A stretch of DNA of 64,000 bases from an uncultured Methanoregulaceae archaeon (GTDB taxonomy: Archaea > Halobacteriota > Methanomicrobia > Methanomicrobiales > Methanospirillaceae). The notes beneath the pieces are model-generated. The model did not search any database. It saw nothing but the letters and a program-made list of their open reading frames with translations, and was not told the origin of the DNA. A program made the translations under genes and the position numbers. Shown here in pieces: positions 1 to 64,000 of this stretch. The first letter of the stretch is position 1; each line of letters opens with the position of its first letter. The DNA is taken from assembly GCA_963717525.1 (NCBI GenBank), contig OY970343.1, positions 1,408,001 through 1,472,000 of the forward strand. The letters run 5' to 3'.

Positions 1-1
1 C

Positions 2-412
2 GTCGGTGCCGGGGGCATAGCCGCCGGGATTGTCATCACCCTCCTGCTCTTTGCCGGCCTGCACGCAGCCGCATCCATGATATCAGCCCTGATCATTGGA
101 GAGGTCACTGCAAAATTTTCAATGGCCTTTCTTACCGCATACGGGACGCCGTTCAAAGAGGGAATGCACAGCTACCTCCACCGGTTTGCAAAGCCCTATT
201 TCCCCTTCCTCTCGCTCCTTCTGTGCATCCCCCTTGTTCTTCTCCCGGTATCCCTCTTCCACCTCGCGGTCGCAGCCACCGTCATGATCCTCTGCCCGGT
301 AATGCTCCTTGTCCTATCAGAACGATTTTTTGGGGGCGTCAATGGCGATGTGGTCGGAGCGGCAAACGAGATTACCCGGGCACTTGTTATTGTTGCACTG
401 GCGCTGGCCTGA
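2..412 (+). CDS. cobS: Cobalamin synthase (adenosylcobinamide-GDP ribazoletransferase), 5'-truncated by window
   Basis: Hydrophobic ORF ending in the FGGVNGDVVGAANE motif typical of the CobS C-terminus. Confidence 0.85.
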   Translation, partial: VGAGGIAAGIVITLLLFAGLHAAASMISALIIGEVTAKFSMAFLTAYGTPFKEGMHSYLHRFAKPYFPFLSLLLCIPLVLLPVSLFHLAVAATVMILCPVMLLVLSERFFGGVNGDVVGAANEITRALVIVALALA

Positions 413-652
413 ATAGCTCATATTTTTCCAAGGAGTGCGGAGCCCTCCAATATTCCCTGCCCACAAGGCAGATATCAAAAAATGAACGCTCATACGTCTT
501 GTGGCAACGGTATAGCCCTTGGGTACTGGAAGCGACAGCCGGCTTCCGGATGAGCAGATGGCAGGCATCAGATCTGACAAACGATCTGCAATTTGAAAAA
601 TTCATGGGATATAAAAAGAACTATCACAACTTTCCCGTTCGAACAGCGATTT

Positions 653-949
653 TCAATATAATTTTTGAAAACCCTCATTGTTATCGTCGTCACACTCTAT
701 TGCAGTGCCGTCCCGGACCAGTGCATTGAACATCAGTGCAGCGTTCATGAGCGTTTCATCAGCGACACTAAGATGCCGCAGATCGCTGAGCGCTTTTACC
801 TGAGGAGATTGGGTCAGCCGGGTTCCCACGCGGACACCCTGACAGTGCCTGCAGTAAGCACAGTTACTGTATACGGATACACTGCCCGCGGCGCATGAAA
901 CAGTAACCCGGTTTTTGGAGGTATCCCGCTGGAACGGTAGTGTCTTCAT
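653..949 (-). CDS. Small hypothetical Cys-rich protein (CAYCRHC)
   Basis: ORF from MKTLPFQ (ATG 949); CxxCxxC plus further Cys; divergent from tuf. Confidence 0.65.
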   Translation of the reverse strand: MKTLPFQRDTSKNRVTVSCAAGSVSVYSNCAYCRHCQGVRVGTRLTQSPQVKALSDLRHLSVADETLMNAALMFNALVRDGTAIECDDDNNEGFQKLY

Positions 950-1112
950 ACACAAAACAATAATCAAACAAACGATATGAGAATATCGATATGAATTATC
1001 ACCTGAAAAAAAGGTATGGGGAATCAAAACACTTTAAATAGATGCGTCTCATATATGTAATACTCGCATAGACAGACGGTATGCGTATATCCCACTTTGG
1101 GAGGAACAATTA

Positions 1113-2390
1113 ATGGCATCTGAGAAGCCCCATATGAATCTGGCTGTCATCGGACACATCGACCACGGAAAGTCAACCACCGTCGGGCGAATGATGTTCG
1201 AGACTGGTGCAGTACCTGCACATATTATCGAAGCCTACCGCAAGGAGGCTGAATCGAAAGGTAAGGCGACTTTTGAATTTGCATGGGTCATGGATAACCT
1301 CAAGGAAGAGCGTGAGAGAGGTATCACCATTGATATTGCGCACAAGCGGTTCGACACACCCAAGTACTACTTCACAGTCGTAGATTGCCCGGGACACAGA
1401 GACTTCGTCAAGAACATGATCACCGGCGCGTCACAGGCCGATGCCGCAATCCTTGTCGTGGCAGCACCCGACGGTGTCATGGAACAGACCAAGGAACACG
1501 TATTCCTTGCCCGTACCCTTGGCATTACCCAAATCATCATCGCCATCAACAAGATGGACGCAGTAAAATATGATGAGAAGCGCTACAACGAAGTCAAAAA
1601 GGATCTCTCCGACCTTATCAAAATGGTAGGGTACAAGCCGGAAGAAACCCTCTTTATCCCGGTCAGCTCGCTTCAGGGTGCCAACATCAAGGTAAACAGC
1701 CCTGAAACCCCGTGGTACAAAGGCCCTGCATTGATTACCGCTCTTGACACCTTCAAAGAGCCGTCAAAACCAACTGACAAGCCACTTCGCCTCCCGATCC
1801 AGGATGTTTACAGCATCAGCGGTATCGGAACTGTACCGGTCGGCCGGGTCGAGACCGGGATTATGAAGAAAGGCATGAAGGTTTCATTCATGCCGGCAAA
1901 CAAGGATGGAGAAATCAAGTCCATCGAGATGCACCACGAGGAAATTCCCCAGGCAGTCCCCGGTGATAACGTCGGATTTAACGTCCGCGGTATTGCAAAG
2001 GGAGACATCCGCCGCGGAGATGTCTGTGGCCCCGCCGACCAGCCCCCGACAGTAGCAGATGAGTTCACTGCACAGGTCGTCGTGCTCCAGCACCCAAGCG
2101 CAATCACGGTCGGTTATACGCCGGTCTTCCATTGCCACACCACACAGACTGCATGTACCTTTATCGAGCTCAAGAAGAAACTCGACCCGCGCTCCGGCCA
2201 GACCAAGGAAGAGAACCCCACATTCTTAAAAACCGGTGATGCGGCTATTGTCCAGATCAAGCCGACCAAACCCATGGTTATCGAGAACGTCAAGGAACTT
2301 CCGCAGCTGGGCAGGTTTGCCGTCCGTGATATGGGATCAACGATCGCTGCCGGAATGTGCATTGCGATCCAGCCGAAACAGATGAGATAA
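1113..2390 (+). CDS. tuf: Translation elongation factor EF-1 alpha
   Basis: [24 protein letters not shown] GTPase motifs; 425 aa. Confidence 0.99.
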
Positions 2391-2408
2391 TATTTTTTGG
2401 TGATAGTG

Positions 2409-2717
2409 ATGCAAAAAGCCAGAATTCGCCTGACAGGAACAGATTTCAACAAAGTAGAAACGGTCTGTGACAGGATCCGCGAGATAGCCGAACGCACAGG
2501 AGTAAATCTGGCTGGACCCATCCCACTCCCGACAAAAAGGCTTGTTGTGCCCATCCGCAAAAGCCCCGACGGGGAGGGAACCGCAACTTTTGATCGCTGG
2601 CAGATGCGTGTGCACAAGAGACTGATTGATATTGATGCAGATGAGCGTGCACTCCGCCAGCTGATGCGGATTCAGGTGCCAAAAGATATCGGAATAGAAA
2701 TTGTACTGGAAAGTTGA
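2409..2717 (+). CDS. rpsJ: 30S ribosomal protein S10 (uS10)
   Basis: [10 protein letters not shown]...RVHKRLIDI; follows tuf. Confidence 0.98.
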
Positions 2718-4360
2718 AGGTGCGGCACGTGGAGAAGGCCGCTTTCTTTTCCGATAAAATAAAGAAAATTTTTACTTTCGAGAGAGTTTTTCTTTTAATT
2801 TTTCTGGTTGCCATTATCCTCCGATTCTGGCACCTTGATCTCAAATTATTCCATCACGACGAAGCCATCCATTCCTGGTTTTCCTTTACCCTCCTGACAA
2901 AAGGTACCTGGGTCTACGATCCCAGTTATCATGGCCCGTTCCTTTACTATGTCACCGCCGGGATGTTCTCGCTCTTTGGCGCCTCAGACCTGGTTGCACG
3001 CCTGCTTCCCGCATTGTTCGGCACCATGCTTATCCCGCTGGTGTACTGCATCCACCGCCTTGGGTATATCACCAAAACGCAGACGCTGGTGGTCGCGCTG
3101 TTCCTTGCCATCTCCCCTGACATGGTATACTTCTCCCGGTTCCTCCGTCATGACATTTTCATGCTTTTCTTCACGATGCTCCTTCTTGTTGCCCTGCTCT
3201 ATTACTTCGAGCGGGGGCAGCTGCGGTACGTGATCATCGCAGCATTGGCAGCAGGCGGGGCACTGTGCTGCAAGGAAGAGATGCCATTCATCCTGTTGAT
3301 CTTTATCTCATTTTTCGGGTTTGCCATCTGGAGAAAAAGGATCAGCCTGCCCCCGCAATGGAAAAATGATCTCATTATCGGAGTGTTGATTATTATAGGG
3401 GTTATGGTCGCCCTCTATTCGGCATTCGGGATGCATCCGGAAACCCTGATCGGGCAGAATTTCCAGATAAATACCACCGGATGGTACCAGGCCGTTGATC
3501 ACTGGGTTTCCATGTCTGACGAACAGCGTCTTGGAGGCCCCTTCTATTTCTATATCCCCCTGTACCTGCTGTACGAAGTACCGATCTTCCTTCTGGCCAT
3601 CGTTGGGACACTCCAGTTCATAGCCACAGATGCCAGCCTGATCCTTGCCGGTAAACGCCTGAAGAACTGGCTGACAACGAAACGTTTCGCACTTTCGACA
3701 GCGGATCTTGCAGCAACAAGCCTGAACCAGCTCAAAACAGCAAAATCTGGCTCGGAAAAATCTGACCTTTTCTTCCAGCTCTGTATCTACTGGATGATCC
3801 TGACGATGGCATTTTACGGTTATGTCGGAGAAAAGGTGCCGTGGCTTATCATTCACCAGCTGCTCCCGATGTGTTTTGTTGCCGTGTACAAACTGAACTG
3901 GCAGAAGGTTGCATTTGCCCTCATTGGATGCCTGTTTTTGGCCCTGATGACATGGCATGTCGCATTCATTCCCGCAGACATCAATGAACCGATTGTCCAG
4001 GTCCAGAACTCAGAGGATCTCAGAACAGTCATGGGTATCATAGATAATTCGAGTAATGTCGTCCTTGCATCGCAGGATTACTGGCCGTTACCGTGGTATT
4101 ACCGGGGTGATTTGTGGGATAAGTTCACCTTCTACGGCCAGAAGGAAGATATTGCGACACTTACAGCGGAGCATCCGGACACGATCATCCTCCACGATAC
4201 CGAAAGTTATGATTCAATACCGGGGTATAGTAAACAGACCTACAAACTGGATTACTGGTTCTCATACTATGATAACGAGAACCGGCTGCCGGATTATTAT
4301 TTCCACCGGGATGGGACCATGGGGAGTATCAATCTCGATCTGTTCACCCTGCAGCACTAA
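2714..4360 (+). CDS. GT-C-fold membrane protein, Agl23/TIGR03663-like
   Basis: [33 protein letters not shown] motifs; multiple TM segments. Confidence 0.8.
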
Positions 4361-4846
4361 ATATCTTTTTTGCTCCGGGGAAATCTGATGTAATCAGATA
4401 AAACAACGAATAAAGATCTCATGCCCTCTTTTTATCGCAATTTTTTTGTTCAAACCTGGGGCTATCATTACAATATCCTTGCCCCGAGATATCGGATGTT
4501 TGTCCAGGCAGCGCAGAAATGCCAGAGTATTAACCCAGATTGCATCATCCCGCACATCCAATCGAAAAATATCCGCCAAAAAATACTTTCGTGCCTGATT
4601 CTCAAAAATTATCTGGAAACCGGCACTAACGGGACTTCATGGGAGATGCCGGAGACATGGATCCGGACCCCGAAATCATGTCGTGGTGAAAATATCTTTG
4701 TGCTACTGGAAAATCAGTGGTGCTCCTCCAAAGGATATCCTGACGATCAGAAAAAGGGAACTGCCAAAGGATGGGGATGTAATGAGCCTGATGTTTGCTA
4801 TTTTCGTCCCTGATGAAGTTTTTCCATGTAAAAAAATATGATAAAC

Positions 4847-5989
4847 TTATCCGAGCTCATCCCATCGAGAGCGTTTACGGTATATGATGATACCGACGAT
4901 AATTAACACGACAGCTACCACACCAACGACGATGACTAAGACACTGGAACTGAAGATTGAGCCGACCGAGCCAAGCCCTGCAAAGGGATTCCATGTTGCT
5001 TCTACTGCAGCCTGAAATGTGAGTGCATCATTGTAGGACTGATTTGCTTCCGTATATGCCTGCTCGGCTTTTGAACGGGCCGATGCATAGTTGCCATTGG
5101 TCACGAAATCGTTTGCTGACGATATATAACTCACTGCAATTTCCCGCTCGGTGATAACCGTCGACAATCGCGGATCGTTTGCAGTACTTGAATTGCCCTG
5201 GAAATACGCGATAAGGGCATCGACATTATTTACCGGTCCCTGAGCAGTAGCGATCTCAGATTCTGCCCATGCCTTATCGAGGAGAGTCTCGCCATTCGTA
5301 ATTGATGTTGTAGCAGTGGTGATAGCATTTAACGCATCGGTATACGAACTCGATGGTAACGCCTGGGCTTGGGTGATCTGACTCTGGGCAGTATTGTATT
5401 GTGCTTCTGCCGCAGAGGTATCAATACCCAGTGCAGATTTTTCATCGATGTCCGTCTTCAGCTGACTGAGCTGGGTATTTGCATTTGAGATCGCTGTGGT
5501 AATATCATTGGTATTGACCACCATGGCGGTCTGGGTATAGGGTGTCCCAATCTGATTGCCGTTGGAATCATCCTCGTAAATCTGGACTAACGTCTGGTTT
5601 GATGTCTGCGTTACCGTGGGAGCAACCCCGGACAACGTTACACCGATCGAAACATCATCGCTGGATTTATAGGTCAGTAAAAAACCGCTGATGGTAAGCG
5701 TCTTTGACTGAGACTGTGTCGGTGCAGTCGGGTTTCCATTCACGTAAATAATATACGACCATTGTGGTGATCCCAATTGAGTATACATTACAAGATCGTT
5801 TGTCGTCGATTGCCCGCTGGGCTCCTGTACGGTATATGAAAGATCTACTGTGGTCCCGGGAGTCAGTGCCCCGCTACTCGGGTTTATCGCCATTGAATTC
5901 ACTGTATACGCTACAGAGACTGCCGGTACGATGAGTGCCAACAGTGCCACAATCAAGATTAACCGTTTCAATCCCTTTCCCTTCATCAT
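4847..5989 (-). CDS. Secreted, C-terminally anchored surface protein
   Basis: Signal peptide, S/T-rich beta region, helical region, C-terminal TM and RKRSRWDELG tail; directly downstream of cetZ. Confidence 0.8.
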   Translation of the reverse strand: MMKGKGLKRLILIVALLALIVPAVSVAYTVNSMAINPSSGALTPGTTVDLSYTVQEPSGQSTTNDLVMYTQLGSPQWSYIIYVNGNPTAPTQSQSKTLTISGFLLTYKSSDDVSIGVTLSGVAPTVTQTSNQTLVQIYEDDSNGNQIGTPYTQTAMVVNTNDITTAISNANTQLSQLKTDIDEKSALGIDTSAAEAQYNTAQSQITQAQALPSSSYTDALNAITTATTSITNGETLLDKAWAESEIATAQGPVNNVDALIAYFQGNSSTANDPRLSTVITEREIAVSYISSANDFVTNGNYASARSKAEQAYTEANQSYNDALTFQAAVEATWNPFAGLGSVGSIFSSSVLVIVVGVVAVVLIIVGIIIYRKRSRWDELG

Positions 5990-5994
5990 CAACC

Positions 5995-7185
5995 TCACTC
6001 GAACAGCGGTTCGATACTTTCCTCAAACATAGTTGATTTCTTATCTTTGGATTTTATAACCTCTTCTTTTGTTTCCTTTGCAATATCAAGGAGTTCCTTG
6101 ATGCGGGGTGCATTGCCGACCGTCGCAAGCATGACAACAGCGGCGACGTACTCGCTGTTTACCGGGTAATCCCCTCCTCTCACTTCAACGCCTGCAATAT
6201 TCTCTTCCACCCAGCTCTTGGCCTTTTCAACGCCTTTCCGGTCCATCTCATCCGGGGGTCCTGCGATAAGAACAAGCGCACGCTCAGCTGTTGAATAATC
6301 ACAGGGCAGCGTAAGGCGGCCGAGCATTGCTCTTCGGACAAGGGCGACAATCTTCGCTGATCTGTCCTCTCCCATAAGCACTTCCTCATTTGCCTCCTTC
6401 TTACCCCCGAAGGTATCCTTGATGTTCTCCCTGATACCCCCCAATATCCCCCGCTGCTGCTTGGTACGGGTGCTGATAACTTCACTGATGGCATAGCCCA
6501 CAGAGGTGATGCCACCCCCGCGGAGAGTGTTGATGATCTCACTTGAATCCACGACCATCTCACCAACTCCCATCCGGCTTACTTCACCTGCACGGAAGAG
6601 TATGGCAAATCTCCTGACAACCTCGTTATTGAGTCGCTGGAATGCACTCTTGACACTCTCGCCCTCGTTTTTCCACGCACTGTTATCGAAAATGAAAGTA
6701 TTATCCGCCTCGTTGACAAGCGTGGTCAAACTGCGTGCTGCGTTATATGAATAAAGCCGTCCCTCTTCCGGCGCCGGAATGATACCCAGTGCGTAGACAG
6801 GTTCCCGGTAGATCCGCTTGAGATGGCGTGCAAGCACCGGGGAGCCGCCGGAGCCCGTTCCCCCGCCAAGTCCCGCAACTATTACAAACGCATCAATATC
6901 ATGGGTTCCGCGGGAATCTACTGCATTAATGATGCTGTCTATCTCATCAGCGGTTACCCTCGCCCCCGTCACGTTATCGGTACCGACACCATGACCTTTT
7001 ACCAAGGTCTGCCCGATAAGAATGCGATCTTTCATCTCGATGTGTTTGAGGCCCATCAGGTCGGTCCGTGCGGTATTAACGGCAATACCCCGGAAACTGT
7101 TGGTCCCGAGCTTCTTGTCCTGTTCAATGAACATGTCGACAATTTTGCCCCCCGCTTGACCAAAACCAATGAAAAAGACCCGCAT
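5995..7185 (-). CDS. cetZ: Tubulin/FtsZ-family protein, CetZ type
   Basis: IGFGQAGGKI and GGGTGSG tubulin signature; VDSSEIINTL and LTLPC are CetZ-like. Confidence 0.88.
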   Translation of the reverse strand: MRVFFIGFGQAGGKIVDMFIEQDKKLGTNSFRGIAVNTARTDLMGLKHIEMKDRILIGQTLVKGHGVGTDNVTGARVTADEIDSIINAVDSRGTHDIDAFVIVAGLGGGTGSGGSPVLARHLKRIYREPVYALGIIPAPEEGRLYSYNAARSLTTLVNEADNTFIFDNSAWKNEGESVKSAFQRLNNEVVRRFAILFRAGEVSRMGVGEMVVDSSEIINTLRGGGITSVGYAISEVISTRTKQQRGILGGIRENIKDTFGGKKEANEEVLMGEDRSAKIVALVRRAMLGRLTLPCDYSTAERALVLIAGPPDEMDRKGVEKAKSWVEENIAGVEVRGGDYPVNSEYVAAVVMLATVGNAPRIKELLDIAKETKEEVIKSKDKKSTMFEESIEPLFE

Positions 7186-7376
7186 CTGGTTACACCCTCC
7201 AATGGGCTGACGAGTTAGTATTTTCTTTTAATTCTTTTAAGTTCTTTGTTTTAAGAACTTTAAATTCAACAATACAAAAACTTTCTTACAAATATCGTCA
7301 GGTTTCGTCGCTTTTTTCAGAATGGTTACGGAGCCTTTTTCATTTGATCCCGAACAAATAATACCGGTAATACATC

Positions 7377-8603
7377 ATGAAACTCGGGATACTCGGGGGG
7401 GGTCTGTGCGGGCTTGTTGCCGCCAATGCATTGGCCGAAAAGCATGACGTTGTATTATTCGAGAAGATGCCTTACCTGGGCGGGTGTCTCTCGTCATACC
7501 ATATCGATGACTACTGGATTGAGCGATATTACCATCACTGTTTCTCCGGGGATTCCCAGTTGTTTGCCCTCATCCGGGAGCTCGGTTTGTCGGACAAACT
7601 TGAATGGAGGGAGGGAAGCACCGGTTACTTTTCAGGAGATACACTCTACCCGCTTACAACCCCCCTGGAGATCCTGCGCTGGCCTGAACTGTCGCTTATC
7701 GATAAAGCAAAACTTGCCCTGCTGACCCGCAAAGCTAAAAAAACAGATCCCCTCACGCTCGATGATATACCGGCTGAGACCTACATCCTCGAACATCTCG
7801 GTCCCCGTATCTATGCCTCGTTCTTTGAACCCCTGCTGAGAAGCAAATTCGGGAAGAACCGAAGCAAGGTGTCTGCGGCCTGGCTTATCAGCCGCATTGC
7901 GATCCGATCAAACAGGGGCGTCGGCGGAGAACATCTTGGTTATCTGAACGGTGGATTTCACCAGATTATTGACAGGCTCGAAAAATCCATCGTGAGCAAG
8001 GGGGGGAAAATCAACCTGCAGACACCAGTTACCTCACTCTCCGGAAATGGCCGATCGTGGCAGGTCAATGGCGAGAGCGTGGATGTAGTTATATCAACCA
8101 TCCCCCCGCAGGAGCTGGGAAATTTATCCGGGATTGCGATGCCGGAGATTCCCTACCAGGGAGCTGCCTGTATGACCATGGGAATCGAACGCGACGTCTG
8201 TAAAGGTGTGTACTGGACCAACATGAAAGCCGAAGGACCATACGGAGCGGTCGTGGCTCATACCAATTTCATCCCGCATGAACGATATGGTGAACATATC
8301 GTCTATTTAGCTTCCTATTTCACTGGTACCGTTCCTGCGCGGCTTGACCAGAAAATGAAGGAGGATTTCTGTTTACGGTTTGACCTCAAGGAGAATGAGA
8401 TTCACTGGAGCCGGATGACCGTCGACCCCTGGGCCGGACCGATCTACACAACCGGGTACCACTCATTGATCCCTGCGTACGAAAAACATGGCATCTATCT
8501 TGCCGGGATGTTTTCAGAGGAGAACTACCCGGAAAGAAGCATGGAAGGTTCTATCAGGGCGGGCAACCGGATTGCCGGTTGCATCCGGGAGAAGGAACAC
8601 TGA
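7377..8603 (+). CDS. FAD-dependent oxidoreductase (amine oxidase/protoporphyrinogen oxidase-like)
   Basis: N-terminal GGGLCG Rossmann motif, LGG, ERYYHH, YPERSMEGS. Confidence 0.85.
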   Translation: MKLGILGGGLCGLVAANALAEKHDVVLFEKMPYLGGCLSSYHIDDYWIERYYHHCFSGDSQLFALIRELGLSDKLEWREGSTGYFSGDTLYPLTTPLEILRWPELSLIDKAKLALLTRKAKKTDPLTLDDIPAETYILEHLGPRIYASFFEPLLRSKFGKNRSKVSAAWLISRIAIRSNRGVGGEHLGYLNGGFHQIIDRLEKSIVSKGGKINLQTPVTSLSGNGRSWQVNGESVDVVISTIPPQELGNLSGIAMPEIPYQGAACMTMGIERDVCKGVYWTNMKAEGPYGAVVAHTNFIPHERYGEHIVYLASYFTGTVPARLDQKMKEDFCLRFDLKENEIHWSRMTVDPWAGPIYTTGYHSLIPAYEKHGIYLAGMFSEENYPERSMEGSIRAGNRIAGCIREKEH

Positions 8604-9319
8604 TGGCAGTACCCGAAATCACTGCAATTATCCCGGTGTATAACGACCGGCCTGCACTTGAACACGCAATTCCGGAATCTCTCAGAGTACTTTCCACGAT
8701 CACGGAACATTTTGAGGTGATCGTTGCCGAAGATGGGAGTTCTGATGGAAGTGCAGAGCTTGTCCAGGAGTATGAAACAAAATCGACCTTCGTGAAACTG
8801 CTGCACTGCGACAGCCGTCAGGGAAGGGGGAAGGCCCTCAACAGGGCAATACAACAATCACAGGGCTCGATTGTCTGTTACTATGATGTTGATCTTGCGA
8901 CCGATATGCAGCACCTTCCCGAGCTCATCGACGCAATACGAAAAGGAGCGGATATTTCCACGGGATCCCGCCTTCTTCCGGAAAGTGACATCCGACGAAC
9001 TGAAGGCCGCGAAATCGCAAGCCGAACGTACAATTTCCTTGTCAGGTTGATGCTCGGCAGCAGGATCTTCGATCACCAGTGTGGATTCAAGGCGTTTAAC
9101 AAGGCAAAAATTCTCCCCGTCCTTTCCACGGTTCGATCTGATCACTGGTTCTGGGACACCGAACTCCTCGTCAGGGCACAGCTGAAAGGATATAAGGTCA
9201 CAGAATTTCCCGTCCGCTGGCGCGCGGGTAAAGGAACAACCGTCCGGATGAAGGATGTATTAGGGATGGGATTATCCATCCTGCGTCTCTGGTGGCAGAT
9301 TCATGTATCGAAAAATTAG
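8603..9319 (+). CDS. Glycosyltransferase family 2 (dolichyl-phosphate hexosyltransferase-like)
   Basis: IIPVYN, EDGSSDGS, DVD, DHQCGFKAF, WFWDTELL. Confidence 0.92.
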   Translation: MAVPEITAIIPVYNDRPALEHAIPESLRVLSTITEHFEVIVAEDGSSDGSAELVQEYETKSTFVKLLHCDSRQGRGKALNRAIQQSQGSIVCYYDVDLATDMQHLPELIDAIRKGADISTGSRLLPESDIRRTEGREIASRTYNFLVRLMLGSRIFDHQCGFKAFNKAKILPVLSTVRSDHWFWDTELLVRAQLKGYKVTEFPVRWRAGKGTTVRMKDVLGMGLSILRLWWQIHVSKN

Positions 9320-10283
9320 TGCAATCCTGATCCCCAGCCTGATAGCGGTCGGGATCATCGTCTATATGCTCTACCGTGTCTGGGACGATCTGCTCACTGC
9401 ACTCCAGCACATCGTTCCCGCCTACCTGGGAATGGCGATCATCATCTGTCTTACGGCCTGGTGGCTGCGCGGATGGCGGTACAACCGGATCCTTCTTGGC
9501 CTGAATTACCATGTCGGTATCATATTCTCCACGGCATGCGTTTTCGTGAGCCAGACCGTTAACCTCATTGTCCCGGCACGGCTGGGAGATTTTGTCAGAA
9601 TTTTTATCCTGAAACATGATTACAATGCAACCTATTCAGAGGGAATCTCATCTCTCGTGGTGGAGCGGGTCTTTGATATTGTTGCTATTGCCGTGCTTGG
9701 GGCAGCTTCCCTTTTCTTTATCCCCAACATCCCGGGTTGGCTCAATGTTTACATCTCTATCATGATCGTCATTCTCGCGATCGCAGTTGCCTTCTTTATC
9801 TTCCTGATCTTTGTGGGGGAGCTGACCACCACGAACAAGTATGTCAGGTACATCCTGACCATGCTCGATGAGATCAGGAGGGCCTCACTCTCCCTTCGGT
9901 CTATTCTGATTCTCGGGGTCTCATCCCTCATCATCTGGATGCTTGACATCCTCGTCACCTACTCGGTTGCGACGATGTTTGAACAACAGATCCCGTTTGC
10001 CGTGATCGTTCTTGCCATTGTGCTCGGGAACCTGGTCAAGGCAGTACCGATAACACCTGGCGGGATCGGGACCTACGAACTGATCGTATCGGCAACGTTT
10101 GCGATAACCGGTGTCTCACCCGGAGTGGCCTTCCTGATCGCCGTGGTCGATGACCTGATCAAGAATCTGGTCACCCTTGCCGGGGGCGTTGTCTCGATCG
10201 AATATCTCGGAGACTGGGTGATCCCGACCATCAAGTCGGCCCTCTGGTCAAAACTGGACGGAGGGGATAAACCTGACACCTGA
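9303..10283 (+). CDS. LPG-synthase TM/flippase-like membrane protein (UPF0104)
   Basis: NLIVPARLGD, ERVFD, PITPGGIGTYE motifs. Confidence 0.88.
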   Translation: MYRKISAILIPSLIAVGIIVYMLYRVWDDLLTALQHIVPAYLGMAIIICLTAWWLRGWRYNRILLGLNYHVGIIFSTACVFVSQTVNLIVPARLGDFVRIFILKHDYNATYSEGISSLVVERVFDIVAIAVLGAASLFFIPNIPGWLNVYISIMIVILAIAVAFFIFLIFVGELTTTNKYVRYILTMLDEIRRASLSLRSILILGVSSLIIWMLDILVTYSVATMFEQQIPFAVIVLAIVLGNLVKAVPITPGGIGTYELIVSATFAITGVSPGVAFLIAVVDDLIKNLVTLAGGVVSIEYLGDWVIPTIKSALWSKLDGGDKPDT

Positions 10284-10299
10284 GTTCCAGTTCCTGTCC

Positions 10300-12274
10300 G
10301 TGGCAAGCTGGCTGCTCGTGGTGACATTTCTACAGTTCGCGCTCTACCCGTCTCTCAAAAAATGCCTGAGACAGTATGCTTTCCCGGCCTCGTTTGCCGC
10401 ATCGCTCCTCCTCTTTACCCTCATTACCTGGTACTGCGGTCTTGCCCGTGTTCCGGTGCAGCTTGCGCTCGTGCCCTTTATCCTGCTCTTCGGGTATCAC
10501 ATTTACCGGCGTGATTACGCGTGGAGCGAGCTGAAGAAAGAGTGGCACTGGGAGCTCGATTTTTCTGATCTTCTTCTTTTTGATGCTCACGGTCAGGTTT
10601 GTCAACCCGACGATCTCCTATGCAGAAAAGTTCATGGACCACGCGTTCCTCGCATCCATCATGCGAAGCCCTGTTGTACCTCCTCTCGATCCTTGGTTTG
10701 CCGGGGGCACGATGGATGTGTACTATTACCTGGGCTACTGGATTTTTGGCTGCCTTGGTATCGTGAGCGGCGTTCCCTCGAACATTGCGTTCAATCTGTC
10801 CCTGCCGACCGTTCTTGGTGTCGCGGCGGTAACCGTCTATGCGATCGGTACGCTCCTGCTTGACCGGTTCCGCTGGCTGCCACTGCTCCTCTTCTTCATC
10901 CCCAATCCTTCGCTCTTTTACCAGCTCTTCACCGGAAGCAGTATCAGCTCTGCGCTCTGGAACAGCACCCGCACGATTACCAATACCATCAACGAGTATC
11001 CCCTTTTCTCGTTTACCTGGGGAGATCTCCACGCCCATGTCATCTCGATCTTTAACCAGGCCTTTTTGATCTTCCTGCTGATCTATGTGTACAAATACTG
11101 GGATTCTCTCGAATCGCGGGGAAGATGGCTGGTATGCGGGCTTGCTGCACTCAGCCTCGGTTCCATGCCCCTGATTAACACTTGGGATGTTCTCATCTAC
11201 GCCCCGATCACGGTCATCGTCGCAGCATTAATCATTCTGCGGGGCTGGAAACAGGGACAGGGCATGTCATCGTGGGGCCAGCTGATCGCAATTCCCCCCC
11301 TTTCTATCCTCATTTATCTGCCCTTTTACCTGATGCTCAAAACAAGCACCGGAGGGATTGGAATCGTAAAAACACCCTCCGATCCCATCCAGTTCCTGCT
11401 CGTGAACGGCTGGTTCATCGCCATCTTCCTGCTGTTCCTCATAAAAGACATCCAGGAGCGGCCGTACCTCCTGCTCATCGCGGTACCGTTTGTGCTCGCC
11501 GGGTATACGGCAGCGGCAATTGCTGCCGTCCCTCTCATCTATTTCCTTGCAAAAAAGGAGCGCAGCATCCCCGATCTTCTCGCCATCTTCGGGTTGTTGA
11601 TCCTTATCCTCGTAGAACTATTCTACCTCAAAGATAACATGGGCGACACCTATTTCCGGATGAATACGGTCTTTAAGTGTTACGTGCCCGCGTGGATTAT
11701 CCTGGGGATCAGTTCCTTTGCCATGGTGGGAACGTGGCTTGCCCGGCCGGGACGCGTGCCGGTGATGCCGGTAAGGAAAAGTGCCGCACTTGCCGTACTC
11801 GTCATTGGCTTCCTCTTTGTCGTGCCGTTCCTTGTTCCCCTTGATCTCAATTACGGGGGCCGGACGCTTGACGGACTGGCTTATCTCGATTCCTCACACC
11901 CGGGAGACGCCGGGGGTGTCGCTTATCTCAGGAACCTGACCGGGGACGAGCGCATCGTCGAGGCTGTGGGTGGGGACTATACGTATTCTTCCCGGATCTC
12001 CTCGTTCACTGGTATCCCCGGGATCCTTGGCGAGCCGTTCCACGAGTATATGTGGCGCGGGGATACCACGGGCTGGTACAGCGCCCGCCCTGCGGACGTC
12101 AGGTCCATCTATGAAAATCCCGACCAGACCGTGGCTCTCATGAAAAAATACAACGCAACCCTACTCTATGTCGGGGATCTGGAGAGGGAGACGTACAACG
12201 TAAGCCTCCCGGCCACCGGACTCGAACAGGTGTACTCCGGGCAGGGTACCGACATTTATCGTATCGCCGGGTGA
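10300..12274 (+). CDS. DUF2298 (YYY) membrane protein; apparent +1 frameshift near 10557
   Basis: EKFMD, DPWFAG, YYYLG, INEYP, RMNTVFK motifs; upstream frame (10300) joins 10580 frame if one base is removed at GAGCTCGATT. Confidence 0.8.
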
Positions 12275-12387
12275 CGCGCACCTTCTTGGATTTGTGAGAT
12301 ACCGGGCCGGAGATACCTCCATCGCTCACAAACCTTTATTTCTCCTCCTGATGAAATGATATGGCTGCATCACTGCTGACTGATGAG

Positions 12388-12422
12388 TAATGAAGGGGCA
12401 AACTGGCTCCTGAATGAGGTGA
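12388..12422 (+). promoter_or_regulatory. Kink-turn in the 5' leader of rpl7ae, adjacent to the SD sequence
   Basis: AAU bulge + GAAGGGGC (12392-12399) pairs with GCUCCUGA (12406-12413) with tandem G.A/A.G; GAGGTGA SD at 12416-12422. Confidence 0.6.
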
Positions 12423-12425
12423 GTT

Positions 12426-12794
12426 ATGGCAAAAGGATACGTAAAAACCGAGGCTCCTGAGGAGCTCCAGAACAAGGCGCTCGAAGCCCTTGAAGTTGCA
12501 AGAGACACCGGGAAGATCAAGAAGGGTTCAAACGAGGCAACAAAAGCCATCGAACGCAGCGCTGCACTGCTTGTTTTAATCGGCGCTGATGTCGAACCCG
12601 CAGAGATCGTTATGCACCTGGCTCCGCTGTGCGATGAGAAAAAGATCCCTTACATCTTCATCAACAAACAAAACGACATCGGTGCCGCCAGTGGCCTTGA
12701 CGTCGGTTCTGCCGCTGCGGCGATCGTCAAGCCCGGCAAGGCAAAAGAAGTGATTGAGGATCTTGGGAAGCAGCTGGTTGCCTTAAAGGCATAA
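12426..12794 (+). CDS. rpl7ae: 50S ribosomal protein L7Ae
   Basis: [24 protein letters not shown]. Confidence 0.98.
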
Positions 12795-12803
12795 GGTGCG
12801 CTC

Positions 12804-13013
12804 ATGGCAGACGACGCAACGCCCGCAGAAGTCATCGAGGTTGTCGGTTCCACCGGTATGCATGGGGAAGCGATGCAGGTCAAGTGCCGGATCCTTGATG
12901 GCAATAACAAAGGTCGCATTATCACCCGCAACACGGTCGGGCCCATCCGGGAAGGAGATGTTATCATGCTCCTCGAGACCGAACGCGAGGCAAAAAAACT
13001 GTCGAGGCGGTGA
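12804..13013 (+). CDS. rps28e: 30S ribosomal protein S28e
   Basis: [15 protein letters not shown]...ETEREA. Confidence 0.98.
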
Positions 13014-13018
13014 CCCTC

Positions 13019-13210
13019 ATGGTTGAACAGCACATCTGCAATTTCTGTGGTGCACAGCTCGAGCCGGGCACTGGCAAGATGTTCATCAAGAAAGATGGCA
13101 CGATCTTCTATTTCTGCAGCACCAAGTGCCAGAATAACCACAAACTGGGCAGGGTTCCCCGCCGGGTTGAGTGGACGGCTGCAGGACAGAAGGGTACAAA
13201 CAAGGAGTGA
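13019..13210 (+). CDS. rpl24e: 50S ribosomal protein L24e
   Basis: CNFCG..EPGTG..FCSTKC..PRRVEWT. Confidence 0.97.
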
Positions 13211-13218
13211 TCTCCCGT

Positions 13219-13671
13219 ATGGATCGCACCTTTGTGATGGTCAAGCCGGACGGTGTCCAGCGCGGACTTGTCGGTGAGATCGTCACCCGGCTTGAGGCAA
13301 AAGGCCTCAAACTTGTGGCAGCCCGTTTCGAGGTACTGCCCGAGGCCCGGGTCACCGAACAGTACCGGGAACACCTTTCGAAAGCGTTCTTCCCGTCCCT
13401 GAAATCCTATATCATGGGAGGTCCCTGCTTCCTGATGGTCTGGGAAGGCAGGAATGTGGTCGCGATCGTCAGGAAGATCATCGGCGCCACAAACCCGCAG
13501 GAAGCGGGGCCCGGCACCATCCGGGGCGATTTCGGGATCGATATCGGCAGGAATGTGATCCACGCCTCCGATTCTCCCGAGAGTGCCGCACGGGAGATTG
13601 GCATCCATTTCAAACCCGCCGAACTATTCGCATATACCCGGATTGACGAATCCGTGCTATACGAATATTGA
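13219..13671 (+). CDS. ndk: Nucleoside-diphosphate kinase
   Basis: [28 protein letters not shown]. Confidence 0.98.
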
Positions 13672-13721
13672 AATTCTTTTTTACCAGAACCTCTATTATC
13701 CATAAGGACTGTCTTTTCATT

Positions 13722-14372
13722 ATGACCGATGACCTGCTCAGTTTCTCCCTGCTGTGCTTATCCTCCATCATTATCATTGTTAACCCGCTGGGCGCGACAC
13801 TGACCTACATTGCCCTGACGGAGAACCTGGAAAAGCAGGTAAAGGAGCAGATCATCAGGGATGCCTGTACCATCGCGCTTGCGATCCTCATTCTTGTGGG
13901 CATTGCCGGGACGATCATCCTTCAAATCCTGGGGATTTCCCTTGAAGCGTTCCAGATCGCCGGCGGCATCCTGCTCTTTGGGATCGGTATGGAAATGGTC
14001 TATGCAAAGACCTCACGCACCAATCTTACGGCAACCGAGAAATATGAATCGCGGGAAAACGAAGATGTCGCAGTGATGCCGTTAGCCATCCCTATGATTG
14101 CCGGCCCCGGGGCGATCACCACAACCATCGTCTTCACAGACGATGTAATAGCGGGATCCATCGTTGAGCGGCTCGTGATCTTTGTATCGATCGGGATAGC
14201 GATCGCAATCACCTATTTTATGATGCGGAACGCTGAATATATCATACGCAAGATAGGCCAGCGGCAGTACCGGGTAATCAACCGGTTGCTGGGGATGCTG
14301 CTTATTGCTATCGCCGTGCAGTTCGTGATCACGGGGATAAAAATTGCGTTTCCGCTGACCGGAGCAACATAA
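13722..14372 (+). CDS. MarC family membrane protein
   Basis: NPLG, AFQIAGGILL, PLAIPMIAGPG. Confidence 0.92.
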   Translation: MTDDLLSFSLLCLSSIIIIVNPLGATLTYIALTENLEKQVKEQIIRDACTIALAILILVGIAGTIILQILGISLEAFQIAGGILLFGIGMEMVYAKTSRTNLTATEKYESRENEDVAVMPLAIPMIAGPGAITTTIVFTDDVIAGSIVERLVIFVSIGIAIAITYFMMRNAEYIIRKIGQRQYRVINRLLGMLLIAIAVQFVITGIKIAFPLTGAT

Positions 14373-14563
14373 TGTCTGACTGGGATTTTGCAACCGTGGC
14401 CCTGATACTTGTCGGTTGCAGTATCATTGCGGCAGGGATTATCATAGCCGCCATGCTCCTTGGCTTTCTCCGTTCATCCTCCCAGTTCCTTTTGCTCACT
14501 ACAATTATTCTCATTGTAATGGGAGCTGCAGTGGTCCTGTATGTTGACCGGAGAAGCACCTGA
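14372..14563 (+). CDS. Small two-TM hypothetical protein
   Basis: Start overlaps the MarC stop; two hydrophobic helices. Confidence 0.6.
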   Translation: MSDWDFATVALILVGCSIIAAGIIIAAMLLGFLRSSSQFLLLTTIILIVMGAAVVLYVDRRST

Positions 14564-14583
14564 TCTTTTCTGGAGATGGCCCG

Positions 14584-15384
14584 ATGCGATGCTGCAGCGC
14601 CCAGGTAAGTGGCGTATGGGAATCTCCGGACCAGACGCTTGAAAAAGCAGAGGAGTGTTTTTCACGTGCTGCCCGATCCGGGGCAGCACTGATCTCGTTT
14701 CCCGAGCAGTTTACGACCGGCTGGGATCCCCGTTCTACAAAAAACACCGAAGATCTCACTGGCGAAATCGTGGCCGGGTTCAAAAAACTGGCTAAGAAGC
14801 ATGCGATCGCCGTCATCGGATCGTTCCGGGAGACATTCTCCCCAAAACCAAGGAACACTGCTATTGCGATCAGCCGCAACGGCGAGATCCTGGCCACGTA
14901 CGCAAAAATCCATCTCTTTACCCCCGGGAACGAGGATCAGGCTTTTACTCCGGGTAACGAGCTTGCGACATTTACTCTTGAGGGTGTGCATATGGGCCTT
15001 GCCATCTGTTACGATCTCCGTTTCCCGGAGATCTTCCGGTTGTACCGGCGCGAAGGGGTGCATGCGGTGATCGTCCCCGCGGCATGGCCACAGAGCCGGC
15101 TCCGGCACTGGGAACTCTTCATCCAGTCCCGGGCGGCGGAGAACCAGATGTATGTCGCAGGCGTGAATACGACCGGGACAAATCCTGTCGACCAGTATGC
15201 CGGGGTGTCCATGACCGCCGATCCGCACGGGACGATCATCGCACGGGCGGGCGCAGGAAACGAACTTTTGTTTTATGAGATCGATCCCCGGTTCGTGGAG
15301 CGGGTCCGCCGGGAGTTTCCTGTGGATAATGACCGCAGGGACGCATTGTACGGTTCTCTCATGGAAAAACGTCAGGAGAAGTAG
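14584..15384 (+). CDS. Carbon-nitrogen hydrolase (nitrilase/omega-amidase family)
   Basis: FPE, YAKIHLF, ICYDLRFPE catalytic triad. Confidence 0.93.
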   Translation: MRCCSAQVSGVWESPDQTLEKAEECFSRAARSGAALISFPEQFTTGWDPRSTKNTEDLTGEIVAGFKKLAKKHAIAVIGSFRETFSPKPRNTAIAISRNGEILATYAKIHLFTPGNEDQAFTPGNELATFTLEGVHMGLAICYDLRFPEIFRLYRREGVHAVIVPAAWPQSRLRHWELFIQSRAAENQMYVAGVNTTGTNPVDQYAGVSMTADPHGTIIARAGAGNELLFYEIDPRFVERVRREFPVDNDRRDALYGSLMEKRQEK

Positions 15385-15434
15385 CCATCTCTTTAACGCT
15401 CGCCTATATGTACCCGGAAAACCAATAACTCACC

Positions 15435-16640
15435 ATGTACCATCTCGTATGCGTTCACTGCGGTGCCACGTATCCCGCTGACGAGATCCTCTACAACTGT
15501 AAAAAATGCGGCCACCTGCTGGCGGTGAAATACCCCCTCGATACTATCACCGTAAAGCGTACAACCTGGGACGCCCGCCCGCTCTCGGTCTGGCGCTACA
15601 AGGAACTCCTGCCGGTGCATATCAAGCCGGTGTCCCTGCACGAAGGGGGCACACCCCTCTACCACTTAAAACGTCTCGGAAAAGAGATGGGCCTCCCTCA
15701 TCTTTACGCCAAGCACGAAGGCATGAATCCTTCGGGTTCTTTCAAGGACCGCGGGATGACCGTGGGTGTCTCGATGGCGCTCCAGCTCAATAAAAAGAGT
15801 GTTGCCTGCGCAAGCACGGGAAATACCTCGGCCAGCCTCGCGGTATATGCCGCAAAGGCAGGGATTCCGGCTGTCGTGCTCCTCCCGGCAGGGCATGTCG
15901 CAGTCGGGAAGATTGCGCAGGCACTGATGCACGGTGCAAAGGTCATCTCCATCAGGGGCAACTTCGATCGTGCGCTCGAAATGGTTCACGACCTTTGCCT
16001 CACGCACGGCCTGTACCTCCTGAACTCTATTAATCCCTACCGACTGGAGGGCCAGAAAACGATCGGGTTTGAGGCGATCGACCAGCTGGGATGCGTGCCC
16101 GACCGCATCGTTCTCCCGGTAGGCAATGCAGGAAATATCTCTGCCGTGTACAAGGGGCTGCTGGAACTCGAAGCACTCGATTTTATCGACCAGCTGCCAA
16201 AGATGACGGGTATCCAAGCCGCCGGCTCAAGCCCGGTGGTCAGGGCAATCAAGGAGAACCTGCCCACGGTACTGACTGAAGAGCATCCCGAAACCATCGC
16301 ATCGGCCATACGGATCGGCGCCCCGGTGAACGCCGAGAAGGCCCTTGTCGCGATCCGGATGACCGGCGGGACTGCGGAGTCAGTGACCGACGAAGAGATC
16401 CTTGCAATGCAGCGCGATCTCGCACGCAAGGAAGGTATTGGCGTAGAGCCGGCATCTGCCGCTTCCGTTGCCGGCATCCGCAAGCTTTGCGAAATGGGTG
16501 CGATCGATCGCGATGAGAAGATCGTGTGTGTAGTGACCGGCCACCTCTTAAAAGACCCGGATACGGTGATCAGGCAATGCGAACCTCCTGTCGAGATCGA
16601 AGCGGACCTGCCCTCGCTGCTCTCTGCGCTGCACTTGTAA
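15435..16640 (+). CDS. thrC: Threonine synthase
   Basis: NPSGSFKDRG PLP lysine, ASTGNTS, PVGNAGN. Confidence 0.96.
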   Translation: MYHLVCVHCGATYPADEILYNCKKCGHLLAVKYPLDTITVKRTTWDARPLSVWRYKELLPVHIKPVSLHEGGTPLYHLKRLGKEMGLPHLYAKHEGMNPSGSFKDRGMTVGVSMALQLNKKSVACASTGNTSASLAVYAAKAGIPAVVLLPAGHVAVGKIAQALMHGAKVISIRGNFDRALEMVHDLCLTHGLYLLNSINPYRLEGQKTIGFEAIDQLGCVPDRIVLPVGNAGNISAVYKGLLELEALDFIDQLPKMTGIQAAGSSPVVRAIKENLPTVLTEEHPETIASAIRIGAPVNAEKALVAIRMTGGTAESVTDEEILAMQRDLARKEGIGVEPASAASVAGIRKLCEMGAIDRDEKIVCVVTGHLLKDPDTVIRQCEPPVEIEADLPSLLSALHL

Positions 16641-17215
16641 TCGCATTGATCGCCCCCTCCGCATGGGCGCTCGATGCCACGTACCAGGTGCTGCCCAACG
16701 CTACCTCGTATGCCGCCCGGGTGGACATCGAAGATACGTCGAGCTACATGTTTGCCGACACCGACCTGCTGGGAGAGAATGTCCCGATCACCGTCACGAA
16801 TGTAAGCCTGATAGCAGAGAATGGCACAGCGGTGGATTTTAACTGGACAACCCAGTGGAGCGCGCCCTCGTCAATTACCTTCCCCCAAGGGAACTACACC
16901 GTTACCTATGTCGCCCCCCTGCATGACAACCAGTTCCAGGGTTCATTCCTCTCACCCTACAACGTGAGCGTGACCCTGCCCGGGGAGTACGATGTCCGTA
17001 ACCCACTTCTTGCCGGGCTCAGCCCGGGAGCAAACGTGACCCGGTTTTCGGATAATACCACACAGGTAACGTGGAACCAAACGCAGTCGTTCAATCTCCG
17101 GTTCTATGATCAGGCACGGGAAGATCTGCTGTACCTGTTCGCCGAGTTCATGATCATCCTCGCCGTCATCCTGTTAATGCCGTTTTTACTAATGCGAAAG
17201 CCGCCTGAAGGATAA
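16577..17215 (+). CDS. Secreted membrane-anchored protein (DUF5803-like)
   Basis: Signal peptide, YDVRNPLLAGLSPG, RFYD motif, C-terminal TM. Confidence 0.65.
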   Translation: MRTSCRDRSGPALAALCAALVIALIAPSAWALDATYQVLPNATSYAARVDIEDTSSYMFADTDLLGENVPITVTNVSLIAENGTAVDFNWTTQWSAPSSITFPQGNYTVTYVAPLHDNQFQGSFLSPYNVSVTLPGEYDVRNPLLAGLSPGANVTRFSDNTTQVTWNQTQSFNLRFYDQAREDLLYLFAEFMIILAVILLMPFLLMRKPPEG

Positions 17216-17343
17216 CGGGATCCTGATCACGGGGAGATTCAGATTTTTTGGTATTATCTCATGAGCCGGCCAATTCCAAAAGAGGGCTGGCTCCCTGAAC
17301 AAAACAGCAATGCTTATAGCAAGGTCTACCCAGCTCAGGTGAG

Positions 17344-17620
17344 ATGAAACGGGTTACCGCGATGGCAACCGGTAAAGTGCAGGGTGTAGGGTACCGGCAG
17401 TACGTGTCCGACTGCGCCCACCGGCTCGGGCTGCATGGCTCGGTGCAGAACATGCGTGACGGTTCGGTGTACATGATTGCGGAAGGGTCTCCTGCTGCAC
17501 TTGAAGATTTCATCCGGCAGGTTTGGGCCAGGGAAGAGTCTTTGATACATGTCGAGAACCTTCTGGTAACCGAGGGTGGCGCCACCGGGGAGTTCAAGGA
17601 GTTTCTGGGTGGAGTGGTAA
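17344..17620 (+). CDS. acyP: Acylphosphatase; apparent +1 frameshift near 17603
   Basis: GKVQGVGYR and VQNMRDGSV motifs; removing one T gives EFWVEW* at 17620 and avoids overlap with mch. Confidence 0.85.
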
Positions 17621-17690
17621 CTGCGGGCGCCTTTGAGATGCGTCATGATCCCCGACTAAAGCCAGACAAGAACCGAAAAAAGGAGAATAA

Positions 17691-18635
17691 TTACTGCAGC
17701 CCGAATGACTTCAGGGTCACATCGTTATTGACTGCACCGACATGGTAAACGCTGCCATCAGAGAGCTCGTTGATGACAACCTCGGCCGGGGAGAAGAGCG
17801 ATGTATCGATCTTGTAGAAGTCATACCCTGCTTCCTTGAAGATGTCGTTGAAGGGCTTACCGTAGCCCTTGGACTTGCTGCTGGGGATCTTCTCGAGATA
17901 ATCCTTGATCTCCGGCGCATTCATCGTGAGCTGGATCTGGCCGTGGTAAATGGTCGCATCGTTGGTAACTCCCATCGCACGTTTGGCCCCCCTGACCGGC
18001 GGAATCGGGGCCGTTCCGATAGCTGCCGTAATCTTTCTCGTGTCAAACCCAAGCTCGTTTAATTTGTAGATCGCCGTCTCCACGCAGCGCCCCGAGACCT
18101 GGATCGAACCGACAATCGAGGAAGTCGGCGCAACCACGGCACAGGTATTTGCCACATCGATGTGGCATTCCTCGGCAATCTTCTCCATGACCTCGCCGTT
18201 TGGCAGGTGATCGGACTCGAGGCAGATCACCGCGCAGTCGTAGTCATCCTCGTAGTCAATCACTTCAAAGGTGTGCTTGGGCTTGAGGGAGAGCGCCCGG
18301 GCCGGGCCACTGCCCATCGCAAAGTAGTTCCCCACCTTGACCGTCCAGCCGGCCTTCTGGGCCCCGAGGCAGGCAATCGAAGGAAAATCGGTATTCACAT
18401 CGATGAATGGCTGGGGGAACTCCTTTATCTGCCCCATCCTGAAGTTGACCTCTCCAAGACCGCCCATACAGATCTCGGTAAATGCCCTCCCTGCCGCATA
18501 CCCTCCCCGGGTACTTACACCACAGTCGACGATGCGTGCGCCATTGTCGAGTTCATGGTATGCTGCGTTAAACTCCTCGGCCAGATCGGCGAGGTTGTCA
18601 AATATTTCAAGTGCCAGTTCGTTAACACTTAACAT
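17691..18635 (-). CDS. mch: Methenyltetrahydromethanopterin cyclohydrolase
   Basis: ACLGAQKAGW, MGSGPARAL, GSIQVSGR, YDFYKID. Confidence 0.97.
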   Translation of the reverse strand: MLSVNELALEIFDNLADLAEEFNAAYHELDNGARIVDCGVSTRGGYAAGRAFTEICMGGLGEVNFRMGQIKEFPQPFIDVNTDFPSIACLGAQKAGWTVKVGNYFAMGSGPARALSLKPKHTFEVIDYEDDYDCAVICLESDHLPNGEVMEKIAEECHIDVANTCAVVAPTSSIVGSIQVSGRCVETAIYKLNELGFDTRKITAAIGTAPIPPVRGAKRAMGVTNDATIYHGQIQLTMNAPEIKDYLEKIPSSKSKGYGKPFNDIFKEAGYDFYKIDTSLFSPAEVVINELSDGSVYHVGAVNNDVTLKSFGLQ

Positions 18636-18704
18636 AGAAAGACCCCTGTCTCATAAGAAGAGGGTTCACAAATAGATAAGATTTTTGAAAATATTCCGTC
18701 GGCC

Positions 18705-19829
18705 TTATAAAAGATATTCCAGCACCCTGGCCGGTTCGTAACGGAGCGTGATCACCCTGGTCCTGCCTTTCCCTCCCCGGTACTGGAGGTTGACCAGCCG
18801 CATCGCATCCATCTTTTTGACAATTTCATAGAAGCGGGTGTACCCGATGGGCACCTTCTCTTTGATGGTTTTGTAGACCTCGCCGGCGTTCATCTCTGCT
18901 CCCGTGGCGCTTATCGTGGCAAGTTCCCGGAGGATCCTGCTCTCTTCGTCCTTAAGCGTCTTCAGCGTATATTCGAGATGCAGGTACTTTGAGACCGCGT
19001 ATGCTCCGCAGATATCCTCGCGCCCGATGCTGCGCCGTGCGGCCCTTTCTGCGTTGAAGGCTGCCCGTTTGAGGAGATCGATACCCACCCGCAGGTCTCC
19101 GCTCTTCTGTGTCTGCTCCACGACGAGATCCAGCATCTCGTCGCTCAAAACCCCACTGAAAAAACCCTGCATCACGCGGGCCGTCATAATCTCCCTCACC
19201 TCGGCATTCCCATAGGGAGGAAAATAGATCTCGGTGGGGCGGAAGACCGAGGAGACCCGGGCATCCACCGCACGGGAGAGATCCACATCCGGGTCGCTGA
19301 TGATCACAATAACCCCGATGCGGACGCCGTCGTAGGATTCATGGGCCCGGAGCAGCGTGTACAGCACCTTGTTGAGTTCATTCTCGTAGAGAAGGTAATT
19401 GGCATCATCAAGTGCGACGAGCAATACACACTCCTCTTTCTGGAGGATGCGGGCGACCGCGTCAAAGACCTGCTTGAAGGAAGTTCCCGAAGAAGGCGGG
19501 AGATGGCCGGAGAGTTTCCGGTAGATCTGGGAGAGAATGGCAAACTTGGTATTGTCGATCTGGCAGTTGATATGGACCGGCACCAGTTTTTTTGTTGTCT
19601 CTTCGATCTCCTGAAAGAGTTTTTTGACACTGGTCGTTTTGCCGGAACCGGGCAGGCCTTTGCAGATCGTATTGAGGGGTCGTCCGCCCCGGAGCCCCGG
19701 CCGTATCTGGAACGCGAGTTCGCGCATCTGGGTGTCACGGAACTCAAACTGCTCGGGGACATAATCGATCTCGAATACATCGGGGTCGCGGAACAACGAC
19801 TCGTCCCACATCAGCAGGTTCTTTTTCAT
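18705..19829 (-). CDS. cdc6: Orc1/Cdc6 DNA replication initiator
   Basis: DYVPE..RDTQ, Walker A GLPGSGKT, LDD, FPPY, GDLR, C-terminal wHTH GKGRT. Confidence 0.95.
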   Translation of the reverse strand: MKKNLLMWDESLFRDPDVFEIDYVPEQFEFRDTQMRELAFQIRPGLRGGRPLNTICKGLPGSGKTTSVKKLFQEIEETTKKLVPVHINCQIDNTKFAILSQIYRKLSGHLPPSSGTSFKQVFDAVARILQKEECVLLVALDDANYLLYENELNKVLYTLLRAHESYDGVRIGVIVIISDPDVDLSRAVDARVSSVFRPTEIYFPPYGNAEVREIMTARVMQGFFSGVLSDEMLDLVVEQTQKSGDLRVGIDLLKRAAFNAERAARRSIGREDICGAYAVSKYLHLEYTLKTLKDEESRILRELATISATGAEMNAGEVYKTIKEKVPIGYTRFYEIVKKMDAMRLVNLQYRGGKGRTRVITLRYEPARVLEYLL

Positions 19830-20155
19830 CGTTAGTACTCCATCTACGTTGCAAATAATAACAGCTCTGGTGACCGGTACCGGAGCGGACCGCGTAAAGA
19901 TCTGACCGGGGACCCCTTATCGCTCTGGAAGGATGAAAAAAAAAGAATATTTCGGAGGATAAAACGAAGATCTTCACTCAGGGCCTGGAGAAACGGACGG
20001 ATCTTGGTTTCTCCCTCTCGCAGGATATCCCCTCGATTATCAGGCTTGTCATTATCGAGAATAAAAAGCCGGGTCGGGTTCACAGGGTGAGCGGGGAAGC
20101 CTGAAGATCTGTTAAGATCTGACACCCCACAACGGTTAGCAAGCCGTATTCCTGA

Positions 20156-20353
20156 CTATCGATCCGTATAGGGCGTCAGTACGTTCAGGCGTGTCCCGCA
20201 GTGCCGGCAGGAGACCACCCTGGCATTGCGGAAATGATCCTGCGGCATCTTGTTGACAATTGTGCTCTCAGCGGCGCATGAGGGACAGGTGAACCGGATC
20301 ACGTATCCGGCTCTGGTGCCCTTGATCTCGGGATAGGATTTCTGGGCAGGCAT
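20156..20353 (-). CDS. Small zinc-ribbon protein
   Basis: 65 aa from MPAQKS with CPSC...CRHC. Confidence 0.7.
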   Translation of the reverse strand: MPAQKSYPEIKGTRAGYVIRFTCPSCAAESTIVNKMPQDHFRNARVVSCRHCGTRLNVLTPYTDR

Positions 20354-20771
20354 TATCAGGATAATTGGTTTTGTTCTTTTGACCGGCCTCTCCTTTCTGC
20401 AGGAGATCCGGGCTGCGATCAAAAAAAGTCTTGCAGGGTACCTGGATGAGGACATTTCCCCGGCCAATTAAGGATGGCAAAACCGTTGATGAGATAGTAC
20501 TCTTGGTGCCATAGCAGATAGTAGTATGGAATTACTCCCTGAAGCACGATCGTGCAGCAAGATTCCCTATTCGAGGTGGCTCTGAGGAAAAGGGGATCTC
20601 CGTATGTCTTGCCCGTGGAACATTCCCGCGAGGATCCCCGTCAGGTAAGCCTGATGTTCCGCATTATCCCGAAAAGTACGGAGTGGGAAATTTCGCCGGA
20701 AAAATTTTCCGGAAAGGGTATACATTTTTTAACAATGCACAATTGTCATTCAATAAAAAACGGGACTTGGA

Positions 20772-21049
20772 TCAGGGGGTCCCGGTGGGTTGGAGGAGAA
20801 GACGGCCACGGGATGTCAGCCGGAGAACAATCTCGCTGCTGGATTTCCCCCCATCAAGATAACGCTTGGAAAGAAGGACGCGGACCCGGACCGGATAGTG
20901 CTCTCGCTTCGGGCAGGATACAACGTGTGCACGACATGATTTATATGGCACCCTTGTTTATCAGCAACTGCCTGGAGGATATCAATTTGGATTGGGGTGG
21001 GCACAAATAGTTCGGGAGTTTCAAAGCTGATTTTTTCCATGGTTTCCAT
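20772..21049 (-). CDS. Small winged-helix DNA-binding protein; apparent -1 frameshift near 20886
   Basis: LTP-like IQIDILQ...SESTIRSG; adding one G to the GGG run continues VRVLLSKRYLDGGKSSSEIVLRLTSRG (MarR-like wing LT.RG) to stop at 20772. Confidence 0.7.
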
Positions 21050-21306
21050 AAATTGTCCTGGTGATTTTTTTATTAAAAGCGCAGATGGTAGAGGATATTT
21101 GATCCGCCCCGGCGAATCACCATAATATTATAGGGCGTATGAGATGAAGTAACCATGCATGGCACGATCGATTTTTCCGCAGAGAACGTGAGCGCAGAGC
21201 GATGATCGGCATTGAGGAATTGCCGGAGATGGTGGAGCGCCTCATTTTCAGGAGAAACAAAATTTATCACTATGGCAATTTAACAATTAAAATTAAACCA
21301 TCTCCT

Positions 21307-21326
21307 GGCAGATGATGAAAGTTACC
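21307..21326 (+). repeat. att direct repeat, left copy (GGCAGATGATGAAAGTTACC)
   Basis: Identical to 30126-30145. Confidence 0.9.
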
Positions 21327-21996
21327 GTATAATTTTAGTTGCAGATACTATGTATTTTAAGGCTTGATTTGAGCCCGAAATATTTACGAACTTTTCCTGT
21401 ATGACGGTGGAGATACTAAAACCGGCCTTTCTTTCACTTACCGCATACTTTTACCCATCGGCAGGGACTTTTGCCAAAAGAAGTGCCTTGGTGGGGCTTT
21501 ATTGACGGATAATTGCGGTTACAAAACGGCACGATCCCCGGGGGTTGTAATTGCTCCCCCAGGGAGTGTAAAAAATGCAGTAACGGTGGCGAAGCAGGGG
21601 TTCATCGCGGGAAGGTACCGGCCCGCTCGCCCCCGGTTACTGTTTGGCTGGCTTGCCGGTGCAAGGGAGATGGTTCCGGAAGTCTATCCGGTTCCGCATG
21701 ACTAAAACAAGACTCTTATAAACTTTAAGCACTTTAAGGGGAGGTTTTTCCCGTCAGTAAAAAACGGGTACCGCGGGCTCTGGCGTTCGTTACAGAACCA
21801 AGTCGTTCCCCTCAAAACATCCCACAACTAAAGTTCGTGGGCTTTCTGCCTGCTCTGATCGTAAACAGCCTGAACAGTCTGAACAACCGTTTTCAGATGT
21901 GGGCCCATTGAGAAAATAAGACTGGAAAGCCCGAAGGTCAATTAGGAAAGTTGAATAATATAACAGTATATATGAGGTGAATTAAGATGATGCCAT

Positions 21997-23157
21997 GTGA
22001 AGAAAATCGTTTTGGTTCTTCTATTATTGATAATTGGAATCGTTCAGATCGTTGGGGCATCCCCGGCCCCTGTTGTTGCGGATTTTACTTACACAACGGT
22101 ATGTGGATACACTTTTCAATTTAGTGATACATCCACCGGCAACCCAATCACATGGTATTGGAGTTTTATGGGGGGTAGCCAAGCTTCACCCGATCAAAAT
22201 CCTTACGTTTCCATAAATCAGGGTACGCAAACTGTAAGTTTAACAGTAGGTAATGGAACCCAGTATACGTCAACAATTAGTAAAACTGTCGTATCAACAC
22301 CCCCATCAGTTCCGACTGCAAGTTTTACTACAACTCCTTCATCCGGTACAGTACCCTTAACAGTCCAGTTTACAGATACATCATCGTCTCTTAATTGTCC
22401 CATAAACCGCTGGTCATGGTCTTTCGGCGATGGCTCGGGTAGTTCGATAAATCAAAAACCAACATATACATTCACTAAAACCTGTAATCCTAATACCGGT
22501 AATAGAACATTTCCTGTAACACTAATCGTTTATACGGGTGGTGGAACCCAAGCCACGACCACAAATAACGTCATAATAACTGCCCCTCCCGATCCAGTTT
22601 CTTCTTTTACTGCAAATCAGACCAGTGGGCCAGCTCCTTTAACAGTACAATTTACAGATACATCGAAGAATAATCCAACAACATGGGGCTGGAATTTTGG
22701 TGATGGGACTGGATCAAATTTACAGAATCCCCCCACACACGCCTATACCATTTCTGGCGTATATACCGTCACAATGCAGGCTTCGAGTTCCACTACATGT
22801 AATCCAACAAATCCTGCTACCTCAACAATTACTGTTCTCTCCCCACTTGCACCCGGAACAACAACCTCCCCGACACCCTCCCTTAATCAAACCGCGACGA
22901 TCACCACCTCAACGACTCTTCCACCGACAACGGTAACCGAACAAACAACCCTTCCATCTGTAACTATGGCTCAAACTGTAACCGCCACACCCTCGGGATT
23001 TTATTATACCCCAAAACCGACCGTCACGACAATGAAGGTATTCACGTCAATTCCAACCAGTACACCGACCCAAAAGTCTCCATTTGGAATAGAGTTTAGT
23101 ATTTTGGCGATTAGTGCCGCGATTCTAATAGTAAGGAGCCAATACCGGAAGCCATGA
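21997..23157 (+). CDS. PKD-domain surface protein with Thr-rich linker and C-terminal anchor
   Basis: Signal peptide; three PKD-like repeats (VQFTDTS...W.W.FGDG); T-rich stalk; KSP-hydrophobic-basic tail. Confidence 0.88.
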   Translation: MKKIVLVLLLLIIGIVQIVGASPAPVVADFTYTTVCGYTFQFSDTSTGNPITWYWSFMGGSQASPDQNPYVSINQGTQTVSLTVGNGTQYTSTISKTVVSTPPSVPTASFTTTPSSGTVPLTVQFTDTSSSLNCPINRWSWSFGDGSGSSINQKPTYTFTKTCNPNTGNRTFPVTLIVYTGGGTQATTTNNVIITAPPDPVSSFTANQTSGPAPLTVQFTDTSKNNPTTWGWNFGDGTGSNLQNPPTHAYTISGVYTVTMQASSSTTCNPTNPATSTITVLSPLAPGTTTSPTPSLNQTATITTSTTLPPTTVTEQTTLPSVTMAQTVTATPSGFYYTPKPTVTTMKVFTSIPTSTPTQKSPFGIEFSILAISAAILIVRSQYRKP

Positions 23158-23297
23158 GGATCGGGAAATGTCGTTCTTTTCGTTTTGCGGAAAATTTGCT
23201 GCCGGGATATCGGTTACGAACATGCTGCCGTAGAGCGACATAAATCACTCACATAAAAAAGGAAATTATTATAGTATACCCAAGAGAAGTATCACTT

Positions 23298-23660
23298 ATG
23301 TTTTGCCCGAATTGTGGTGCCGAGCTTCAATATGCAGACGCGGAAATCTGCCCCAAGTGCGGAATACGGATCAAGAGCCCCCCGGCGCCTGTCGGAATGA
23401 ATAAAGGTCCCCGTGTTGAGGGCGAAGAAATTAAAAGTACAGGGATCGCCGCAATTGCTTCTTTCATCATCCCGGGCCTCGGGCAAATTTATTGTGGTGC
23501 GATTGGTCGGGGAATCATGATTTTGATTGGCTTTATCATCGCATGTTTGATGATCCTTATTGTTATAGGGATTATAATTGCCCCGATCGTATGGGTCTGG
23601 AATATTTACGATGCGTACACAATGGCAAAAAAGATCAATGCCGGGGAGATCACAATTTAA
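23298..23660 (+). CDS. Zinc-ribbon + TM2-like membrane protein
   Basis: MFCPNCG..ICPKCG; KSTGIAAIASFIIPGLGQIY; WNIYDAY. Confidence 0.85.
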   Translation: MFCPNCGAELQYADAEICPKCGIRIKSPPAPVGMNKGPRVEGEEIKSTGIAAIASFIIPGLGQIYCGAIGRGIMILIGFIIACLMILIVIGIIIAPIVWVWNIYDAYTMAKKINAGEITI

Positions 23661-23686
23661 TTTTTAGAGGACTTGCGCCGGTTGGA

Positions 23687-23941
23687 GTGAGAAAAACGGA
23701 CCTTACCAGTTTTGCCGGGAAAGTAGTTGTTGGCGTATCCATAGCGATCGTACTGGCTTTTATCGCTCTGATTGCCTTGGCGGTCTTCTGTGTGGGCCTC
23801 GGGGCCGTTTCGTCAGTAACAAACCCTCATGTAGCGCAGGACACCCAGCAAGAGGTACCAACAATTACAGGAGAATATCAGCCACGCGCAGGTCGGGATC
23901 TCCGGTGCAGTCCAGAATATTACCGGCGGTTGACATCCTAA
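23687..23941 (+). CDS. Small single-TM hypothetical protein
   Basis: GTG start; hydrophobic segment VVVGVSIAIVLAFIALIALAVFCVG; C-terminus uncertain. Confidence 0.5.
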   Translation: MRKTDLTSFAGKVVVGVSIAIVLAFIALIALAVFCVGLGAVSSVTNPHVAQDTQQEVPTITGEYQPRAGRDLRCSPEYYRRLTS

Positions 23942-24116
23942 AACCCCATTTTTCTCAGATTTTTGTGGGAACGGGTAGGCCTAAAAAGGTGAAAATTCCC
24001 GGATTTTTATCTGGCCTCCCTGGCAGTATATAAAAATCGTTTTTCGCCTGTGAATCTAGATTATACGGGCTCCGATTTGGCAAATACTCTATGATATTGG
24101 CGTTATTTTATGCCCC

Positions 24117-24713
24117 TTACGAGGTGCAGCCCCATCCTTTCACTTGTTCCTTGATGGCTTCCCGCTCTGCCTGCGTCCATGAGATGTTAAAATAATGCCG
24201 CAGCGCCGTTGTTTCTGTGTGTCCCTGTGAGAGAACGATGTTGATTACCTTATCCGGGTAGGCTGCGAGTAGCCAGCTCTCCCACGTCTTCCGGCTCGTG
24301 CGGACCGTGATCCCGGTTGGGTTGCTGCTCTCCTCATTCCCTGGTAGTGCCTGAATACGTGCCCGCTGTGCCCACCGGATAAGGTTTGATTGCCAGACAT
24401 GGGGGGAGCTCGGGACAGAGGGATTTTTCAGATATTCCTCAACTGCGAGAAGCCCTTTATCGGACAGACATACATTCCGGGATATCTGGGAGGCCTTCGC
24501 TTTGCCGCTCTTGATCGTGATGGTCTTGCGATCCTGGTCGAATATCCCGGGGTTGTTTGTCAGCTGTTGAACTTCCGCTAATCGCAGACCGGTATAGAGC
24601 ATAAGGTTAAAGAGTGCCTTGCTTGACGGTTTCTCAATGACATCCCGGATCTTGTCCGCTTCAATGGGAGTAAATACCCGGCTTGAATTGCATGTGAGAG
24701 CGCTGCTTGCCAT
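24117..24713 (-). CDS. Short tyrosine recombinase (catalytic domain only)
   Basis: YTGLRLAE (R), GKAK (K), TSRKTWESWL (R), QGHT (H), RHY (Y); 198 aa. Confidence 0.85.
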   Translation of the reverse strand: MASSALTCNSSRVFTPIEADKIRDVIEKPSSKALFNLMLYTGLRLAEVQQLTNNPGIFDQDRKTITIKSGKAKASQISRNVCLSDKGLLAVEEYLKNPSVPSSPHVWQSNLIRWAQRARIQALPGNEESSNPTGITVRTSRKTWESWLLAAYPDKVINIVLSQGHTETTALRHYFNISWTQAEREAIKEQVKGWGCTS

Positions 24714-25150
24714 AATAGATAATGGGTTTGTTAGTATTTAAAAGAGTATACTTTAAGATAGAACTATACCCAATATCTCTTCTATTTCTCTTTACTTTGG
24801 GAATAATCCAGTTTTGTAACACCGAGTAACACGAAAATGAAAAAGCGTATGCGTGAATAGTCAGGTTTCGTTTCTTGTGATCGAGTCTCGGGACCCTTGG
24901 CAGTATTACTTGTTTTAACAAAAGTATGCTTGATGTAAGAATATAATGCGCCGTTTTCATACTTCGGATAGGTACGATGATCCTGGTCATCAGTCGTTGT
25001 CAGAAGCGAGTTGTCGGAGGATTTTATGTATCTGAATGAAAAAGTTTCCGGTGATTAAAGAGGGTATTTGTTATTACCTCGATACTATCCTCGTGGTCAG
25101 GTACAGGGGGAATCACTGCATAGGGCACAGTACAGAGGGTAGGTCTTCAA

Positions 25151-25367
25151 TTTACCGTTCTTTTCTGTATTATCACCCATTACCTGTCTGTTACCCTTAC
25201 CCATTCAGAGGCTATTACCTCTATTAATACCTTTTTTTATTATTATAAGAGAGAGAAGGGAAATGCTAATGCATGGTTGCTTGCGCATGGTTGCTTGTAT
25301 ATACGGTTTTGGAAAATAGGGGTAATGGGGTATTAGCGTCGGAGAGGGGGGAAATATTAGGGGTATT
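25151..25367. other. Putative replication origin of the element (inverted iteron-like arrays)
   Basis: TTACC/ATACC copies on left, GGGGTAAT/GGGGTATT copies on right, AT-rich core and tandem GCATGGTTGCTTG between; immediately 3' of helicase-like gene. Confidence 0.5.
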
Positions 25368-25386
25368 GGGGGGGGATTGATGGCCC

Positions 25387-26554
25387 TCACTTCCTCAGCC
25401 AAAAGGTGTGTATGTCGTTTATGCCCGGGATGCTTTCCCGGGAGTATTCTAGTCTTGGTTCGTTCCCCATGAGTCCACCTTTGGGGTTTTGGAAAGTCCC
25501 TGCTTTCCCGCGAAGGGCTTTGTAGACGGCTTGTATTGTAAGCCCGGTGCTGTCTTGGATTTCCTGTGCGGTCTTATGTTTTCCATCCGCAAGACACTGC
25601 ATTACAACAGTCTCGTTCCTTAAGAAGCCCGGTGTTGTACTGTTAATCATCGGTTTGGAGTATGTCAGGAACTGGTCAATAGCGAGAAAATCGGCATCAG
25701 TGGTTGTGGTCCTGTTGCATAAGATTGCGTGCGCTTGTACCAGTGTCAAATACCGTTTAAATTCTCGAATTGGGATCTCATTGTCAATCGATTTATGGAG
25801 GGTCACGACATCAGGGGCGATCAAAGACCACGCAGCATAGATAATATCAAGGTCCGGCCCGATATCCGGGTGAGGTTCTTGGATAAAAGCGCGGATCTTC
25901 GTCATCTGTTCCGGGGTCCTGCGTACTTCAAGCGTCAAGAACCGGGACTCATCCTGCCCTTCGTCAGTCTCTTGTACCACGCTCTCGACAGCCGTGAGGA
26001 TCAGACTTATCCTGGCGGGGATATGCAGGTTTTTGGGGTCGTGGTTTACGACAGTTCCCCGGTCTACGCCGGTGAACCACGATGTAAGCATATTCCTGTA
26101 CAGCGCCGCAACGTTCTCAGAAAGAACCGTATCATCCGAAAAAACCAACATGCCTTCATGCAGATCCCCGATTTTACTGGCATGATACAGATACATATCC
26201 GAGAATGTCTTGGTTAAACGATCGGCCAGGGGAATAAATAGCAAGGACTTTTTTACACTGTCACTCTTGCCGCTCTGCGTCTGTCCGTTGACAAACAGGT
26301 GTATCCCGTCGCTGGCATTTAGAACGCGGATGTTGGCTGCCGTAAGGAGGATCCCCATGAGAATGTGTGTGTCGCCAAACCATACTTTCCCGAAGGTATC
26401 GTTACAATATTTCAAGAATCCCCCGCTCTCGTAGATCTTCCGGGCGGTTGTTATAGTCTCTGGGGACAGTTCCGGTGCCGGTGCCTGCTGATTGATAACA
26501 TCGGCCTTTTTAATGAGTGCCGCTGCTTTTTTCCCCTATATCTATATCCTTCAT
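25387..26554 (-). CDS. P-loop ATPase/putative replicative helicase with C-terminal HTH; apparent frameshift near 26528
   Basis: Walker A GQTQSGKS, Walker B-like LVFSDD, ESRF, C-terminal TAQEIQDSTGLTIQAVYKAL; ATG 26554 joins the 26415 frame after removing one A. Confidence 0.7.
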
Positions 26555-27097
26555 TGCGGCGGGTGCCGCCCCGGTACATTCACAGGAGTGTGCTCCCCTT
26601 TCACCTTCTCGACAGGAAAACCCGGCCGCACATGGCGGGCGGCCCTCCTGGAGAGTTGCGTGAGTTCCTCAACATCATCACGGTTGTTCTGCTTGTGCGG
26701 GGGCTTGCAATGCTCCCGGGAGAACTGCCATAGTTCGGCGAGGATGTCCTTTTCCTCATACCCGCACCGGCGCAAGGTGCAGGACATACATAAACAGTGT
26801 GTGGTTTCCGTTGGCCTGCCGGGACAGTTGTGTACTTCTTGCAGAATGCCGCAAGGATTGCCGCCGCTCTCTTCTCGGTCGGGATCTCCAGCTCGCTCTC
26901 TGGAAGGTTTGAATATTTTTTGATCTCCCTCTGGCGTTCCTGAGTTAAGGAAGACAGGTATTCCGTCAGGGCGTCTGGCTCGGCATTAACGACAGCGAGA
27001 TTGTGGAGGCCTCATAGAGGCTTGATTCCTGGGGCACTTTTCACGGGTGTTGCTGTAGGTTTGGGCACTGCTGACGACTTGGGGATTTCTGAAGCAT
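26551..27097 (-). CDS. PriCT-like primase C-terminal-domain protein, several frameshifts
   Basis: AGGAGG + ATG 27097; PAGQRN-HTLF...LRRCG...HCKPP...DVEEL pattern spread over frames. Confidence 0.55.
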
Positions 27098-27184
27098 TCT
27101 GACAGCCTCCTGGCTTATCAGGTCAAAGTCATCACAGCACAAGATGGATATGCCTCGGCTTGATGGATTTTTCCGCTGCCGCTG

Positions 27185-27714
27185 TCACGTAAGCGCCTCC
27201 CGGTATGCCAATTGGCGATTGAATTCCGGATCGCTGGTTGGGAGCGGGTTCCACAGGTCCCCGGTCATGATTATGAATCTCGGGGCACCGCCATAAATTT
27301 CCAGGCCCGGTACTGGGTTTGTCGGGTATTCTCTTCCTGATGCCCAGATCAAGGATATGTAGACCCGTCCCCGGATACAGACTTTTCGATGTATGCCCCC
27401 TCGCACCGTGAGACGATCCGCACTGCCAGCGGGGTTAGGTTCCCCCGTGGATCGATGCAGTGGTCAAGATCCAGAACCCGGAGCGGATAATCTGCGCCGA
27501 GCACGAACGCCGGGTGTGTTCCGATGCAGAACTCAATTGCCGTCAGAACTTCGGGTAAGGTCGCCCAGTCAATCGGATTGTCGCACCGGGCAAGCGTCCC
27601 CCGGACGGTCAGCGGGATCTTTTTCACCGATCCGTCTGGCTGGGGGGTGCACCGGAAGACGACCCACCGGCGAGCGCCCTTTAAGGGCTCCGGGATATTA
27701 TCAGAGTGGATCAT
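27185..27714 (-). CDS. Archaeo-eukaryotic primase-polymerase (prim-pol) domain; frameshifts near 27350-27365
   Basis: RWVVF, KKIP, DNPIDW, DLDHC (motif I), EKSVSGDG-LHI (motif II), LEIY..RFIIMTG. Confidence 0.8.
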
Positions 27715-27986
27715 GCCTCTTCCTCCCGCTGGAATTTGTTGATCGCGGCGGTCTCGTCCTCCATACCGGCGGTGATATCCCCGTTTTGGATACGCTCGGC
27801 GACGGTCCGGTCATCGTCAAGGAGATACAACCGCCGGATAGCGGCAAGTTGTGTGGGAGAGAGCCGGTCGAGGTCATCGTCTTCCCGTCGAAGAAGAGAG
27901 AGCATTTCGGTGCGAGTGGTCGGAATATCACCCGCGAACGGCGTGTAGGGCTTATCAGGCGTCCGTTCTTGTAACATGTCCAACAC
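27711..27986 (-). CDS. Small hypothetical protein of the element
   Basis: 91-aa ORF whose stop overlaps the primase start (ATGA). Confidence 0.6.
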   Translation of the reverse strand: MLDMLQERTPDKPYTPFAGDIPTTRTEMLSLLRREDDDLDRLSPTQLAAIRRLYLLDDDRTVAERIQNGDITAGMEDETAAINKFQREEEA

Positions 27987-28149
27987 CTACCGGGGCCTGC
28001 CGCCCATCGTCGATTATGACCACTCCTTCTTCGCGCATGAACGCAAGCGCGACGCCATCAGGAATCCCGATTGAACGGCCCCAGCTGATGACGGCCCCGC
28101 GATGGAACATCGTCATTCCGGTGCCGTGGCTCTGAACTCCGGCGGTCAT
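27955..28149 (-). CDS. Small hypothetical protein of the element
   Basis: 64-aa ORF coupled to the upstream RHH gene by ATGA overlap. Confidence 0.55.
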   Translation of the reverse strand: MTAGVQSHGTGMTMFHRGAVISWGRSIGIPDGVALAFMREEGVVIIDDGRQAPVGVGHVTRTDA

Positions 28150-28298
28150 TCTGCGTCCTCCTCGCCGGGGCTCCTGAATTTTTCAATTAAACGGGTCACA
28201 ACGTCGTCGTACGTTTCATTGAACCGCCCGAGTTCGCCAAGGCGTTGCACTGTGCTTCTCTGAAGCGCGATCGTGGTTTTTGATCGTGTGTCCTTCAT
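28146..28298 (-). CDS. 50-aa ribbon-helix-helix (CopG-like) protein, absent from ORF track
   Basis: Manual translation MKDTRSKTTIALQRSTVQRLGELGRFNETYDDVVTRLIEKFRSPGEEDAE*. Confidence 0.8.
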   Translation of the reverse strand: MKDTRSKTTIALQRSTVQRLGELGRFNETYDDVVTRLIEKFRSPGEEDAE

Positions 28299-28427
28299 AC
28301 AGACTATAATTTCTCATTCCGCTTATAGGGCGGTTAAGATATAAGATAACTTAATCAAAAAAGGTATGTTTTAAAATAACCTTTTTGTGCAGGAAGTTAT
28401 ATCATATCATAATTCAAAGATATTAGT

Positions 28428-28892
28428 ATGAAACCCGATGCCCGTAAACGCAACTATGGATGTCTGACCCCCCTCATGCGTGAACATCTACAAACGAGAA
28501 ACAAGACAGAGCCAATCGACGAGAAAGAAAGGGACAACCGCAAACAATCTGATTTTGTAATAACACGTCACGCAAAACAAGCCTTGAAAGATCTTGCGCT
28601 TGTAGCTGCTGCATATCCGGAAAAAAGAACCCAAGATATTTTTTCAATCGATGATCTAACAACTTTGGTAAGTGCAATCATCTTTAAGAATGGAAGTGAT
28701 GTCACCAATCACGGCCCGTATTACCATGTTCTGATTGACGCCATTATTGCTGCAATGAATTCATCCCCCAACGGAGAGATCACACATCTGAAATTCCATA
28801 TTGAACCCCAGTTGTACGGTTCGAAGAGCGGCAGACCACTGGATTTAACCAACACACTCACAAAACGGATTTCTGACCCTGTGAAAAAATAG
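28428..28892 (+). CDS. Hypothetical protein, candidate element regulator
   Basis: 154-aa ORF divergent from RHH/replication operon, convergent with integrase. Confidence 0.7.
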   Translation: MKPDARKRNYGCLTPLMREHLQTRNKTEPIDEKERDNRKQSDFVITRHAKQALKDLALVAAAYPEKRTQDIFSIDDLTTLVSAIIFKNGSDVTNHGPYYHVLIDAIIAAMNSSPNGEITHLKFHIEPQLYGSKSGRPLDLTNTLTKRISDPVKK

Positions 28893-28902
28893 GTTATATT
28901 TT

Positions 28903-30076
28903 TCATTTTTGTATCTGTCTTTGGGGAGTTGTACGGGCACTTTCTAATAAATCCGCCAACCTCCGGAGTTTTGCCGGGTCGGATGCAAAGCGCCGGACAT
29001 CGTCTTCTTCGTTCGCTGCCTCTTCAGTAAGAGACCTGCCGCACCTGATACAGAATTGAGCCCCGGGTACATTGACGGTTGAACAGTGGGGACATTGTAC
29101 CGGCTTCATGCTCGGACCTTTTGGCCGTCCTACACGCGCCACTCCCGCTTTCCCGAGAAGGATATCATCAACCCGATCATTGGACAGATGGGTATAGGTT
29201 GCCATCATGGGCGTTGCGATATTGCCCCATGCCTGTAATTTAATCACGCTCTCGGGGATCTCTTGTGCAACCATAGCAGTTATCCGGCTATGCCTGAGGA
29301 TGTACGGGAACACTCCTTTAAGGCCCGTTGCCTCTGCTGCGGTCATTATAATTTTGTCAAAATACTGACGGGACAGTATTTTACCCGTACCCGTGACGAA
29401 TACCCGCGCGTCCCCTTCCGGAGTCCCCGGGTGATAGTCCGCTTTCCATGCTGCCAGATATGGGGCGTACTGGATAAACCGAATGTACCGGGGTTTGCCG
29501 GTTTTCTTTGACGTATTGAAAACCGCGCCGTACTGGTCGAACTTTAACTGTTCCCATGTGGCCTCCCTTACTTCGATGGGTCTTAATGCCCCCTCATACA
29601 TGAACGCAATGAGAGCCCGGTCCCGGGGGTTCCGACAGGACCGGATCATCTGGTCTATTTTTTCCTCCGGGATCATCTGCGATGCAGTCTTTGTTGCCTT
29701 GTCTGCCGCCGGCGGTTTGATGCTGTCCAGTTTCTTAACGCTGATGGTAGTGTTGTATTTCTCATCTATGAGCCAATGGCAGAACTCTTTGAGGTAATAG
29801 ACCCTTAACCGCCGGGTGTTTTGCTTCCATAGAGGTTCCACGGCATTGATCGCTTTGATAATGTCCTGAGTCGTACATTGTTTGAAGGGGCCGGTCAAAT
29901 GAGCAAACTTTGAGAGACCCTTTGAGGTTACCAGGGCGGTGGATTCGGATATGTGCTTTGTCGCTTTCCGCTCTTCGCAGAACTCACAGATGAGATCAGC
30001 ATTCTCCCGGGCAGAGGATCCCGGCCTTTACCTGGCTATCCAGATATGAACCGGCATTGATGACCTTGTAAGGCAT
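28903..30076 (-). CDS. Tyrosine integrase with C-terminal zinc ribbon; apparent +1 frameshift near 30008
   Basis: RDRALIAFMYEGALRPIE (R), KTG (K), LRHSR (HxxR), WG, TYTH (Y); CPHC..CIRC; ATG 30076 joins frame after removing one G. Confidence 0.92.
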
Positions 30077-30125
30077 GAATGATAATTGGGAGTAAAAGAA
30101 TACATAGTTACCCCCTCCAAAATTC

Positions 30126-30145
30126 GGCAGATGATGAAAGTTACC
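30126..30145 (+). repeat. att direct repeat, right copy
   Basis: Identical to 21307-21326; 50 bp from the integrase start. Confidence 0.9.
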
Positions 30146-30182
30146 CCCACTGAAGACCGTGATGATGCAGGGGACTGATGCC
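30126..30182 (+). ncRNA. Box C/D 2'-O-methylation guide sRNA
   Basis: GGCA-g-ATGATGA(C)-aagttaccccca-CTGA(D')-agacc-GTGATGA(C')-tgcagggga-CTGA(D)-TGCC; four perfect boxes and a terminal stem. Confidence 0.9.
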
Positions 30183-30200
30183 ACCTTACTTTTAAAAAAT

Positions 30201-31352
30201 TCATTTGAACAGGAACGACAGGAATTCTGTTGCTTCCATCGTTCCGAACATCCCGGATTGTGCTTCTTTCTCGGTGAAATGCATGCACCCATCTGTGCCC
30301 TTTCCGGTCACCACAAAAGGCACCGGTTCACGGGAATGCGTCTTGATCCGGATTGGCGTCGGGTGATCCGGGAGGACGGCTACGATTCCGTCAAACTTTT
30401 CCCGTATTGCACCCACAACCCGGTCTACATTCTCGATGGCCCGCACTTTTTCCTCAACGCTCCCAAGGTGCCCTGCCTCATCCGGGGCCTCGATGTGGAC
30501 ATAGACAAAGTCCAGACGTTTGATCGCATCGAGAGCATACCGTGCCTTTGCCATGTAATCCGTATCCAGGTATCCCGTGGCGCCGGGGACTTTGATGACC
30601 TCCATCCCGGCACAGCGGGCGATGCCGTTCAGGAGATCGACAGCCGATATCATTCCCCCCGTGCGGTTATATTTTTGGGAGAACAGGGGAAATGCCGGCC
30701 GCCGCCCACCGCTCCACGGCCAGATCTGCGTCGCCGGGGGCTTGCCCACTTTTACCCGTGCCACGTTTACAGGGTGCCCGCTGAACACTTCGCGGCTCTT
30801 TTCCATGCAGGACAAAAGGAGATCCGCATCCCCGTTCCTCGGCAGGTAACCTGCGATCGGTTGTCCCACGATATCATGGGGAGGTGTCGAATCCGCTGCC
30901 GACCCCCGGGGAACGACAACGAGGTTACGGTAGCTGACCCCGGCTTTTACGACAACTTCAGGCACTTTTGGGGCGAGCGATTCAAAGAGCGCGGCACCTT
31001 CGACGCTGGAGATGTGACCTGCGGAAAAATCCGCCATGATCCCGTCCCTGACGGTCACAATATTGCACCGGTATGCAATATCGGCTGGTGCAAGGTCGAT
31101 TCCCATGCTCAGCGCCTCGAGAGGTCCCCGGCCGGTATAGTACTTCTCCGGGGCGTAACCGAGGATGGACATATTTGCGATATCGCTTCCTGCCTCGAAA
31201 CCGTCGGGGATCGTGTGCAGCATGCCGCACGCGCCTTCCCTCGCCATCCGGTCCATGTGCGGGGTCCTGGCATATTCAAGGGGAGTTTTTCCCCCCAGGT
31301 GCGGGATCGGCTCATCCGCCATGCCGTCCCCGAGAATCAGGATACATTTCAT
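30201..31352 (-). CDS. apgM: Cofactor-independent phosphoglycerate mutase (archaeal type)
   Basis: LGDGMAD, GSDIAN, GRGPLEA, APDEAGH, PDHPTP..TH. Confidence 0.95.
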   Translation of the reverse strand: MKCILILGDGMADEPIPHLGGKTPLEYARTPHMDRMAREGACGMLHTIPDGFEAGSDIANMSILGYAPEKYYTGRGPLEALSMGIDLAPADIAYRCNIVTVRDGIMADFSAGHISSVEGAALFESLAPKVPEVVVKAGVSYRNLVVVPRGSAADSTPPHDIVGQPIAGYLPRNGDADLLLSCMEKSREVFSGHPVNVARVKVGKPPATQIWPWSGGRRPAFPLFSQKYNRTGGMISAVDLLNGIARCAGMEVIKVPGATGYLDTDYMAKARYALDAIKRLDFVYVHIEAPDEAGHLGSVEEKVRAIENVDRVVGAIREKFDGIVAVLPDHPTPIRIKTHSREPVPFVVTGKGTDGCMHFTEKEAQSGMFGTMEATEFLSFLFK

Positions 31353-31373
31353 GATAGTGTGTCCCGGAAACCC

Positions 31374-32309
31374 TTACGCTCCGTCAAGCATTGCCCTGAC
31401 GGCAATCCTGACGCTTTCCCGTGAACCGACCTGAGGTTTCCAGCGCAGCGCCTTTATCTTATCAATCGCGAGCAGCATCTTTGGCACATCGCCGACCCAC
31501 CCGCGTTCGCCCCCGGTAAACCGGAATTTTGTATGGGGGAGGTGCATCTCCTCCGTGACGATCTCCGCTATGCTCTTTACATCGATCCAGTCCTCGGATC
31601 CAATATTGAATATGTTGACCCTGCCCCGGGCGTGCCCGACGGCAAAGAGCATGGCCGCCACGCACTCGTGCACTTCAAGGTAGGATTTTGTCTGTTTTCC
31701 GTCGCCAAGGATCTCAAGTTCAGCGGGGTTCGTTTCAAGTTTATGGATAAAATCGGTGATCACCCCGTGACCGCTCCGGGATCCGATGATATTGGCAAAC
31801 CGGAACATCCATGCGCTCATGCCAAACGAGTGGCAGTACGCGGAGATCAGTGCCTCACAAGCGAGTTTGCTCGCGCCGTAGACAGAAATAGGTTCAAGCG
31901 GAGTATAACTTTCAGGTGTCGGGATAACCTTCGCATCACCATAAACTGTCGAGGTCGAGGTGAACACCATCTCGGGAATGTTGCAGTGGCGCATCGCTTC
32001 CAGGACCCGGTAGGTCGCCATAATATTGTTCTGCATCGTCGGATCAGGATTTACCGCGCTTTGGCGGACATCCGGGTCTGCTGCAAGGTGAAAGAGCCGG
32101 TCTGCACCGTTTATGGCATCCTGCCACCCGTCACTGAGCAGATCTGCCTGCACGAACCGGATATCGCAAGAATCAATATGCCGGGCAATGGTCTCTTTAC
32201 GCCCGGCACAGAGTGAGTCAATTACCACAACCTCGTTACCTTGGGCAACGAGAGTATCAACCAGATGTGAACCGATAAAACCAGCACCACCTGTTACGAC
32301 ATCGAACAT
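31374..32309 (-). CDS. NAD-dependent epimerase/dehydratase (UDP-glucose 4-epimerase-like)
   Basis: TGGAGFIGSHL, YGASK. Confidence 0.93.
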   Translation of the reverse strand: MFDVVTGGAGFIGSHLVDTLVAQGNEVVVIDSLCAGRKETIARHIDSCDIRFVQADLLSDGWQDAINGADRLFHLAADPDVRQSAVNPDPTMQNNIMATYRVLEAMRHCNIPEMVFTSTSTVYGDAKVIPTPESYTPLEPISVYGASKLACEALISAYCHSFGMSAWMFRFANIIGSRSGHGVITDFIHKLETNPAELEILGDGKQTKSYLEVHECVAAMLFAVGHARGRVNIFNIGSEDWIDVKSIAEIVTEEMHLPHTKFRFTGGERGWVGDVPKMLLAIDKIKALRWKPQVGSRESVRIAVRAMLDGA

Positions 32310-32348
32310 CAATACCTATTATGTAACCCATGCTATAGGATTACTGCT

Positions 32349-33227
32349 ATGTTCATCGGGATTGACCACGGCACAACCGCCATGCGGTTTGCATCTGGTA
32401 CGGGCCAGTTCAAGCTGACGCGCGAGGAGGCAACAGGATTTACGGTCGCAGACCTTGGCCGGCTCTGCCCACCCGATGATATCGAGGGAATTGCACTCTG
32501 CTATTCGATGGGTGACAATTTTTCGAAGATCAGCGCTATAAAAAAGATAAAAAACCGGGGCATTGTCAGCCGCGAAGGGGCGGGTAAGCACATCGGCGGG
32601 GGAACCAAGGTCTTTGATGAGATCAAAAAGAGCGGCATACCCACGGTCGTGATCCCGGGTCTGCACCGGGGTTCCCCGACCGATCCACGGTTCAAGGCCT
32701 ACTCCCACCAGTCCAGCCCGGAAAAGGTCGGGATCGCTTTTGAGGTCTGCCACGATCTGGGGGACGATATCATCGTCTCCGATGCAAGTTCCAATACCGT
32801 GACTCTCCTTGTCTCGGCGGGAAAGCTGATCGGGGCCTTTGATGCCTGTATCTTTGCCCCTGGCACCCGGCATGGTGCACTTGATGTCGATGCCATCCGC
32901 CGAATTGATGCAGGCGAATGCACCGCAAACGAGGCCTTCCAGCAGGCTGGTGTGAACTATACACTTCCTGAGGAAGGCAACCTTCGTATGAGGACTGTCG
33001 CCATGTTTTCGGCCATGGAATGCGCCGCGCTCCTGCTGCTCAACCCACGCGCGCGGGTCGCCCTTGCCGGTTCACTCGCCCCTCTCATCGCACCTGATGT
33101 CGAATCACTTCTTGACACAGATGTTGCCGTCTATGATGAATGGTGCGCGTCCCGCGGCCTGGCCAGGATTGCCACCGACGTCTTTTCCGGGGCGGAGGAG
33201 ATCCTTGGTCTCGGTGTGGATCTCTAG
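32349..33227 (+). CDS. Methanogenesis marker protein 12
   Basis: FIGIDHGTTAMRF, YSMGD, SHQSSPEK, DASSNTVT. Confidence 0.85.
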   Translation: MFIGIDHGTTAMRFASGTGQFKLTREEATGFTVADLGRLCPPDDIEGIALCYSMGDNFSKISAIKKIKNRGIVSREGAGKHIGGGTKVFDEIKKSGIPTVVIPGLHRGSPTDPRFKAYSHQSSPEKVGIAFEVCHDLGDDIIVSDASSNTVTLLVSAGKLIGAFDACIFAPGTRHGALDVDAIRRIDAGECTANEAFQQAGVNYTLPEEGNLRMRTVAMFSAMECAALLLLNPRARVALAGSLAPLIAPDVESLLDTDVAVYDEWCASRGLARIATDVFSGAEEILGLGVDL

Positions 33228-33271
33228 ATTTATATTGATTTATCATGTAAAATTACTAGGGGATTTTTCCT

Positions 33272-33817
33272 TTGAGAGAACTACGTATCCACGGCAGAGG
33301 GGGCCAGGGATCTGTCACCGCTGCGGAACTGATTGCTGTTGCCGCATTTGAAGGAGGCGTTTTTTCGCAGGCGTTTCCGGCGTTTGGGGTCGAACGGCGT
33401 GGCGCTCCGGTCCAGGCATTCGTCCGGTTTGATGACCGGAAGATCCGGCTCCGGAGCCAGGTCTACGAGCCGGACTATATCATTGTCCAGGACAGCACGC
33501 TCATCAAGGACGTGAATGTTTTTTCAGGAGTAAAAAAGGGCGGAATCGTTATTGTCAATACCGAGAAGGCACCGGATTACAAGGTGCCCGAGGGTGTCAG
33601 GCTGATCACCATCGATGCGACCTCCATCGCGCTCAAGGTGATCGGGCTTCCCATCACAAACACATCCCTCATGGGAGCGTTTGCCGCTGCTACCGGTGAG
33701 ATCAAGTTCGACGCGCTCAAGAATGCACTCAACCACCGGTTCCCAAAAGAGCTTGCCGAGAAAAACATCGAGGCGGCCCGCCAGGCATTTGAATCGGTCA
33801 AGGGGGCGGCTGTATAA
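33272..33817 (+). CDS. porC: Pyruvate:ferredoxin oxidoreductase gamma subunit
   Basis: HGRGGQG, FGVERRGAPV. Confidence 0.95.
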   Translation: MRELRIHGRGGQGSVTAAELIAVAAFEGGVFSQAFPAFGVERRGAPVQAFVRFDDRKIRLRSQVYEPDYIIVQDSTLIKDVNVFSGVKKGGIVIVNTEKAPDYKVPEGVRLITIDATSIALKVIGLPITNTSLMGAFAAATGEIKFDALKNALNHRFPKELAEKNIEAARQAFESVKGAAV

Positions 33818-34077
33818 TGGCGCTTGCTGTCGGATGCCGTGCCCGGCCGGGAAAAGGCCGTGACAATAAGACCGGATCGTGGCGGGTTTTTAAGCCGATC
33901 TTCGATCACGGGCTGTGCTCCAAGTGCGGGACGTGCCAGGTCATCTGTCCCGAAGGGTGCATAGCAGAGGATAACGAGGGCTTCTTCGATCCCGATTATG
34001 CCTACTGCAAGGGCTGCGGCATGTGTGCGGAAGAGTGCCCCAAGAAAGCGATCGCGATGAAACAGGAGGAGAAATAA
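33817..34077 (+). CDS. porD: Pyruvate:ferredoxin oxidoreductase delta subunit
   Basis: TGSWR, two 4Fe-4S motifs, YCKGCGMCAEECP. Confidence 0.95.
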   Translation: MALAVGCRARPGKGRDNKTGSWRVFKPIFDHGLCSKCGTCQVICPEGCIAEDNEGFFDPDYAYCKGCGMCAEECPKKAIAMKQEEK

Positions 34078-35232
34078 ATGCTCGAAATTACCGAAGGCTC
34101 AATGGCGGTCGCCGAGGCGGTCCGGCTCTGCCGTCCGCAGGTCGTTTCCGCGTACCCGATCACGCCCCAGACCCATATCGTCGAGGCACTCGCAGACATG
34201 GTGGCAAACGGGAAACTCGACGCGGATTATATCACGGTCGAAAGCGAGTTCTCCGCGCTCTCCGCCTGCCTCGGGGCAAGTGCTGCGGGATCCCGTACCT
34301 ATTCCGCGACCACCTCCCAGGGACTTGCCCTTATGTTCGAGGTCTGTTTCAACGTCGCCGGTATGCGTCTGCCGATTGTCATGACCATTGCCAACCGTGC
34401 ACTGGGAGCGCCGCTCTCCATCTGGAACGACCAGCAGGATTCCATTGCCCTGCGTGACGCAGGCTGGCTCCAGTTTTATGCCGAGGACAACCAGGAGGCA
34501 ACTGATCTCCATTATATCGCCTACCGTGTGGCAGAAAATCCCTCCGTCATGCTCCCCGCGTTTGTCTGCTTTGACGGGTTCATCCTCTCCCATACCTATG
34601 AACCGGTGGACATGATCTCCCAGGAAGATGCCGATAAGTACCTCCCGAAGTTTACACCAAAGGAGCGGCTTGATGCAGCAGACCCGATAAGTTTCGGGAT
34701 GTATGCAACGCCCGAGTATTATCTTGAGTTCCGGTACGAGACCGACAAGGCGCTCAAGGACGCAAAGGCTGTGATCAGGGCCGCAGGTGCTGAGTTCGGG
34801 AAAATGTTTGGCCGGGACTACAGCGCAATGGTCGAGGGTTACCAGCTTGAGGATGCGGAAACCGTGATCGTCGCGATGGGATCGATCTGTGGTACCGTAA
34901 AGGACACAATTGACGACTTGCGGGCCGAAGGAAAGAAGGTCGGACTCCTTAAGATCCGGGTCTTCCGGCCGTTCCCGTCTGAAGATGTGGCAAAAGCGCT
35001 CAAAGGGGCAAAGCATGTCGCGGTGCTCGACAAGAACATCTCCCTTGGTGCGAAGGGTGCAGCCGCATTGGAAGTAAAGGACGCTCTCTACGGCTCCGGT
35101 ATCCCGGTCTACGATTATATCCTTGGCCTCGGTGGAAGGGACGTGCAGAAGAAAGATATCCGGGAAGTTGTCACGCTTGCCGGGATGGGAAAAGGCGACC
35201 AGTTTATCGGCCTGCGCAGGGAGGTGCTTTGA
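34078..35232 (+). CDS. porA: Pyruvate:ferredoxin oxidoreductase alpha subunit
   Basis: [26 protein letters not shown]. Confidence 0.96.
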
Positions 35233-35234
35233 TC

Positions 35235-36132
35235 ATGGTTGACAAGACCTGCGAACTCTTTGATTCCGGGCACCGGGCCTGTGGGGGATGCGGGGCGGCC
35301 CTTGCGGCCCGGCTCATGCTCAAGGCGGCAGGACCGAATTCCATTGTGGTCTCTTCAACGGGCTGCATGGAGGTCTTCTCCACGCCATATCCTGAAACCG
35401 CATGGAAAGTCCCGTGGATCCACTCGCTCTTTGAGAACGCATCGGCTGTTGCTTCGGGTATCGAATCCTCGCTCAAGAAGCAGGGCAGGAAAGAGAAGGT
35501 CATCGTGATTGCCGGGGATGGCGCGACCTTCGATATCGGGATGCTCTGCATCAGCGGCGCGTTCGAACGCGGCCACGATATCACCTACATCTGCTATGAC
35601 AACGAGGCCTACATGAACACCGGTATCCAGCGGTCCGGGGCTACCCCGTATGATGCCAGCACAACCACAAGCCCGGCCGGGTCGCAGTCGTTCGGGAACA
35701 AGCGTCCCAAGAAGGACATGCCCCAGATTCTCGCAGCTCACGGCGCTCCCTATGTGGCAACTGCATCCATCGCCTATCCCAACGACCTGATCCAGAAAGT
35801 GGAAAAGGCACTCAACACGGTCGGCCCGACCTATGTCCAGATCCATGTGCCCTGTTGCACCGGCTGGGGATTTGAAGGGGAACAGACCATCGCCATCGCA
35901 AAACTGGCCATCGAGACCGGCCTGTGGGTAAACTACGAGATGGTAGATGGGAAGGTGACCAAGGCAAAGAAGGTGGTCAGGAAACCCGTTGAGGAGTACC
36001 TCAAGACCCAGAAACGGTTCCGCCATCTCTTCAAGCCCAAAGAGGCAGGATGCCGAGATCGCCGCCATCCAGGCGATCGCCGACAAGAATGCCGAAAAGT
36101 ACGGCATCGACATCAAGATCAAGAAGGAATAA
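35235..36132 (+). CDS. porB: Pyruvate:ferredoxin oxidoreductase beta subunit; apparent +1 frameshift near 36040
   Basis: [27 protein letters not shown]; removing one A gives ...[30 protein letters not shown] at 36132. Confidence 0.93.
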
Positions 36133-36233
36133 ACTCTGTTTCCTTTTTGTTTCCCGGTAACTAGGACCCTAGTACCCACTTCGGCTGCTGATATTAAGGA
36201 AAAAGTAAATATTTTGTCCGCGAAGCCGCGAAA

Positions 36234-37032
36234 TTACTTTCTCGGTTTTACATTCATATGTTGGTAACAGTCATAGCAGACGGGTTTTGCGTATGATATC
36301 GAATTTTTTTCTTGTCCACAGGAATGACAATATCGTTCTTTATAATTCGGATCTTTGTATTGCACCCAGATAGGGTAGCAATTATTGCGAAGTGGCCTAT
36401 CTGTATTGAACTTGTCCATAGGTTGATCACATCGAATACAATATGCCTCCTCACCAAGTACAGAATCAACAATATTTCCCAGAAGTCCTTTGTTCTGGGT
36501 CATCTTCGGTTTTCGAACGATCTTCGGAGAGCCCGATTTCAGAGTGGCACTTTGGGGATTCAATGTAACAGGCTCGCGTTTTATTTTTGGATTCTCCTTG
36601 CTCTGTTTTACGATCATCTGGACTTCATTATAGGCTTCGCCATATATTGCCGGATCGTCAACTTTCGTGAATCTAATACCCATCTCCCAGTTGTAAGCCT
36701 GCGAATGTTCGTGAAGATTCATTGAAGTGATGAGACCTTTCTTTTTCATTTAAAAAACATTTTGTGTGAAGATTTTCACAAACTCAGGCGTCTGTATTTT
36801 TCAGTCTACGTAAAAATTGTATGTCGTACTCATCGACATTTTTTTCTGAGTTATTCTCGACGCGGGAAATTATTGAAAACTTTATTCCGCGTGTATCTGC
36901 ATTTTCAATATAATTCTTCGTCTGCTGCGGTATCTTGAGGTATGGTGCAACGATATATAGCTCAACATGAGCACCATTTATGATTTCAGTAATAGCACCG
37001 TAGGACATTGCCCCATTCACAAATTTAGCCAT
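36234..37032 (-). pseudogene. Phospholipase D-like (single HKD) nuclease with C-terminal Cys clusters, disrupted
   Basis: IVAPYLK; in-frame TGA at 36784-36786; NLHTKCFLNE; frameshift near 36745; ITSMNL..NWEMGI; CIRC, CHSC..CYDC; AT-rich. Confidence 0.7.
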
Positions 37033-37217
37033 CTGATATCAGGCTTCAATTAATTCTTAACGAGATAAAAGTTTGGCATTTTAAACTATTTACTGCACTA
37101 TAGATCCACATTTTTTCTGAATAAATGAAAATTAAGGTGAAGTTAGTTAACGCCGTTCCCTTCAGCAGATTTCGGCAACAATTTTAATACATTCCAGTCT
37201 GACATTAGTAGGTTATC

Positions 37218-37289
37218 GGGCTCGTGGTCTAGCGGTATGACGTCGCCCTTACACGGCGAAGGTCGCCGGTTCGAATCCGGCCGGGCCCA
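37218..37289 (+). tRNA. tRNA-Val (anticodon TAC)
   Basis: GGGCTCG acceptor/CGGGCCC-A; anticodon arm TCGCC-CTTACAC-GGCGA; GTTCGAATC T-loop; no encoded CCA. Confidence 0.97.
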
Positions 37290-38227
37290 TCTCTTTCTTT
37301 CGGTTTGCGCGGGATCTCCATCATCATGATTTCCCGGAACCCGCATGATCCGGACCGGCCTGCTGCAAAATTTTCAAAAACGTTCGTAAACGCGACGGCT
37401 CTTTTGGAAAAAGTCCGGATACGCTGCCCGAAGATTTCCAAAAATGGCGAGGAGCGATATCGGACATTCAAAAAAAAGTTCGCGAAGGTTGCCGGACTTT
37501 TGTAGAAAAAATCCGGTCATGATCCGGGGATTCCGGGAAAAATCCTGCCCTTACCGGGGGTGCTGGTCCGGCTGACCCCCCAAACCTCCTGATCAAGGCT
37601 ACGCTCATCCGGGCCCGTATTGAGCCCGGATTGACCCCTGGCAGATCCAATCGGAGCCCGTGTCGGGCTCCTTTTCAAAATAAGCCCAAATTGACCTTAT
37701 TTTGGCAAACGGACGAAATAAAAGGTTCACATATCAGCGTTTTACGGCCCGATCATGGGGCCGGATGGGTATTTGCATGATCCCGAAAAAAGTAGCCGAA
37801 AAAAGGCCACTATGGGCCGTTTACAGGCATTATATGGAGCTCAATTTTAGTGTATTTTGGCAAATAAAACGATATTTCAGCCCTGATTCATTTCCTGTGA
37901 AATCGGACGGTTTTACGGGCTTATTTTGTAAGAGACTTGATAACATCTTATTGCGATTCCTCCTCCTCCCTGCGCCGCAGGGAATCGCTCGGCCGCCTCG
38001 TCGGGGCCTCGCTGGGCGAGTACGGTTTTCTCCATCGTGCCCCACCATGCCTCTCGAGGGGCCCTGAGGTGGGGAGGCATCGTACGCGGGGGTATTGGGG
38101 TGGCAGATCCCATCACACCATTTGAATCACCCGGCCCTTGCCAAAAATTTCCGGAAAATGTTCGACTCAGCTGCTGATGATTTCAAAAAAAGTCCGGCTT
38201 GGTTGCTGAGAATTAATAAAAAAAGTT

Positions 38228-38827
38228 TCAGGGAGTTACCGTTGCCGTGCTACCGGAACTTCCCTTCTGGATGGAATCGATCTTGATATCGAATGTCAGG
38301 TTCTGACCAACAAGAGGGTTGTTTCCATCCACTGCTACCCCGGCATCAGTGACATTGAGCACGACAACCGGAATTACACCTCCTGTGTTGCTTTGGAAAT
38401 AGGCTTTTTCACCCGGATAAATAGTCTGATTTTCCTGGAACAAACTCTTTGGTACAATAGCTACAAGATCCGGATTATAGACATACCCTTGGTCGGCAAG
38501 GATCATTACCGTCTTTTCCTCGTTCACTTTCATCCCCCGTACTGCTGCATCAAAACCGGGAAGCACCTGGCCGCTCCCGACCGTGAACGTGAACGGGGAT
38601 GTGTTGACATTGGTCTGATAGACCGTCTTATTATCAAACATAAGGGTATAGGTGACGTTCACGGTATCCCCGGCCGCCACCACCACGGGCGGCACAACGA
38701 ACACGAAGTAGATGACAATAACAGCAATGACAAGCACAAGTATCGCTGCCGCGATTCCAACCATCTTGTATTGCTCCTTTCGTACAGCCACCTTCTCCTT
38801 GCCTTTCTGTTTCTCGGATTTCTTCAT
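38228..38827 (-). CDS. Membrane-anchored FKBP-type peptidyl-prolyl isomerase (SlyD-like)
   Basis: N-terminal TM; GDTVNVTY, GSGQVLPGFD, DGNNPLVGQNLTFDI. Confidence 0.9.
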   Translation of the reverse strand: MKKSEKQKGKEKVAVRKEQYKMVGIAAAILVLVIAVIVIYFVFVVPPVVVAAGDTVNVTYTLMFDNKTVYQTNVNTSPFTFTVGSGQVLPGFDAAVRGMKVNEEKTVMILADQGYVYNPDLVAIVPKSLFQENQTIYPGEKAYFQSNTGGVIPVVVLNVTDAGVAVDGNNPLVGQNLTFDIKIDSIQKGSSGSTATVTP

Positions 38828-38941
38828 GGTACTCCTATCTAGAATTCGCCGGTAAACAATATACCCTTGCTTCTCAGATAGGTATGCAAAGGCAACGAGC
38901 CGGAAACCCTTACGAGGTCCGGCCGTCACGGAAATATCGCT

Positions 38942-40048
38942 ATGGACAGAAACGATCCCGCAAAGAGGCCGGGAACCATCACAACCCTACACAAAACGCT
39001 CTGGGCAGAGATCCATACGGAGCGGGAGCGGCACCGCGAGCTGTACGCGTCGGGTACCACCGGCAGGATCACGCTGATCATTCTGGGCGTTGCGATCCTG
39101 ATCAATATCTTCCTGTTCTTTGAAAATCCGCTCTATCCCCTTATGTTTACCTCGGCAAGTTTCTTCCTTTTTATGTTCTATTTTGTTACACTCCTTATCC
39201 CCCACAACCTGAAAGAGACGCCGCTGCCCCAGACAGAGATCTCCCGGTACCTCGTGCGGCTGCGCGAAAACGGTATTATCGTAAGCACCAGGAGGTTCAC
39301 CCGTGTCTTTCTCAATGCCTTTTTTATCAACTGCCGCCCGCTCTTTTACGGGTTTGCACTGATCTTCTCCATCGATATCGTGCTTGTGATCGCGATGGCT
39401 GCACAGGGCGTGCTTTCGTCGTCCAGTACGGTAATAATCCTAATGGAATCAGCTGCCATCATCCTGTTCTACTTCCTTGTCTGGCGACTTGAACCATACA
39501 CCATCGAATTCTTCTCCGGGGTCTCCGGGGTAAAAGAGCGCCTGATCCAAAAACGGGTTCCCGAGCCGGTGGTCTCCTCCCTGTTTTTTTTGAGCGCAGC
39601 ACTCGCCCTTGTCGGTATTCTCTCGACACTTGTTCTGCTCCCGGGCATGTCCGTGAACAATATCCTCTCGGTAACAGAACTAAAACAACTCAGCCATTTC
39701 TTCCTTGCCATCGGTGTGATTCTTATTACCCAGTACTTCATCATGCGCTACATTCACGGTAATACCAGCCGCGATCTGCTCGCACGGTTTTCGCAAGGCA
39801 AGGCTGCCTGTCTCTTCCACCAGATCGAACTTACCGGGCAGACCGGAAGGTCCTCTTCTGGCGCCGCAGACGAGGATGCAGAGGCCGCTGCCGTGTGCAG
39901 GGCCGCAGAACTCCTGCTCGAATCGCAGATCTACCAGGTCGATAAAAAGACACTGTTCGGTACGTTTCCGGTCTATATCGTAAATCCGGATTTTTCCTGG
40001 GTATTTTTCCCTGCTGTGCCTCACGACGGGGAAACACCCCTCGGCTGA
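38942..40048 (+). CDS. Hypothetical polytopic membrane protein
   Basis: 368-aa ORF with about six hydrophobic segments. Confidence 0.75.
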   Translation: MDRNDPAKRPGTITTLHKTLWAEIHTERERHRELYASGTTGRITLIILGVAILINIFLFFENPLYPLMFTSASFFLFMFYFVTLLIPHNLKETPLPQTEISRYLVRLRENGIIVSTRRFTRVFLNAFFINCRPLFYGFALIFSIDIVLVIAMAAQGVLSSSSTVIILMESAAIILFYFLVWRLEPYTIEFFSGVSGVKERLIQKRVPEPVVSSLFFLSAALALVGILSTLVLLPGMSVNNILSVTELKQLSHFFLAIGVILITQYFIMRYIHGNTSRDLLARFSQGKAACLFHQIELTGQTGRSSSGAADEDAEAAAVCRAAELLLESQIYQVDKKTLFGTFPVYIVNPDFSWVFFPAVPHDGETPLG

Positions 40049-40164
40049 TATTCACACCGGTCCCAAGGCCAGCGGCCTGCCCCTCGCTCCGGAGGCAAAA
40101 AGAGAGAAACTACCCCGATTGAACTTTATTTATAGATGGAAAACTCATGTAAAACGTAGTGCCT

Positions 40165-41058
40165 ATGTCAGACGAAATAAAGATCGCAGAGGTGGCGGGA
40201 AAGAAAGTCCAGTGGGATCCTGCGCAGATGCGGAAAATTCAGGAACACCCCTGTTTTTCCGAGAAGGCATGCCATGCCTTCGGGCGCTGTCACATCCCCG
40301 TGGCGCCGAAGTGCAACATCCAGTGTAACTACTGTATCCGGGATTTTGACTGCGTCAACGAGAGCAGGCCCGGTGTGACCACCCGGATCCTCAAGCCGGA
40401 CGAAGCCATGGACATGGTAAAAAAGGTCGTCGATAAATACGACTATATCAAGGTCATCGGCATTGCGGGTCCCGGGGATCCCCTTGCAAACGAGGAGACC
40501 TTCGAGACACTCAAAAGGCTCCACGAGCAATACCCGGGGGTCATCAAGTGCATCAGTACAAACGGCCTGCTCCTGCCTGAAAAGATCGACCTGCTCCAGA
40601 AATATGACGTGGGTAACATCACGGTCACGCTCAACGCGATCGACCCGGAGATCGGGGCGAAGATCTACCAGTTCGTCGATTACCACGGAAAGCGGTACAC
40701 GGGCATCGAAGCGGCAAAGCTGCTCCTCTCGCAGCAACTGAAGGGTATCGAGATGGCAGTGGCACGGCATATGATCGTGAAGATCAATACAGTCTATATC
40801 CCGGGCATCAACGAAGATCATATCATAGACATCGCAAAGAAGGTCGGGGAGATGGGCGTCTATACCTTTAACCTCATCCCGCTGATCGCCCAGTACAAGT
40901 TCGCCGACATCACGCCGCCAACACCCGAGATGAAACGGAAGATGCAGGATGCCTGCTCAAAGTATGTTAAACAGATGCGGCATTGCCAGCGCTGCCGTGC
41001 CGATGCGATCGGCAAGCTCGGGCACGATGTCCAGTCGTGTATGTACGAGAACAAATAA
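40165..41058 (+). CDS. nifB: NifB-type radical SAM protein (no NifX domain)
   Basis: HPC, CNIQCNYC, ESRPG, AGPGDPL, TNG, CQRCRADA. Confidence 0.9.
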   Translation: MSDEIKIAEVAGKKVQWDPAQMRKIQEHPCFSEKACHAFGRCHIPVAPKCNIQCNYCIRDFDCVNESRPGVTTRILKPDEAMDMVKKVVDKYDYIKVIGIAGPGDPLANEETFETLKRLHEQYPGVIKCISTNGLLLPEKIDLLQKYDVGNITVTLNAIDPEIGAKIYQFVDYHGKRYTGIEAAKLLLSQQLKGIEMAVARHMIVKINTVYIPGINEDHIIDIAKKVGEMGVYTFNLIPLIAQYKFADITPPTPEMKRKMQDACSKYVKQMRHCQRCRADAIGKLGHDVQSCMYENK

Positions 41059-41365
41059 TCTCCATCTCATTTTTCCGGCATAACTTCCTCTGCCGGGGAT
41101 CAACCGGCTGACATGACCGGTGATTTTTCGTGTGCCATTCTTTTTTTGGGGTCCCACAGGAAGTCCTGTGTTCCCTGACCGGATGCTGGTAAATTAACCA
41201 AACGCGAGGGGATGAGATCCCACCCCCCAGTGCCAGGAAACGGAACCGGTCGGAAATGAGAGATAATCCAAAAAAAAGTCCCGGGGACCGGTACCAGTGC
41301 GTTCAGCAGGGGGCGAGAAGTACGTCCCGTTCTCTTCCCTGTATGTCCTGGGATAGTACCGGGAA

Positions 41366-41851
41366 TCAGGGTGAGATCCCAAGGGTCGGATAGGCAGACT
41401 TCTGCGGGCCGGCGTTCCCGAGGATACTGTTCAGTTTATCGATAATCGTCCCGAGTGAAGGGGGGATATCCGTATCCTGGGCAGTCACCGTTTTACCCAT
41501 ATAACTGACTGTATAGGTCATCAGGCCCGGGCTCTGGTGAGGGGCAGGGTAGTTGGCCTGCAGCTGCGAGAACGCTGACTCATTGAACAGCACGGAAATA
41601 AGCGCAAGGTCCGTGGCATTCAGCGATATCTCGGTACTGGTCGATTTCCCGGAGATCACCGCTACCCCGTTATTGAAGATCACCAGGCGATCATTGAGAC
41701 TGGCAACACCGCCGGTCCGGTGGTAATCAACGAGTATTGAAGGCGGAGAGGTTTGGTTGACCGGAAGGGACCTGGTTCCAAGGCACCCGGCACCCGCGAG
41801 TACGAGAACGAGAAGAAAAAGAGGGACGATAGGGATTACTTTAATACGCAT
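41366..41851 (-). CDS. Hypothetical lipoprotein
   Basis: LAGAGC lipobox; YHRTGGVA motif. Confidence 0.7.
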   Translation of the reverse strand: MRIKVIPIVPLFLLVLVLAGAGCLGTRSLPVNQTSPPSILVDYHRTGGVASLNDRLVIFNNGVAVISGKSTSTEISLNATDLALISVLFNESAFSQLQANYPAPHQSPGLMTYTVSYMGKTVTAQDTDIPPSLGTIIDKLNSILGNAGPQKSAYPTLGISP

Positions 41852-41890
41852 CACTCCGTAGGGTTCACCAGGATTTCCCTTTTTTTTGGG

Positions 41891-42220
41891 TTATAACTGG
41901 ACAACATCCGTTTTTTTGGTTTTTGCTGCCGATTTACGTTCAGGAAAGATTTCCTCAAGGGCTTTTACCAGACTGTCCGCCTTTTCATTGTTGAAAACCG
42001 CACGGAATGCAGCAAGTTCCGTTGCATTCATAATCATGATCCCTTTCTTCTTCATCGGGAGCCTGTTTTCCCCGAGAGGGTTGATATCGATCGCAAGCGA
42101 CGCCGGGCGGTTTTTTGTTGCAGGGAGACGGATGATGGAGACCCCGGCAAGTGTGGTTGCTTTTCGTTCCCAGTCTCCGCCTTCTTCGATAAAGGCCCTG
42201 AGGGTTTCAGTTAATTCCAT
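41891..42220 (-). CDS. Conserved hypothetical archaeal protein
   Basis: MELTETLRAF..DWERKAT..INP..PMKKKG. Confidence 0.7.
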   Translation of the reverse strand: MELTETLRAFIEEGGDWERKATTLAGVSIIRLPATKNRPASLAIDINPLGENRLPMKKKGIMIMNATELAAFRAVFNNEKADSLVKALEEIFPERKSAAKTKKTDVVQL

Positions 42221-42382
42221 GAGAAGAACTGTTAATTTATATATTAAAAGGCTATCCGTTCCATCGTGAAAATAAAAAAAGTCCCGCAATTCCCGGAACA
42301 GGTGATGCCCGCAGAGTCCACGTTATCAGTGCCCGTTATTCTAAAAAGTTTAAAAGCAGATATCTGACCGGACAATTCCATC

Positions 42383-43273
42383 ATGCCAAAGATCACGCTT
42401 CGCCGTAACCAGCCGTTCTCTCTCGACCAGACGCTCGGGTGCGGGCAGGTTTTCCGCTGGGACCGCACGCCGGATGGCGGCTGGTGCGGCGTCGTGGGCG
42501 ACCGGGTGATCCGGTGCCGGCAGAAAGGCGCAACCCTGACCTGCGAGGGCGCGGACGAGACATTTATCCGGCACTATTTCTCCCTTGACCTTGATCTGGA
42601 GGCAATACTGGAATCGATTGACTGCGACCCGTTTATCCATGAAGCGATCGGGCGGTGCAGGGGCCTGCGGCTGGTGCGGCAGCCCGCGTGGGAATGTCTC
42701 TGTTCGTATATCTGCTCAACAAATTCCAACATCCCCATGATTCGGCGCCGGATCGCAACCATTGCGCAGCAGTTCGGCGACGAGACGGGAACGGGAGATG
42801 CGAAGTCCTTTTCGTTTCCCGATCCGTCAAGGATCTCCTGCACCGGGGGATCATCCTCTCTCGCGGAATGCAGGCTCGGGTACCGCACACCGTACGTATT
42901 CAATACGGCCGTGGACGTTGCGGCACGAAGAGACTGGGCAGAACGCATTGCCGCGCTGCCGTACGAGGAGGCCCGCCGGGAGATAATGAAATTCCCCGGT
43001 ATCGGCCCCAAGGCAGCGGACTGTGTCCTGCTCTTTGCATTCCAGAAGTACGAAGCATTCCCGGTCGATGTCTGGATCCGCCGGATAGTACGGGAGCACT
43101 ACCTCCCAGCACTCCCGCAAAACACGGCCCTGACCGGCAGGGAGTACGACGCGATACGCGCCTTTGCCCGAGAGCATTTCGGTAGGTATTGCGGGATTGC
43201 ACAGGAATATATCTACGCTGCGCGGGAAGGTAATAAAGACCTGAGTCGTCCCATATTCATCCCATATGTGTGA
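42383..43273 (+). CDS. ogg: 8-oxoguanine DNA glycosylase (HhH-GPD)
   Basis: LDQTLGCGQVFRW, LGYR, PGIGPKAADC, FPVDVW. Confidence 0.9.
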   Translation: MPKITLRRNQPFSLDQTLGCGQVFRWDRTPDGGWCGVVGDRVIRCRQKGATLTCEGADETFIRHYFSLDLDLEAILESIDCDPFIHEAIGRCRGLRLVRQPAWECLCSYICSTNSNIPMIRRRIATIAQQFGDETGTGDAKSFSFPDPSRISCTGGSSSLAECRLGYRTPYVFNTAVDVAARRDWAERIAALPYEEARREIMKFPGIGPKAADCVLLFAFQKYEAFPVDVWIRRIVREHYLPALPQNTALTGREYDAIRAFAREHFGRYCGIAQEYIYAAREGNKDLSRPIFIPYV

Positions 43274-43314
43274 AAACCCGGGCCCCCGGCGTTTTCCCTG
43301 AGATCCTGATATCC

Positions 43315-44223
43315 ATGCAATATCTCCCCTTTCACAAACTGCCAAAACCGGTCATGGCGATCGCAGGTGCTACCATCCTTTTTGGGACGGCAACACCGCT
43401 TTTGAAGATTCTTGTCGACGGGATGGCCCCCCTGTTCCTCATTGCCCTCCTCGCCCTCGGGTCAGGTACCGGCGTACTCAGCTGGCGGATGATGAACGGT
43501 CCCCGCTTACCTGCGACACTGCCTCGTGCCGGTAAGAGGGAGCGGTATCTCCTTGCAGGTACTGTGGTCGTCGGAGGTTTTGTGGCGCCCGTCACCCAGT
43601 GTTTTGCCCTCACCATCACCCCGGCGGCGACTGCGGCGCTTCTCTTAAACTTCGAGATCGTTGCAACCGTCCTGCTTGCGTTCTGGGTCTTCCATGAACC
43701 GGCCGACAAACGGATCGGTTTTGCCCTCATCCTCATCTTTGCCGGGAGCATCCTTCTTGGCTGGAACGGTGAGAGTGCGCTCGGTATTTCCCTGGGAGCG
43801 CTCGGGATCATCCTGTCGGGATTTTTCTGGGGCATAGACAACAACTGCATGGCGCATATCACGGCCTATCCCCCGGAGCTGATCGGGCTGTACAAGGTGA
43901 TCTTTGGCGGGAGCATAGCAGCGGTACTCGTGATCGTGCTCGGGGAGCCCCTGCCGGGTGCAGACCTGATCGTGCTTGCCCTCCTCACCGGGTTCTTCTC
44001 CTTTGGTTTTGGTCTTATCCTGTTTATCGTGGCCCTGCGGGACATGGGTGCGGCACGGGCAGGGGCGATCTACTCGGCAGCCCCCTTTATCGGCTGCATT
44101 GCCTCGCTCTTCATCTTCTCCGATCCTCTCGGAAGCCAGTTCTGGCTTGCCGTGCCCCTTTTTGCCGCAGGGGCGCTGATCGTTATCCGCGAACAATGGA
44201 CACGAAAAACGTTCCCCGAATAA
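43315..44223 (+). CDS. DMT/EamA family transporter
   Basis: About ten TM helices; LLLNFE, WGIDNN, GAARAG. Confidence 0.88.
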   Translation: MQYLPFHKLPKPVMAIAGATILFGTATPLLKILVDGMAPLFLIALLALGSGTGVLSWRMMNGPRLPATLPRAGKRERYLLAGTVVVGGFVAPVTQCFALTITPAATAALLLNFEIVATVLLAFWVFHEPADKRIGFALILIFAGSILLGWNGESALGISLGALGIILSGFFWGIDNNCMAHITAYPPELIGLYKVIFGGSIAAVLVIVLGEPLPGADLIVLALLTGFFSFGFGLILFIVALRDMGAARAGAIYSAAPFIGCIASLFIFSDPLGSQFWLAVPLFAAGALIVIREQWTRKTFPE

Positions 44224-44358
44224 ACACGATTTGGAGGAAAAGAATAGTAAGAGTTCACTTTTACAGGGACAACGAGATAGCACAATCACCGAATATTTAA
44301 TTTCTCGACAAAGGTAAAAATATAAAAATATTTAAAACATAAAAATTGAATTCAGGTC

Positions 44359-45651
44359 ATGAAAACAGCTGTTTTTCCAATACTCCTTTTTTTGATCCTT
44401 GGTGCAGCGATTATTTTCTCCGGTTGCACGGACAAGGCAGGCCCCTCTCTGCCTCAGAGCCCGGCAACGACAACGCCCGTTCCTCATGTAACGCATCCAG
44501 ATACTTCCAATAACGACATCAGCGTAAGTGATGCAAATACCCGGTTCGCATTTGATCTCTACAAAAAATTAAGTGGTGACCCGGCACATTCCGGAACAAA
44601 CCTTGTCTTCTCACCTTACAGTATTTCCTCGGCAATGGGTGTCATGTACGAAGGGGCACAGGGCCAGACCGCAGATGAGATTCTCTTAGTGTCCCATCTT
44701 CCGGAGAATGATACCATGCGCAGGCAGGAATTTTCCAAAATTTATGAGGATATGAACCATCAGGATGCCAATATTACCGTACTTTGTGCAAATGCGTTAT
44801 GGGTTGAAAAATCATACCCCCTCCTTCCGGAATATACCCAGACCATCCAGCAATATTACTCCACAAACGTAACGAACCTCGATTTTGCGGGCCATCCCGA
44901 TGATGCCAGAATAACGATTAACCAATGGGTTGAAAGTAACACAAATAACAAGATCCATGAGATTATCTCTCCCGGGGATTTAGATGCTCAAACAGCAATG
45001 GTGTTCACAAATTCAGTGTATTTCATGGGTGCCTGGGAATCCCCTTTTGATAAGACACAGACATTTGATACAAATTTTACCATCGCACCGAATACCACCG
45101 TACCTGTGATGATGATGGCTAAAGCAGATTTAACTGCAAATTTCAATTATACAGAAACCGGGGATTTCCAGATGATTGAGATCCCGTACAAATACTCTAA
45201 TGAAACTGCATTATCGATGTTTGTCCTCCTTCCGGTAAACAATAATCTGACCGCCGCAGAGGATACGTTAAGTGCCCCGACCTTTTTAAATATGGAGGAA
45301 AATCTCTCGCGAGAAGAGAAACACCTCTTCCTGCCCAGATTCAGGATTGACACCCGTGAGGATATTTCGGGTACTCTTCAGACAATGGGGATGCCAACAG
45401 TATTTACATCAGGGGCAGATTTCTCTAAAATTACTCCGAATTCCGGGATTTATGTTAAAGAAGTCACCCATGACGCCGAGATTGAGGTAAACGAGGAAGG
45501 CACCGAATCGGCGGCAGCGACACAGTTTATTTACACACTGGGAATAGAACCAAACTTCATTGCCAACCATCCGTTCATCTTTATTGTACAGGACAGGGAA
45601 AACGGCAATATCCTCTTCATGGGGCGCGTGATAAATCCCAATACTACCTAA
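44359..45651 (+). CDS. Serpin-family lipoprotein
   Basis: FSGC lipobox; NLVFSPYSI, INQWVESNT, NSVYFMGAW, EEGTESAAAT hinge, FIANHPFIF, LFMGRV.NP. Confidence 0.95.
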   Translation: MKTAVFPILLFLILGAAIIFSGCTDKAGPSLPQSPATTTPVPHVTHPDTSNNDISVSDANTRFAFDLYKKLSGDPAHSGTNLVFSPYSISSAMGVMYEGAQGQTADEILLVSHLPENDTMRRQEFSKIYEDMNHQDANITVLCANALWVEKSYPLLPEYTQTIQQYYSTNVTNLDFAGHPDDARITINQWVESNTNNKIHEIISPGDLDAQTAMVFTNSVYFMGAWESPFDKTQTFDTNFTIAPNTTVPVMMMAKADLTANFNYTETGDFQMIEIPYKYSNETALSMFVLLPVNNNLTAAEDTLSAPTFLNMEENLSREEKHLFLPRFRIDTREDISGTLQTMGMPTVFTSGADFSKITPNSGIYVKEVTHDAEIEVNEEGTESAAATQFIYTLGIEPNFIANHPFIFIVQDRENGNILFMGRVINPNTT

Positions 45652-45671
45652 AAAATAGTTAGTTCGGGGTT

Positions 45672-46898
45672 TTATGTCCCGATATCCCAGCTGCACTGGT
45701 ATTGCTTCTGGGCCGCGGTCAGCTCGTCGATGGTGAGACCAAGCGACGCAAGTTTGAGCCGGGCGACCTGTTCGTCGATCTCCTGCGGGACTTCGTAGAC
45801 CCCGCCCTTAAGGGAATCGCCCTGCTCCGCGATATACCGGGTGCAGAGTGCCTGAAGGGCGAAACTGAGGTCCATGACCTCGACAGGGTGGCCCATGCCC
45901 TTTGGCGTTGCAAGGTTCACGAGCCTGCCCTCGGCGAGAACATGGACCGGTTTTCCCTTGATGATATAGCTGGTAATCCCGTCACGTTCGACTGTCGAAT
46001 CCGCGTGTTTTGCAAGCCACGCAATGTCGATCTCGACATTGAAGTGGCCGGCATTTGCGAGGATCGCACCTGCTTTGAGTTTCCCGAAATGATTCTTTCC
46101 GATTACGCTTGTGTTGCCCGTGGTCGTGACAAAGATATCGCCGATCCCCGCTGCCTCGTCCATGGTCATGACATGGTACCCGTCCATGTGCGCCTCAAGG
46201 GCACGGCGGGGATCCACCTCGGTGACCACGACCTTGGCGCCAAGGCCGTGGGCTTTCTTTGCAAGTCCCCGGCCGCAGTAACCGTACCCGGCAACAACGA
46301 AGTATTTGCCGGCGATAAGCGTATTTGTGGTGATCATAAGAGAGGAGAGCACACTCTCCCCGGTCCCGTGCACGTTGTCAAAGAACCGTTTCATCGGCGT
46401 GTCGTTGACCGCAACAACGGGAAACTCGAGTTTTTTCTCTGCCGCCATCGCACGGAGCCGGTGGATGCCGGTTGTAGTCTCCTCACAGCCACCGATCACT
46501 TTCTTGAGCATCTCGCGGCGTTTGGTGTGCAGGTAATGGATGAGGTCCATCCCGTCGTCTATCGTGATGGACGGAGCGGCATCAAGCACCTGTTCGATCG
46601 CCACGTAGTACTCCCCGATAGTGCACCCGCGCTTTGCGTAGCAGTGGACGTTTTTTACCTCGTTCAATGCCTCTGCCACATCGTCCTGCGTCGAGAGCGG
46701 GTTGCAACCGGTGATGTAGACCTTTGCACCCCCGGCAGCGAGCGTCTGGACGAGGTTTGCCGTCTTTGCCTCCACATGGAGGGCCATGCCGATCGTCATG
46801 CCCTTGAAGGGCTTGTCCTTCTCGAACTGTTTTCTGATGGAGGCAAGCACGGGCATGTACTGTGCTGCCCAGTCAATCTTCAGCTTCCCGGTACTCAT
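45672..46898 (-). CDS. ahcY: Adenosylhomocysteinase
   Basis: CNPLSTQDD, EETTTG, FDNVHGTG, NAGHF, GRLVNL, GHP. Confidence 0.97.
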   Translation of the reverse strand: MSTGKLKIDWAAQYMPVLASIRKQFEKDKPFKGMTIGMALHVEAKTANLVQTLAAGGAKVYITGCNPLSTQDDVAEALNEVKNVHCYAKRGCTIGEYYVAIEQVLDAAPSITIDDGMDLIHYLHTKRREMLKKVIGGCEETTTGIHRLRAMAAEKKLEFPVVAVNDTPMKRFFDNVHGTGESVLSSLMITTNTLIAGKYFVVAGYGYCGRGLAKKAHGLGAKVVVTEVDPRRALEAHMDGYHVMTMDEAAGIGDIFVTTTGNTSVIGKNHFGKLKAGAILANAGHFNVEIDIAWLAKHADSTVERDGITSYIIKGKPVHVLAEGRLVNLATPKGMGHPVEVMDLSFALQALCTRYIAEQGDSLKGGVYEVPQEIDEQVARLKLASLGLTIDELTAAQKQYQCSWDIGT

Positions 46899-47048
46899 GA
46901 AAAACACCTGTGCAGTACCCCGCATGAGGCAGGTACCGCCCGACAACGTACCCGGTACATAAGGTGATGATGGCACATAAACTTCCCCTCGAAGGGAGGG
47001 GTGCTGGCAGATAGGTAAATAGCACTTGCGGGAGAAAACAAGAATGAA

Positions 47049-47855
47049 ATGGTGCTGACGCGACGGATCATCCCCTGCCTTGACTTAAAGGACGGCCGGG
47101 TCGTAAAAGGGACAAATTTCCTTGGCCTCAGGGACGCCGGGGACCCGGTGGAACTTGCCGGGCGTTACAACGAGCAGGGCGCCGACGAAGTGGTATTTCT
47201 TGATATTACTGCATCCAAGGAAAAACGCGGCATTATCATTGAGCTCATCCAGCGTGCAGCCGACCGGCTCTTCCTGCCGCTCACCGTCGGGGGCGGGCTT
47301 CGGTCGCTTGACGATATCCAGCAGATCCTCCGGGCAGGCGCCGACAAGGTGAGCCTGAACACGAGCGCCGTGCACGATCCCACGCTTATCACCAGGGGCG
47401 CTGAATCCTTCGGGACGCAATGCATCGTGGTCGCGATGGATGTCCGCCGGAATTTCACGCCGAACCCGGCGGCAGTGCCGGTCCGGTTGTGCGACGGAAG
47501 TACCTGCTGGTACGAGGTGGTCATCTATGGTGGGAGCAAACCGACCGGGATAGATGCAGTGCGCTGGGCAAAAGAGGCCGAGGAACGGGGTGCCGGCGAG
47601 ATCCTCCTGACCAGCATGGAGACCGACGGCACGAAGAACGGGTTCGATATTGCAATCACCCGCGCGATCTCAGAAGCGGCAAATATCCCGGTGATTGCAA
47701 GCGGCGGGGTCGGGACGCCCGAGCATTTTTACGACGGGTTTACCCGGGGAAAAGCGGATGCCTGCCTTGCGGCAAGTGTCTTTCACTACGGCGAATTTAC
47801 TGTTCACGACGTAAAAGAGTATCTTACCGGGAGGGGTATCCCGGTACGGCTCTGA
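47049..47855 (+). CDS. hisF: Imidazole glycerol phosphate synthase cyclase subunit
   Basis: RIIPCLD..RVVKG, LTVGGG, PVIASGG. Confidence 0.97.
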
Positions 47856-49452
47856 GATCAAGCTCAAATGCCGCTACCGGCTGTTCCAGTTCGAACGCGG
47901 TGAGCACGGCAGGATGGATCTCGCCAAATACGCCCACTTTGTTACCGGCGACAACAATATCCGCCCGCCTTCCCTCGATGAAGGCCGCATCGGCGGACAC
48001 TTCCGCGCTGTACGCGATCCCCAGCTCGCGGAGCACGGCGTCGGCATGGGCGTAGGCTTCCGAGAAATCCGCCGCCGGGTGGGTGCTGACAAAAGCCAGC
48101 CGCTGGGTTGTGCGGAGATCAGAAAGCGCATCGCCGGTTGCAAAGAGCCGCTGCGGGAGTTCCCGGTGCCGGTTGACCTGGAGCATCTCCAGGAGGAGCG
48201 GCAAAATATCCGTTCTCACCACCGTATACTCCTCGCTTATCGGGTGCATGAGGTGGAGGGTGGAAGGGGAACGGGGGCGCTGCAGCTGATCGCAGAGCAC
48301 CCGTTCATTTGTCAGCGTAAAGGGCATCATCTCCAGGTACCCGAGCCCTGCGAGAATGATGCGCACCTTTGTCGCAATCGCATTTACCGGGTGTTCCGTC
48401 CCGATGGAGAACGTTGGCGGTACCTCCACGGCGAAGTTCTCGTACCCGTAGGAGATCGCGACATCCTCGAAGAGATCCCAGTCGTGCATGATATCGGCCC
48501 GGTAGCAGGGCACCTGAACCCTGACCCGGCCGGACCCGGCCGGCTGTGCGCCAAACCGCATCTTTTCGAGCAGCCCTGCCATCTGCGAGGCGGTCAGTTC
48601 GACCCCGATGAGGTCGCAGCACTCCCTGACGCTGACCATGCGTTCCGTCGGGGCGAGATCGGGAAAAGGAGCGCCGTTGATCTCCACGCTCTCTATGGTT
48701 GCGCCGGCTTCGGCCATGGCGGTGCAGATGATGTTTGCCGCAACATTGACCGCACGCTGGTCGGTGCCGGTCACGTCGAGGAGAATGTTTTTCGTTCCGG
48801 TTGTCACCCGGGTCCGTTCGCCGTTGATGATCGGCGGGAACGAGCAGACATGGTCCTCGTCGTCAGTGATCAGGGGAAAGAGCGGGAAGTCCCTGACGAT
48901 CTTTGCATAGTCCCGGCCCTTCGGGTGCTGTTCAAGGATGCCGTCAAGGGTGAGCTCTTCGGTGAAATCAAGCGGGACAAATGTCCTGCCCCGGGGCGAA
49001 GCCACGTAATGGAACGGCGGCACGACAGTGTCAAGGTCATGGATGCCGATGGCAACCTTGCTCCTGCCCCTCCCGACCGCCCAGTGCAACGCTTCCTGGA
49101 GGGCCATGACCGAGAGGATGGACTCATCGTCGAAGGCGACGTTCCGGATAACGGCAGACGCAAGGCAGGGCCGGATCGCGTCCAGCTTCGGATCAATGGT
49201 GAAGCGGATTCCGGAAGGTCTGACCGAATATTTCGGCAGTCCGGTCTCGATCCCCAGAAACCCCCTCATCGCCCGGGCCACACCTTCGACCGAGAAGAGA
49301 TCGGGGCGGTTGGGGAAGAACTCGACGTCCGCGTGGTCCTCCTCCAAGCGTTCGACCTCGGAGCCGATCATCGGGAGGCGTTGTAAGATCGTTTCACAGC
49401 CGGTGCCGGTGAGCCGTTCGAGGTATTTGTAGGGCAGGCTGATGATCGCCAT
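47824..49452 (-). CDS. pheT: Phenylalanine-tRNA ligase beta subunit
   Basis: [30 protein letters not shown]. Confidence 0.96.
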
Positions 49453-49453
49453 G

Positions 49454-50908
49454 TTACGCCTTCCTCGCGGCCGCTGCCGGCGCATGCACGGGGCTGTTCC
49501 GGATCCATTCGAGGTCGCTCTGGTACAACTGCCGCAGGTCCTTCAGGCCCAGTCGCAACATGGCGACCCGGCTCACGCCGAGACCCCATGCGAGCACAGG
49601 GCACTGCACGCCCCATGGTGCGGTGACTTCCTGCCGGAAGACGCCGGCACCACCCATCTCGACCCAGCCAAGACCGTCGACCCAGATCTCGGGCTCGACC
49701 GAGGGTTCCGTGTATGGGAAAAAGCCCGGACGGAACCGGACATCGGAAAAGCCCATGCGCTGGTAGAACTCTTTTAAGAAACCGAGCAGGTGGCGGAAGG
49801 TGACGGCCTTATCCATCACGATCCCTTCGAGCTGCTCGAATTCTGGTGTGTGGGTGGGATCGATTGCTTCCCTGCGGTAGACCCTGCCGATACAGAACGC
49901 CTTGACCGGGGGCTCCGGGTGGGTGGCGAGGTACTGGATCGAGAGGCTGGTTGTATGTGTACGGAGCACGCACTGCTTTGCTTTTTTGGGGTTCCACTTC
50001 CCGCCCCAGCCGGTCGAGGAGGTGTCCCCGCCATGCTCGTGCATATCGCGGAGGCACTCCCACCCTTCAGGGAGCGGTGCTTCCTCCCTGAGGTAGAAGG
50101 TATCCTGCATCTCCCGGGCCGGGTGATCCTGCGGCTGGAAGAGGGCATCGAAGTTCCAGAACGCGCTCTGGACGATCTCCCCGTGCATCTCGGTAAAGCC
50201 CATTTCGAGAAGGATAAGGCGCATTTCGTCGATGAGTCGCTGGTACGGGTGGGACTTTCCCGGGTACACGGTTTTGGGCAGTTTTTTGATATCATACCTG
50301 CGCAGGTTTGCTGTCTTCCAAACGCCGGAGAGGATCTGATCCCGCGTGAGCGTGCCGATCTCTTCTTTGAGGTCAAGGCCCTGCTTTGCAAGAGCGATGC
50401 CATCGGCGGTAATGGAAATGGCATACCGGACAGTCTCGGATTCTGCGAGTATCCCGCGCTTGATCAACTCTTTTGTATGGGGTTCACCAGAAACCGGATT
50501 TCGCAATGAGGATTCTTCTGCTTTCGTTGATGTACCTTCATTTTTTATTACGACGGACCCCTCTACACGAATGAATCCTTTCTTCCGCAGCTGGCCAAAC
50601 CCGATTTTGAATGCAGGATGACCCTGAAGATCAGCAAGCGTTGTACCCGGTTTGATAAGGTGAAAGATCTGAGTTTCGGGCAGGCCGCTTTGCAGGTAGA
50701 TCTTACCTTCATCAGTGTATTCGAACGCTTTCTCAACAATCCGCTCGACTTTTGCAAGCCCCTTATCTTCGGCAAGATGCCCCCACTGCACAACTGCTTC
50801 AGGTGTCGCATTCAGGAAAGATGCAAGATGTTCCGCATCAGCCTTCTTCTCCTTTACCAGCGCAGCAAGCAGCCGTTTCTCGTTTAAGGTCAGTTCCGCC
50901 ATCGCCAC
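49454..50908 (-). CDS. pheS: Phenylalanine-tRNA ligase alpha subunit
   Basis: [35 protein letters not shown]. Confidence 0.97.
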
Positions 50909-52165
50909 TCACACCTCAATCGTCTCTGCCGCCACGTCCATCTTCTCCCGGAAATCCTTTAAGAATGCCACGACGCGCTCTGCGGTCTCCTTCTTGCACT
51001 GCCCGCAGGTGATCTCTCCCGACCTGCACTTCCGGTGGAGCTCCGCAAGTTTTGCATCGTCGGTGATCATGTGGAACATGTTGAGGAGGTAGAGCGTGCA
51101 CTTTTCCGGCTCGCCGCCGAGCCTCCGTTGTTCCTCAAGCGTCATCCTGCCGCCGGTAAGGCCGCTCATCACCTTCTTTCGCACTGCCGCCTCAGGCTCG
51201 TAGAACGAGATGATGCTCTCGGGAATGCTCGACGACATCTTGCCGCCGGTGAGACCGGGCAGGAAGATGTGGTAGGTGGAGGAGGGGGTGTAGAACGCAT
51301 AACCCCCGCAGGCCCGTTCGATCTCCCGGACCTTTGCGCTCACATCGGCGCATCCGGCACCTGTGATGTCCACGTGGCCCTCGTATTTTTTCGCGTGCGG
51401 GAACGCCTTTTTTATCGCATCGAGCGCCGCATCGGGGGCGTTCTTCGAGCGCACGCTGATGTACCCGTCCCGCTCCTCAACCGTGAACATCCGGAACTTG
51501 TGGGCGATCCCCCGGGTGAGCCGGATATGGGGATCCTGGTCGATCCCCACTGGCACCAGCGTCGGGGCCGGCTCCCGCTCGACCTGAGGGTACAGGATAT
51601 CTGCCACCTGCGTAATCACGCTGTCCGCGTGGGCGAGCGCGGTCTCGGGGGAAAAACCGTAGATCGCGGTGAGTTCGGAGAAGTTCACCTTGGTTGCCGC
51701 TTCGAACGCAAGGTCCTTGAGCCGCTCGTTTTTGCTCTGGAAATAGGTCTGGCCTTCAAAGCCCAGGGCAAACAGGCAGGAGAGGTACTCCTTCCCGTAC
51801 TCCCGGCATTTCTCCCATGAAAGACCACGGACGGCAAAAGCTTCCCGGTCAGCAATCGTCACGTACCCGTTGGCACCCTGCTGCACGTGCCAGACGATTT
51901 CCCTCATGAGCATCAGGTGGCCGAGGTGAGGGTGGCCACTCGGCATGAACCCGGTCAGCAGATGGAACGGTGTATGGTTCCGGATCGCGCGGGCGATCGG
52001 GAGGTAATCCCGCTGGCCGACCACGATGCCCCGGCGCATGAAGTACGGGATCTCGGGCAGCTCGGGCAGCACCGGGGCGATCGGGTCGATGCCGAACTCG
52101 GCAAACATCTTCTCGACATCAAGCGAAGGGGTGCTTGACCAGGGATTGATCGGTGATTCTGGCAT
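50909..52165 (-). CDS. trpS: Tryptophan-tRNA ligase
   Basis: PSGHPHLGH, GIDQDPH, KMSSS. Confidence 0.95.
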   Translation of the reverse strand: MPESPINPWSSTPSLDVEKMFAEFGIDPIAPVLPELPEIPYFMRRGIVVGQRDYLPIARAIRNHTPFHLLTGFMPSGHPHLGHLMLMREIVWHVQQGANGYVTIADREAFAVRGLSWEKCREYGKEYLSCLFALGFEGQTYFQSKNERLKDLAFEAATKVNFSELTAIYGFSPETALAHADSVITQVADILYPQVEREPAPTLVPVGIDQDPHIRLTRGIAHKFRMFTVEERDGYISVRSKNAPDAALDAIKKAFPHAKKYEGHVDITGAGCADVSAKVREIERACGGYAFYTPSSTYHIFLPGLTGGKMSSSIPESIISFYEPEAAVRKKVMSGLTGGRMTLEEQRRLGGEPEKCTLYLLNMFHMITDDAKLAELHRKCRSGEITCGQCKKETAERVVAFLKDFREKMDVAAETIEV

Positions 52166-52216
52166 ACCAGGTACCCTCACAGGAACCGTTTTGGGGGAAT
52201 GTTTGAGGATTTCATT

Positions 52217-53224
52217 TCAGAGTTTTATCCGGGCGAATTCGACGAACTGGATTCCGGTAGTATGTACACAGCCAAACAACATCTTCTTTTTGACACTGTG
52301 CGCCATCCTGACCGACCGGGAGATGACGCTCATGGGAAGGTCTGCCTCTTTTTCTATCGCATGCACCAGCATGTCGGAGTGAACATTCTTTCCGCAGTAA
52401 ACGCGGTAGTGATGGCCGAACTTATAACCGGTCCGGGGAATAAAATCGTGCCGGCGCAGCTCGGTATAGACCTTGTCTTTTGCGGCAAGATCCTGGTCGC
52501 TCCCGCTTGCGAATGCGAAAAACTCCTGAGGGGTCAGCGGGGCGCCGTCTTTTGAGACCCGGATCGTTCCTTCGCCCATCAGGTACAGAAGTTCGACCGG
52601 CGAGATCATCAGCCGTTCTTCATCGAACCGTTTCCCGAAACCGGCCTTCTCAAGGTCGGACCCCGGGGGTACCAGGATCATCGCAGACTTGCCCACCAGC
52701 ACCGCATCGCAGGAACCGATTTCGGAGGGTGCACAGGCACCGGTCAGTTTCTGGAGCTTGATCTCGTAATAGGTCAGTTCCTCTTCATCATCGACAACTG
52801 CAAGGACATACTGCTTGCGCATGTTCCGTGCAGTGATCACTTCCTCAATCAGTTTGGTAAACCGGATCGGGTCGCGTTCCGAAAGGACGCGGACGAGGTA
52901 CAGCGACTCCCCGGTCCCCGGCTTTTCTCCGCGCCGGAATACCCGGTAATCGTGGGGGCCGGTCTGGACGACATACCCGCGTTCCCGCAGGTCGCGGTAG
53001 ACAAGAAAACTGCGCAGGAAGTTGCGCTGGTCCGCATATTCGGCAAGGAGCGTATCGAACGTATAGTCAGAAATCTCTATCCTGTGGCGGTGGAGCAGGT
53101 ACAGGGCCTCCTGCGGCGCAAGGCGTATTCCATCGCCTTCGGGCCGCCCGTACCCGCTCTGGTCGTACAGCACCCGCCCGTCCCTGCCGGTCAGCACCGA
53201 AGTGCCTTCAACTGTCGCCTTCAC
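52217..53224 (-). CDS. endA: tRNA-intron endonuclease (homodimeric type)
   Basis: Two repeats; VYRDLRERG, TGYKFGHHYRVY, RMAHSVKK. Confidence 0.93.
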   Translation of the reverse strand: MKATVEGTSVLTGRDGRVLYDQSGYGRPEGDGIRLAPQEALYLLHRHRIEISDYTFDTLLAEYADQRNFLRSFLVYRDLRERGYVVQTGPHDYRVFRRGEKPGTGESLYLVRVLSERDPIRFTKLIEEVITARNMRKQYVLAVVDDEEELTYYEIKLQKLTGACAPSEIGSCDAVLVGKSAMILVPPGSDLEKAGFGKRFDEERLMISPVELLYLMGEGTIRVSKDGAPLTPQEFFAFASGSDQDLAAKDKVYTELRRHDFIPRTGYKFGHHYRVYCGKNVHSDMLVHAIEKEADLPMSVISRSVRMAHSVKKKMLFGCVHTTGIQFVEFARIKL

Positions 53225-53553
53225 TGCTGGATCTATTGTTGCCGAAGTGTTATAAGAGCACGGGAAAACGGGACCCGGTCCAGCGCGCGTCCCCCTAGCC
53301 CCTGATCGAAATCCTTATGAATGGCAAAAGTCCGGAACAATGCCTATTAAATGGTAAAAATCGAACCTGTATAGTCAGATTGTATCTCATAAGTATGCTT
53401 ATTTGCACGTCCCCGAGGGTGGTTTTCATTCCGGGAATATTCGGGTAATACTATAAGGTACATCGATCACCCACACCGGAATCATTTCAGCAGCCAATAC
53501 GTAGTGGCGGAAAAATGATGGTGCATCAGACGAACGACCACGGATACCGACGC

Positions 53554-54156
53554 ATGAGTGAGCTCAACCTCGCAGGTTTTCTCGCGAGGTCAGCCGCAAA
53601 CGGGCCCGGCATCCGGGCCGTCATCTGGGTGCAGGGGTGCCCGATCCGGTGTAAGGAGTGTTTCAACCCGGCGTTCTGGTCCTTTTCTCCGGTCAACAGG
53701 GTTTCTGCAGGCGAGATTTCCGGCCGGATCCTTGCTCTCAAGGATATCGACGGGGTCACGTTCTCCGGAGGAGAGCCCTTTGCACAGGCAGACGCACTTG
53801 CATCTGTGGGAGAAAAGGTGCAGGAAGCGGGGTATACGGTCGTGACCTATACGGGCTACACGCACGAACAACTCACCTCAAATAATAATCCTGCCTGGGA
53901 CCGGCTCCTGGGGGTCACTGACCTCCTCATCGCTGGCCCGTATATTGGATCCCAAGCCTGCGACAAACCGTACATCGGGTCCTCGAACCAGCAGGTCATC
54001 TCCCTGACCGGAAGAGTCCGCACGGATGTCCCGGACAGACAAGCGCATGGTGAGATCGTTGAATTTTCCATTGCTCCCGGCGGCATGGTCACAACCACCG
54101 GTTTTCCCCGGGAACACATGGTCCGGCAGATCGCCGCCCGTTGCCGGGGAGAGTGA
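53554..54156 (+). CDS. NrdG-like radical SAM activase
   Basis: NGPGIRAVIWVQGCPIRCKECFN, GVTFSGGEPF, YTGYT, GSSNQ. Confidence 0.88.
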   Translation: MSELNLAGFLARSAANGPGIRAVIWVQGCPIRCKECFNPAFWSFSPVNRVSAGEISGRILALKDIDGVTFSGGEPFAQADALASVGEKVQEAGYTVVTYTGYTHEQLTSNNNPAWDRLLGVTDLLIAGPYIGSQACDKPYIGSSNQQVISLTGRVRTDVPDRQAHGEIVEFSIAPGGMVTTTGFPREHMVRQIAARCRGE

Positions 54157-54160
54157 TACC

Positions 54161-54559
54161 ATGTCGCATTTCAGCCGTATCAGGACAACATTCCGGCGGC
54201 GCGAGGCGCTGATCCAGTGCATGCAGGAGCTTGGCTATACGGTCGAGACTGATACGACAATCACGGGATACCACGGCCAGCATAACGTGGATATTGCCGT
54301 GAAAAAATCCGGGAGGTACTGCCTCGGCTTCGTGGAGAACCCTGAAGGCACGTACGACATGGTAGCGGACTGGTGGGGCATTTCGGGAAAAGGCGAGAAG
54401 AAAATCGCCGAAGAACTGAACCATCAGGCAGAGACCATCCAGAAAGAATACGCAAAAAAAATAGTGCTCGAACAGACAGCCGCGGACGGCTTTGACCTTG
54501 TCTCGGAGACCGAAGAGAACGACGGGACCGTGCGGATTGTTGTCAGGAGGTGGAAGTAG
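54161..54559 (+). CDS. DUF1257 (Ycf35-like) protein
   Basis: MSHFSRIRT start, GY.G, LGF..Y.MVAD.W, DGTVRIVVRRW. Confidence 0.85.
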   Translation: MSHFSRIRTTFRRREALIQCMQELGYTVETDTTITGYHGQHNVDIAVKKSGRYCLGFVENPEGTYDMVADWWGISGKGEKKIAEELNHQAETIQKEYAKKIVLEQTAADGFDLVSETEENDGTVRIVVRRWK

Positions 54560-54562
54560 GCT

Positions 54563-56123
54563 ATGCAACTTACCGAACCCGATTTCTCCCGCAGGCTGAA
54601 TGTCTCGCTTCGGGCCCGGGTCACCCTGATTGTCGTGATTACCCCGGAAGAAGAGAGGGTGGTATCGCAAATCCGGGAGGTCTGCGAGAGATGGGATCCT
54701 CCCCGTCAGTGCATTGCGTGGGACAGCGTGGATGGTTTTTCCATTATCGTCGGCAATAAAGATTTCCTGAACCAGTCGCGGGACCCGCTTACAGCTCTCG
54801 ACGACATAGCGAAGACCGGGGAGGATGCCGTCATCATCCTCAAAGACTTTCACGAGTACCTGGAACAACCCGCAGGTGAAAAGACGGATCCGCAACTCCT
54901 CGCAGGCATTCCGTTACAACCGGCGCACGATCGTGATCGTGACCCCGACACCCAAGGTACCGGATGAGATCCGCGACGAAGCGGTAATCGTGCATTTTCC
55001 CCCACCAACGGCAGCCGAACTCTCTGCCGATCTCGACAACCTGCTTACCACAAGCGGCATTTCCTGTTCGCTCTCCCCTGCCGGCCGGGAAAAGATCATC
55101 CAGGCAGCCATTGGTATGACCCTCAATCAGGCACGCCGGGCATTCTCGAAAGCTATCGTCACCCATGGTACGCTTGACGACCGGGATATCGATGCGATCA
55201 TCGCAGACAAAAAAGATATTCTGAGGGCCTCGGACGCGCTGGAGTTTTACAGTTATACCGAGGCCCCGGAGAACGTCGGGGGCCTTGCAGTCCTCAAGGA
55301 CTGGCTCTCCCTGCGTGAGCGGGCGTTCACGCAGGATGCGCGCGACTTCGGGCTCCCGGCGCCGAAAGGTATCGCGTTGATTGGCATCCCGGGCACGGGC
55401 AAGAGCCTCACGGCAAAGATGATCGCCGACCTCTGGCACCTGCCCCTGCTCAGGCTTGACGTGGGGGCGCTCTTTGGCAGCCTTGTAGGCGAATCCGAGG
55501 AGAGGACGCGCCGCGCTCTCTCGCTTGCGGAGACGATCAGCCCATGCATCCTCTGGGTGGACGAGATCGAGAAAGCGTTTGCGTTCGGCAGCGGGGATGC
55601 CGGCACGAGCCAGCGGGTCTTTGCCCACCTCCTCACCTGGATGCAGGATAAGACCTCCCCCTGTTTTGTGGTAGCGACCGCGAACAACATCGCTGCCCTC
55701 CCGCCGGAACTGCTGCGGAAGGGCCGCTTCGACGAGATCTTCTTCCTCGATCTGCCCACCATTGAGGAACGGCGCGAGATCTTTACCGTGCACCTCAAGA
55801 AGCGCAAGTGCATCCCCGCGGAGTTCGACCTCGACACTCTTGCACAGAAGAGCGAGGGCTACGTGGGCGCCGAGATCGAGCAGACGATCATCGACGCGAT
55901 GTACCGCGCGTTCAGCGAGAACATGCGCCGGGTCACGACCACTGACATCCTTTTCTGCATGAAGACGCAGGTCCCCCTCTCAGTCTCGCAGCGAGAGACG
56001 GTGGCAACCCTCCGGGCCTGGCTTGCGGAGGGGCGGGCGCAGTCCGCATCGCGGACAGCCACGCCATCTTCGGGGAACGGGAGAGCGATTGCGCTGGAGA
56101 CCTTCGACACAGGGCGCCCGTGA
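54563..56123 (+). CDS. Ycf46-like AAA+ ATPase; apparent +1 frameshift near 54859
   Basis: TPEEER and LKDFH N-domain; VGGL..LKDW, GIPGTGKS, WVDEIEK, ATAN, LRKGRFDEIFF. Confidence 0.88.
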
Positions 56124-56129
56124 GCCTCT

Positions 56130-58936
56130 ATGAAGATTGCCCCCACATTTCCGGTCATCGGCCCCTTGTTCTACCGGCGTTCGGTCAAGGTGATTGCGGG
56201 GGCTGTGAAAAAAGGGGACCTGCAGGCAGTCCGGGAACTGATCGCTATTGCCAGAGCGGGGCCTGATGCGCCTGCGCGGGCGATCGCGTTCGATGCCCTG
56301 GATACCCTTTCATCGCAGGACGCTGATCGATGTGTTCTGCGGGGAGGTGCTGCTCCAGGAAGACCCGGCACTTGAAAAAATTGCCACCAGCCGGGGATAT
56401 CTCCCCTCGGAGCCGGGATTCGCGGCGCTCTTTTTGTATATCACCGGGCAGGACGAGGCATTGTGCCGGTTTGATCCCGACAGCCATCATCCCATGCTCT
56501 CCCGAGGGTATGCTGCGGCACCGGATGGGATCAAAGCCCGGGCGCTCCACCGGGCCTCCGATACCCGCATGGGCAGGATTCTTGCACATGCACTGATCGG
56601 GACGGACCCGGTCCGGGCTGCCGGAACATGGTCGTATGGCGAGTGGGAGACGGTCATCTCCAGCCTGACGGACGAGGGGGCGTGGGACGTGCTGTGGCTG
56701 CTGGTCGTTTCCGCGCCCCCGTCACTCGCGGTCGCGGCCCTGAACGCCATGAAGGTGGCCGGCTGGAGACCGGGGGGTGACGGGATGCAGGTCTTCCGCG
56801 AACTGGTCCGCGAGCTGCCGGAAGCATGGGCGTATCCGGCGCCTGAAAAACCCCTCCTCTCCATGGGGAACCAGGACAGCCAGTGCCTGATACTTGCATT
56901 CTCCCGCGACGGCACACTTCTTGCCTCCGGCGACTGCGACGGGAGAATTGCAATCTGGCAGCGCTCATCAGCCCGGCTCATTACATCCATTACAACAAAT
57001 GCCGGTTCCATCGGCTTTCTTGCATTCGCAGCAGATAACTCGTACCTGGTTTCAGGAGGGAACAACGGGAAGCTTACCTGCTCTGGCATTCCCTTGGGAA
57101 ACACGATCTGGTCGTACGCGGACGAAAGCCACCCGGTTTCCTGTGCTGCAATGTTGGGTAACGGAGAGGAGCTGATTGCCGGTGATGATCGCGGAGGGAT
57201 GATCCGCATCGGGTGCCGGACAGGTAAAACCCTGCTCGCGGTACCAGGGCACCCGTCCAAAGTCACCTCCCTTTCCCCTGCTCCGGACGAAAAAAGCATC
57301 GCTTTTGGCCACGCTGACGGGACCACCCGTTGCCGGGACATCTTAACCGGGGGAGAGAGATGGACCGTGCCGGGCACCGGTGACGCGGTCAGGGCACTTG
57401 CACGCACAGGACAGGATGATCAGGTGTATGTGGTTTATGAACGTTCCCTCCCCGTACTCAGGGACGGGGGCACCGGTGTGCCGGTGCGGACATACACCGG
57501 GTTCTCCGGTCATCCTGCCTGCCACGCGATATCGGCAGAAAATTCTCTGGCCGCAATCGGCAGCGATGATCATGTACTCCGGCTCTGGAACTGGCAGGAG
57601 AAGAACCCGGCAACAGAAATTCCCTTCTACAACCGCCTTCCGACATGCTGTGCCCTGACACCTGACGGGAAACTGGCCGCTGCCGGCTGCAACGAGGGCA
57701 CGATATACTATTTCAGTGTTCCCGAAGGGCGGCGGATAAAAGAATTCCGGGGATACAGGCAGGCAGTCACTGCCTGTGCCATCTCTCCGGACGGCAAGAT
57801 TCTTGCTACCGCGGGAGGAGATGGCACCGTGACACTCCGGGGCATTCCCTCCGGGGAACTCCTCCGGACGCTCACGAGCCCCGCCGGTGCAGTAACCGCC
57901 CTTGCCCTCACCTCCGGTTCGGGTGGCACCGGGATAGTTGCCGGGACTGCTGATGGCAGGGTCCGCATCTTCTCCCAAAAAGACGGCACGCTTGTCAGAT
58001 CCATCGATGTGTACACGCCATCGGTCAGGGCCCTTGCGGTCAGTCCTGACGGGATATACCTTGCCTGTGCCGGGAAAGACCCCAGCCTCCGCATCTGGGA
58101 ACTTGCAGAGGGGGGCCTTGTGGCCACGTGCGAAACTCTCACTACCACCGTCCGGTGCCTCGCCTTCCTGCCGGATACAGCCGCATGCATCTCCTGCGGC
58201 TGGGACGGGGTGGTAAGAATCTGGGATGTGCCGGGCGGGAAACTGACGGGGACACTGTCCGGGCATTCAAGCATCATCACCTGCTGCTGCGTTGATCCCA
58301 GAGGGCGCCTTCTTGTCACCGGGAGTAACGACACGACCCTGCGAATCTGGCAGCGGACCGGTGAAAACAAGAGTGTCGTTCTTGAGGAGGCAAAACATGA
58401 GGTGAGCGCCTGCGCGATCTCACCGGATGGCACCCTCCTTGCCGCCGCAGGCACAGACCCCGTGCTCCGGCTGTACCATCTGCCGGAGGGGACTGCTGCC
58501 GGGACGATCCCCCAGATCCCGGGAAGACCAACTGCTCTCGTGTTCACCGATGACGGGCTCGCGATCGCGGCTGGATATGACCATGGCACCCTCGCGTTCT
58601 ATGCTCTCCACGGGCACTTCCTGATCCGGGCCCTGCCCGCCCATGCAGGCGCCGTCACCGGGATCGTTTCCATAAGGGGCGAAGACTGCATCGTTACCAG
58701 CGGTACTGACGGGATGATCCACATCTTCCGGGTCCCTTTCATGCGGCCTCTGTCACAAACTACCCTTGCAGACCTTGCTTTCGCACAGGAACAGGAAACA
58801 GCCGCAGGTACAGGATGCCATGGCTGAACAGTGGAGGTTTCTCTGCCACCTGCTGTCCATCCGGTTCCAGAACGAGATCGAACTCTGCCCGGCATACCGC
58901 GATGCCGGAGTGTACGACATCCAGATCGTCGGGTGA
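56130..58936 (+). CDS. Large WD40-repeat protein with helical N-terminus; apparent frameshifts near 56325 and 58815
   Basis: More than a dozen WD40-like repeats (SPDG..LA.AG.D..LR.W); corrected C-terminus ...RFQNEIELCPAYRDAGVYDIQIVG*. Confidence 0.85.
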
Positions 58937-58941
58937 TCCCC

Positions 58942-60564
58942 GTGGACAGGTACGCACATTCCCTCCAACCGGCAGTTCGTCTCGGGGTAGACTTCGGAAC
59001 CGGAACGCTTGTCATCGGCATCACGGGACAGGATGGCAAAGGGTACCGTACGCTGGAGTTCCCCGGCTGGTCGCGGGAAATGCCCGGCACAGGAGCCGGC
59101 GGACCGGTGCACGCAGTACCGGTGTTGATCCATTACGACGAGAAAGGGAACAGGACCATTGGCAACGAAGTGGTGCGTGCGGGTGATTCCGATCACCCCC
59201 GGACGGCGCGATGGATCCGGAAATACCTGCTGGAGGAAAGCCCGGTGCGGATCCCGGCCGGTCCGGATCGCCGTATCACGTTCCGCGATGCGGCAACGGA
59301 TTTCCTCACCGCCGTCCTTACCCGCGCAATACGGGAGTACCCCGGGTGCTCTTCGGTTGTCTTTGCCATTCCCAAGGATGTTCCTGAATGGTATACCGGA
59401 TGGCTTGGGAGCATTGCCGATGCTGCAGGCATCAGGTCCTGGCACACGCTTGCCGAACCTGCTGCCGTGGTTGCCGGGTACGGGCTGTCTCCCGAAGCGG
59501 GGCAGGGGTATCTCATCATCCGCTGGGACGAGACGGACTTTTCGGCGTCCTTTATCCTGTCTGAAGGAGCATCGGACCAGTGCCCTGCCGGGGGCCCGCG
59601 GGTGACCGGTACGGCCTGCGATGATACAGGATGCAAGGCTATCGATGGCTGGATCGCACAGGATGTGCTCGCCCGGAACCACATGATGCACAGGGGACCA
59701 AAAACACAGAGGATACATGATAAAATCACCGGAAGGATTGGGGAGCTGTACAGCCAGCTGGCAGCAGCAGATGAGGCCATCATCGGGATCGAAGATCCGC
59801 TTTCCGGAACCACCTTCCCTGCCCGGCTATCACGGGATGATGTTGGCCGGATCCTGACGGAGCACGGGTTTTTGTCAGTCTTTGACCGTACAATCGGCCG
59901 TGCACGTGCAGCTGCCATATCCCGCGGGTGCAAAGAGGTACTGCCCGTCGCCGTCATTATGACCGGCCAGGGGTGTGCGATACCTGCTGTCGAGGATCTC
60001 ATAAAAAAGCAGTTTGAAGGCGTGCCGGTCCTGTCCGATCACCCGCTCGATGCCGTTGCCCGCGGGGCTGCGCTTTTCCTACCCCATGCGAGCCGGACTG
60101 ACCGGATCAAAAACGACTATGCGCTCCGGTACTGGGATTCCAAAAGCCGGGAGCACCGGTTCCGGTTCCTTGTGCGCAGCGGGGCCCTGTACCCGAGCGC
60201 CGGCCAGGTAGCCCGTATCACCATCAGCGCCGCGTACGATGGCCAGACCCGGCTCGGCATCCCCCTGTTCGAGATCAGCAACTCGGCGGATGCGCAGGCG
60301 CCTGCCCTTGAGCTGGTGTCGGACCCTGCCGGGGGGATCCGTCTCGCCATACCACCGGGAGATGCCGGTACCGGGAGCAGGCCGCTTTTGGCAAACGAGC
60401 GGACTCCTACGCTGCTCGCCGCTGACCCGCCGGCACTGAAAGGCGAACCACGGTTCGAACTGACGTTCACGCTCGACCGGGAAAAACAACTGCGTGTCAC
60501 GGCACGCGACCTTGTGACCGGCATGCTCGTGAAAAAGGATGCACCGGTGCACAGGCTGACCTGA
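58942..60564 (+). CDS. Divergent Hsp70/DnaK-fold protein
   Basis: LGVDFGT, FAIP, LAEPAA, MTGQG..IPAV, AVARGAA, FTLD..LRVTARD. Confidence 0.8.
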   Translation: MDRYAHSLQPAVRLGVDFGTGTLVIGITGQDGKGYRTLEFPGWSREMPGTGAGGPVHAVPVLIHYDEKGNRTIGNEVVRAGDSDHPRTARWIRKYLLEESPVRIPAGPDRRITFRDAATDFLTAVLTRAIREYPGCSSVVFAIPKDVPEWYTGWLGSIADAAGIRSWHTLAEPAAVVAGYGLSPEAGQGYLIIRWDETDFSASFILSEGASDQCPAGGPRVTGTACDDTGCKAIDGWIAQDVLARNHMMHRGPKTQRIHDKITGRIGELYSQLAAADEAIIGIEDPLSGTTFPARLSRDDVGRILTEHGFLSVFDRTIGRARAAAISRGCKEVLPVAVIMTGQGCAIPAVEDLIKKQFEGVPVLSDHPLDAVARGAALFLPHASRTDRIKNDYALRYWDSKSREHRFRFLVRSGALYPSAGQVARITISAAYDGQTRLGIPLFEISNSADAQAPALELVSDPAGGIRLAIPPGDAGTGSRPLLANERTPTLLAADPPALKGEPRFELTFTLDREKQLRVTARDLVTGMLVKKDAPVHRLT

Positions 60565-60581
60565 TACAAGGAGGAAAAAAT

Positions 60582-60785
60582 ATGGAAATGCAGGAACTGG
60601 AGATCACAATCGATAAGGAAGGCAGAATACAGGTTAAAGTGAACGGGGCGCACGGTGCTGACTGCCTTGCGATGACCAAAAACCTCGAGGAGGCCGCAGG
60701 AGTTGTGGAGGAGCGGGCCTTTTCACCGGCGTACTACGAACAACCGATGCATGAAGAGCATTATACCTGTATCCGGCGATACTAA
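60582..60785 (+). CDS. DUF2997-like small protein
   Basis: EITIDKEGRIQVKVNGAHGADC..TKNLEEA.G..YYE; AGGAGG SD. Confidence 0.85.
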   Translation: MEMQELEITIDKEGRIQVKVNGAHGADCLAMTKNLEEAAGVVEERAFSPAYYEQPMHEEHYTCIRRY

Positions 60786-60791
60786 AGAAAA

Positions 60792-61637
60792 TTACCGGGC
60801 AAGGTTCCGCACGGCCTGGATGTTGCCCCGGTCATCCCTCCGGTCATCCACCGGTGTCTCGCAGATCAGCGGCAGGCGGGCAAAGGCCGGGTGATGGAGG
60901 ATACGCCGGAATCCGTCCTCCCCGATGAACCCCATGCCGATATGCTCGTGACGGTCAAGGCCACTCCCTAGATCGCCCTTGGTGTCGTTGGCGTGGATCA
61001 CCTTCAGCCGATCGATACCCACAGTCTCATCCAGCTGTGCGAGCGTGGCGGCAAGACCTGCTTCTGTCCGCAGCTCGTACCCGGCGGCAAACGCGTGGCA
61101 GGTATCAAAACAGATACCTATCCTATTGGATTTTTCTATCCCGTCGATGATCCCCTGAATGTGCTCGAAACTGCTGCCCACACTGTTCTTCTCTCCGGCG
61201 GTATTTTCCAGCAGTAGCATGACGTTCGAATCAGGCGATTCAAGCGCCATATTCACCGCTTTTATCACCCGGGCCCTGCCTCCCGCGATCCCGTCCCCGA
61301 GGTGATGACCGAGATGGGTGACAAGACAGGGTATGCCAAGACGCCCGCACCGGTCAAGCTCGGCCTGAAGCGTCTGGACAGACTTTTCCCATATGTCTGA
61401 CTTGGGAGACGCAAGATTGGGGAGGTAAGGCATGTGGTCGACCGGAAGGAGGCCGGTCGTTGTAATTTTCTGCCGGAAAAGGGTGCAGTCAGCATCAGTC
61501 AGGGGCCTGAATCCCCACCCCCGGGGGTTGCGCGAGAACATCTGGAAGACATCGCAGCCGGCGTCCTTTGCCCGGTCGACCGCGAGATCGATAGAGCCGG
61601 CGATCGATACATGCACGCCAACCTTTACCTGTGCCAT
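60792..61637 (-). CDS. nfo: Endonuclease IV
   Basis: GVHVSIAG, HMPYLPNLAS, LENTAG, DTCHAFAAG, DRHEHIG, ETP. Confidence 0.96.
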   Translation of the reverse strand: MAQVKVGVHVSIAGSIDLAVDRAKDAGCDVFQMFSRNPRGWGFRPLTDADCTLFRQKITTTGLLPVDHMPYLPNLASPKSDIWEKSVQTLQAELDRCGRLGIPCLVTHLGHHLGDGIAGGRARVIKAVNMALESPDSNVMLLLENTAGEKNSVGSSFEHIQGIIDGIEKSNRIGICFDTCHAFAAGYELRTEAGLAATLAQLDETVGIDRLKVIHANDTKGDLGSGLDRHEHIGMGFIGEDGFRRILHHPAFARLPLICETPVDDRRDDRGNIQAVRNLAR

Positions 61638-61796
61638 GGGTGACCTCCATCCAGTACGGGCATCATCTGCATCTGATCACCATTGTGGCGCACCGGTTCA
61701 TGGAGGTTGTGATCAGGTTCAGGTAACCGGAGGTCAAAAGAGGGAGAGTTACCGGGTACCTGCATCTTGATGATGAAAGACTGCCAATCTCCGGGT

Positions 61797-62540
61797 ATGC
61801 AGGTCACCTTTCTTGGGACAAACGGCTGGTACGATTCCACCACGGGAAACACGGTCTCCGCGCTGATCACGGCACGGGACTACGATATCATTCTCGATGC
61901 GGGAAACGGCATCGCAAAGGCCGACCGGTATATTTCGCAGGACAAGCCGGTCTTTCTGTTCATCAGCCATTTCCATCTCGACCATACCGAAGGACTCCAT
62001 ACGCTGGTGAAGTTCAGGTTCAGGAAGGGGCTTGCCATCTGCGGGCAGATCGGCACGAGAGCAGACCTTGCCGGGCTCGTCCGCGAGCCCTACACGGTGC
62101 CGCTTGACAAAGTCCCCTTCGCGGTCGCCGTAACCGAACTTGCGGACGGTCCCCACGAACTCCCGTTCAAGGTAACATGCCTGCCGCTTGTCCACCCCGT
62201 TCCCTGCCGGGGCTTCAGGTTCGAAATCGACGGGAAGGTCATCACCTATTGTACTGACACGGGTGTCTGCGACAACGCGATCACGCTCGCACGGGGCGCC
62301 GACCTCCTCATCACCGAGTGCGGATTAAAGCCCGGGCAAAAGAGCCCCGACTGGCCGCACCTGAACCCCGAAGATGCGATTCATATCGCAAAGGCGGCAA
62401 AGGTAAAACGCCTCGCGCTGATGCATTTCGGTGCGGAGGTGTATCATACCCTTGAGGAACGCCGGGCCCTCAAAGGGCAGTTTGAGGAGATCTGCCCGGG
62501 ACTTATCGTATCAGAAGATGGGATGACGGTAGATGTGTGA
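61797..62540 (+). CDS. MBL-fold metallo-hydrolase, RNase Z-like
   Basis: FLGT, LDAG, SHFHLDH, DTG, DLLITEC, HL, MH. Confidence 0.85.
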   Translation: MQVTFLGTNGWYDSTTGNTVSALITARDYDIILDAGNGIAKADRYISQDKPVFLFISHFHLDHTEGLHTLVKFRFRKGLAICGQIGTRADLAGLVREPYTVPLDKVPFAVAVTELADGPHELPFKVTCLPLVHPVPCRGFRFEIDGKVITYCTDTGVCDNAITLARGADLLITECGLKPGQKSPDWPHLNPEDAIHIAKAAKVKRLALMHFGAEVYHTLEERRALKGQFEEICPGLIVSEDGMTVDV

Positions 62541-62773
62541 GGGGAATGTTCCTTCACGCAACCCCATAAAAAAGACCGGTGATCTGTGGCTGCATACACT
62601 CACCACACCCTGGGACCCCGGTCTCATCCGGGTTTATTTCTGCCCCCGACTGGTGCCTGAAACTCCAAAAAAAGTAGGTATCGGGCCCGTCGATATTTTT
62701 GCCAGGCCCCGGGCGATTATGCCGGTTCATCATGTCTTATGTAGTGGCACGGTTATCAGTACACTGAGAAACC

Positions 62774-63355
62774 ATGTTCGGGGATATTCTTGGATGGATT
62801 ATACTGGGAATTGTTATCCTGGTCATCATCATTCTTATCGTCTGGCTGATTGCACGGACAATCGGCATATACAACCATTTCTACATCCTGAAAAATTCGT
62901 CCGAGGCGACACTCGGCCAGATCCGGGTTGCGATGAAAAAACGGCTGGACATGATCGAGCAGCTGCTCGGTGCGGTGAAGAGCTACGCAAAGTTCGAGCA
63001 GGAGACCTTTACCCGGGTCACCGCCATGCGGGCTGCCGTTGCGACTGCAGGGCCGGGGGACTTAAACAAGGTCGAGGCAGAGTCCCGCTCGATCTTCGGG
63101 CGCCTGCTTGCCGTTGCCGAAAACTATCCGGACCTAAAGACCTCCCAGAGCGTCACCTCGCTTATGGACTCGGTCAAAAGCCTTGAGGACGAGATCTCCC
63201 GTCACCGGTATACCTACAACAATATCTCGCAGGAGTTCAACACGATGATGGATACGATTCCCTCCAGTTTCATCGGACACCTGGCCCACCTGTCGAAACT
63301 TGAGTACCTCCAGTTCGAAGAAGAGATAAAGACACCCCCGAAGATCGAGTTCTGA
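62774..63355 (+). CDS. lemA: LemA family protein
   Basis: N-terminal TM; KKRLD, AVAENYPDLK, R..YN...FN. Confidence 0.92.
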   Translation: MFGDILGWIILGIVILVIIILIVWLIARTIGIYNHFYILKNSSEATLGQIRVAMKKRLDMIEQLLGAVKSYAKFEQETFTRVTAMRAAVATAGPGDLNKVEAESRSIFGRLLAVAENYPDLKTSQSVTSLMDSVKSLEDEISRHRYTYNNISQEFNTMMDTIPSSFIGHLAHLSKLEYLQFEEEIKTPPKIEF

Positions 63356-63368
63356 AAGGAAAAGTACC

Positions 63369-64000
63369 ATGAGCGAAATAAAACAGGTGGTCGTGCTCGT
63401 CATCGCCACACTTCTTATCGGGGTAATCGGGCTTGCGGCCGTCCTCACCATCCCCCCGTTACTCCAGGGCGACCTCGTTGCCAGTTCATACGGGGCGGTT
63501 CTCTATCCGAATGGCACGCTCCACGAGCAGTATACCTACACTGTCGATAACTCCGGCGAGTACCGGATGCTCTACCGGAGCTGGGAGGCACCGCTGACAT
63601 TCACGGCTGTTAACCAGTCGTCTATCCAGCTGGTCACAATCGATGCACCGGCCGGGACGATCGGGTACGCGAAGGACTATTCAGGAAATGTCTACCTTTC
63701 GACCCCGGGCCAGAGTTCATCTGTTTCAGACCAGGTCGGGTATCTCGCAGATACCGATGAAGTCGGGATCTACGACCCGGATTATTTTGCAGCGGGGACG
63801 TATACGGTCGGGTACACCTACACGATCCATCCCCCGATTGAATATGATTCCGCGAACGACCATCTGAACCTCCTGCTGGCGGGCGGGAGCCATATCCCGT
63901 ACCAGTCCGTCCAGATCACAATCCCTGCCACCGGTGTCACACAGGTATACGCATATCCCCCAAGCCTGACGACAGAAAAGACCGGTGACACGTACACGCT
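63369..64000 (+). CDS. Membrane/secreted protein (DUF2207-like), 3'-truncated by window
   Basis: ATG 63369, N-terminal TM, NGTLHEQYTY..YRMLYR; open to window end; follows lemA. Confidence 0.65.
   Translation, partial: MSEIKQVVVLVIATLLIGVIGLAAVLTIPPLLQGDLVASSYGAVLYPNGTLHEQYTYTVDNSGEYRMLYRSWEAPLTFTAVNQSSIQLVTIDAPAGTIGYAKDYSGNVYLSTPGQSSSVSDQVGYLADTDEVGIYDPDYFAAGTYTVGYTYTIHPPIEYDSANDHLNLLLAGGSHIPYQSVQITIPATGVTQVYAYPPSLTTEKTGDTYT

Follow-up and report, generated by a model that had tools for sequence, protein, structure and literature searches.

An 8.8-kb integrative element at the 5' end of a predicted box C/D guide-sRNA gene in an uncultured Methanoregulaceae archaeon

The element and its host flanks

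The window, i.e. the whole stretch of DNA that was analysed, spans 64,000 nt of contig OY970343.1 (1,408,001-1,472,000, forward strand; assembly GCA_963717525.1) from the 2.29-Mb genome of an uncultured Methanoregulaceae archaeon (GTDB: Halobacteriota; Methanomicrobia; Methanomicrobiales; Methanospirillaceae). It contains an 8,819-bp integrative element that carries an integrase, a primase-helicase module, a second recombinase and cargo. The element is bracketed by GGCAGATGATGAAAGTTACC, found 100% identical at 21307-21326 and 30126-30145 (spacing 8819), which is the sole exact direct repeat of at least 16 nt in the window. The left copy (attL core, + strand) departs from sRNA sequence after 20 nt and corresponds to the displaced 5' end of the sRNA gene, namely the stem, the C box and 8 of the 12 nt of the D' guide. 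The right copy runs on as a full box C/D sRNA gene (30126-30182, + strand), here termed attR.

On the left the element is flanked by the host gene cdc6/orc1 (18705-19829, - strand), which at empty sites lies next to the sRNA in divergent orientation, and by a host-side spacer of 1477 bp (19830-21306). On the right an apgM-type phosphoglycerate mutase gene (30201-31352, - strand) is convergent with the sRNA. GC content is low in part of the element, at 0.43-0.50 over approximately 21000-26000 compared with 0.52-0.59 in the flanks. The att sites overlap no tRNA or tmRNA gene, the nearest and only tRNA gene of the window being located 7 kb away at 37218.

Cargo, identified from the ORF list and a domain search, consists of a secreted PKD-domain protein of 386 aa (21997-23157, + strand) that has a 72% paralogue elsewhere in the genome and a zinc-ribbon membrane protein of 120 aa (23298-23660, + strand). 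A short tyrosine recombinase of 198 aa (24117-24713, - strand) has a Phage_integrase domain and comprises the catalytic domain only. A P-loop ATPase with the Walker A motif GQTQSGKS (25387-26565, - strand) has homologues in the elements of genomes G044 and G170 and, as nearest Atlas clusters, viral and archaeal plasmid P-loop proteins (0.95-0.96); judged by these likenesses it is a probable replicative helicase. The adjoining primase-polymerase region (26551-27714, - strand) appears in several reading-frame pieces, of which the N-terminal one matches PHROG DNA primase families (E 1.7e-14), while a Pfam search returned no match for the ATPase or the primase pieces. Three small ORFs of 91, 64 and 50 aa, the last a DUF7557 protein (27711-28298, - strand), are partly common to related elements, and an ORF of 154 aa (28428-28892, + strand) was assigned to no family by domain search. 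Pfam and PHROG scans of the ORFs, among which small ones without assignment remain, found no capsid or packaging genes.

The other of the two Phage_integrase-domain ORFs in the block is the main tyrosine integrase (28903-30076, - strand; PF00589), which ends in a C-terminal zinc ribbon. Its start lies at 30076 and not at 29898, as the window has one extra base near 30009 that is not in three of the sequencing runs. The resulting frameshift is probably an assembly error. A pseudogene was considered and rejected on account of the same three runs and of an intact close homologue (L106). The start codon at 30076 lies 49 nt from attR and the gene is divergent from the sRNA.

Filled and empty alleles of the site

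Contigs of the public sequencing runs X1, X2, X7 and X9 were compared with the window; in RNA runs just 5-7% of words were present. In a contig of X9 (8778 nt) position 21306 is followed directly by 30126, with 8819 nt skipped and identical flanks, so that it represents the empty allele, including the host-side spacer. At the joint 20 letters fit either side and there are no extra letters. In X7 the sRNA sequence directly follows 21326, and X1 contigs span both junctions, the attL junction being covered by a contig corresponding to 20663-21491. Filled and empty alleles with identical flanks therefore exist, and the earlier claim that the repeat brackets an integrase-bearing block of roughly 8.8 kb is borne out by the repeat search together with the X1 and X9 contigs. 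The window's assembly does have indel errors, which could suggest that assembly produced the repeat artificially or that homologous recombination duplicated it by chance. Given the X1 junction contigs, the exact empty allele in X9 and unrelated inserts of 3-17 kb that in other genomes are bounded by the same core on both sides, we consider this explanation already refuted.

The circular joint (30145 to 21327) was not among the 15 joints listed out of 24, in contigs that drop rare forms. One metagenome locus (L119) has the order integrase, P arm, core, P' arm and may be a tandem junction rather than a free attP. Viral contigs yielded no integrase relative and no attL/attP pattern; three core-like matches in them were dismissed as chance, being without sRNA body, arm or integrase. 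Contig depth over the element was lower than over the flanks in X2, X7 and X9; this would suit mixed populations but is not taken as evidence, since contig depth does not give the proportion of cells.

The state of the site was surveyed in 87 genomes of the genus, which as kin are not independent of one another. The site was empty (cdc6, sRNA, apgM) in 44, integrase-adjacent in 12, had a longer spacer in 19 and could not be assigned in 12. Most of the longer-spacer genomes retain no attL and are consequently not attributable to this integrase. The empty site that the sequence-only reading had called for is thus present both in X9 and in half of the genus genomes. Three filled genomes could be paired with empty relatives by their left flanks, G021 with G121 (92%), G103 with G108 (91%) and G107 with G003 (86%), against a median of 51-56% for empties, and in the same pairs 94-96 of 100 downstream positions matched. 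Core-like matches 5-7 kb left of the site in four genomes (G004, G082, G086 and G090) look like the beginning of a protein-coding gene and were discarded. Decayed integrase stubs were found at attR in G022, G069 and G053.

The core sits over box C and forms a 7-6-7 dyad, GGCAGAT-GATGAA-AGTTACC. In 18 comparisons of attL with attR, positions 8-13 never differed and positions 1, 5, 7, 14 and 20 did, the limits at 7 and 14 each being set by a single irregular genome (an inversion in G065, two contigs in G069). Base 13 varies between hosts (A, T or C) and was always equal in both core copies. The core is accompanied by two arms. The P arm (30099-30124, + strand) contains AATACATAGTTAC and lies between the integrase start and the sRNA, and the P' arm (21331-21356, + strand) is an inverted repeat of it with 73% complementarity. 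In the inserts of all relatives attL is followed by a related arm. The core is rare in the host: besides the two exact copies of the 20-mer, the genome contains no further one within 3 mismatches and four at 4 mismatches.

A guide-RNA gene as target of one integrase clade

The right copy had been read as the opening of a complete C/D sRNA. The layout agrees, with the C box at 30131-30137, a 12-nt D' guide at 30138-30149, the D' box at 30150-30153, the C' box at 30159-30165, a 9-nt D guide at 30166-30174, the D box at 30175-30178 and the closing stem at 30179-30182. Four boxes in order, a terminal stem and a length of about 55-60 nt are what is expected of archaeal C/D sRNAs. At gathering level Rfam reported only tRNA-Val in the window and nothing at 30126-30182, and at E-value level the top matches to 30126-30182 were archaeal C/D families, led by snoPyro_CD (34.3 bits, E 7e-6; gathering 45). 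Boxes and guide are kept among relatives and linkers vary; the D' guide AAGTTACCCCCA is present in 83 of 84 sRNA bodies. Across the phylum the combination of C box, guide and D' box was found in 77 of 301 genomes, with a reversed control giving 0.

The D' guide can form 10 bp with helix 69 of 23S rRNA, in which the G at the -5 position is in a Watson-Crick pair, making G1909 (E. coli numbering) the predicted target. Another 10-bp match of this guide lies within 23S at genome position 2247584. For the D guide no convincing target was obtained, the rRNA operon and tRNAs giving only 7-9-bp matches with G-U pairs. According to PMC2584109, modification at Gm1950 (1909) has been measured and a C/D guide for it predicted, with homologues in 25 archaeal genomes. 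That haloarchaeal guide, for 23S Gm1950/1934 and with Pyrococcus sR41 suggested as counterpart, has the same predicted helix 69 position. The Rfam sR41 model scores only 9.2 bits here, and the likeness is one of predicted target position. On sequence grounds the gene most likely guides 2'-O-methylation of G1909, a role that would keep its sequence stable and make it a good landing site.

A different reading is that integration is aimed at a conserved DNA motif next to cdc6, for instance an origin-related or regulatory one, and not at an expressed guide-RNA gene. The site is within 500 bp of cdc6 in 44 genomes, and the evidence for a guide RNA is drawn from sequence, with Rfam scores below gathering. 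We regard this reading as improbable in view of the ordered boxes and stem, the preservation of boxes and guide against varying linkers, the recurrence of the motif across the phylum with an empty reversed control, the fit of the guide to a known methylated site and the C/D identity of the best Rfam matches.

The integrase is tied to the guide gene throughout. R165, K191, Y258xxR261, W283 and Y294 (G067 numbering) are invariant in 7 of 7 aligned rows, and integrated elements have full-length integrase ORFs of 380-390 aa that start 49 nt from the core. Measured from box C the start is at 54-56 nt in every element with upstream DNA, over 60-100% identity. The integrase stands beside the core in 9 of the 10 top genus matches and in 16 of 20 metagenome loci, several of which are near-copies, and the remaining one and four are without upstream DNA. 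No tRNA is located upstream of any clade member. Complete elements with both cores are also present in another genus (G170, 13 kb) and another family (G145, about 17 kb). In a midpoint-rooted tree of 55 rows (18 at the sRNA, 28 at tRNAs, 9 without target) the 18 sRNA rows form one side of one branch (support 100/99), reaching into another family. One integrase clade is always found at the sRNA gene. Homologues at 34-41% identity, from the same order, sit at tRNA genes, and the rows nearest to the clade are long branches without known target; descent of the clade from a tRNA-targeting ancestor could be no more than conjectured from a tree rooted in this way. In the comparison that the sequence-only reading had asked for, close homologues all adjoin the sRNA and most of the distant ones tRNAs.

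Alternatively the short recombinase or host XerA might perform the insertion, with the large integrase riding along. A Xer-like core dyad with a 6-bp spacer, a XerC-like protein as the profile's best solved relative, and integrase-less cassettes in five genomes (G021, G009, G095, G103 and G065) in which no clade member was found would all suit this. The constant distance of the large integrase from box C and its one-to-one relation to the target speak against it, as does the short enzyme, for which a close homologue was found in only one other element (72%, in G107). The five cassette genomes have a completeness of 74-94%, and a helper could have departed from them. We judge such a division of labour very improbable.

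Insertion by the large integrase is therefore retained as the preferred reading. We propose that the enzyme, a tyrosine integrase of the classical, non-suicidal kind, recognises a pair of 7-bp half sites separated by a 6-bp overlap, GATGAA, which would consist of the five final bases of box C and one further base, and that the inverted arms in attP may assist it. Since the crossover falls in the first 20 nt, the host promoter would be left with a 20-nt stub and the gene rebuilt at attR from 5' bases supplied by the element. The promoter of the rebuilt gene is most likely also element-supplied, overlapping the P arm and facing away from the integrase; a sigma-70 promoter scan gave chance-level output, the model being unsuited to archaeal promoters. 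We put at roughly 0.87 the probability that the element entered a conserved box C/D guide-sRNA gene at its 5' end by site-specific recombination of this kind. The claim that the integrase uses this gene as attB is supported, and neither the empty site, the copy number of the 20-mer nor the position of the homologues went against it.

Cargo cassettes, known systems and meaning

Seven cassettes without integrase were found in six genomes, with the same core at both ends and some in tandem; in G107 a cassette and an integrase element are in tandem. A rebuilt gene can be hit again, so that elements pile up. The sequence-only reading had noted neither the arms, the tandem accretion nor the cassettes. 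The cassettes retain att sites and no recombinase gene was found among the main ORFs scanned, as in CIMEs. Cargo differs completely between units and includes genes for nitrogen uptake, potassium transport and oxidative stress. Cassette left ends are 80-87% like those of integrase elements, and right ends are a separate common type, 84% AT and with no likeness to the P arm. The right ends are 63% identical in register, as compared to 36% for composition-matched shuffles, 29% for native promoters and 39% for best-shifted tRNA upstream regions. The last 48 nt of the host-side spacer are 49% like cassette right ends and 28% like native promoters, and the spacer is therefore possibly the scar of an older insert.

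The cassettes, given their core, related P' arm and common AT-rich promoter-like right end, would most simply have been left after arrival within an integrase-bearing composite (cis-mobilisation). They could instead be independent, immobile decay products of integrase elements whose right ends converged on a strong AT-rich archaeal promoter. The integrase stubs at attR, the AT content of the right ends and the definition of CIMEs as such decay products (PMC7563491) point that way. Likeness in exact register well above shuffles and shifted tRNA upstream regions, right ends unlike the P arm and wholly different cargo argue against it, as do the near-identical empty relatives of G021, G103 and G107, on account of which these gains are recent. 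We consider decay possible but rather unlikely.

Archaeal integrases were said in the sequence-only reading usually to duplicate the 3' end of their target. This is right as a rule, and use of the 5' end has a precedent at tRNA genes in pTN3-like integrases (PMC8371274). The classical type II pNOB8-consensus integrases of the same paper share with the present one an intact gene next to att, the R...YxxR...Y consensus, a short direct repeat and a restored target. Classical tRNA-targeting integrases differ from it: here the target is a C/D guide gene, the duplicated part is its 5' end, and transcription of the intact copy leads away from element and integrase. The pTN3-like integrases of Thermococcales resemble it in that attB lies within the 5' portion of an RNA gene and, most likely in the present case, the rebuilt gene is expressed from an element promoter. 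They are suicidal, with att inside the ORF, and use tRNA genes. The present att belongs to a C/D sRNA gene and is 49 nt away from the integrase ORF, which, unlike in the SSV/pTN3/pT26-2 group, is not split on integration. SNJ2-type haloarchaeal integrases (PMC5861418) likewise have a short core, conserved P/P' arms and subgroups coupled to one att sequence, but target tRNA 3' ends (with three intergenic exceptions) and have accessory Orf2/Orf3, while no conserved accessory genes follow the integrase here. Streptococcal ICE/IME families (PMC7563491) show tandem accretion as well, in which CIMEs, cargo units flanked by two att sites and lacking an integrase, are stacked with an autonomous element at a single target. 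The present system differs in being archaeal, in that no conjugation module was found and in that the cassettes share a promoter-like right end that would serve the target gene. A literature search returned no paper naming a C/D gene as attB.

Landing sites of this kind are normally tRNA genes. As annotation of C/D genes is rare and island finders examine tRNA and tmRNA genes, such sites would be filed as intergenic. In thaumarchaea, 15 of 68 sites were filed as intergenic (PMC6563490). Tentatively, and with less than even confidence, we suggest that archaeal integrases make general use of C/D guide genes as landing sites and that this class has been overlooked. In Methanomicrobiales the helix 69 guide may anchor a system of non-autonomous cargo cassettes, each with one dedicated end made of the core and P' arm and another in the form of a portable promoter by which the guide gene stays active; a visiting integrase would load, stack and exchange them. 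Each insertion would then pass control of methylation at a ribosomal subunit bridge to an element promoter. Because the 5' end of the gene and probably its promoter come from the element, a direct test of whether a mobile element changes rRNA modification is possible. The 20-bp site and its integrase are a candidate neutral integration tool for Methanomicrobiales, and a single-copy gene conserved across a methanogen order is a hot spot for the gain of metabolic cargo.

Attachment site and empty allele

The window holds an exact 20-mer pair at 21307-21326 and 30126-30145, the sole exact repeat of at least 16 nt within it, and as the sequence-only reading had proposed, the right copy opens a complete box C/D sRNA gene, a 57-nt sequence (30126-30182) that carries all four boxes (C, D', C', D) and is closed by a terminal stem. 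At gathering level no Rfam family was assigned to this sRNA; at E-value level its best five matches were all to archaeal C/D families. A strict box pattern matched the whole genome twice, at the sRNA and within a tRNA-Trp intron (G000:C1:1352876-1353045, minus strand), where box C/D sequence is known in archaea. The presumed rarity of the 20-mer was borne out, as the genome has just two copies and no third within 3 mismatches.

Contigs from four public DNA runs (X1, X2, X7 and X9) were compared over window 18500-32000. The predicted contiguous empty site was found in an X9 contig of 8778 nt that joins 20418-21306 to 30126; 8819 bases are left out, and the 20 letters at the joint fit both sides, with zero extra letters. 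X7 provided a contig with sRNA sequence immediately 3' of 21326, and contigs of X1, possibly the run from which the window itself derives, span both junctions (20663-21491 and 28332-31697). The circular joint, 30145 back to 21327, was absent from the 15 joints listed of 24 in the run contigs. At 30009, X1, X2 and X7 have one base fewer than the window (X9 does not cover this position), and the break in the main integrase gene (28903..30076, minus strand) is therefore probably an assembly error. Single-base indels at 20884, 23854 and 30009 relative to every run covering these positions suggest indel errors in this assembly that may have split other genes. Numerous internal joints and loose ends between 21444 and 27600, seen in each of the four runs, suggest that the same samples contain related elements with exchanged modules.

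Distribution of the site and of its integrases

By pattern search the core is present in 81 of 108 genomes of the genus, and the site was surveyed in the DNA of these 81 plus six others whose core is variant or truncated. In 44 of the 87 the site is empty, an intact sRNA lying within 500 bp of cdc6. The integrase or its stub adjoins the sRNA in 12, the window's own genome counted; 19 have a longer spacer without this integrase, cdc6 is absent from the retrieved DNA of nine, and three showed an attL-type copy alone, one of which (G104) could be resolved. G053 carries an integrase stub of 27 codons. For three of the filled genomes (G021, G103 and G107) there are near-relatives with an empty site whose flanks match on both sides. 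Core-to-core inserts measure 3.0-13.0 kb, reaching ~17 kb in G145. Across the phylum, the combination of C box, guide and D' box is present in 77 of 301 sampled genomes, with none for the reversed control.

Two loci from separate metagenomes, L120 and L112, have near-identical flanks around unlike inserts of 7.5 and 10.4 kb; the 7.5-kb insert also makes up an entire contig titled as bacterial (L099), which is probably misbinned. In G065 an intact sRNA and an attL-type copy lie 22 kb apart in opposite orientation (G065:C1:296746 and 319164), with a probable IS transposase adjoining the sRNA; this locus is a rearranged insert.

Adjacency to this C/D sRNA varied with the relatedness of the integrase homologues. 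Matches within the genus (72-100% identity) start 54 nt from box C at nine of 10 loci, the tenth having no upstream DNA, while the next 20 loci (34-41% identity) have a tRNA call nearby in 19 cases, one of them ~580 nt away, and none in the last. Sixteen of 20 metagenomic integrase loci extend to the site and all 16 contain the core, followed by the sRNA in 15 and by a P' arm in one (L119). A search across 401 genomes from the order added G170 from another genus and G145 from another family. Among 55 distinct tree rows, a branch with support 100/99 separates the 18 sRNA-adjacent integrases from all others, of which 28 are tRNA-adjacent and nine have no target found; four of those nine, on long branches, are nearest the sRNA clade. 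Being rooted at its midpoint, the tree gives no direction for the target switch. The catalytic pattern, R...YxxR...Y, is the pNOB8-type consensus as quoted in PMC8371274. The window's own genome encodes three distant homologues: G000:C1:56351-57391 at tRNA-Thr, 311720-312673 (with two stops) at tRNA-Asp and 1319539-1320567, for which no target was found.

Probable recombination core, cassettes and cargo

The core can be read as 7-6-7 with imperfectly inverted halves. Left and right copies were compared in 18 cases: positions 8-13 were always identical, positions 1, 5, 7, 14 and 20 differed in 5, 3, 1, 1 and 1 cases, and identity collapsed from position 21 on. Base 13 is A, T or C between hosts, always matching within a host. 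These few cases fit a strand exchange that would span the end of box C. Of four elements checked, three have inverted arms (in the window P, 30099-30124; P', 21331-21356) lying 10-17 nt beyond the core; the match in G107 is poor. Duplication of the 5' end leaves the native promoter attached to the stub and places the intact gene behind element DNA, where an AT-rich box of the P arm, ~20-27 nt upstream, would likely serve as promoter of the rebuilt sRNA. For use of the 5' half together with a promoter from the element, the archaeal example given in a review (PMC8371274) is the pTN3-like integrases.

Cassettes of 3.0-7.0 kb between cores were found in G021, G009, G095, G103 (two), G107 and G104, and the ORFs scanned in them included no recombinase. 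They carry, among others, genes for glutamine synthetase together with ammonium transporter and PII, for Kdp, for ferritin with peroxidase, and for esterases and flavodoxins. Cassette left ends are 80-87% identical to those of integrase elements over 30 nt (five tested), and a distinct AT-rich 48-nt sequence is common to all seven right ends (63% in register versus 36% for shuffles, 29% for native promoters and 39% for tRNA upstream regions). The clade integrase was not found in five cassette genomes (74-94% complete). In G107 a cassette is followed in tandem by an integrase element, the order predicted by accretion and cis-mobilisation (PMC7563491). A 1477-bp spacer left of the window element, also present in the empty allele, ends more like cassettes than like native promoters. 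Locus L082 (G122:C20:1-19900), on a contig separate from the cdc6 locus, combines a full core with a half core, a P' arm coming after each of the two, and a distant integrase lies 8 kb off. Ends of cassettes may travel within other elements.

Integrase-bearing elements differ in content between hosts: those of the window, G107 and L120 are primase-helicase replicons, that of G170 has a terminase-like domain (weak match) and that of G145 (~17 kb, L153:4196 to L154:1366, same sRNA) has a HerA/TrwB-like ATPase (weak match), large membrane proteins and a short second recombinase. The latter may be the provirus of an archaeal virus with an envelope. In the window, a PKD gene (21988-23143) is matched at 72% by a paralogue (genome 401485-402667), and the 116-bp stretch 23818-23933 recurs at genome 1267786 directly past tRNA-Phe, perhaps in another element.

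The guide and the novelty of the target

The D' guide has the same sequence in 83 of 84 sRNA bodies and forms 10 bp with the helix-69 stem of the genome's own 23S rRNA. The base opposite its -5 position is a G at genome 2247907, which, counting back from the conserved loop, we take to be G1909 in E. coli numbering. Another 10-bp match lies at genome 2247584, and no clear target was found for the D guide. For Haloarcula, Gm at 1950 (1909) has been reported together with a C/D candidate whose homologues span 25 archaeal genomes (PMC2584109), a set that may include this very sRNA gene.

In bacterial elements some other non-tRNA RNA genes serve as targets. Literature searches, which covered listings with subscription papers mostly outside their scope, returned no paper in which attB is a C/D gene, in general or for Methanomicrobiales elements. 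A review gives tRNA genes, protein genes and intergenic sites as target classes, its available text containing neither 'sRNA' nor 'snoRNA' (PMC8371274). Intergenic sites are reported with no RNA named in the portions available of PMC6563490 and PMC5861418, ncRNAs make up 13.5% of provirus RNA targets in PMC13626063, whose accessible part leaves C/D RNAs unnamed, and the available text of PMC12884075 and PMC5137440 held nothing further on a C/D gene as target.

The empty allele, the site survey and the integrase clade at the sRNA uphold the proposal that this integrase uses a C/D sRNA gene as attB, and we put the probability that observation and reading both hold at roughly 0.87. The window element lies outside the tRNA-island family and outside the suicidal integrase family, and functions like a classical tRNA-targeting integrative element.

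Follow-up and report, generated by a model that had tools for sequence, protein, structure and literature searches.

A six-gene methanogen cassette with Ycf46-type AAA+, WD40 and Hsp70-like proteins is, by sequence, the archaeal version of a module conserved in bacteria

The DnaK-GrpE(-DnaJ) system works with ClpB as a bi-chaperone, in which an Hsp70 is paired with an AAA+ ATPase. In cyanobacteria and algal plastids, Ycf46, Ycf35/DUF1257 and DUF2997 are long-standing orphans. The closest described gene groups, as given in the excerpts of the literature used here, are the cyanobacterial and plastid Ycf46 operon and the DUF2997-Ycf35(DUF1257)-Fed7 cluster (PMC13683863, PMC4284462, PMC13060386). 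According to the same excerpts, the ycf46 operon of Synechococcus is upregulated under severe oxidative stress, requires (p)ppGpp and is regulated oppositely to the ribosomal genes (PMC13683863), and Kaur et al. (2020) described conflict systems dependent on chaperones and NTP (MoxR-vWA ternary, beta-propeller, and GAP1-N2 with Hsp70-GrpE), some variants containing Hsp70-GrpE or a radical SAM enzyme (PMC7159879). Here we describe a cassette of six co-oriented forward-strand genes, flanked by endA and nfo, in a 64,000-nucleotide stretch of DNA from an uncultured Methanoregulaceae archaeon (the window; Table 1). It has in common with the cyanobacterial and plastid clusters a Ycf46-type AAA+ ATPase, a DUF1257 protein with an MSH start and a DUF2997 protein.

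Table 1. Positions in the window of the cassette genes, their flanks and the upstream elements.
Feature	Position	Strand	Remarks
endA	52217-53224	-	flank on 5' side of cassette
Conserved non-coding region, endA to cassette	53308-53487	+	79% mean column identity, 15 same-genus genomes
TATA-like boxes	53308-53321, 53344-53354, 53443-53457	+	upstream non-coding region
Invariant blocks	53382-53397, 53403-53414, 53429-53437	+	upstream non-coding region
12-base seed (candidate)	53403-53414	+	complementary to conserved 5' leader of mcrB
Radical SAM (NrdG-like activase)	53515-54156	+	alternative start 53554; PF13353
DUF1257 (Ycf35 family)	54161-54559	+	PF06868
Ycf46-type AAA+ ATPase	54563-56123	+	PF00004 + lid; extra base at 54859
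Large WD40 beta-propeller protein	56130-58936	+	Pfam WD40 families; extra bases at 56323, 58812
Lid-less Hsp70-like protein	58933-60564	+	DnaK/BiP matches in PDB, best E 2e-7
DUF2997, 67 aa	60582-60785	+	PF11211
nfo	60792-61637	-	flank on 3' side of cassette

The six genes are real and their arrangement is not due to chance, because the same order of all six recurs in 27 of 29 loci from related genomes, chosen by a DNA match or a DUF1257 match. One of the remaining two loci ends at a contig edge and the other is decayed; five of the 27 carry frameshifts or splits of their own. Successive genes are separated by 4, 3, 6, -4 (a GTGA overlap) and 17 bp. An earlier note on this DNA had described the co-oriented layout between endA and nfo, which held up, with one correction: neither the AAA+ nor the WD40 gene is open as assembled, owing to single extra bases. 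Public contigs, which differ from the window by about 20 substitutions and may represent a sister strain, lack the indels at 54859 and 56323 in four of four runs (four studies) and the indel at 58812 in all three runs covering that position; one 41-kb contig covers the whole stretch and aligns with exactly these three gaps. Both frames are open in close relatives, where the intact AAA+ protein is 519 aa long. With neither the public contigs nor the relatives carrying the indels, the three frame breaks are most likely assembly errors, and programmed frameshifting or a true pseudogene was rejected on the same grounds.

Judged by its gene content, the cassette is the archaeal version of a seven-part module, conserved and widespread in bacteria, in which GrpE is the additional part and of which we found no published account in the literature. 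Among bacterial loci taken from the best 80 of 330, ranked by likeness to one cyanobacterial protein, those with full flanks (n = 35) contained WD40 (31), Hsp70 (29), DUF1257 (29), DUF2997 (29), GrpE (23) and radical SAM (23) genes, in permuted order. The cassette AAA+ belongs to the subfamily of this module, which is linked to DUF1257, DUF2997, radical SAM, Hsp70-like and WD40 genes, and is about 60% identical to module copies and 37-43% identical to other Ycf46-like proteins. The radical SAM, WD40 and Hsp70 genes, previously read as extending the core in a methanogen, are not special to it; in bacteria, loci of this AAA subfamily have them as standard. Of the earlier expectation of a coherent, uncharacterised machine, the coherence was borne out: the module is conserved and matches no catalogued system, with PADLOC and NCBIfam matches generic or below cut-off. 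GrpE-like genes gave no match in the 27 archaeal loci scanned; genome G000 has none besides the canonical grpE, and a search of five genomes with one bacterial query, run without a positive control, found no GrpE-like protein. GrpE is not obligatory in the module, because 12 of the 35 bacterial loci lack it too, and the methanogen version is, on the genes present, a reduced form without GrpE. What appears new relative to the bacterial module is thus the absence of the GrpE gene in methanogens and, in this genus, an Hsp70 whose ATP motifs are lost and whose groove is kept.

DUF1257 was found in 46 of 120 genomes of one methanogen family and in 1 of 180 from other families of the order; the cassette is missing from more than half of the family (74 of 120 genomes). 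In 27 of 29 methanogen loci it lies at one and the same site, adjoining endA, and it is single-copy in genome G000. Archaeal AAA+ sequences (n = 27) form one branch (SH-aLRT 100), and their distances correlate with host distances (0.95). On this phylogenetic evidence, the cassette follows the host tree and descends vertically in the family, which would have acquired the module once, with GrpE already absent or soon lost. The AAA+ tree, a quick search that included 49 loci drawn from the best 80 of 330, singled out no donor lineage. All six genes have dN/dS values of 0.03-0.29, in a set that leaves out the third-clade Hsp70 and the fourth clade, and by this measure the cassette is under purifying selection; AAA+ (0.03-0.08) is as constrained as trpS, and WD40 (0.22-0.29) evolves fastest.

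The Hsp70-like protein (543 aa) ends about 12 residues past its DnaK/BiP match (481-531) and has no helical lid. Its ATP motifs are retained in all 40 bacterial sequences, as they are in the two canonical DnaK sequences of the same genome. Within this genus, the catalytic-lysine position and DxGGGT are gone in 16 of 17 Hsp70 sequences, and the window protein and 15 others lack intact phosphate loops, the catalytic lysine, ExxK and GGS. Intact and eroded forms exist in sister genera. The Hsp70 of this genus is likely a pseudo-ATPase that has lost its ATP chemistry. Identity rises from 41% in the nucleotide domain to 64% in the substrate domain and 77% in the groove, and predicted interface columns are 0.87 conserved, versus 0.59 for the nucleotide domain. 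A two-part acidic-hydrophobic C-terminal tail is found on all 25 archaeal WD40 ORFs and on 76 of 83 bacterial ones, and its last eight residues are 81.5% identical in the genus, compared with 35-51% for the rest; the WD40 N-terminal region has no Pfam match. In a complex model of the G019 orthologues, the WD40 tail and the Hsp70-like protein scored 0.67 (best control, 0.00). Of 157 solved complexes 116 attain this mark, as do 2 of 215 mismatched pairs, a yardstick that is rough here, with our own alignments. No fewer than 56% of contacts recurred between runs, the partner pLDDT did not fall below 57, and tail residues 64-72 were placed in the Hsp70 peptide groove. The WD40 tail is predicted to sit in this groove. 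The passing model resembles solved Hsp70-peptide complexes and may reflect memorised structures; it shows likeness to those complexes, as distinct from binding.

From the observed gene content, conservation, descent, motif loss, and tail and groove conservation, we propose that the module is a regulated receptor-adaptor-AAA+ remodelling machine, a reading to which we give even chances. In this scheme, target proteins would be bound by the WD40 protein, whose C-terminal tail would dock in the Hsp70-like groove; the complex captured in this way would next be remodelled or released by the Ycf46-type AAA+ ring. DUF1257 and DUF2997 are putative small cofactors that would assist the AAA+, and the radical SAM enzyme presumably acts on some module protein. 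The bacterial Hsp70, with its ATP motifs intact and a GrpE of its own, would be able to bind and let go of the tail in cycles; in this genus Hsp70, after losing the motifs, would likely be a static adaptor. The sensor and AAA+ remodeller of the earlier note gain from the tail-in-groove model a predicted link between WD40 and Hsp70; the onward link to the AAA+ is one that we infer. Walker A, Walker B and the arginine finger are present in 25 of 25 archaeal AAA+ copies, which have one intact AAA domain, as against the two ATPase rings of a Cdc48/p97-like unfoldase. The pore-loop position is aliphatic in 19 of the 25 (mostly Leu) and aromatic in six, which weakens a strong threading-unfoldase reading. 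The N-terminal 225 aa have no Pfam match, could not be aligned to the ATPase domain (probability 1.8) and gave only unnamed clusters in an atlas search. A regulated stress or growth-arrest response would be the most likely setting, in preference to a mobile anti-phage island; the stress link is by analogy, as Synechococcus Ycf46 is distant and lies in a three-gene operon.

A doubtful but serious alternative is that the module is an NTP-gated conflict or anti-virus system, with variable WD40 proteins as sensors of invader proteins, the chaperone pair as the element that imposes a threshold, and the AAA+, radical SAM or small proteins as executors of the response. Its theme is common to the chaperone-based systems in the excerpts of Kaur et al. 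(PMC7159879), and it would accommodate the fast-evolving WD40 gene and the patchy spread over many phyla, multicellular groups included. Core genes also occur on phages, on plasmids and within a tail-like locus, some adjoining toxin-antitoxin genes, and bacterial loci carry one to several variable WD40 genes each, features that fit conflict better than a housekeeping stress role. A viral scan using the archaeal AAA+ as query returned one distant locus. However, the methanogen cassette is single-copy in G000, vertically inherited at its fixed endA site and has dN/dS well below 1, with no recognisable effector domain and no defence-island context around it. PADLOC gave single generic domain matches on the cassette and no system with its required partners (IteAS/IetA, pVip, HEAT-ARM); the IteA match scored 82 bits against a cut-off of 510, and the protease partner is absent. 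Most genes beside the bacterial loci have metabolic or housekeeping roles, and 11 of 135 neighbour ORFs (26 bacterial loci) had PADLOC matches, nearly all generic, a count made without a background control. With a fixed housekeeping site, vertical descent and generic matches, the defence role suggested earlier loses ground.

We consider unlikely a radical or metal-centred machine with the radical SAM enzyme at its active end, in which the DUF2997 cysteine and the DUF1257 Ser-His form a composite site assembled or reset by the chaperones and AAA+. The candidate residues are well kept, with DUF1257 Ser2 and His3 invariant in 124 sequences, the DUF2997 GxxC cysteine near-invariant (119/120, 26/26 and 47/47), and the radical SAM motifs CxxxCxxC and GGEPF invariant (16/16). 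DUF2997 immediately precedes the radical SAM gene in 36 of 36 loci having both, and in cyanobacteria the DUF pair adjoins the 4Fe-4S ferredoxin Fed7, as excerpted (PMC4284462). The C-terminal hairpin of the radical SAM protein resembles the DUF2997 N-terminus (hhalign probability 80), but the match is short (14-16 columns) and other module hairpins score 38-48. The genome's NrdD lies about 1 Mb from the cassette, and a separate NrdG2 that exceeds its own cut-off serves it; the cassette activase would thus be spare, and a role as activase of the host NrdD was rejected. On the other hand, radical SAM is absent from 12 of the 35 full-flank bacterial loci and from 8 of 8 cyanobacterial loci checked, where the other parts persist. 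Gly36 of DUF1257, a glycyl-loop look-alike that is not invariant, is kept no better with radical SAM (32/37) than without it (13/14), leaving a glycyl-radical site unsupported. The DUF1257 model has a predicted alpha/beta fold (pLDDT 86), for which Foldseek found nothing at E<=0.001 and the best fold match (Z 6.8, rmsd 3.5, 79 aligned) was tied among several unrelated folds; the DUF2997 model had no fold match (best Z 3.7), and a PDB profile search in the same series gave nothing significant. A DUF1257-DUF2997 fusion scored 0.79 in an atlas row, a lead only; the sole match for a natural fusion, P0391, looks like a read-through fragment and was rejected.

The upstream non-coding region ends in a short T-rich stretch and holds its identity across a comparison in which flanking-gene dS is about 0.5-2; it is partly retained in the cassette-free genomes G020 and G004. 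It matches no Rfam family, and its RNAalifold structure is weak (-6.5 kcal/mol, little covariation). A conserved stretch of 12-23 bases is complementary to the mcrB mRNA leader. The seed is a candidate for either of two roles, as the pairing element of an antisense RNA or as a regulator site shared with mcr, and mcr, the key methane-production gene, may be under such RNA control or co-regulation. More speculatively, and quite improbably, the cassette of this genus could be the protein arm of a growth-arrest switch: a transcript beginning upstream of the first gene would use its antisense seed to pair with the mRNA of mcr (methyl-coenzyme M reductase) at the 5' leader. A single promoter region would in this way both slow methanogenesis and switch on the remodelling machine of bacterial origin, in which Hsp70 would serve the tail-tagged receptor as an adaptor that works without ATP. 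In other genera, 11 cassette leaders lack the mcr-matching seed (at least 4 mismatches of 15), which shows that the cassette can do without it. That the cassette is a pseudogenising acquisition without current role, as its three frameshifts in the assembly, eroded Hsp70 motifs, decayed relative G014 and many losses might suggest, is very hard to credit against indels missing from independent contigs, constraint on all six genes with AAA+ held like trpS, and the selective keeping of groove and tail.

The stable presence of this cassette in an anaerobic, non-photosynthetic archaeon shows that the Ycf46, DUF1257 and DUF2997 families do something general, and its GrpE-free, single-receptor version is the simplest form for reconstitution. 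The methanogen family also records an Hsp70 becoming a likely pseudo-ATPase with one peptide partner retained, and its sister genera allow direct comparison. Like the systems of Kaur et al., as excerpted (PMC7159879), the module combines a chaperone/AAA+ core with variable repeat proteins and is patchy in complex bacteria, but it is without MoxR, vWA, GTPase or effector-associated domain; the six cassette proteins have no Pfam domain for MoxR plus vWA or for paralogous GTPases. The terms 'ycf' and 'CDC48' are absent from the main text of that paper, and DUF1257, DUF2997, ycf46 and ycf35 from two of its supplements. The cassette radical SAM resembles NrdG of the NrdG-NrdD class III ribonucleotide reductase in size, CxxxCxxC and GGEPF, but falls below the TIGR02491 cut-off (95.3 versus 126.1 bits), has no NrdD nearby and carries the extra C-terminal hairpin. 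Compared with the cyanobacterial and plastid clusters, the cassette is one putative operon with radical SAM, WD40 and Hsp70-like genes, no Fed7, a distinct AAA+ subfamily and a non-photosynthetic host. Like DnaK-GrpE/ClpB, the module pairs an Hsp70 with an AAA+ ATPase, and its bacterial form has a GrpE-like factor; the cassette, in contrast, is without a lid or J protein, and its AAA+ is of the Cdc48/Ycf46 type and not ClpB. The canonical dnaK-grpE genes are located elsewhere in the genome, and in contrast to DnaK, the cassette Hsp70, its ATP motifs gone in this genus, has a groove that appears dedicated to one conserved tail.

The window sits in a single-contig genome of 2.29 Mb, and its closest named homologues carry the label Methanoregula sp. 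As an earlier note had described, six co-oriented genes, all on the + strand, are inserted between endA and nfo; four of the gaps fall within the 3-17 bp that it gave, but the remaining one is an overlap. In order, the genes encode a radical SAM protein (rSAM), a DUF1257 protein, a Ycf46-type AAA+ ATPase, a WD40 protein, an Hsp70-like protein and a DUF2997 protein. The assembly has one extra base in the AAA+ gene and two in the WD40 gene. In contigs from four runs, each belonging to a different study, the first two of these are missing, as is the third from all three contigs covering it, and one public contig covers the whole stretch and differs by exactly the three single-base gaps. Both frames are open in relatives. 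The three frame breaks are likely assembly errors, and intact relatives were therefore used wherever a whole protein was required. A zinc-ribbon and CAP-domain gene often lies on the opposite strand between DUF2997 and nfo (loci L059, L060, L062, L064 and L066).

Positions of the cassette, the upstream element and related features (G000, the window's genome; G419, another genome)
Feature	Source	Position	Strand	Detail
Six-gene cassette	window	between endA and nfo	+	gaps 4, 3, 6, -4, 17 bp
Extra base, AAA+ gene	window	54859
Extra bases, WD40 gene	window	56323, 58812
AAA+ C-terminal strand	window	about 56085-56110
Seed	window	53403-53414	+	reverse complement of mcrB-leader counterpart
mcrB-leader counterpart of seed	G000, L203	C1:1532342-1532352
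Split class III ribonucleotide reductase	G000, L162 and L163	C1:415615-417330 and C1:1852468-1852620
rSAM-DUF1257-AAA+	G419, L171	5490-8319
DUF1257 gene	Treponema plasmid, L073	8218-8625
Phage-borne core parts	L074	5802-6381
Phage-borne core parts	L075	5524-8629
Phage-borne core parts	L020

A GTDB scan with an AAA+ alignment confirmed 330 loci, the best 80 of which come from Cyanobacteriota, Chloroflexota, Actinomycetota, Planctomycetota, Verrucomicrobiota, Armatimonadota and others. Neighbour clustering of these 80 yielded seven recurring families (AAA+, WD40, Hsp70-like, GrpE-like, DUF1257, DUF2997 and rSAM; hereafter the module), beyond which none occurred in more than 9 of the 80 loci, bar one alternate-frame cluster over AAA+. 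Among the 35 full-flank bacterial loci from the best 80 of 330, WD40 was present in 31, Hsp70-like, DUF1257 and DUF2997 in 29 each, and GrpE-like and rSAM in 23 each; rSAM was absent from all 8 cyanobacterial loci checked. Gene order is shuffled among bacterial loci, and a locus may hold as many as four or five WD40 genes, whereas the methanogen cassette has a single WD40 gene and is missing GrpE. The earlier view that a core had been extended in this methanogen finds no support in that form: the same rSAM, WD40 and Hsp70 families recur in bacteria. On a Treponema plasmid, a DUF1257 gene lies within a phage-tail-like locus (sheath, baseplate, PAAR). Phage loci carry core parts as well: DUF2997-DUF1257 in cyanophage P-SSM2, and AAA+, DUF1257 and DUF2997 in Aeromonas phage HJ05.

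Within the archaea, 46 of the 120 genomes from the host's family have DUF1257, as do 28 of 48 from its genus and 1 of 180 from the order's other families; phylum-wide, it was found in 8 of 17 family members versus 1 of 283 others. Of 29 fetched archaeal loci, 27 have all six genes in identical order, and the other two are a locus truncated where its contig stops and a decayed one; endA adjoins the cassette in 27 of the 29. In five cassette-free genomes, nfo and endA are 100-320 bp apart in three and unlinked in one, and the other had no nfo match. A quick tree placed 27 archaeal AAA+ sequences as one branch (SH-aLRT 100) among bacterial sequences, without resolving the donor lineage. Host (trpS plus endA) and AAA+ distances correlate at 0.95 across 23 genomes, and the two trees have 7 strong splits in common and two conflicts, both touching one host split. 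Pairwise dN/dS in three clades, a crude and partly saturated estimate, was 0.03-0.08 for AAA+ (0.04-0.07 for trpS), 0.08-0.15 for DUF1257, 0.14-0.15 for DUF2997, 0.19-0.26 for rSAM, 0.18-0.24 for Hsp70 and 0.22-0.29 for WD40. The distribution, the single branch, the distance correlation and the dN/dS values so point to one old acquisition followed by vertical descent, repeated loss and purifying selection. The decayed cassette (L015, genome G014) has lost WD40 and most of Hsp70 and has a stop in DUF1257, an open AAA+ and no intact rSAM ORF. In another family of the phylum, G419 has rSAM-DUF1257-AAA+ in the cassette's order; this copy is basal to the other archaeal copies, and its contig stops there, in a genome with 7% contamination.

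At the WD40 C-terminus, two helices are followed by an acidic-hydrophobic tail in two parts, which was found in 25 of 25 archaeal ORFs and 76 of 83 bacterial ORFs (>400 aa), those without it being mostly frameshifted fragments by inspection. Its last 8 residues are 81.5% identical within the genus; the rest of the protein, 35-51%. The Hsp70-like protein is without a lid. Its ATP motifs were read by their usual assigned roles, with the DnaK rows of this genome for comparison. All 40 bacterial rows have them intact, and 6 of 9 archaeal rows from other genera largely do. Among genus rows, 16 of 17, the window's included, are without the catalytic-lysine position, DxGGGT and most other ATP motifs; the basal row retains part of them. 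Identity within the genus is 41% in the nucleotide domain, 64% in the substrate domain and 77% in the groove, and in other genera 40% and 45% in the two domains. In this genus the protein is likely a pseudo-Hsp70 and, with GrpE lost, likely turned into a static adaptor.

WD40/Hsp70 complex modelling, as proposed in the earlier note, predicted that tail residues 64-72 sit in the Hsp70 groove. The Hsp70 of genome G019 with the C-terminal 72 residues of WD40 scored 0.67 against 0.00 for the best control, a mark attained by 116 of the 157 solved pairs and by 2 of the 215 mismatched ones in a calibration that is rough here; contact agreement between runs was at least 56% and partner pLDDT at least 57. 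The predicted complex resembles solved Hsp70-peptide complexes, so this pass may reflect the model's memory of them. Predicted interface columns were the best conserved (0.87 versus 0.73 and 0.59), lending the tail-groove prediction independent support. In most copies the AAA+ C-terminus is a short alternating hydrophobic strand, a possible second ligand of the groove.

Walker A, Walker B and the arginine finger are retained in 25 of 25 archaeal AAA+ copies, most with leucine at the pore-loop position. DUF1257, whose model had no clear structural relative, has an invariant Ser2-His3, and Ycf35 likewise begins MSH (available text of PMC13060386). One protein, P0165, has two DUF1257 domains in tandem behind an N-terminal extension; it hints at a dimer function, and its internal Ser-His argues against a required free N-terminus. 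DUF2997 has a near-invariant cysteine, and its hairpin is resembled, over a short match, by the rSAM C-terminal hairpin. The rSAM is NrdG-like with a score below cut-off, and a separate NrdG2 over cut-off lies elsewhere in the genome. Class III ribonucleotide reductase is split in this genome, the C-terminal glycyl-radical part matching a distant small ORF that adjoins a Cys-rich ORF and is apparently broken by another frameshift.

The 180 bases 5' of the first gene are conserved far above silent sites, with a weak structure signal and no Rfam match. A 12-base block of this stretch, the seed, has only one other strong match in the genome, directly 5' of mcrB. The 11-mer occurs in 50 of 60 family genomes, with 14 of 30 first-hit loci upstream of mcrB, and the mcr leader pattern has a single occurrence in 25 of 30 same-genus genomes and 0 control hits. 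This leader comprises a short hairpin and a conserved tail, 30 bases past the TATA box and 97-109 bases from mcrB in 24 of 26. Of the 25 genomes having both loci, 24 carry an endA-side block that is the reverse complement of the conserved leader element. Pairing runs for at least 12 straight pairs, the sole core change being G-U compatible, and in two cassette-free genomes it lengthens to 19 pairs and 23 pairs, G-U pairs inside the run included; duplex energies lie at -32 to -56 kcal/mol, compared with means of about -18 after shuffling, a difference to be expected from the way in which the segments were picked. Complementarity favours the seed as a candidate + strand antisense RNA; alternatively, it would be a shared DNA or regulator site, with the - strand as the one read and a TATA-like box at a comparable spacing. 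The seed is kept in cassette-free genomes and missing from other genera, and is therefore a neighbour of the cassette and not a required part. Upstream of rSAM in other genera (L051, L053, L054, L055, L057, L069 and L070), tandem palindromic boxes with 11-base spacing precede a TATA-like element and hint at a dedicated regulator.

The cassette is real and conserved, and has no description in the literature searched. Among the matches listed (ycf46/ycf35/slr0374, archaeal Ycf46 AAA+, chaperone-conflict and Methanoregula topics), none described the module, which subscription papers may mention; none described the seed, and mcr antisense RNA gave no match. DUF2997 or DUF1257 is named, among the matches listed, in PMC4284462 (a DUF2997-DUF1257-fed7 cluster), PMC13060386, PMC12016546 and bioRxiv 10.1101/2025.10.13.678797. 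Two supplements of Kaur et al. (PMC7159879) held no module match; further source data of that paper may.

Our best reading, about evenly balanced between right and wrong, is a module of WD40 receptor, Hsp70 adaptor and AAA+ remodeller. The receptor would bind a client while its tail sits, as predicted, in the private Hsp70; AAA+ with DUF1257/DUF2997 would free or remodel the WD40-client-Hsp70 complex, and rSAM would act on one of the module's proteins where oxygen permits. Stress or arrest is the suggested setting, by analogy with the distantly related Synechococcus ycf46 operon (accessible part of PMC13683863), and is the least certain part. The conflict system raised in the earlier note would fit the variable, multi-copy receptors and the core genes on phages and plasmids, but we consider it unlikely: the PADLOC check put forward there returned no system match, the site is fixed in methanogens, and bacterial neighbours are housekeeping (most of 60 neighbour ORFs scanned in Pfam are metabolic, and PADLOC matched 11 of 135 ORFs, generically). 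A radical or metal-site machine is improbable; the idea of a DUF1257 glycyl loop as radical site found no support when tested.

The cassette could be assigned to none of the named systems tested. The methanogen copy departs from the bacterial module in its loss of GrpE, in having, in this genus, what is likely a pseudo-Hsp70, and in the element beside it that is a candidate regulator of mcr. Read as receptor, adaptor and remodeller, the module would have its closest functional parallel in a bi-chaperone of Hsp70 and AAA+ whose scope is restricted to tail-tagged receptors.
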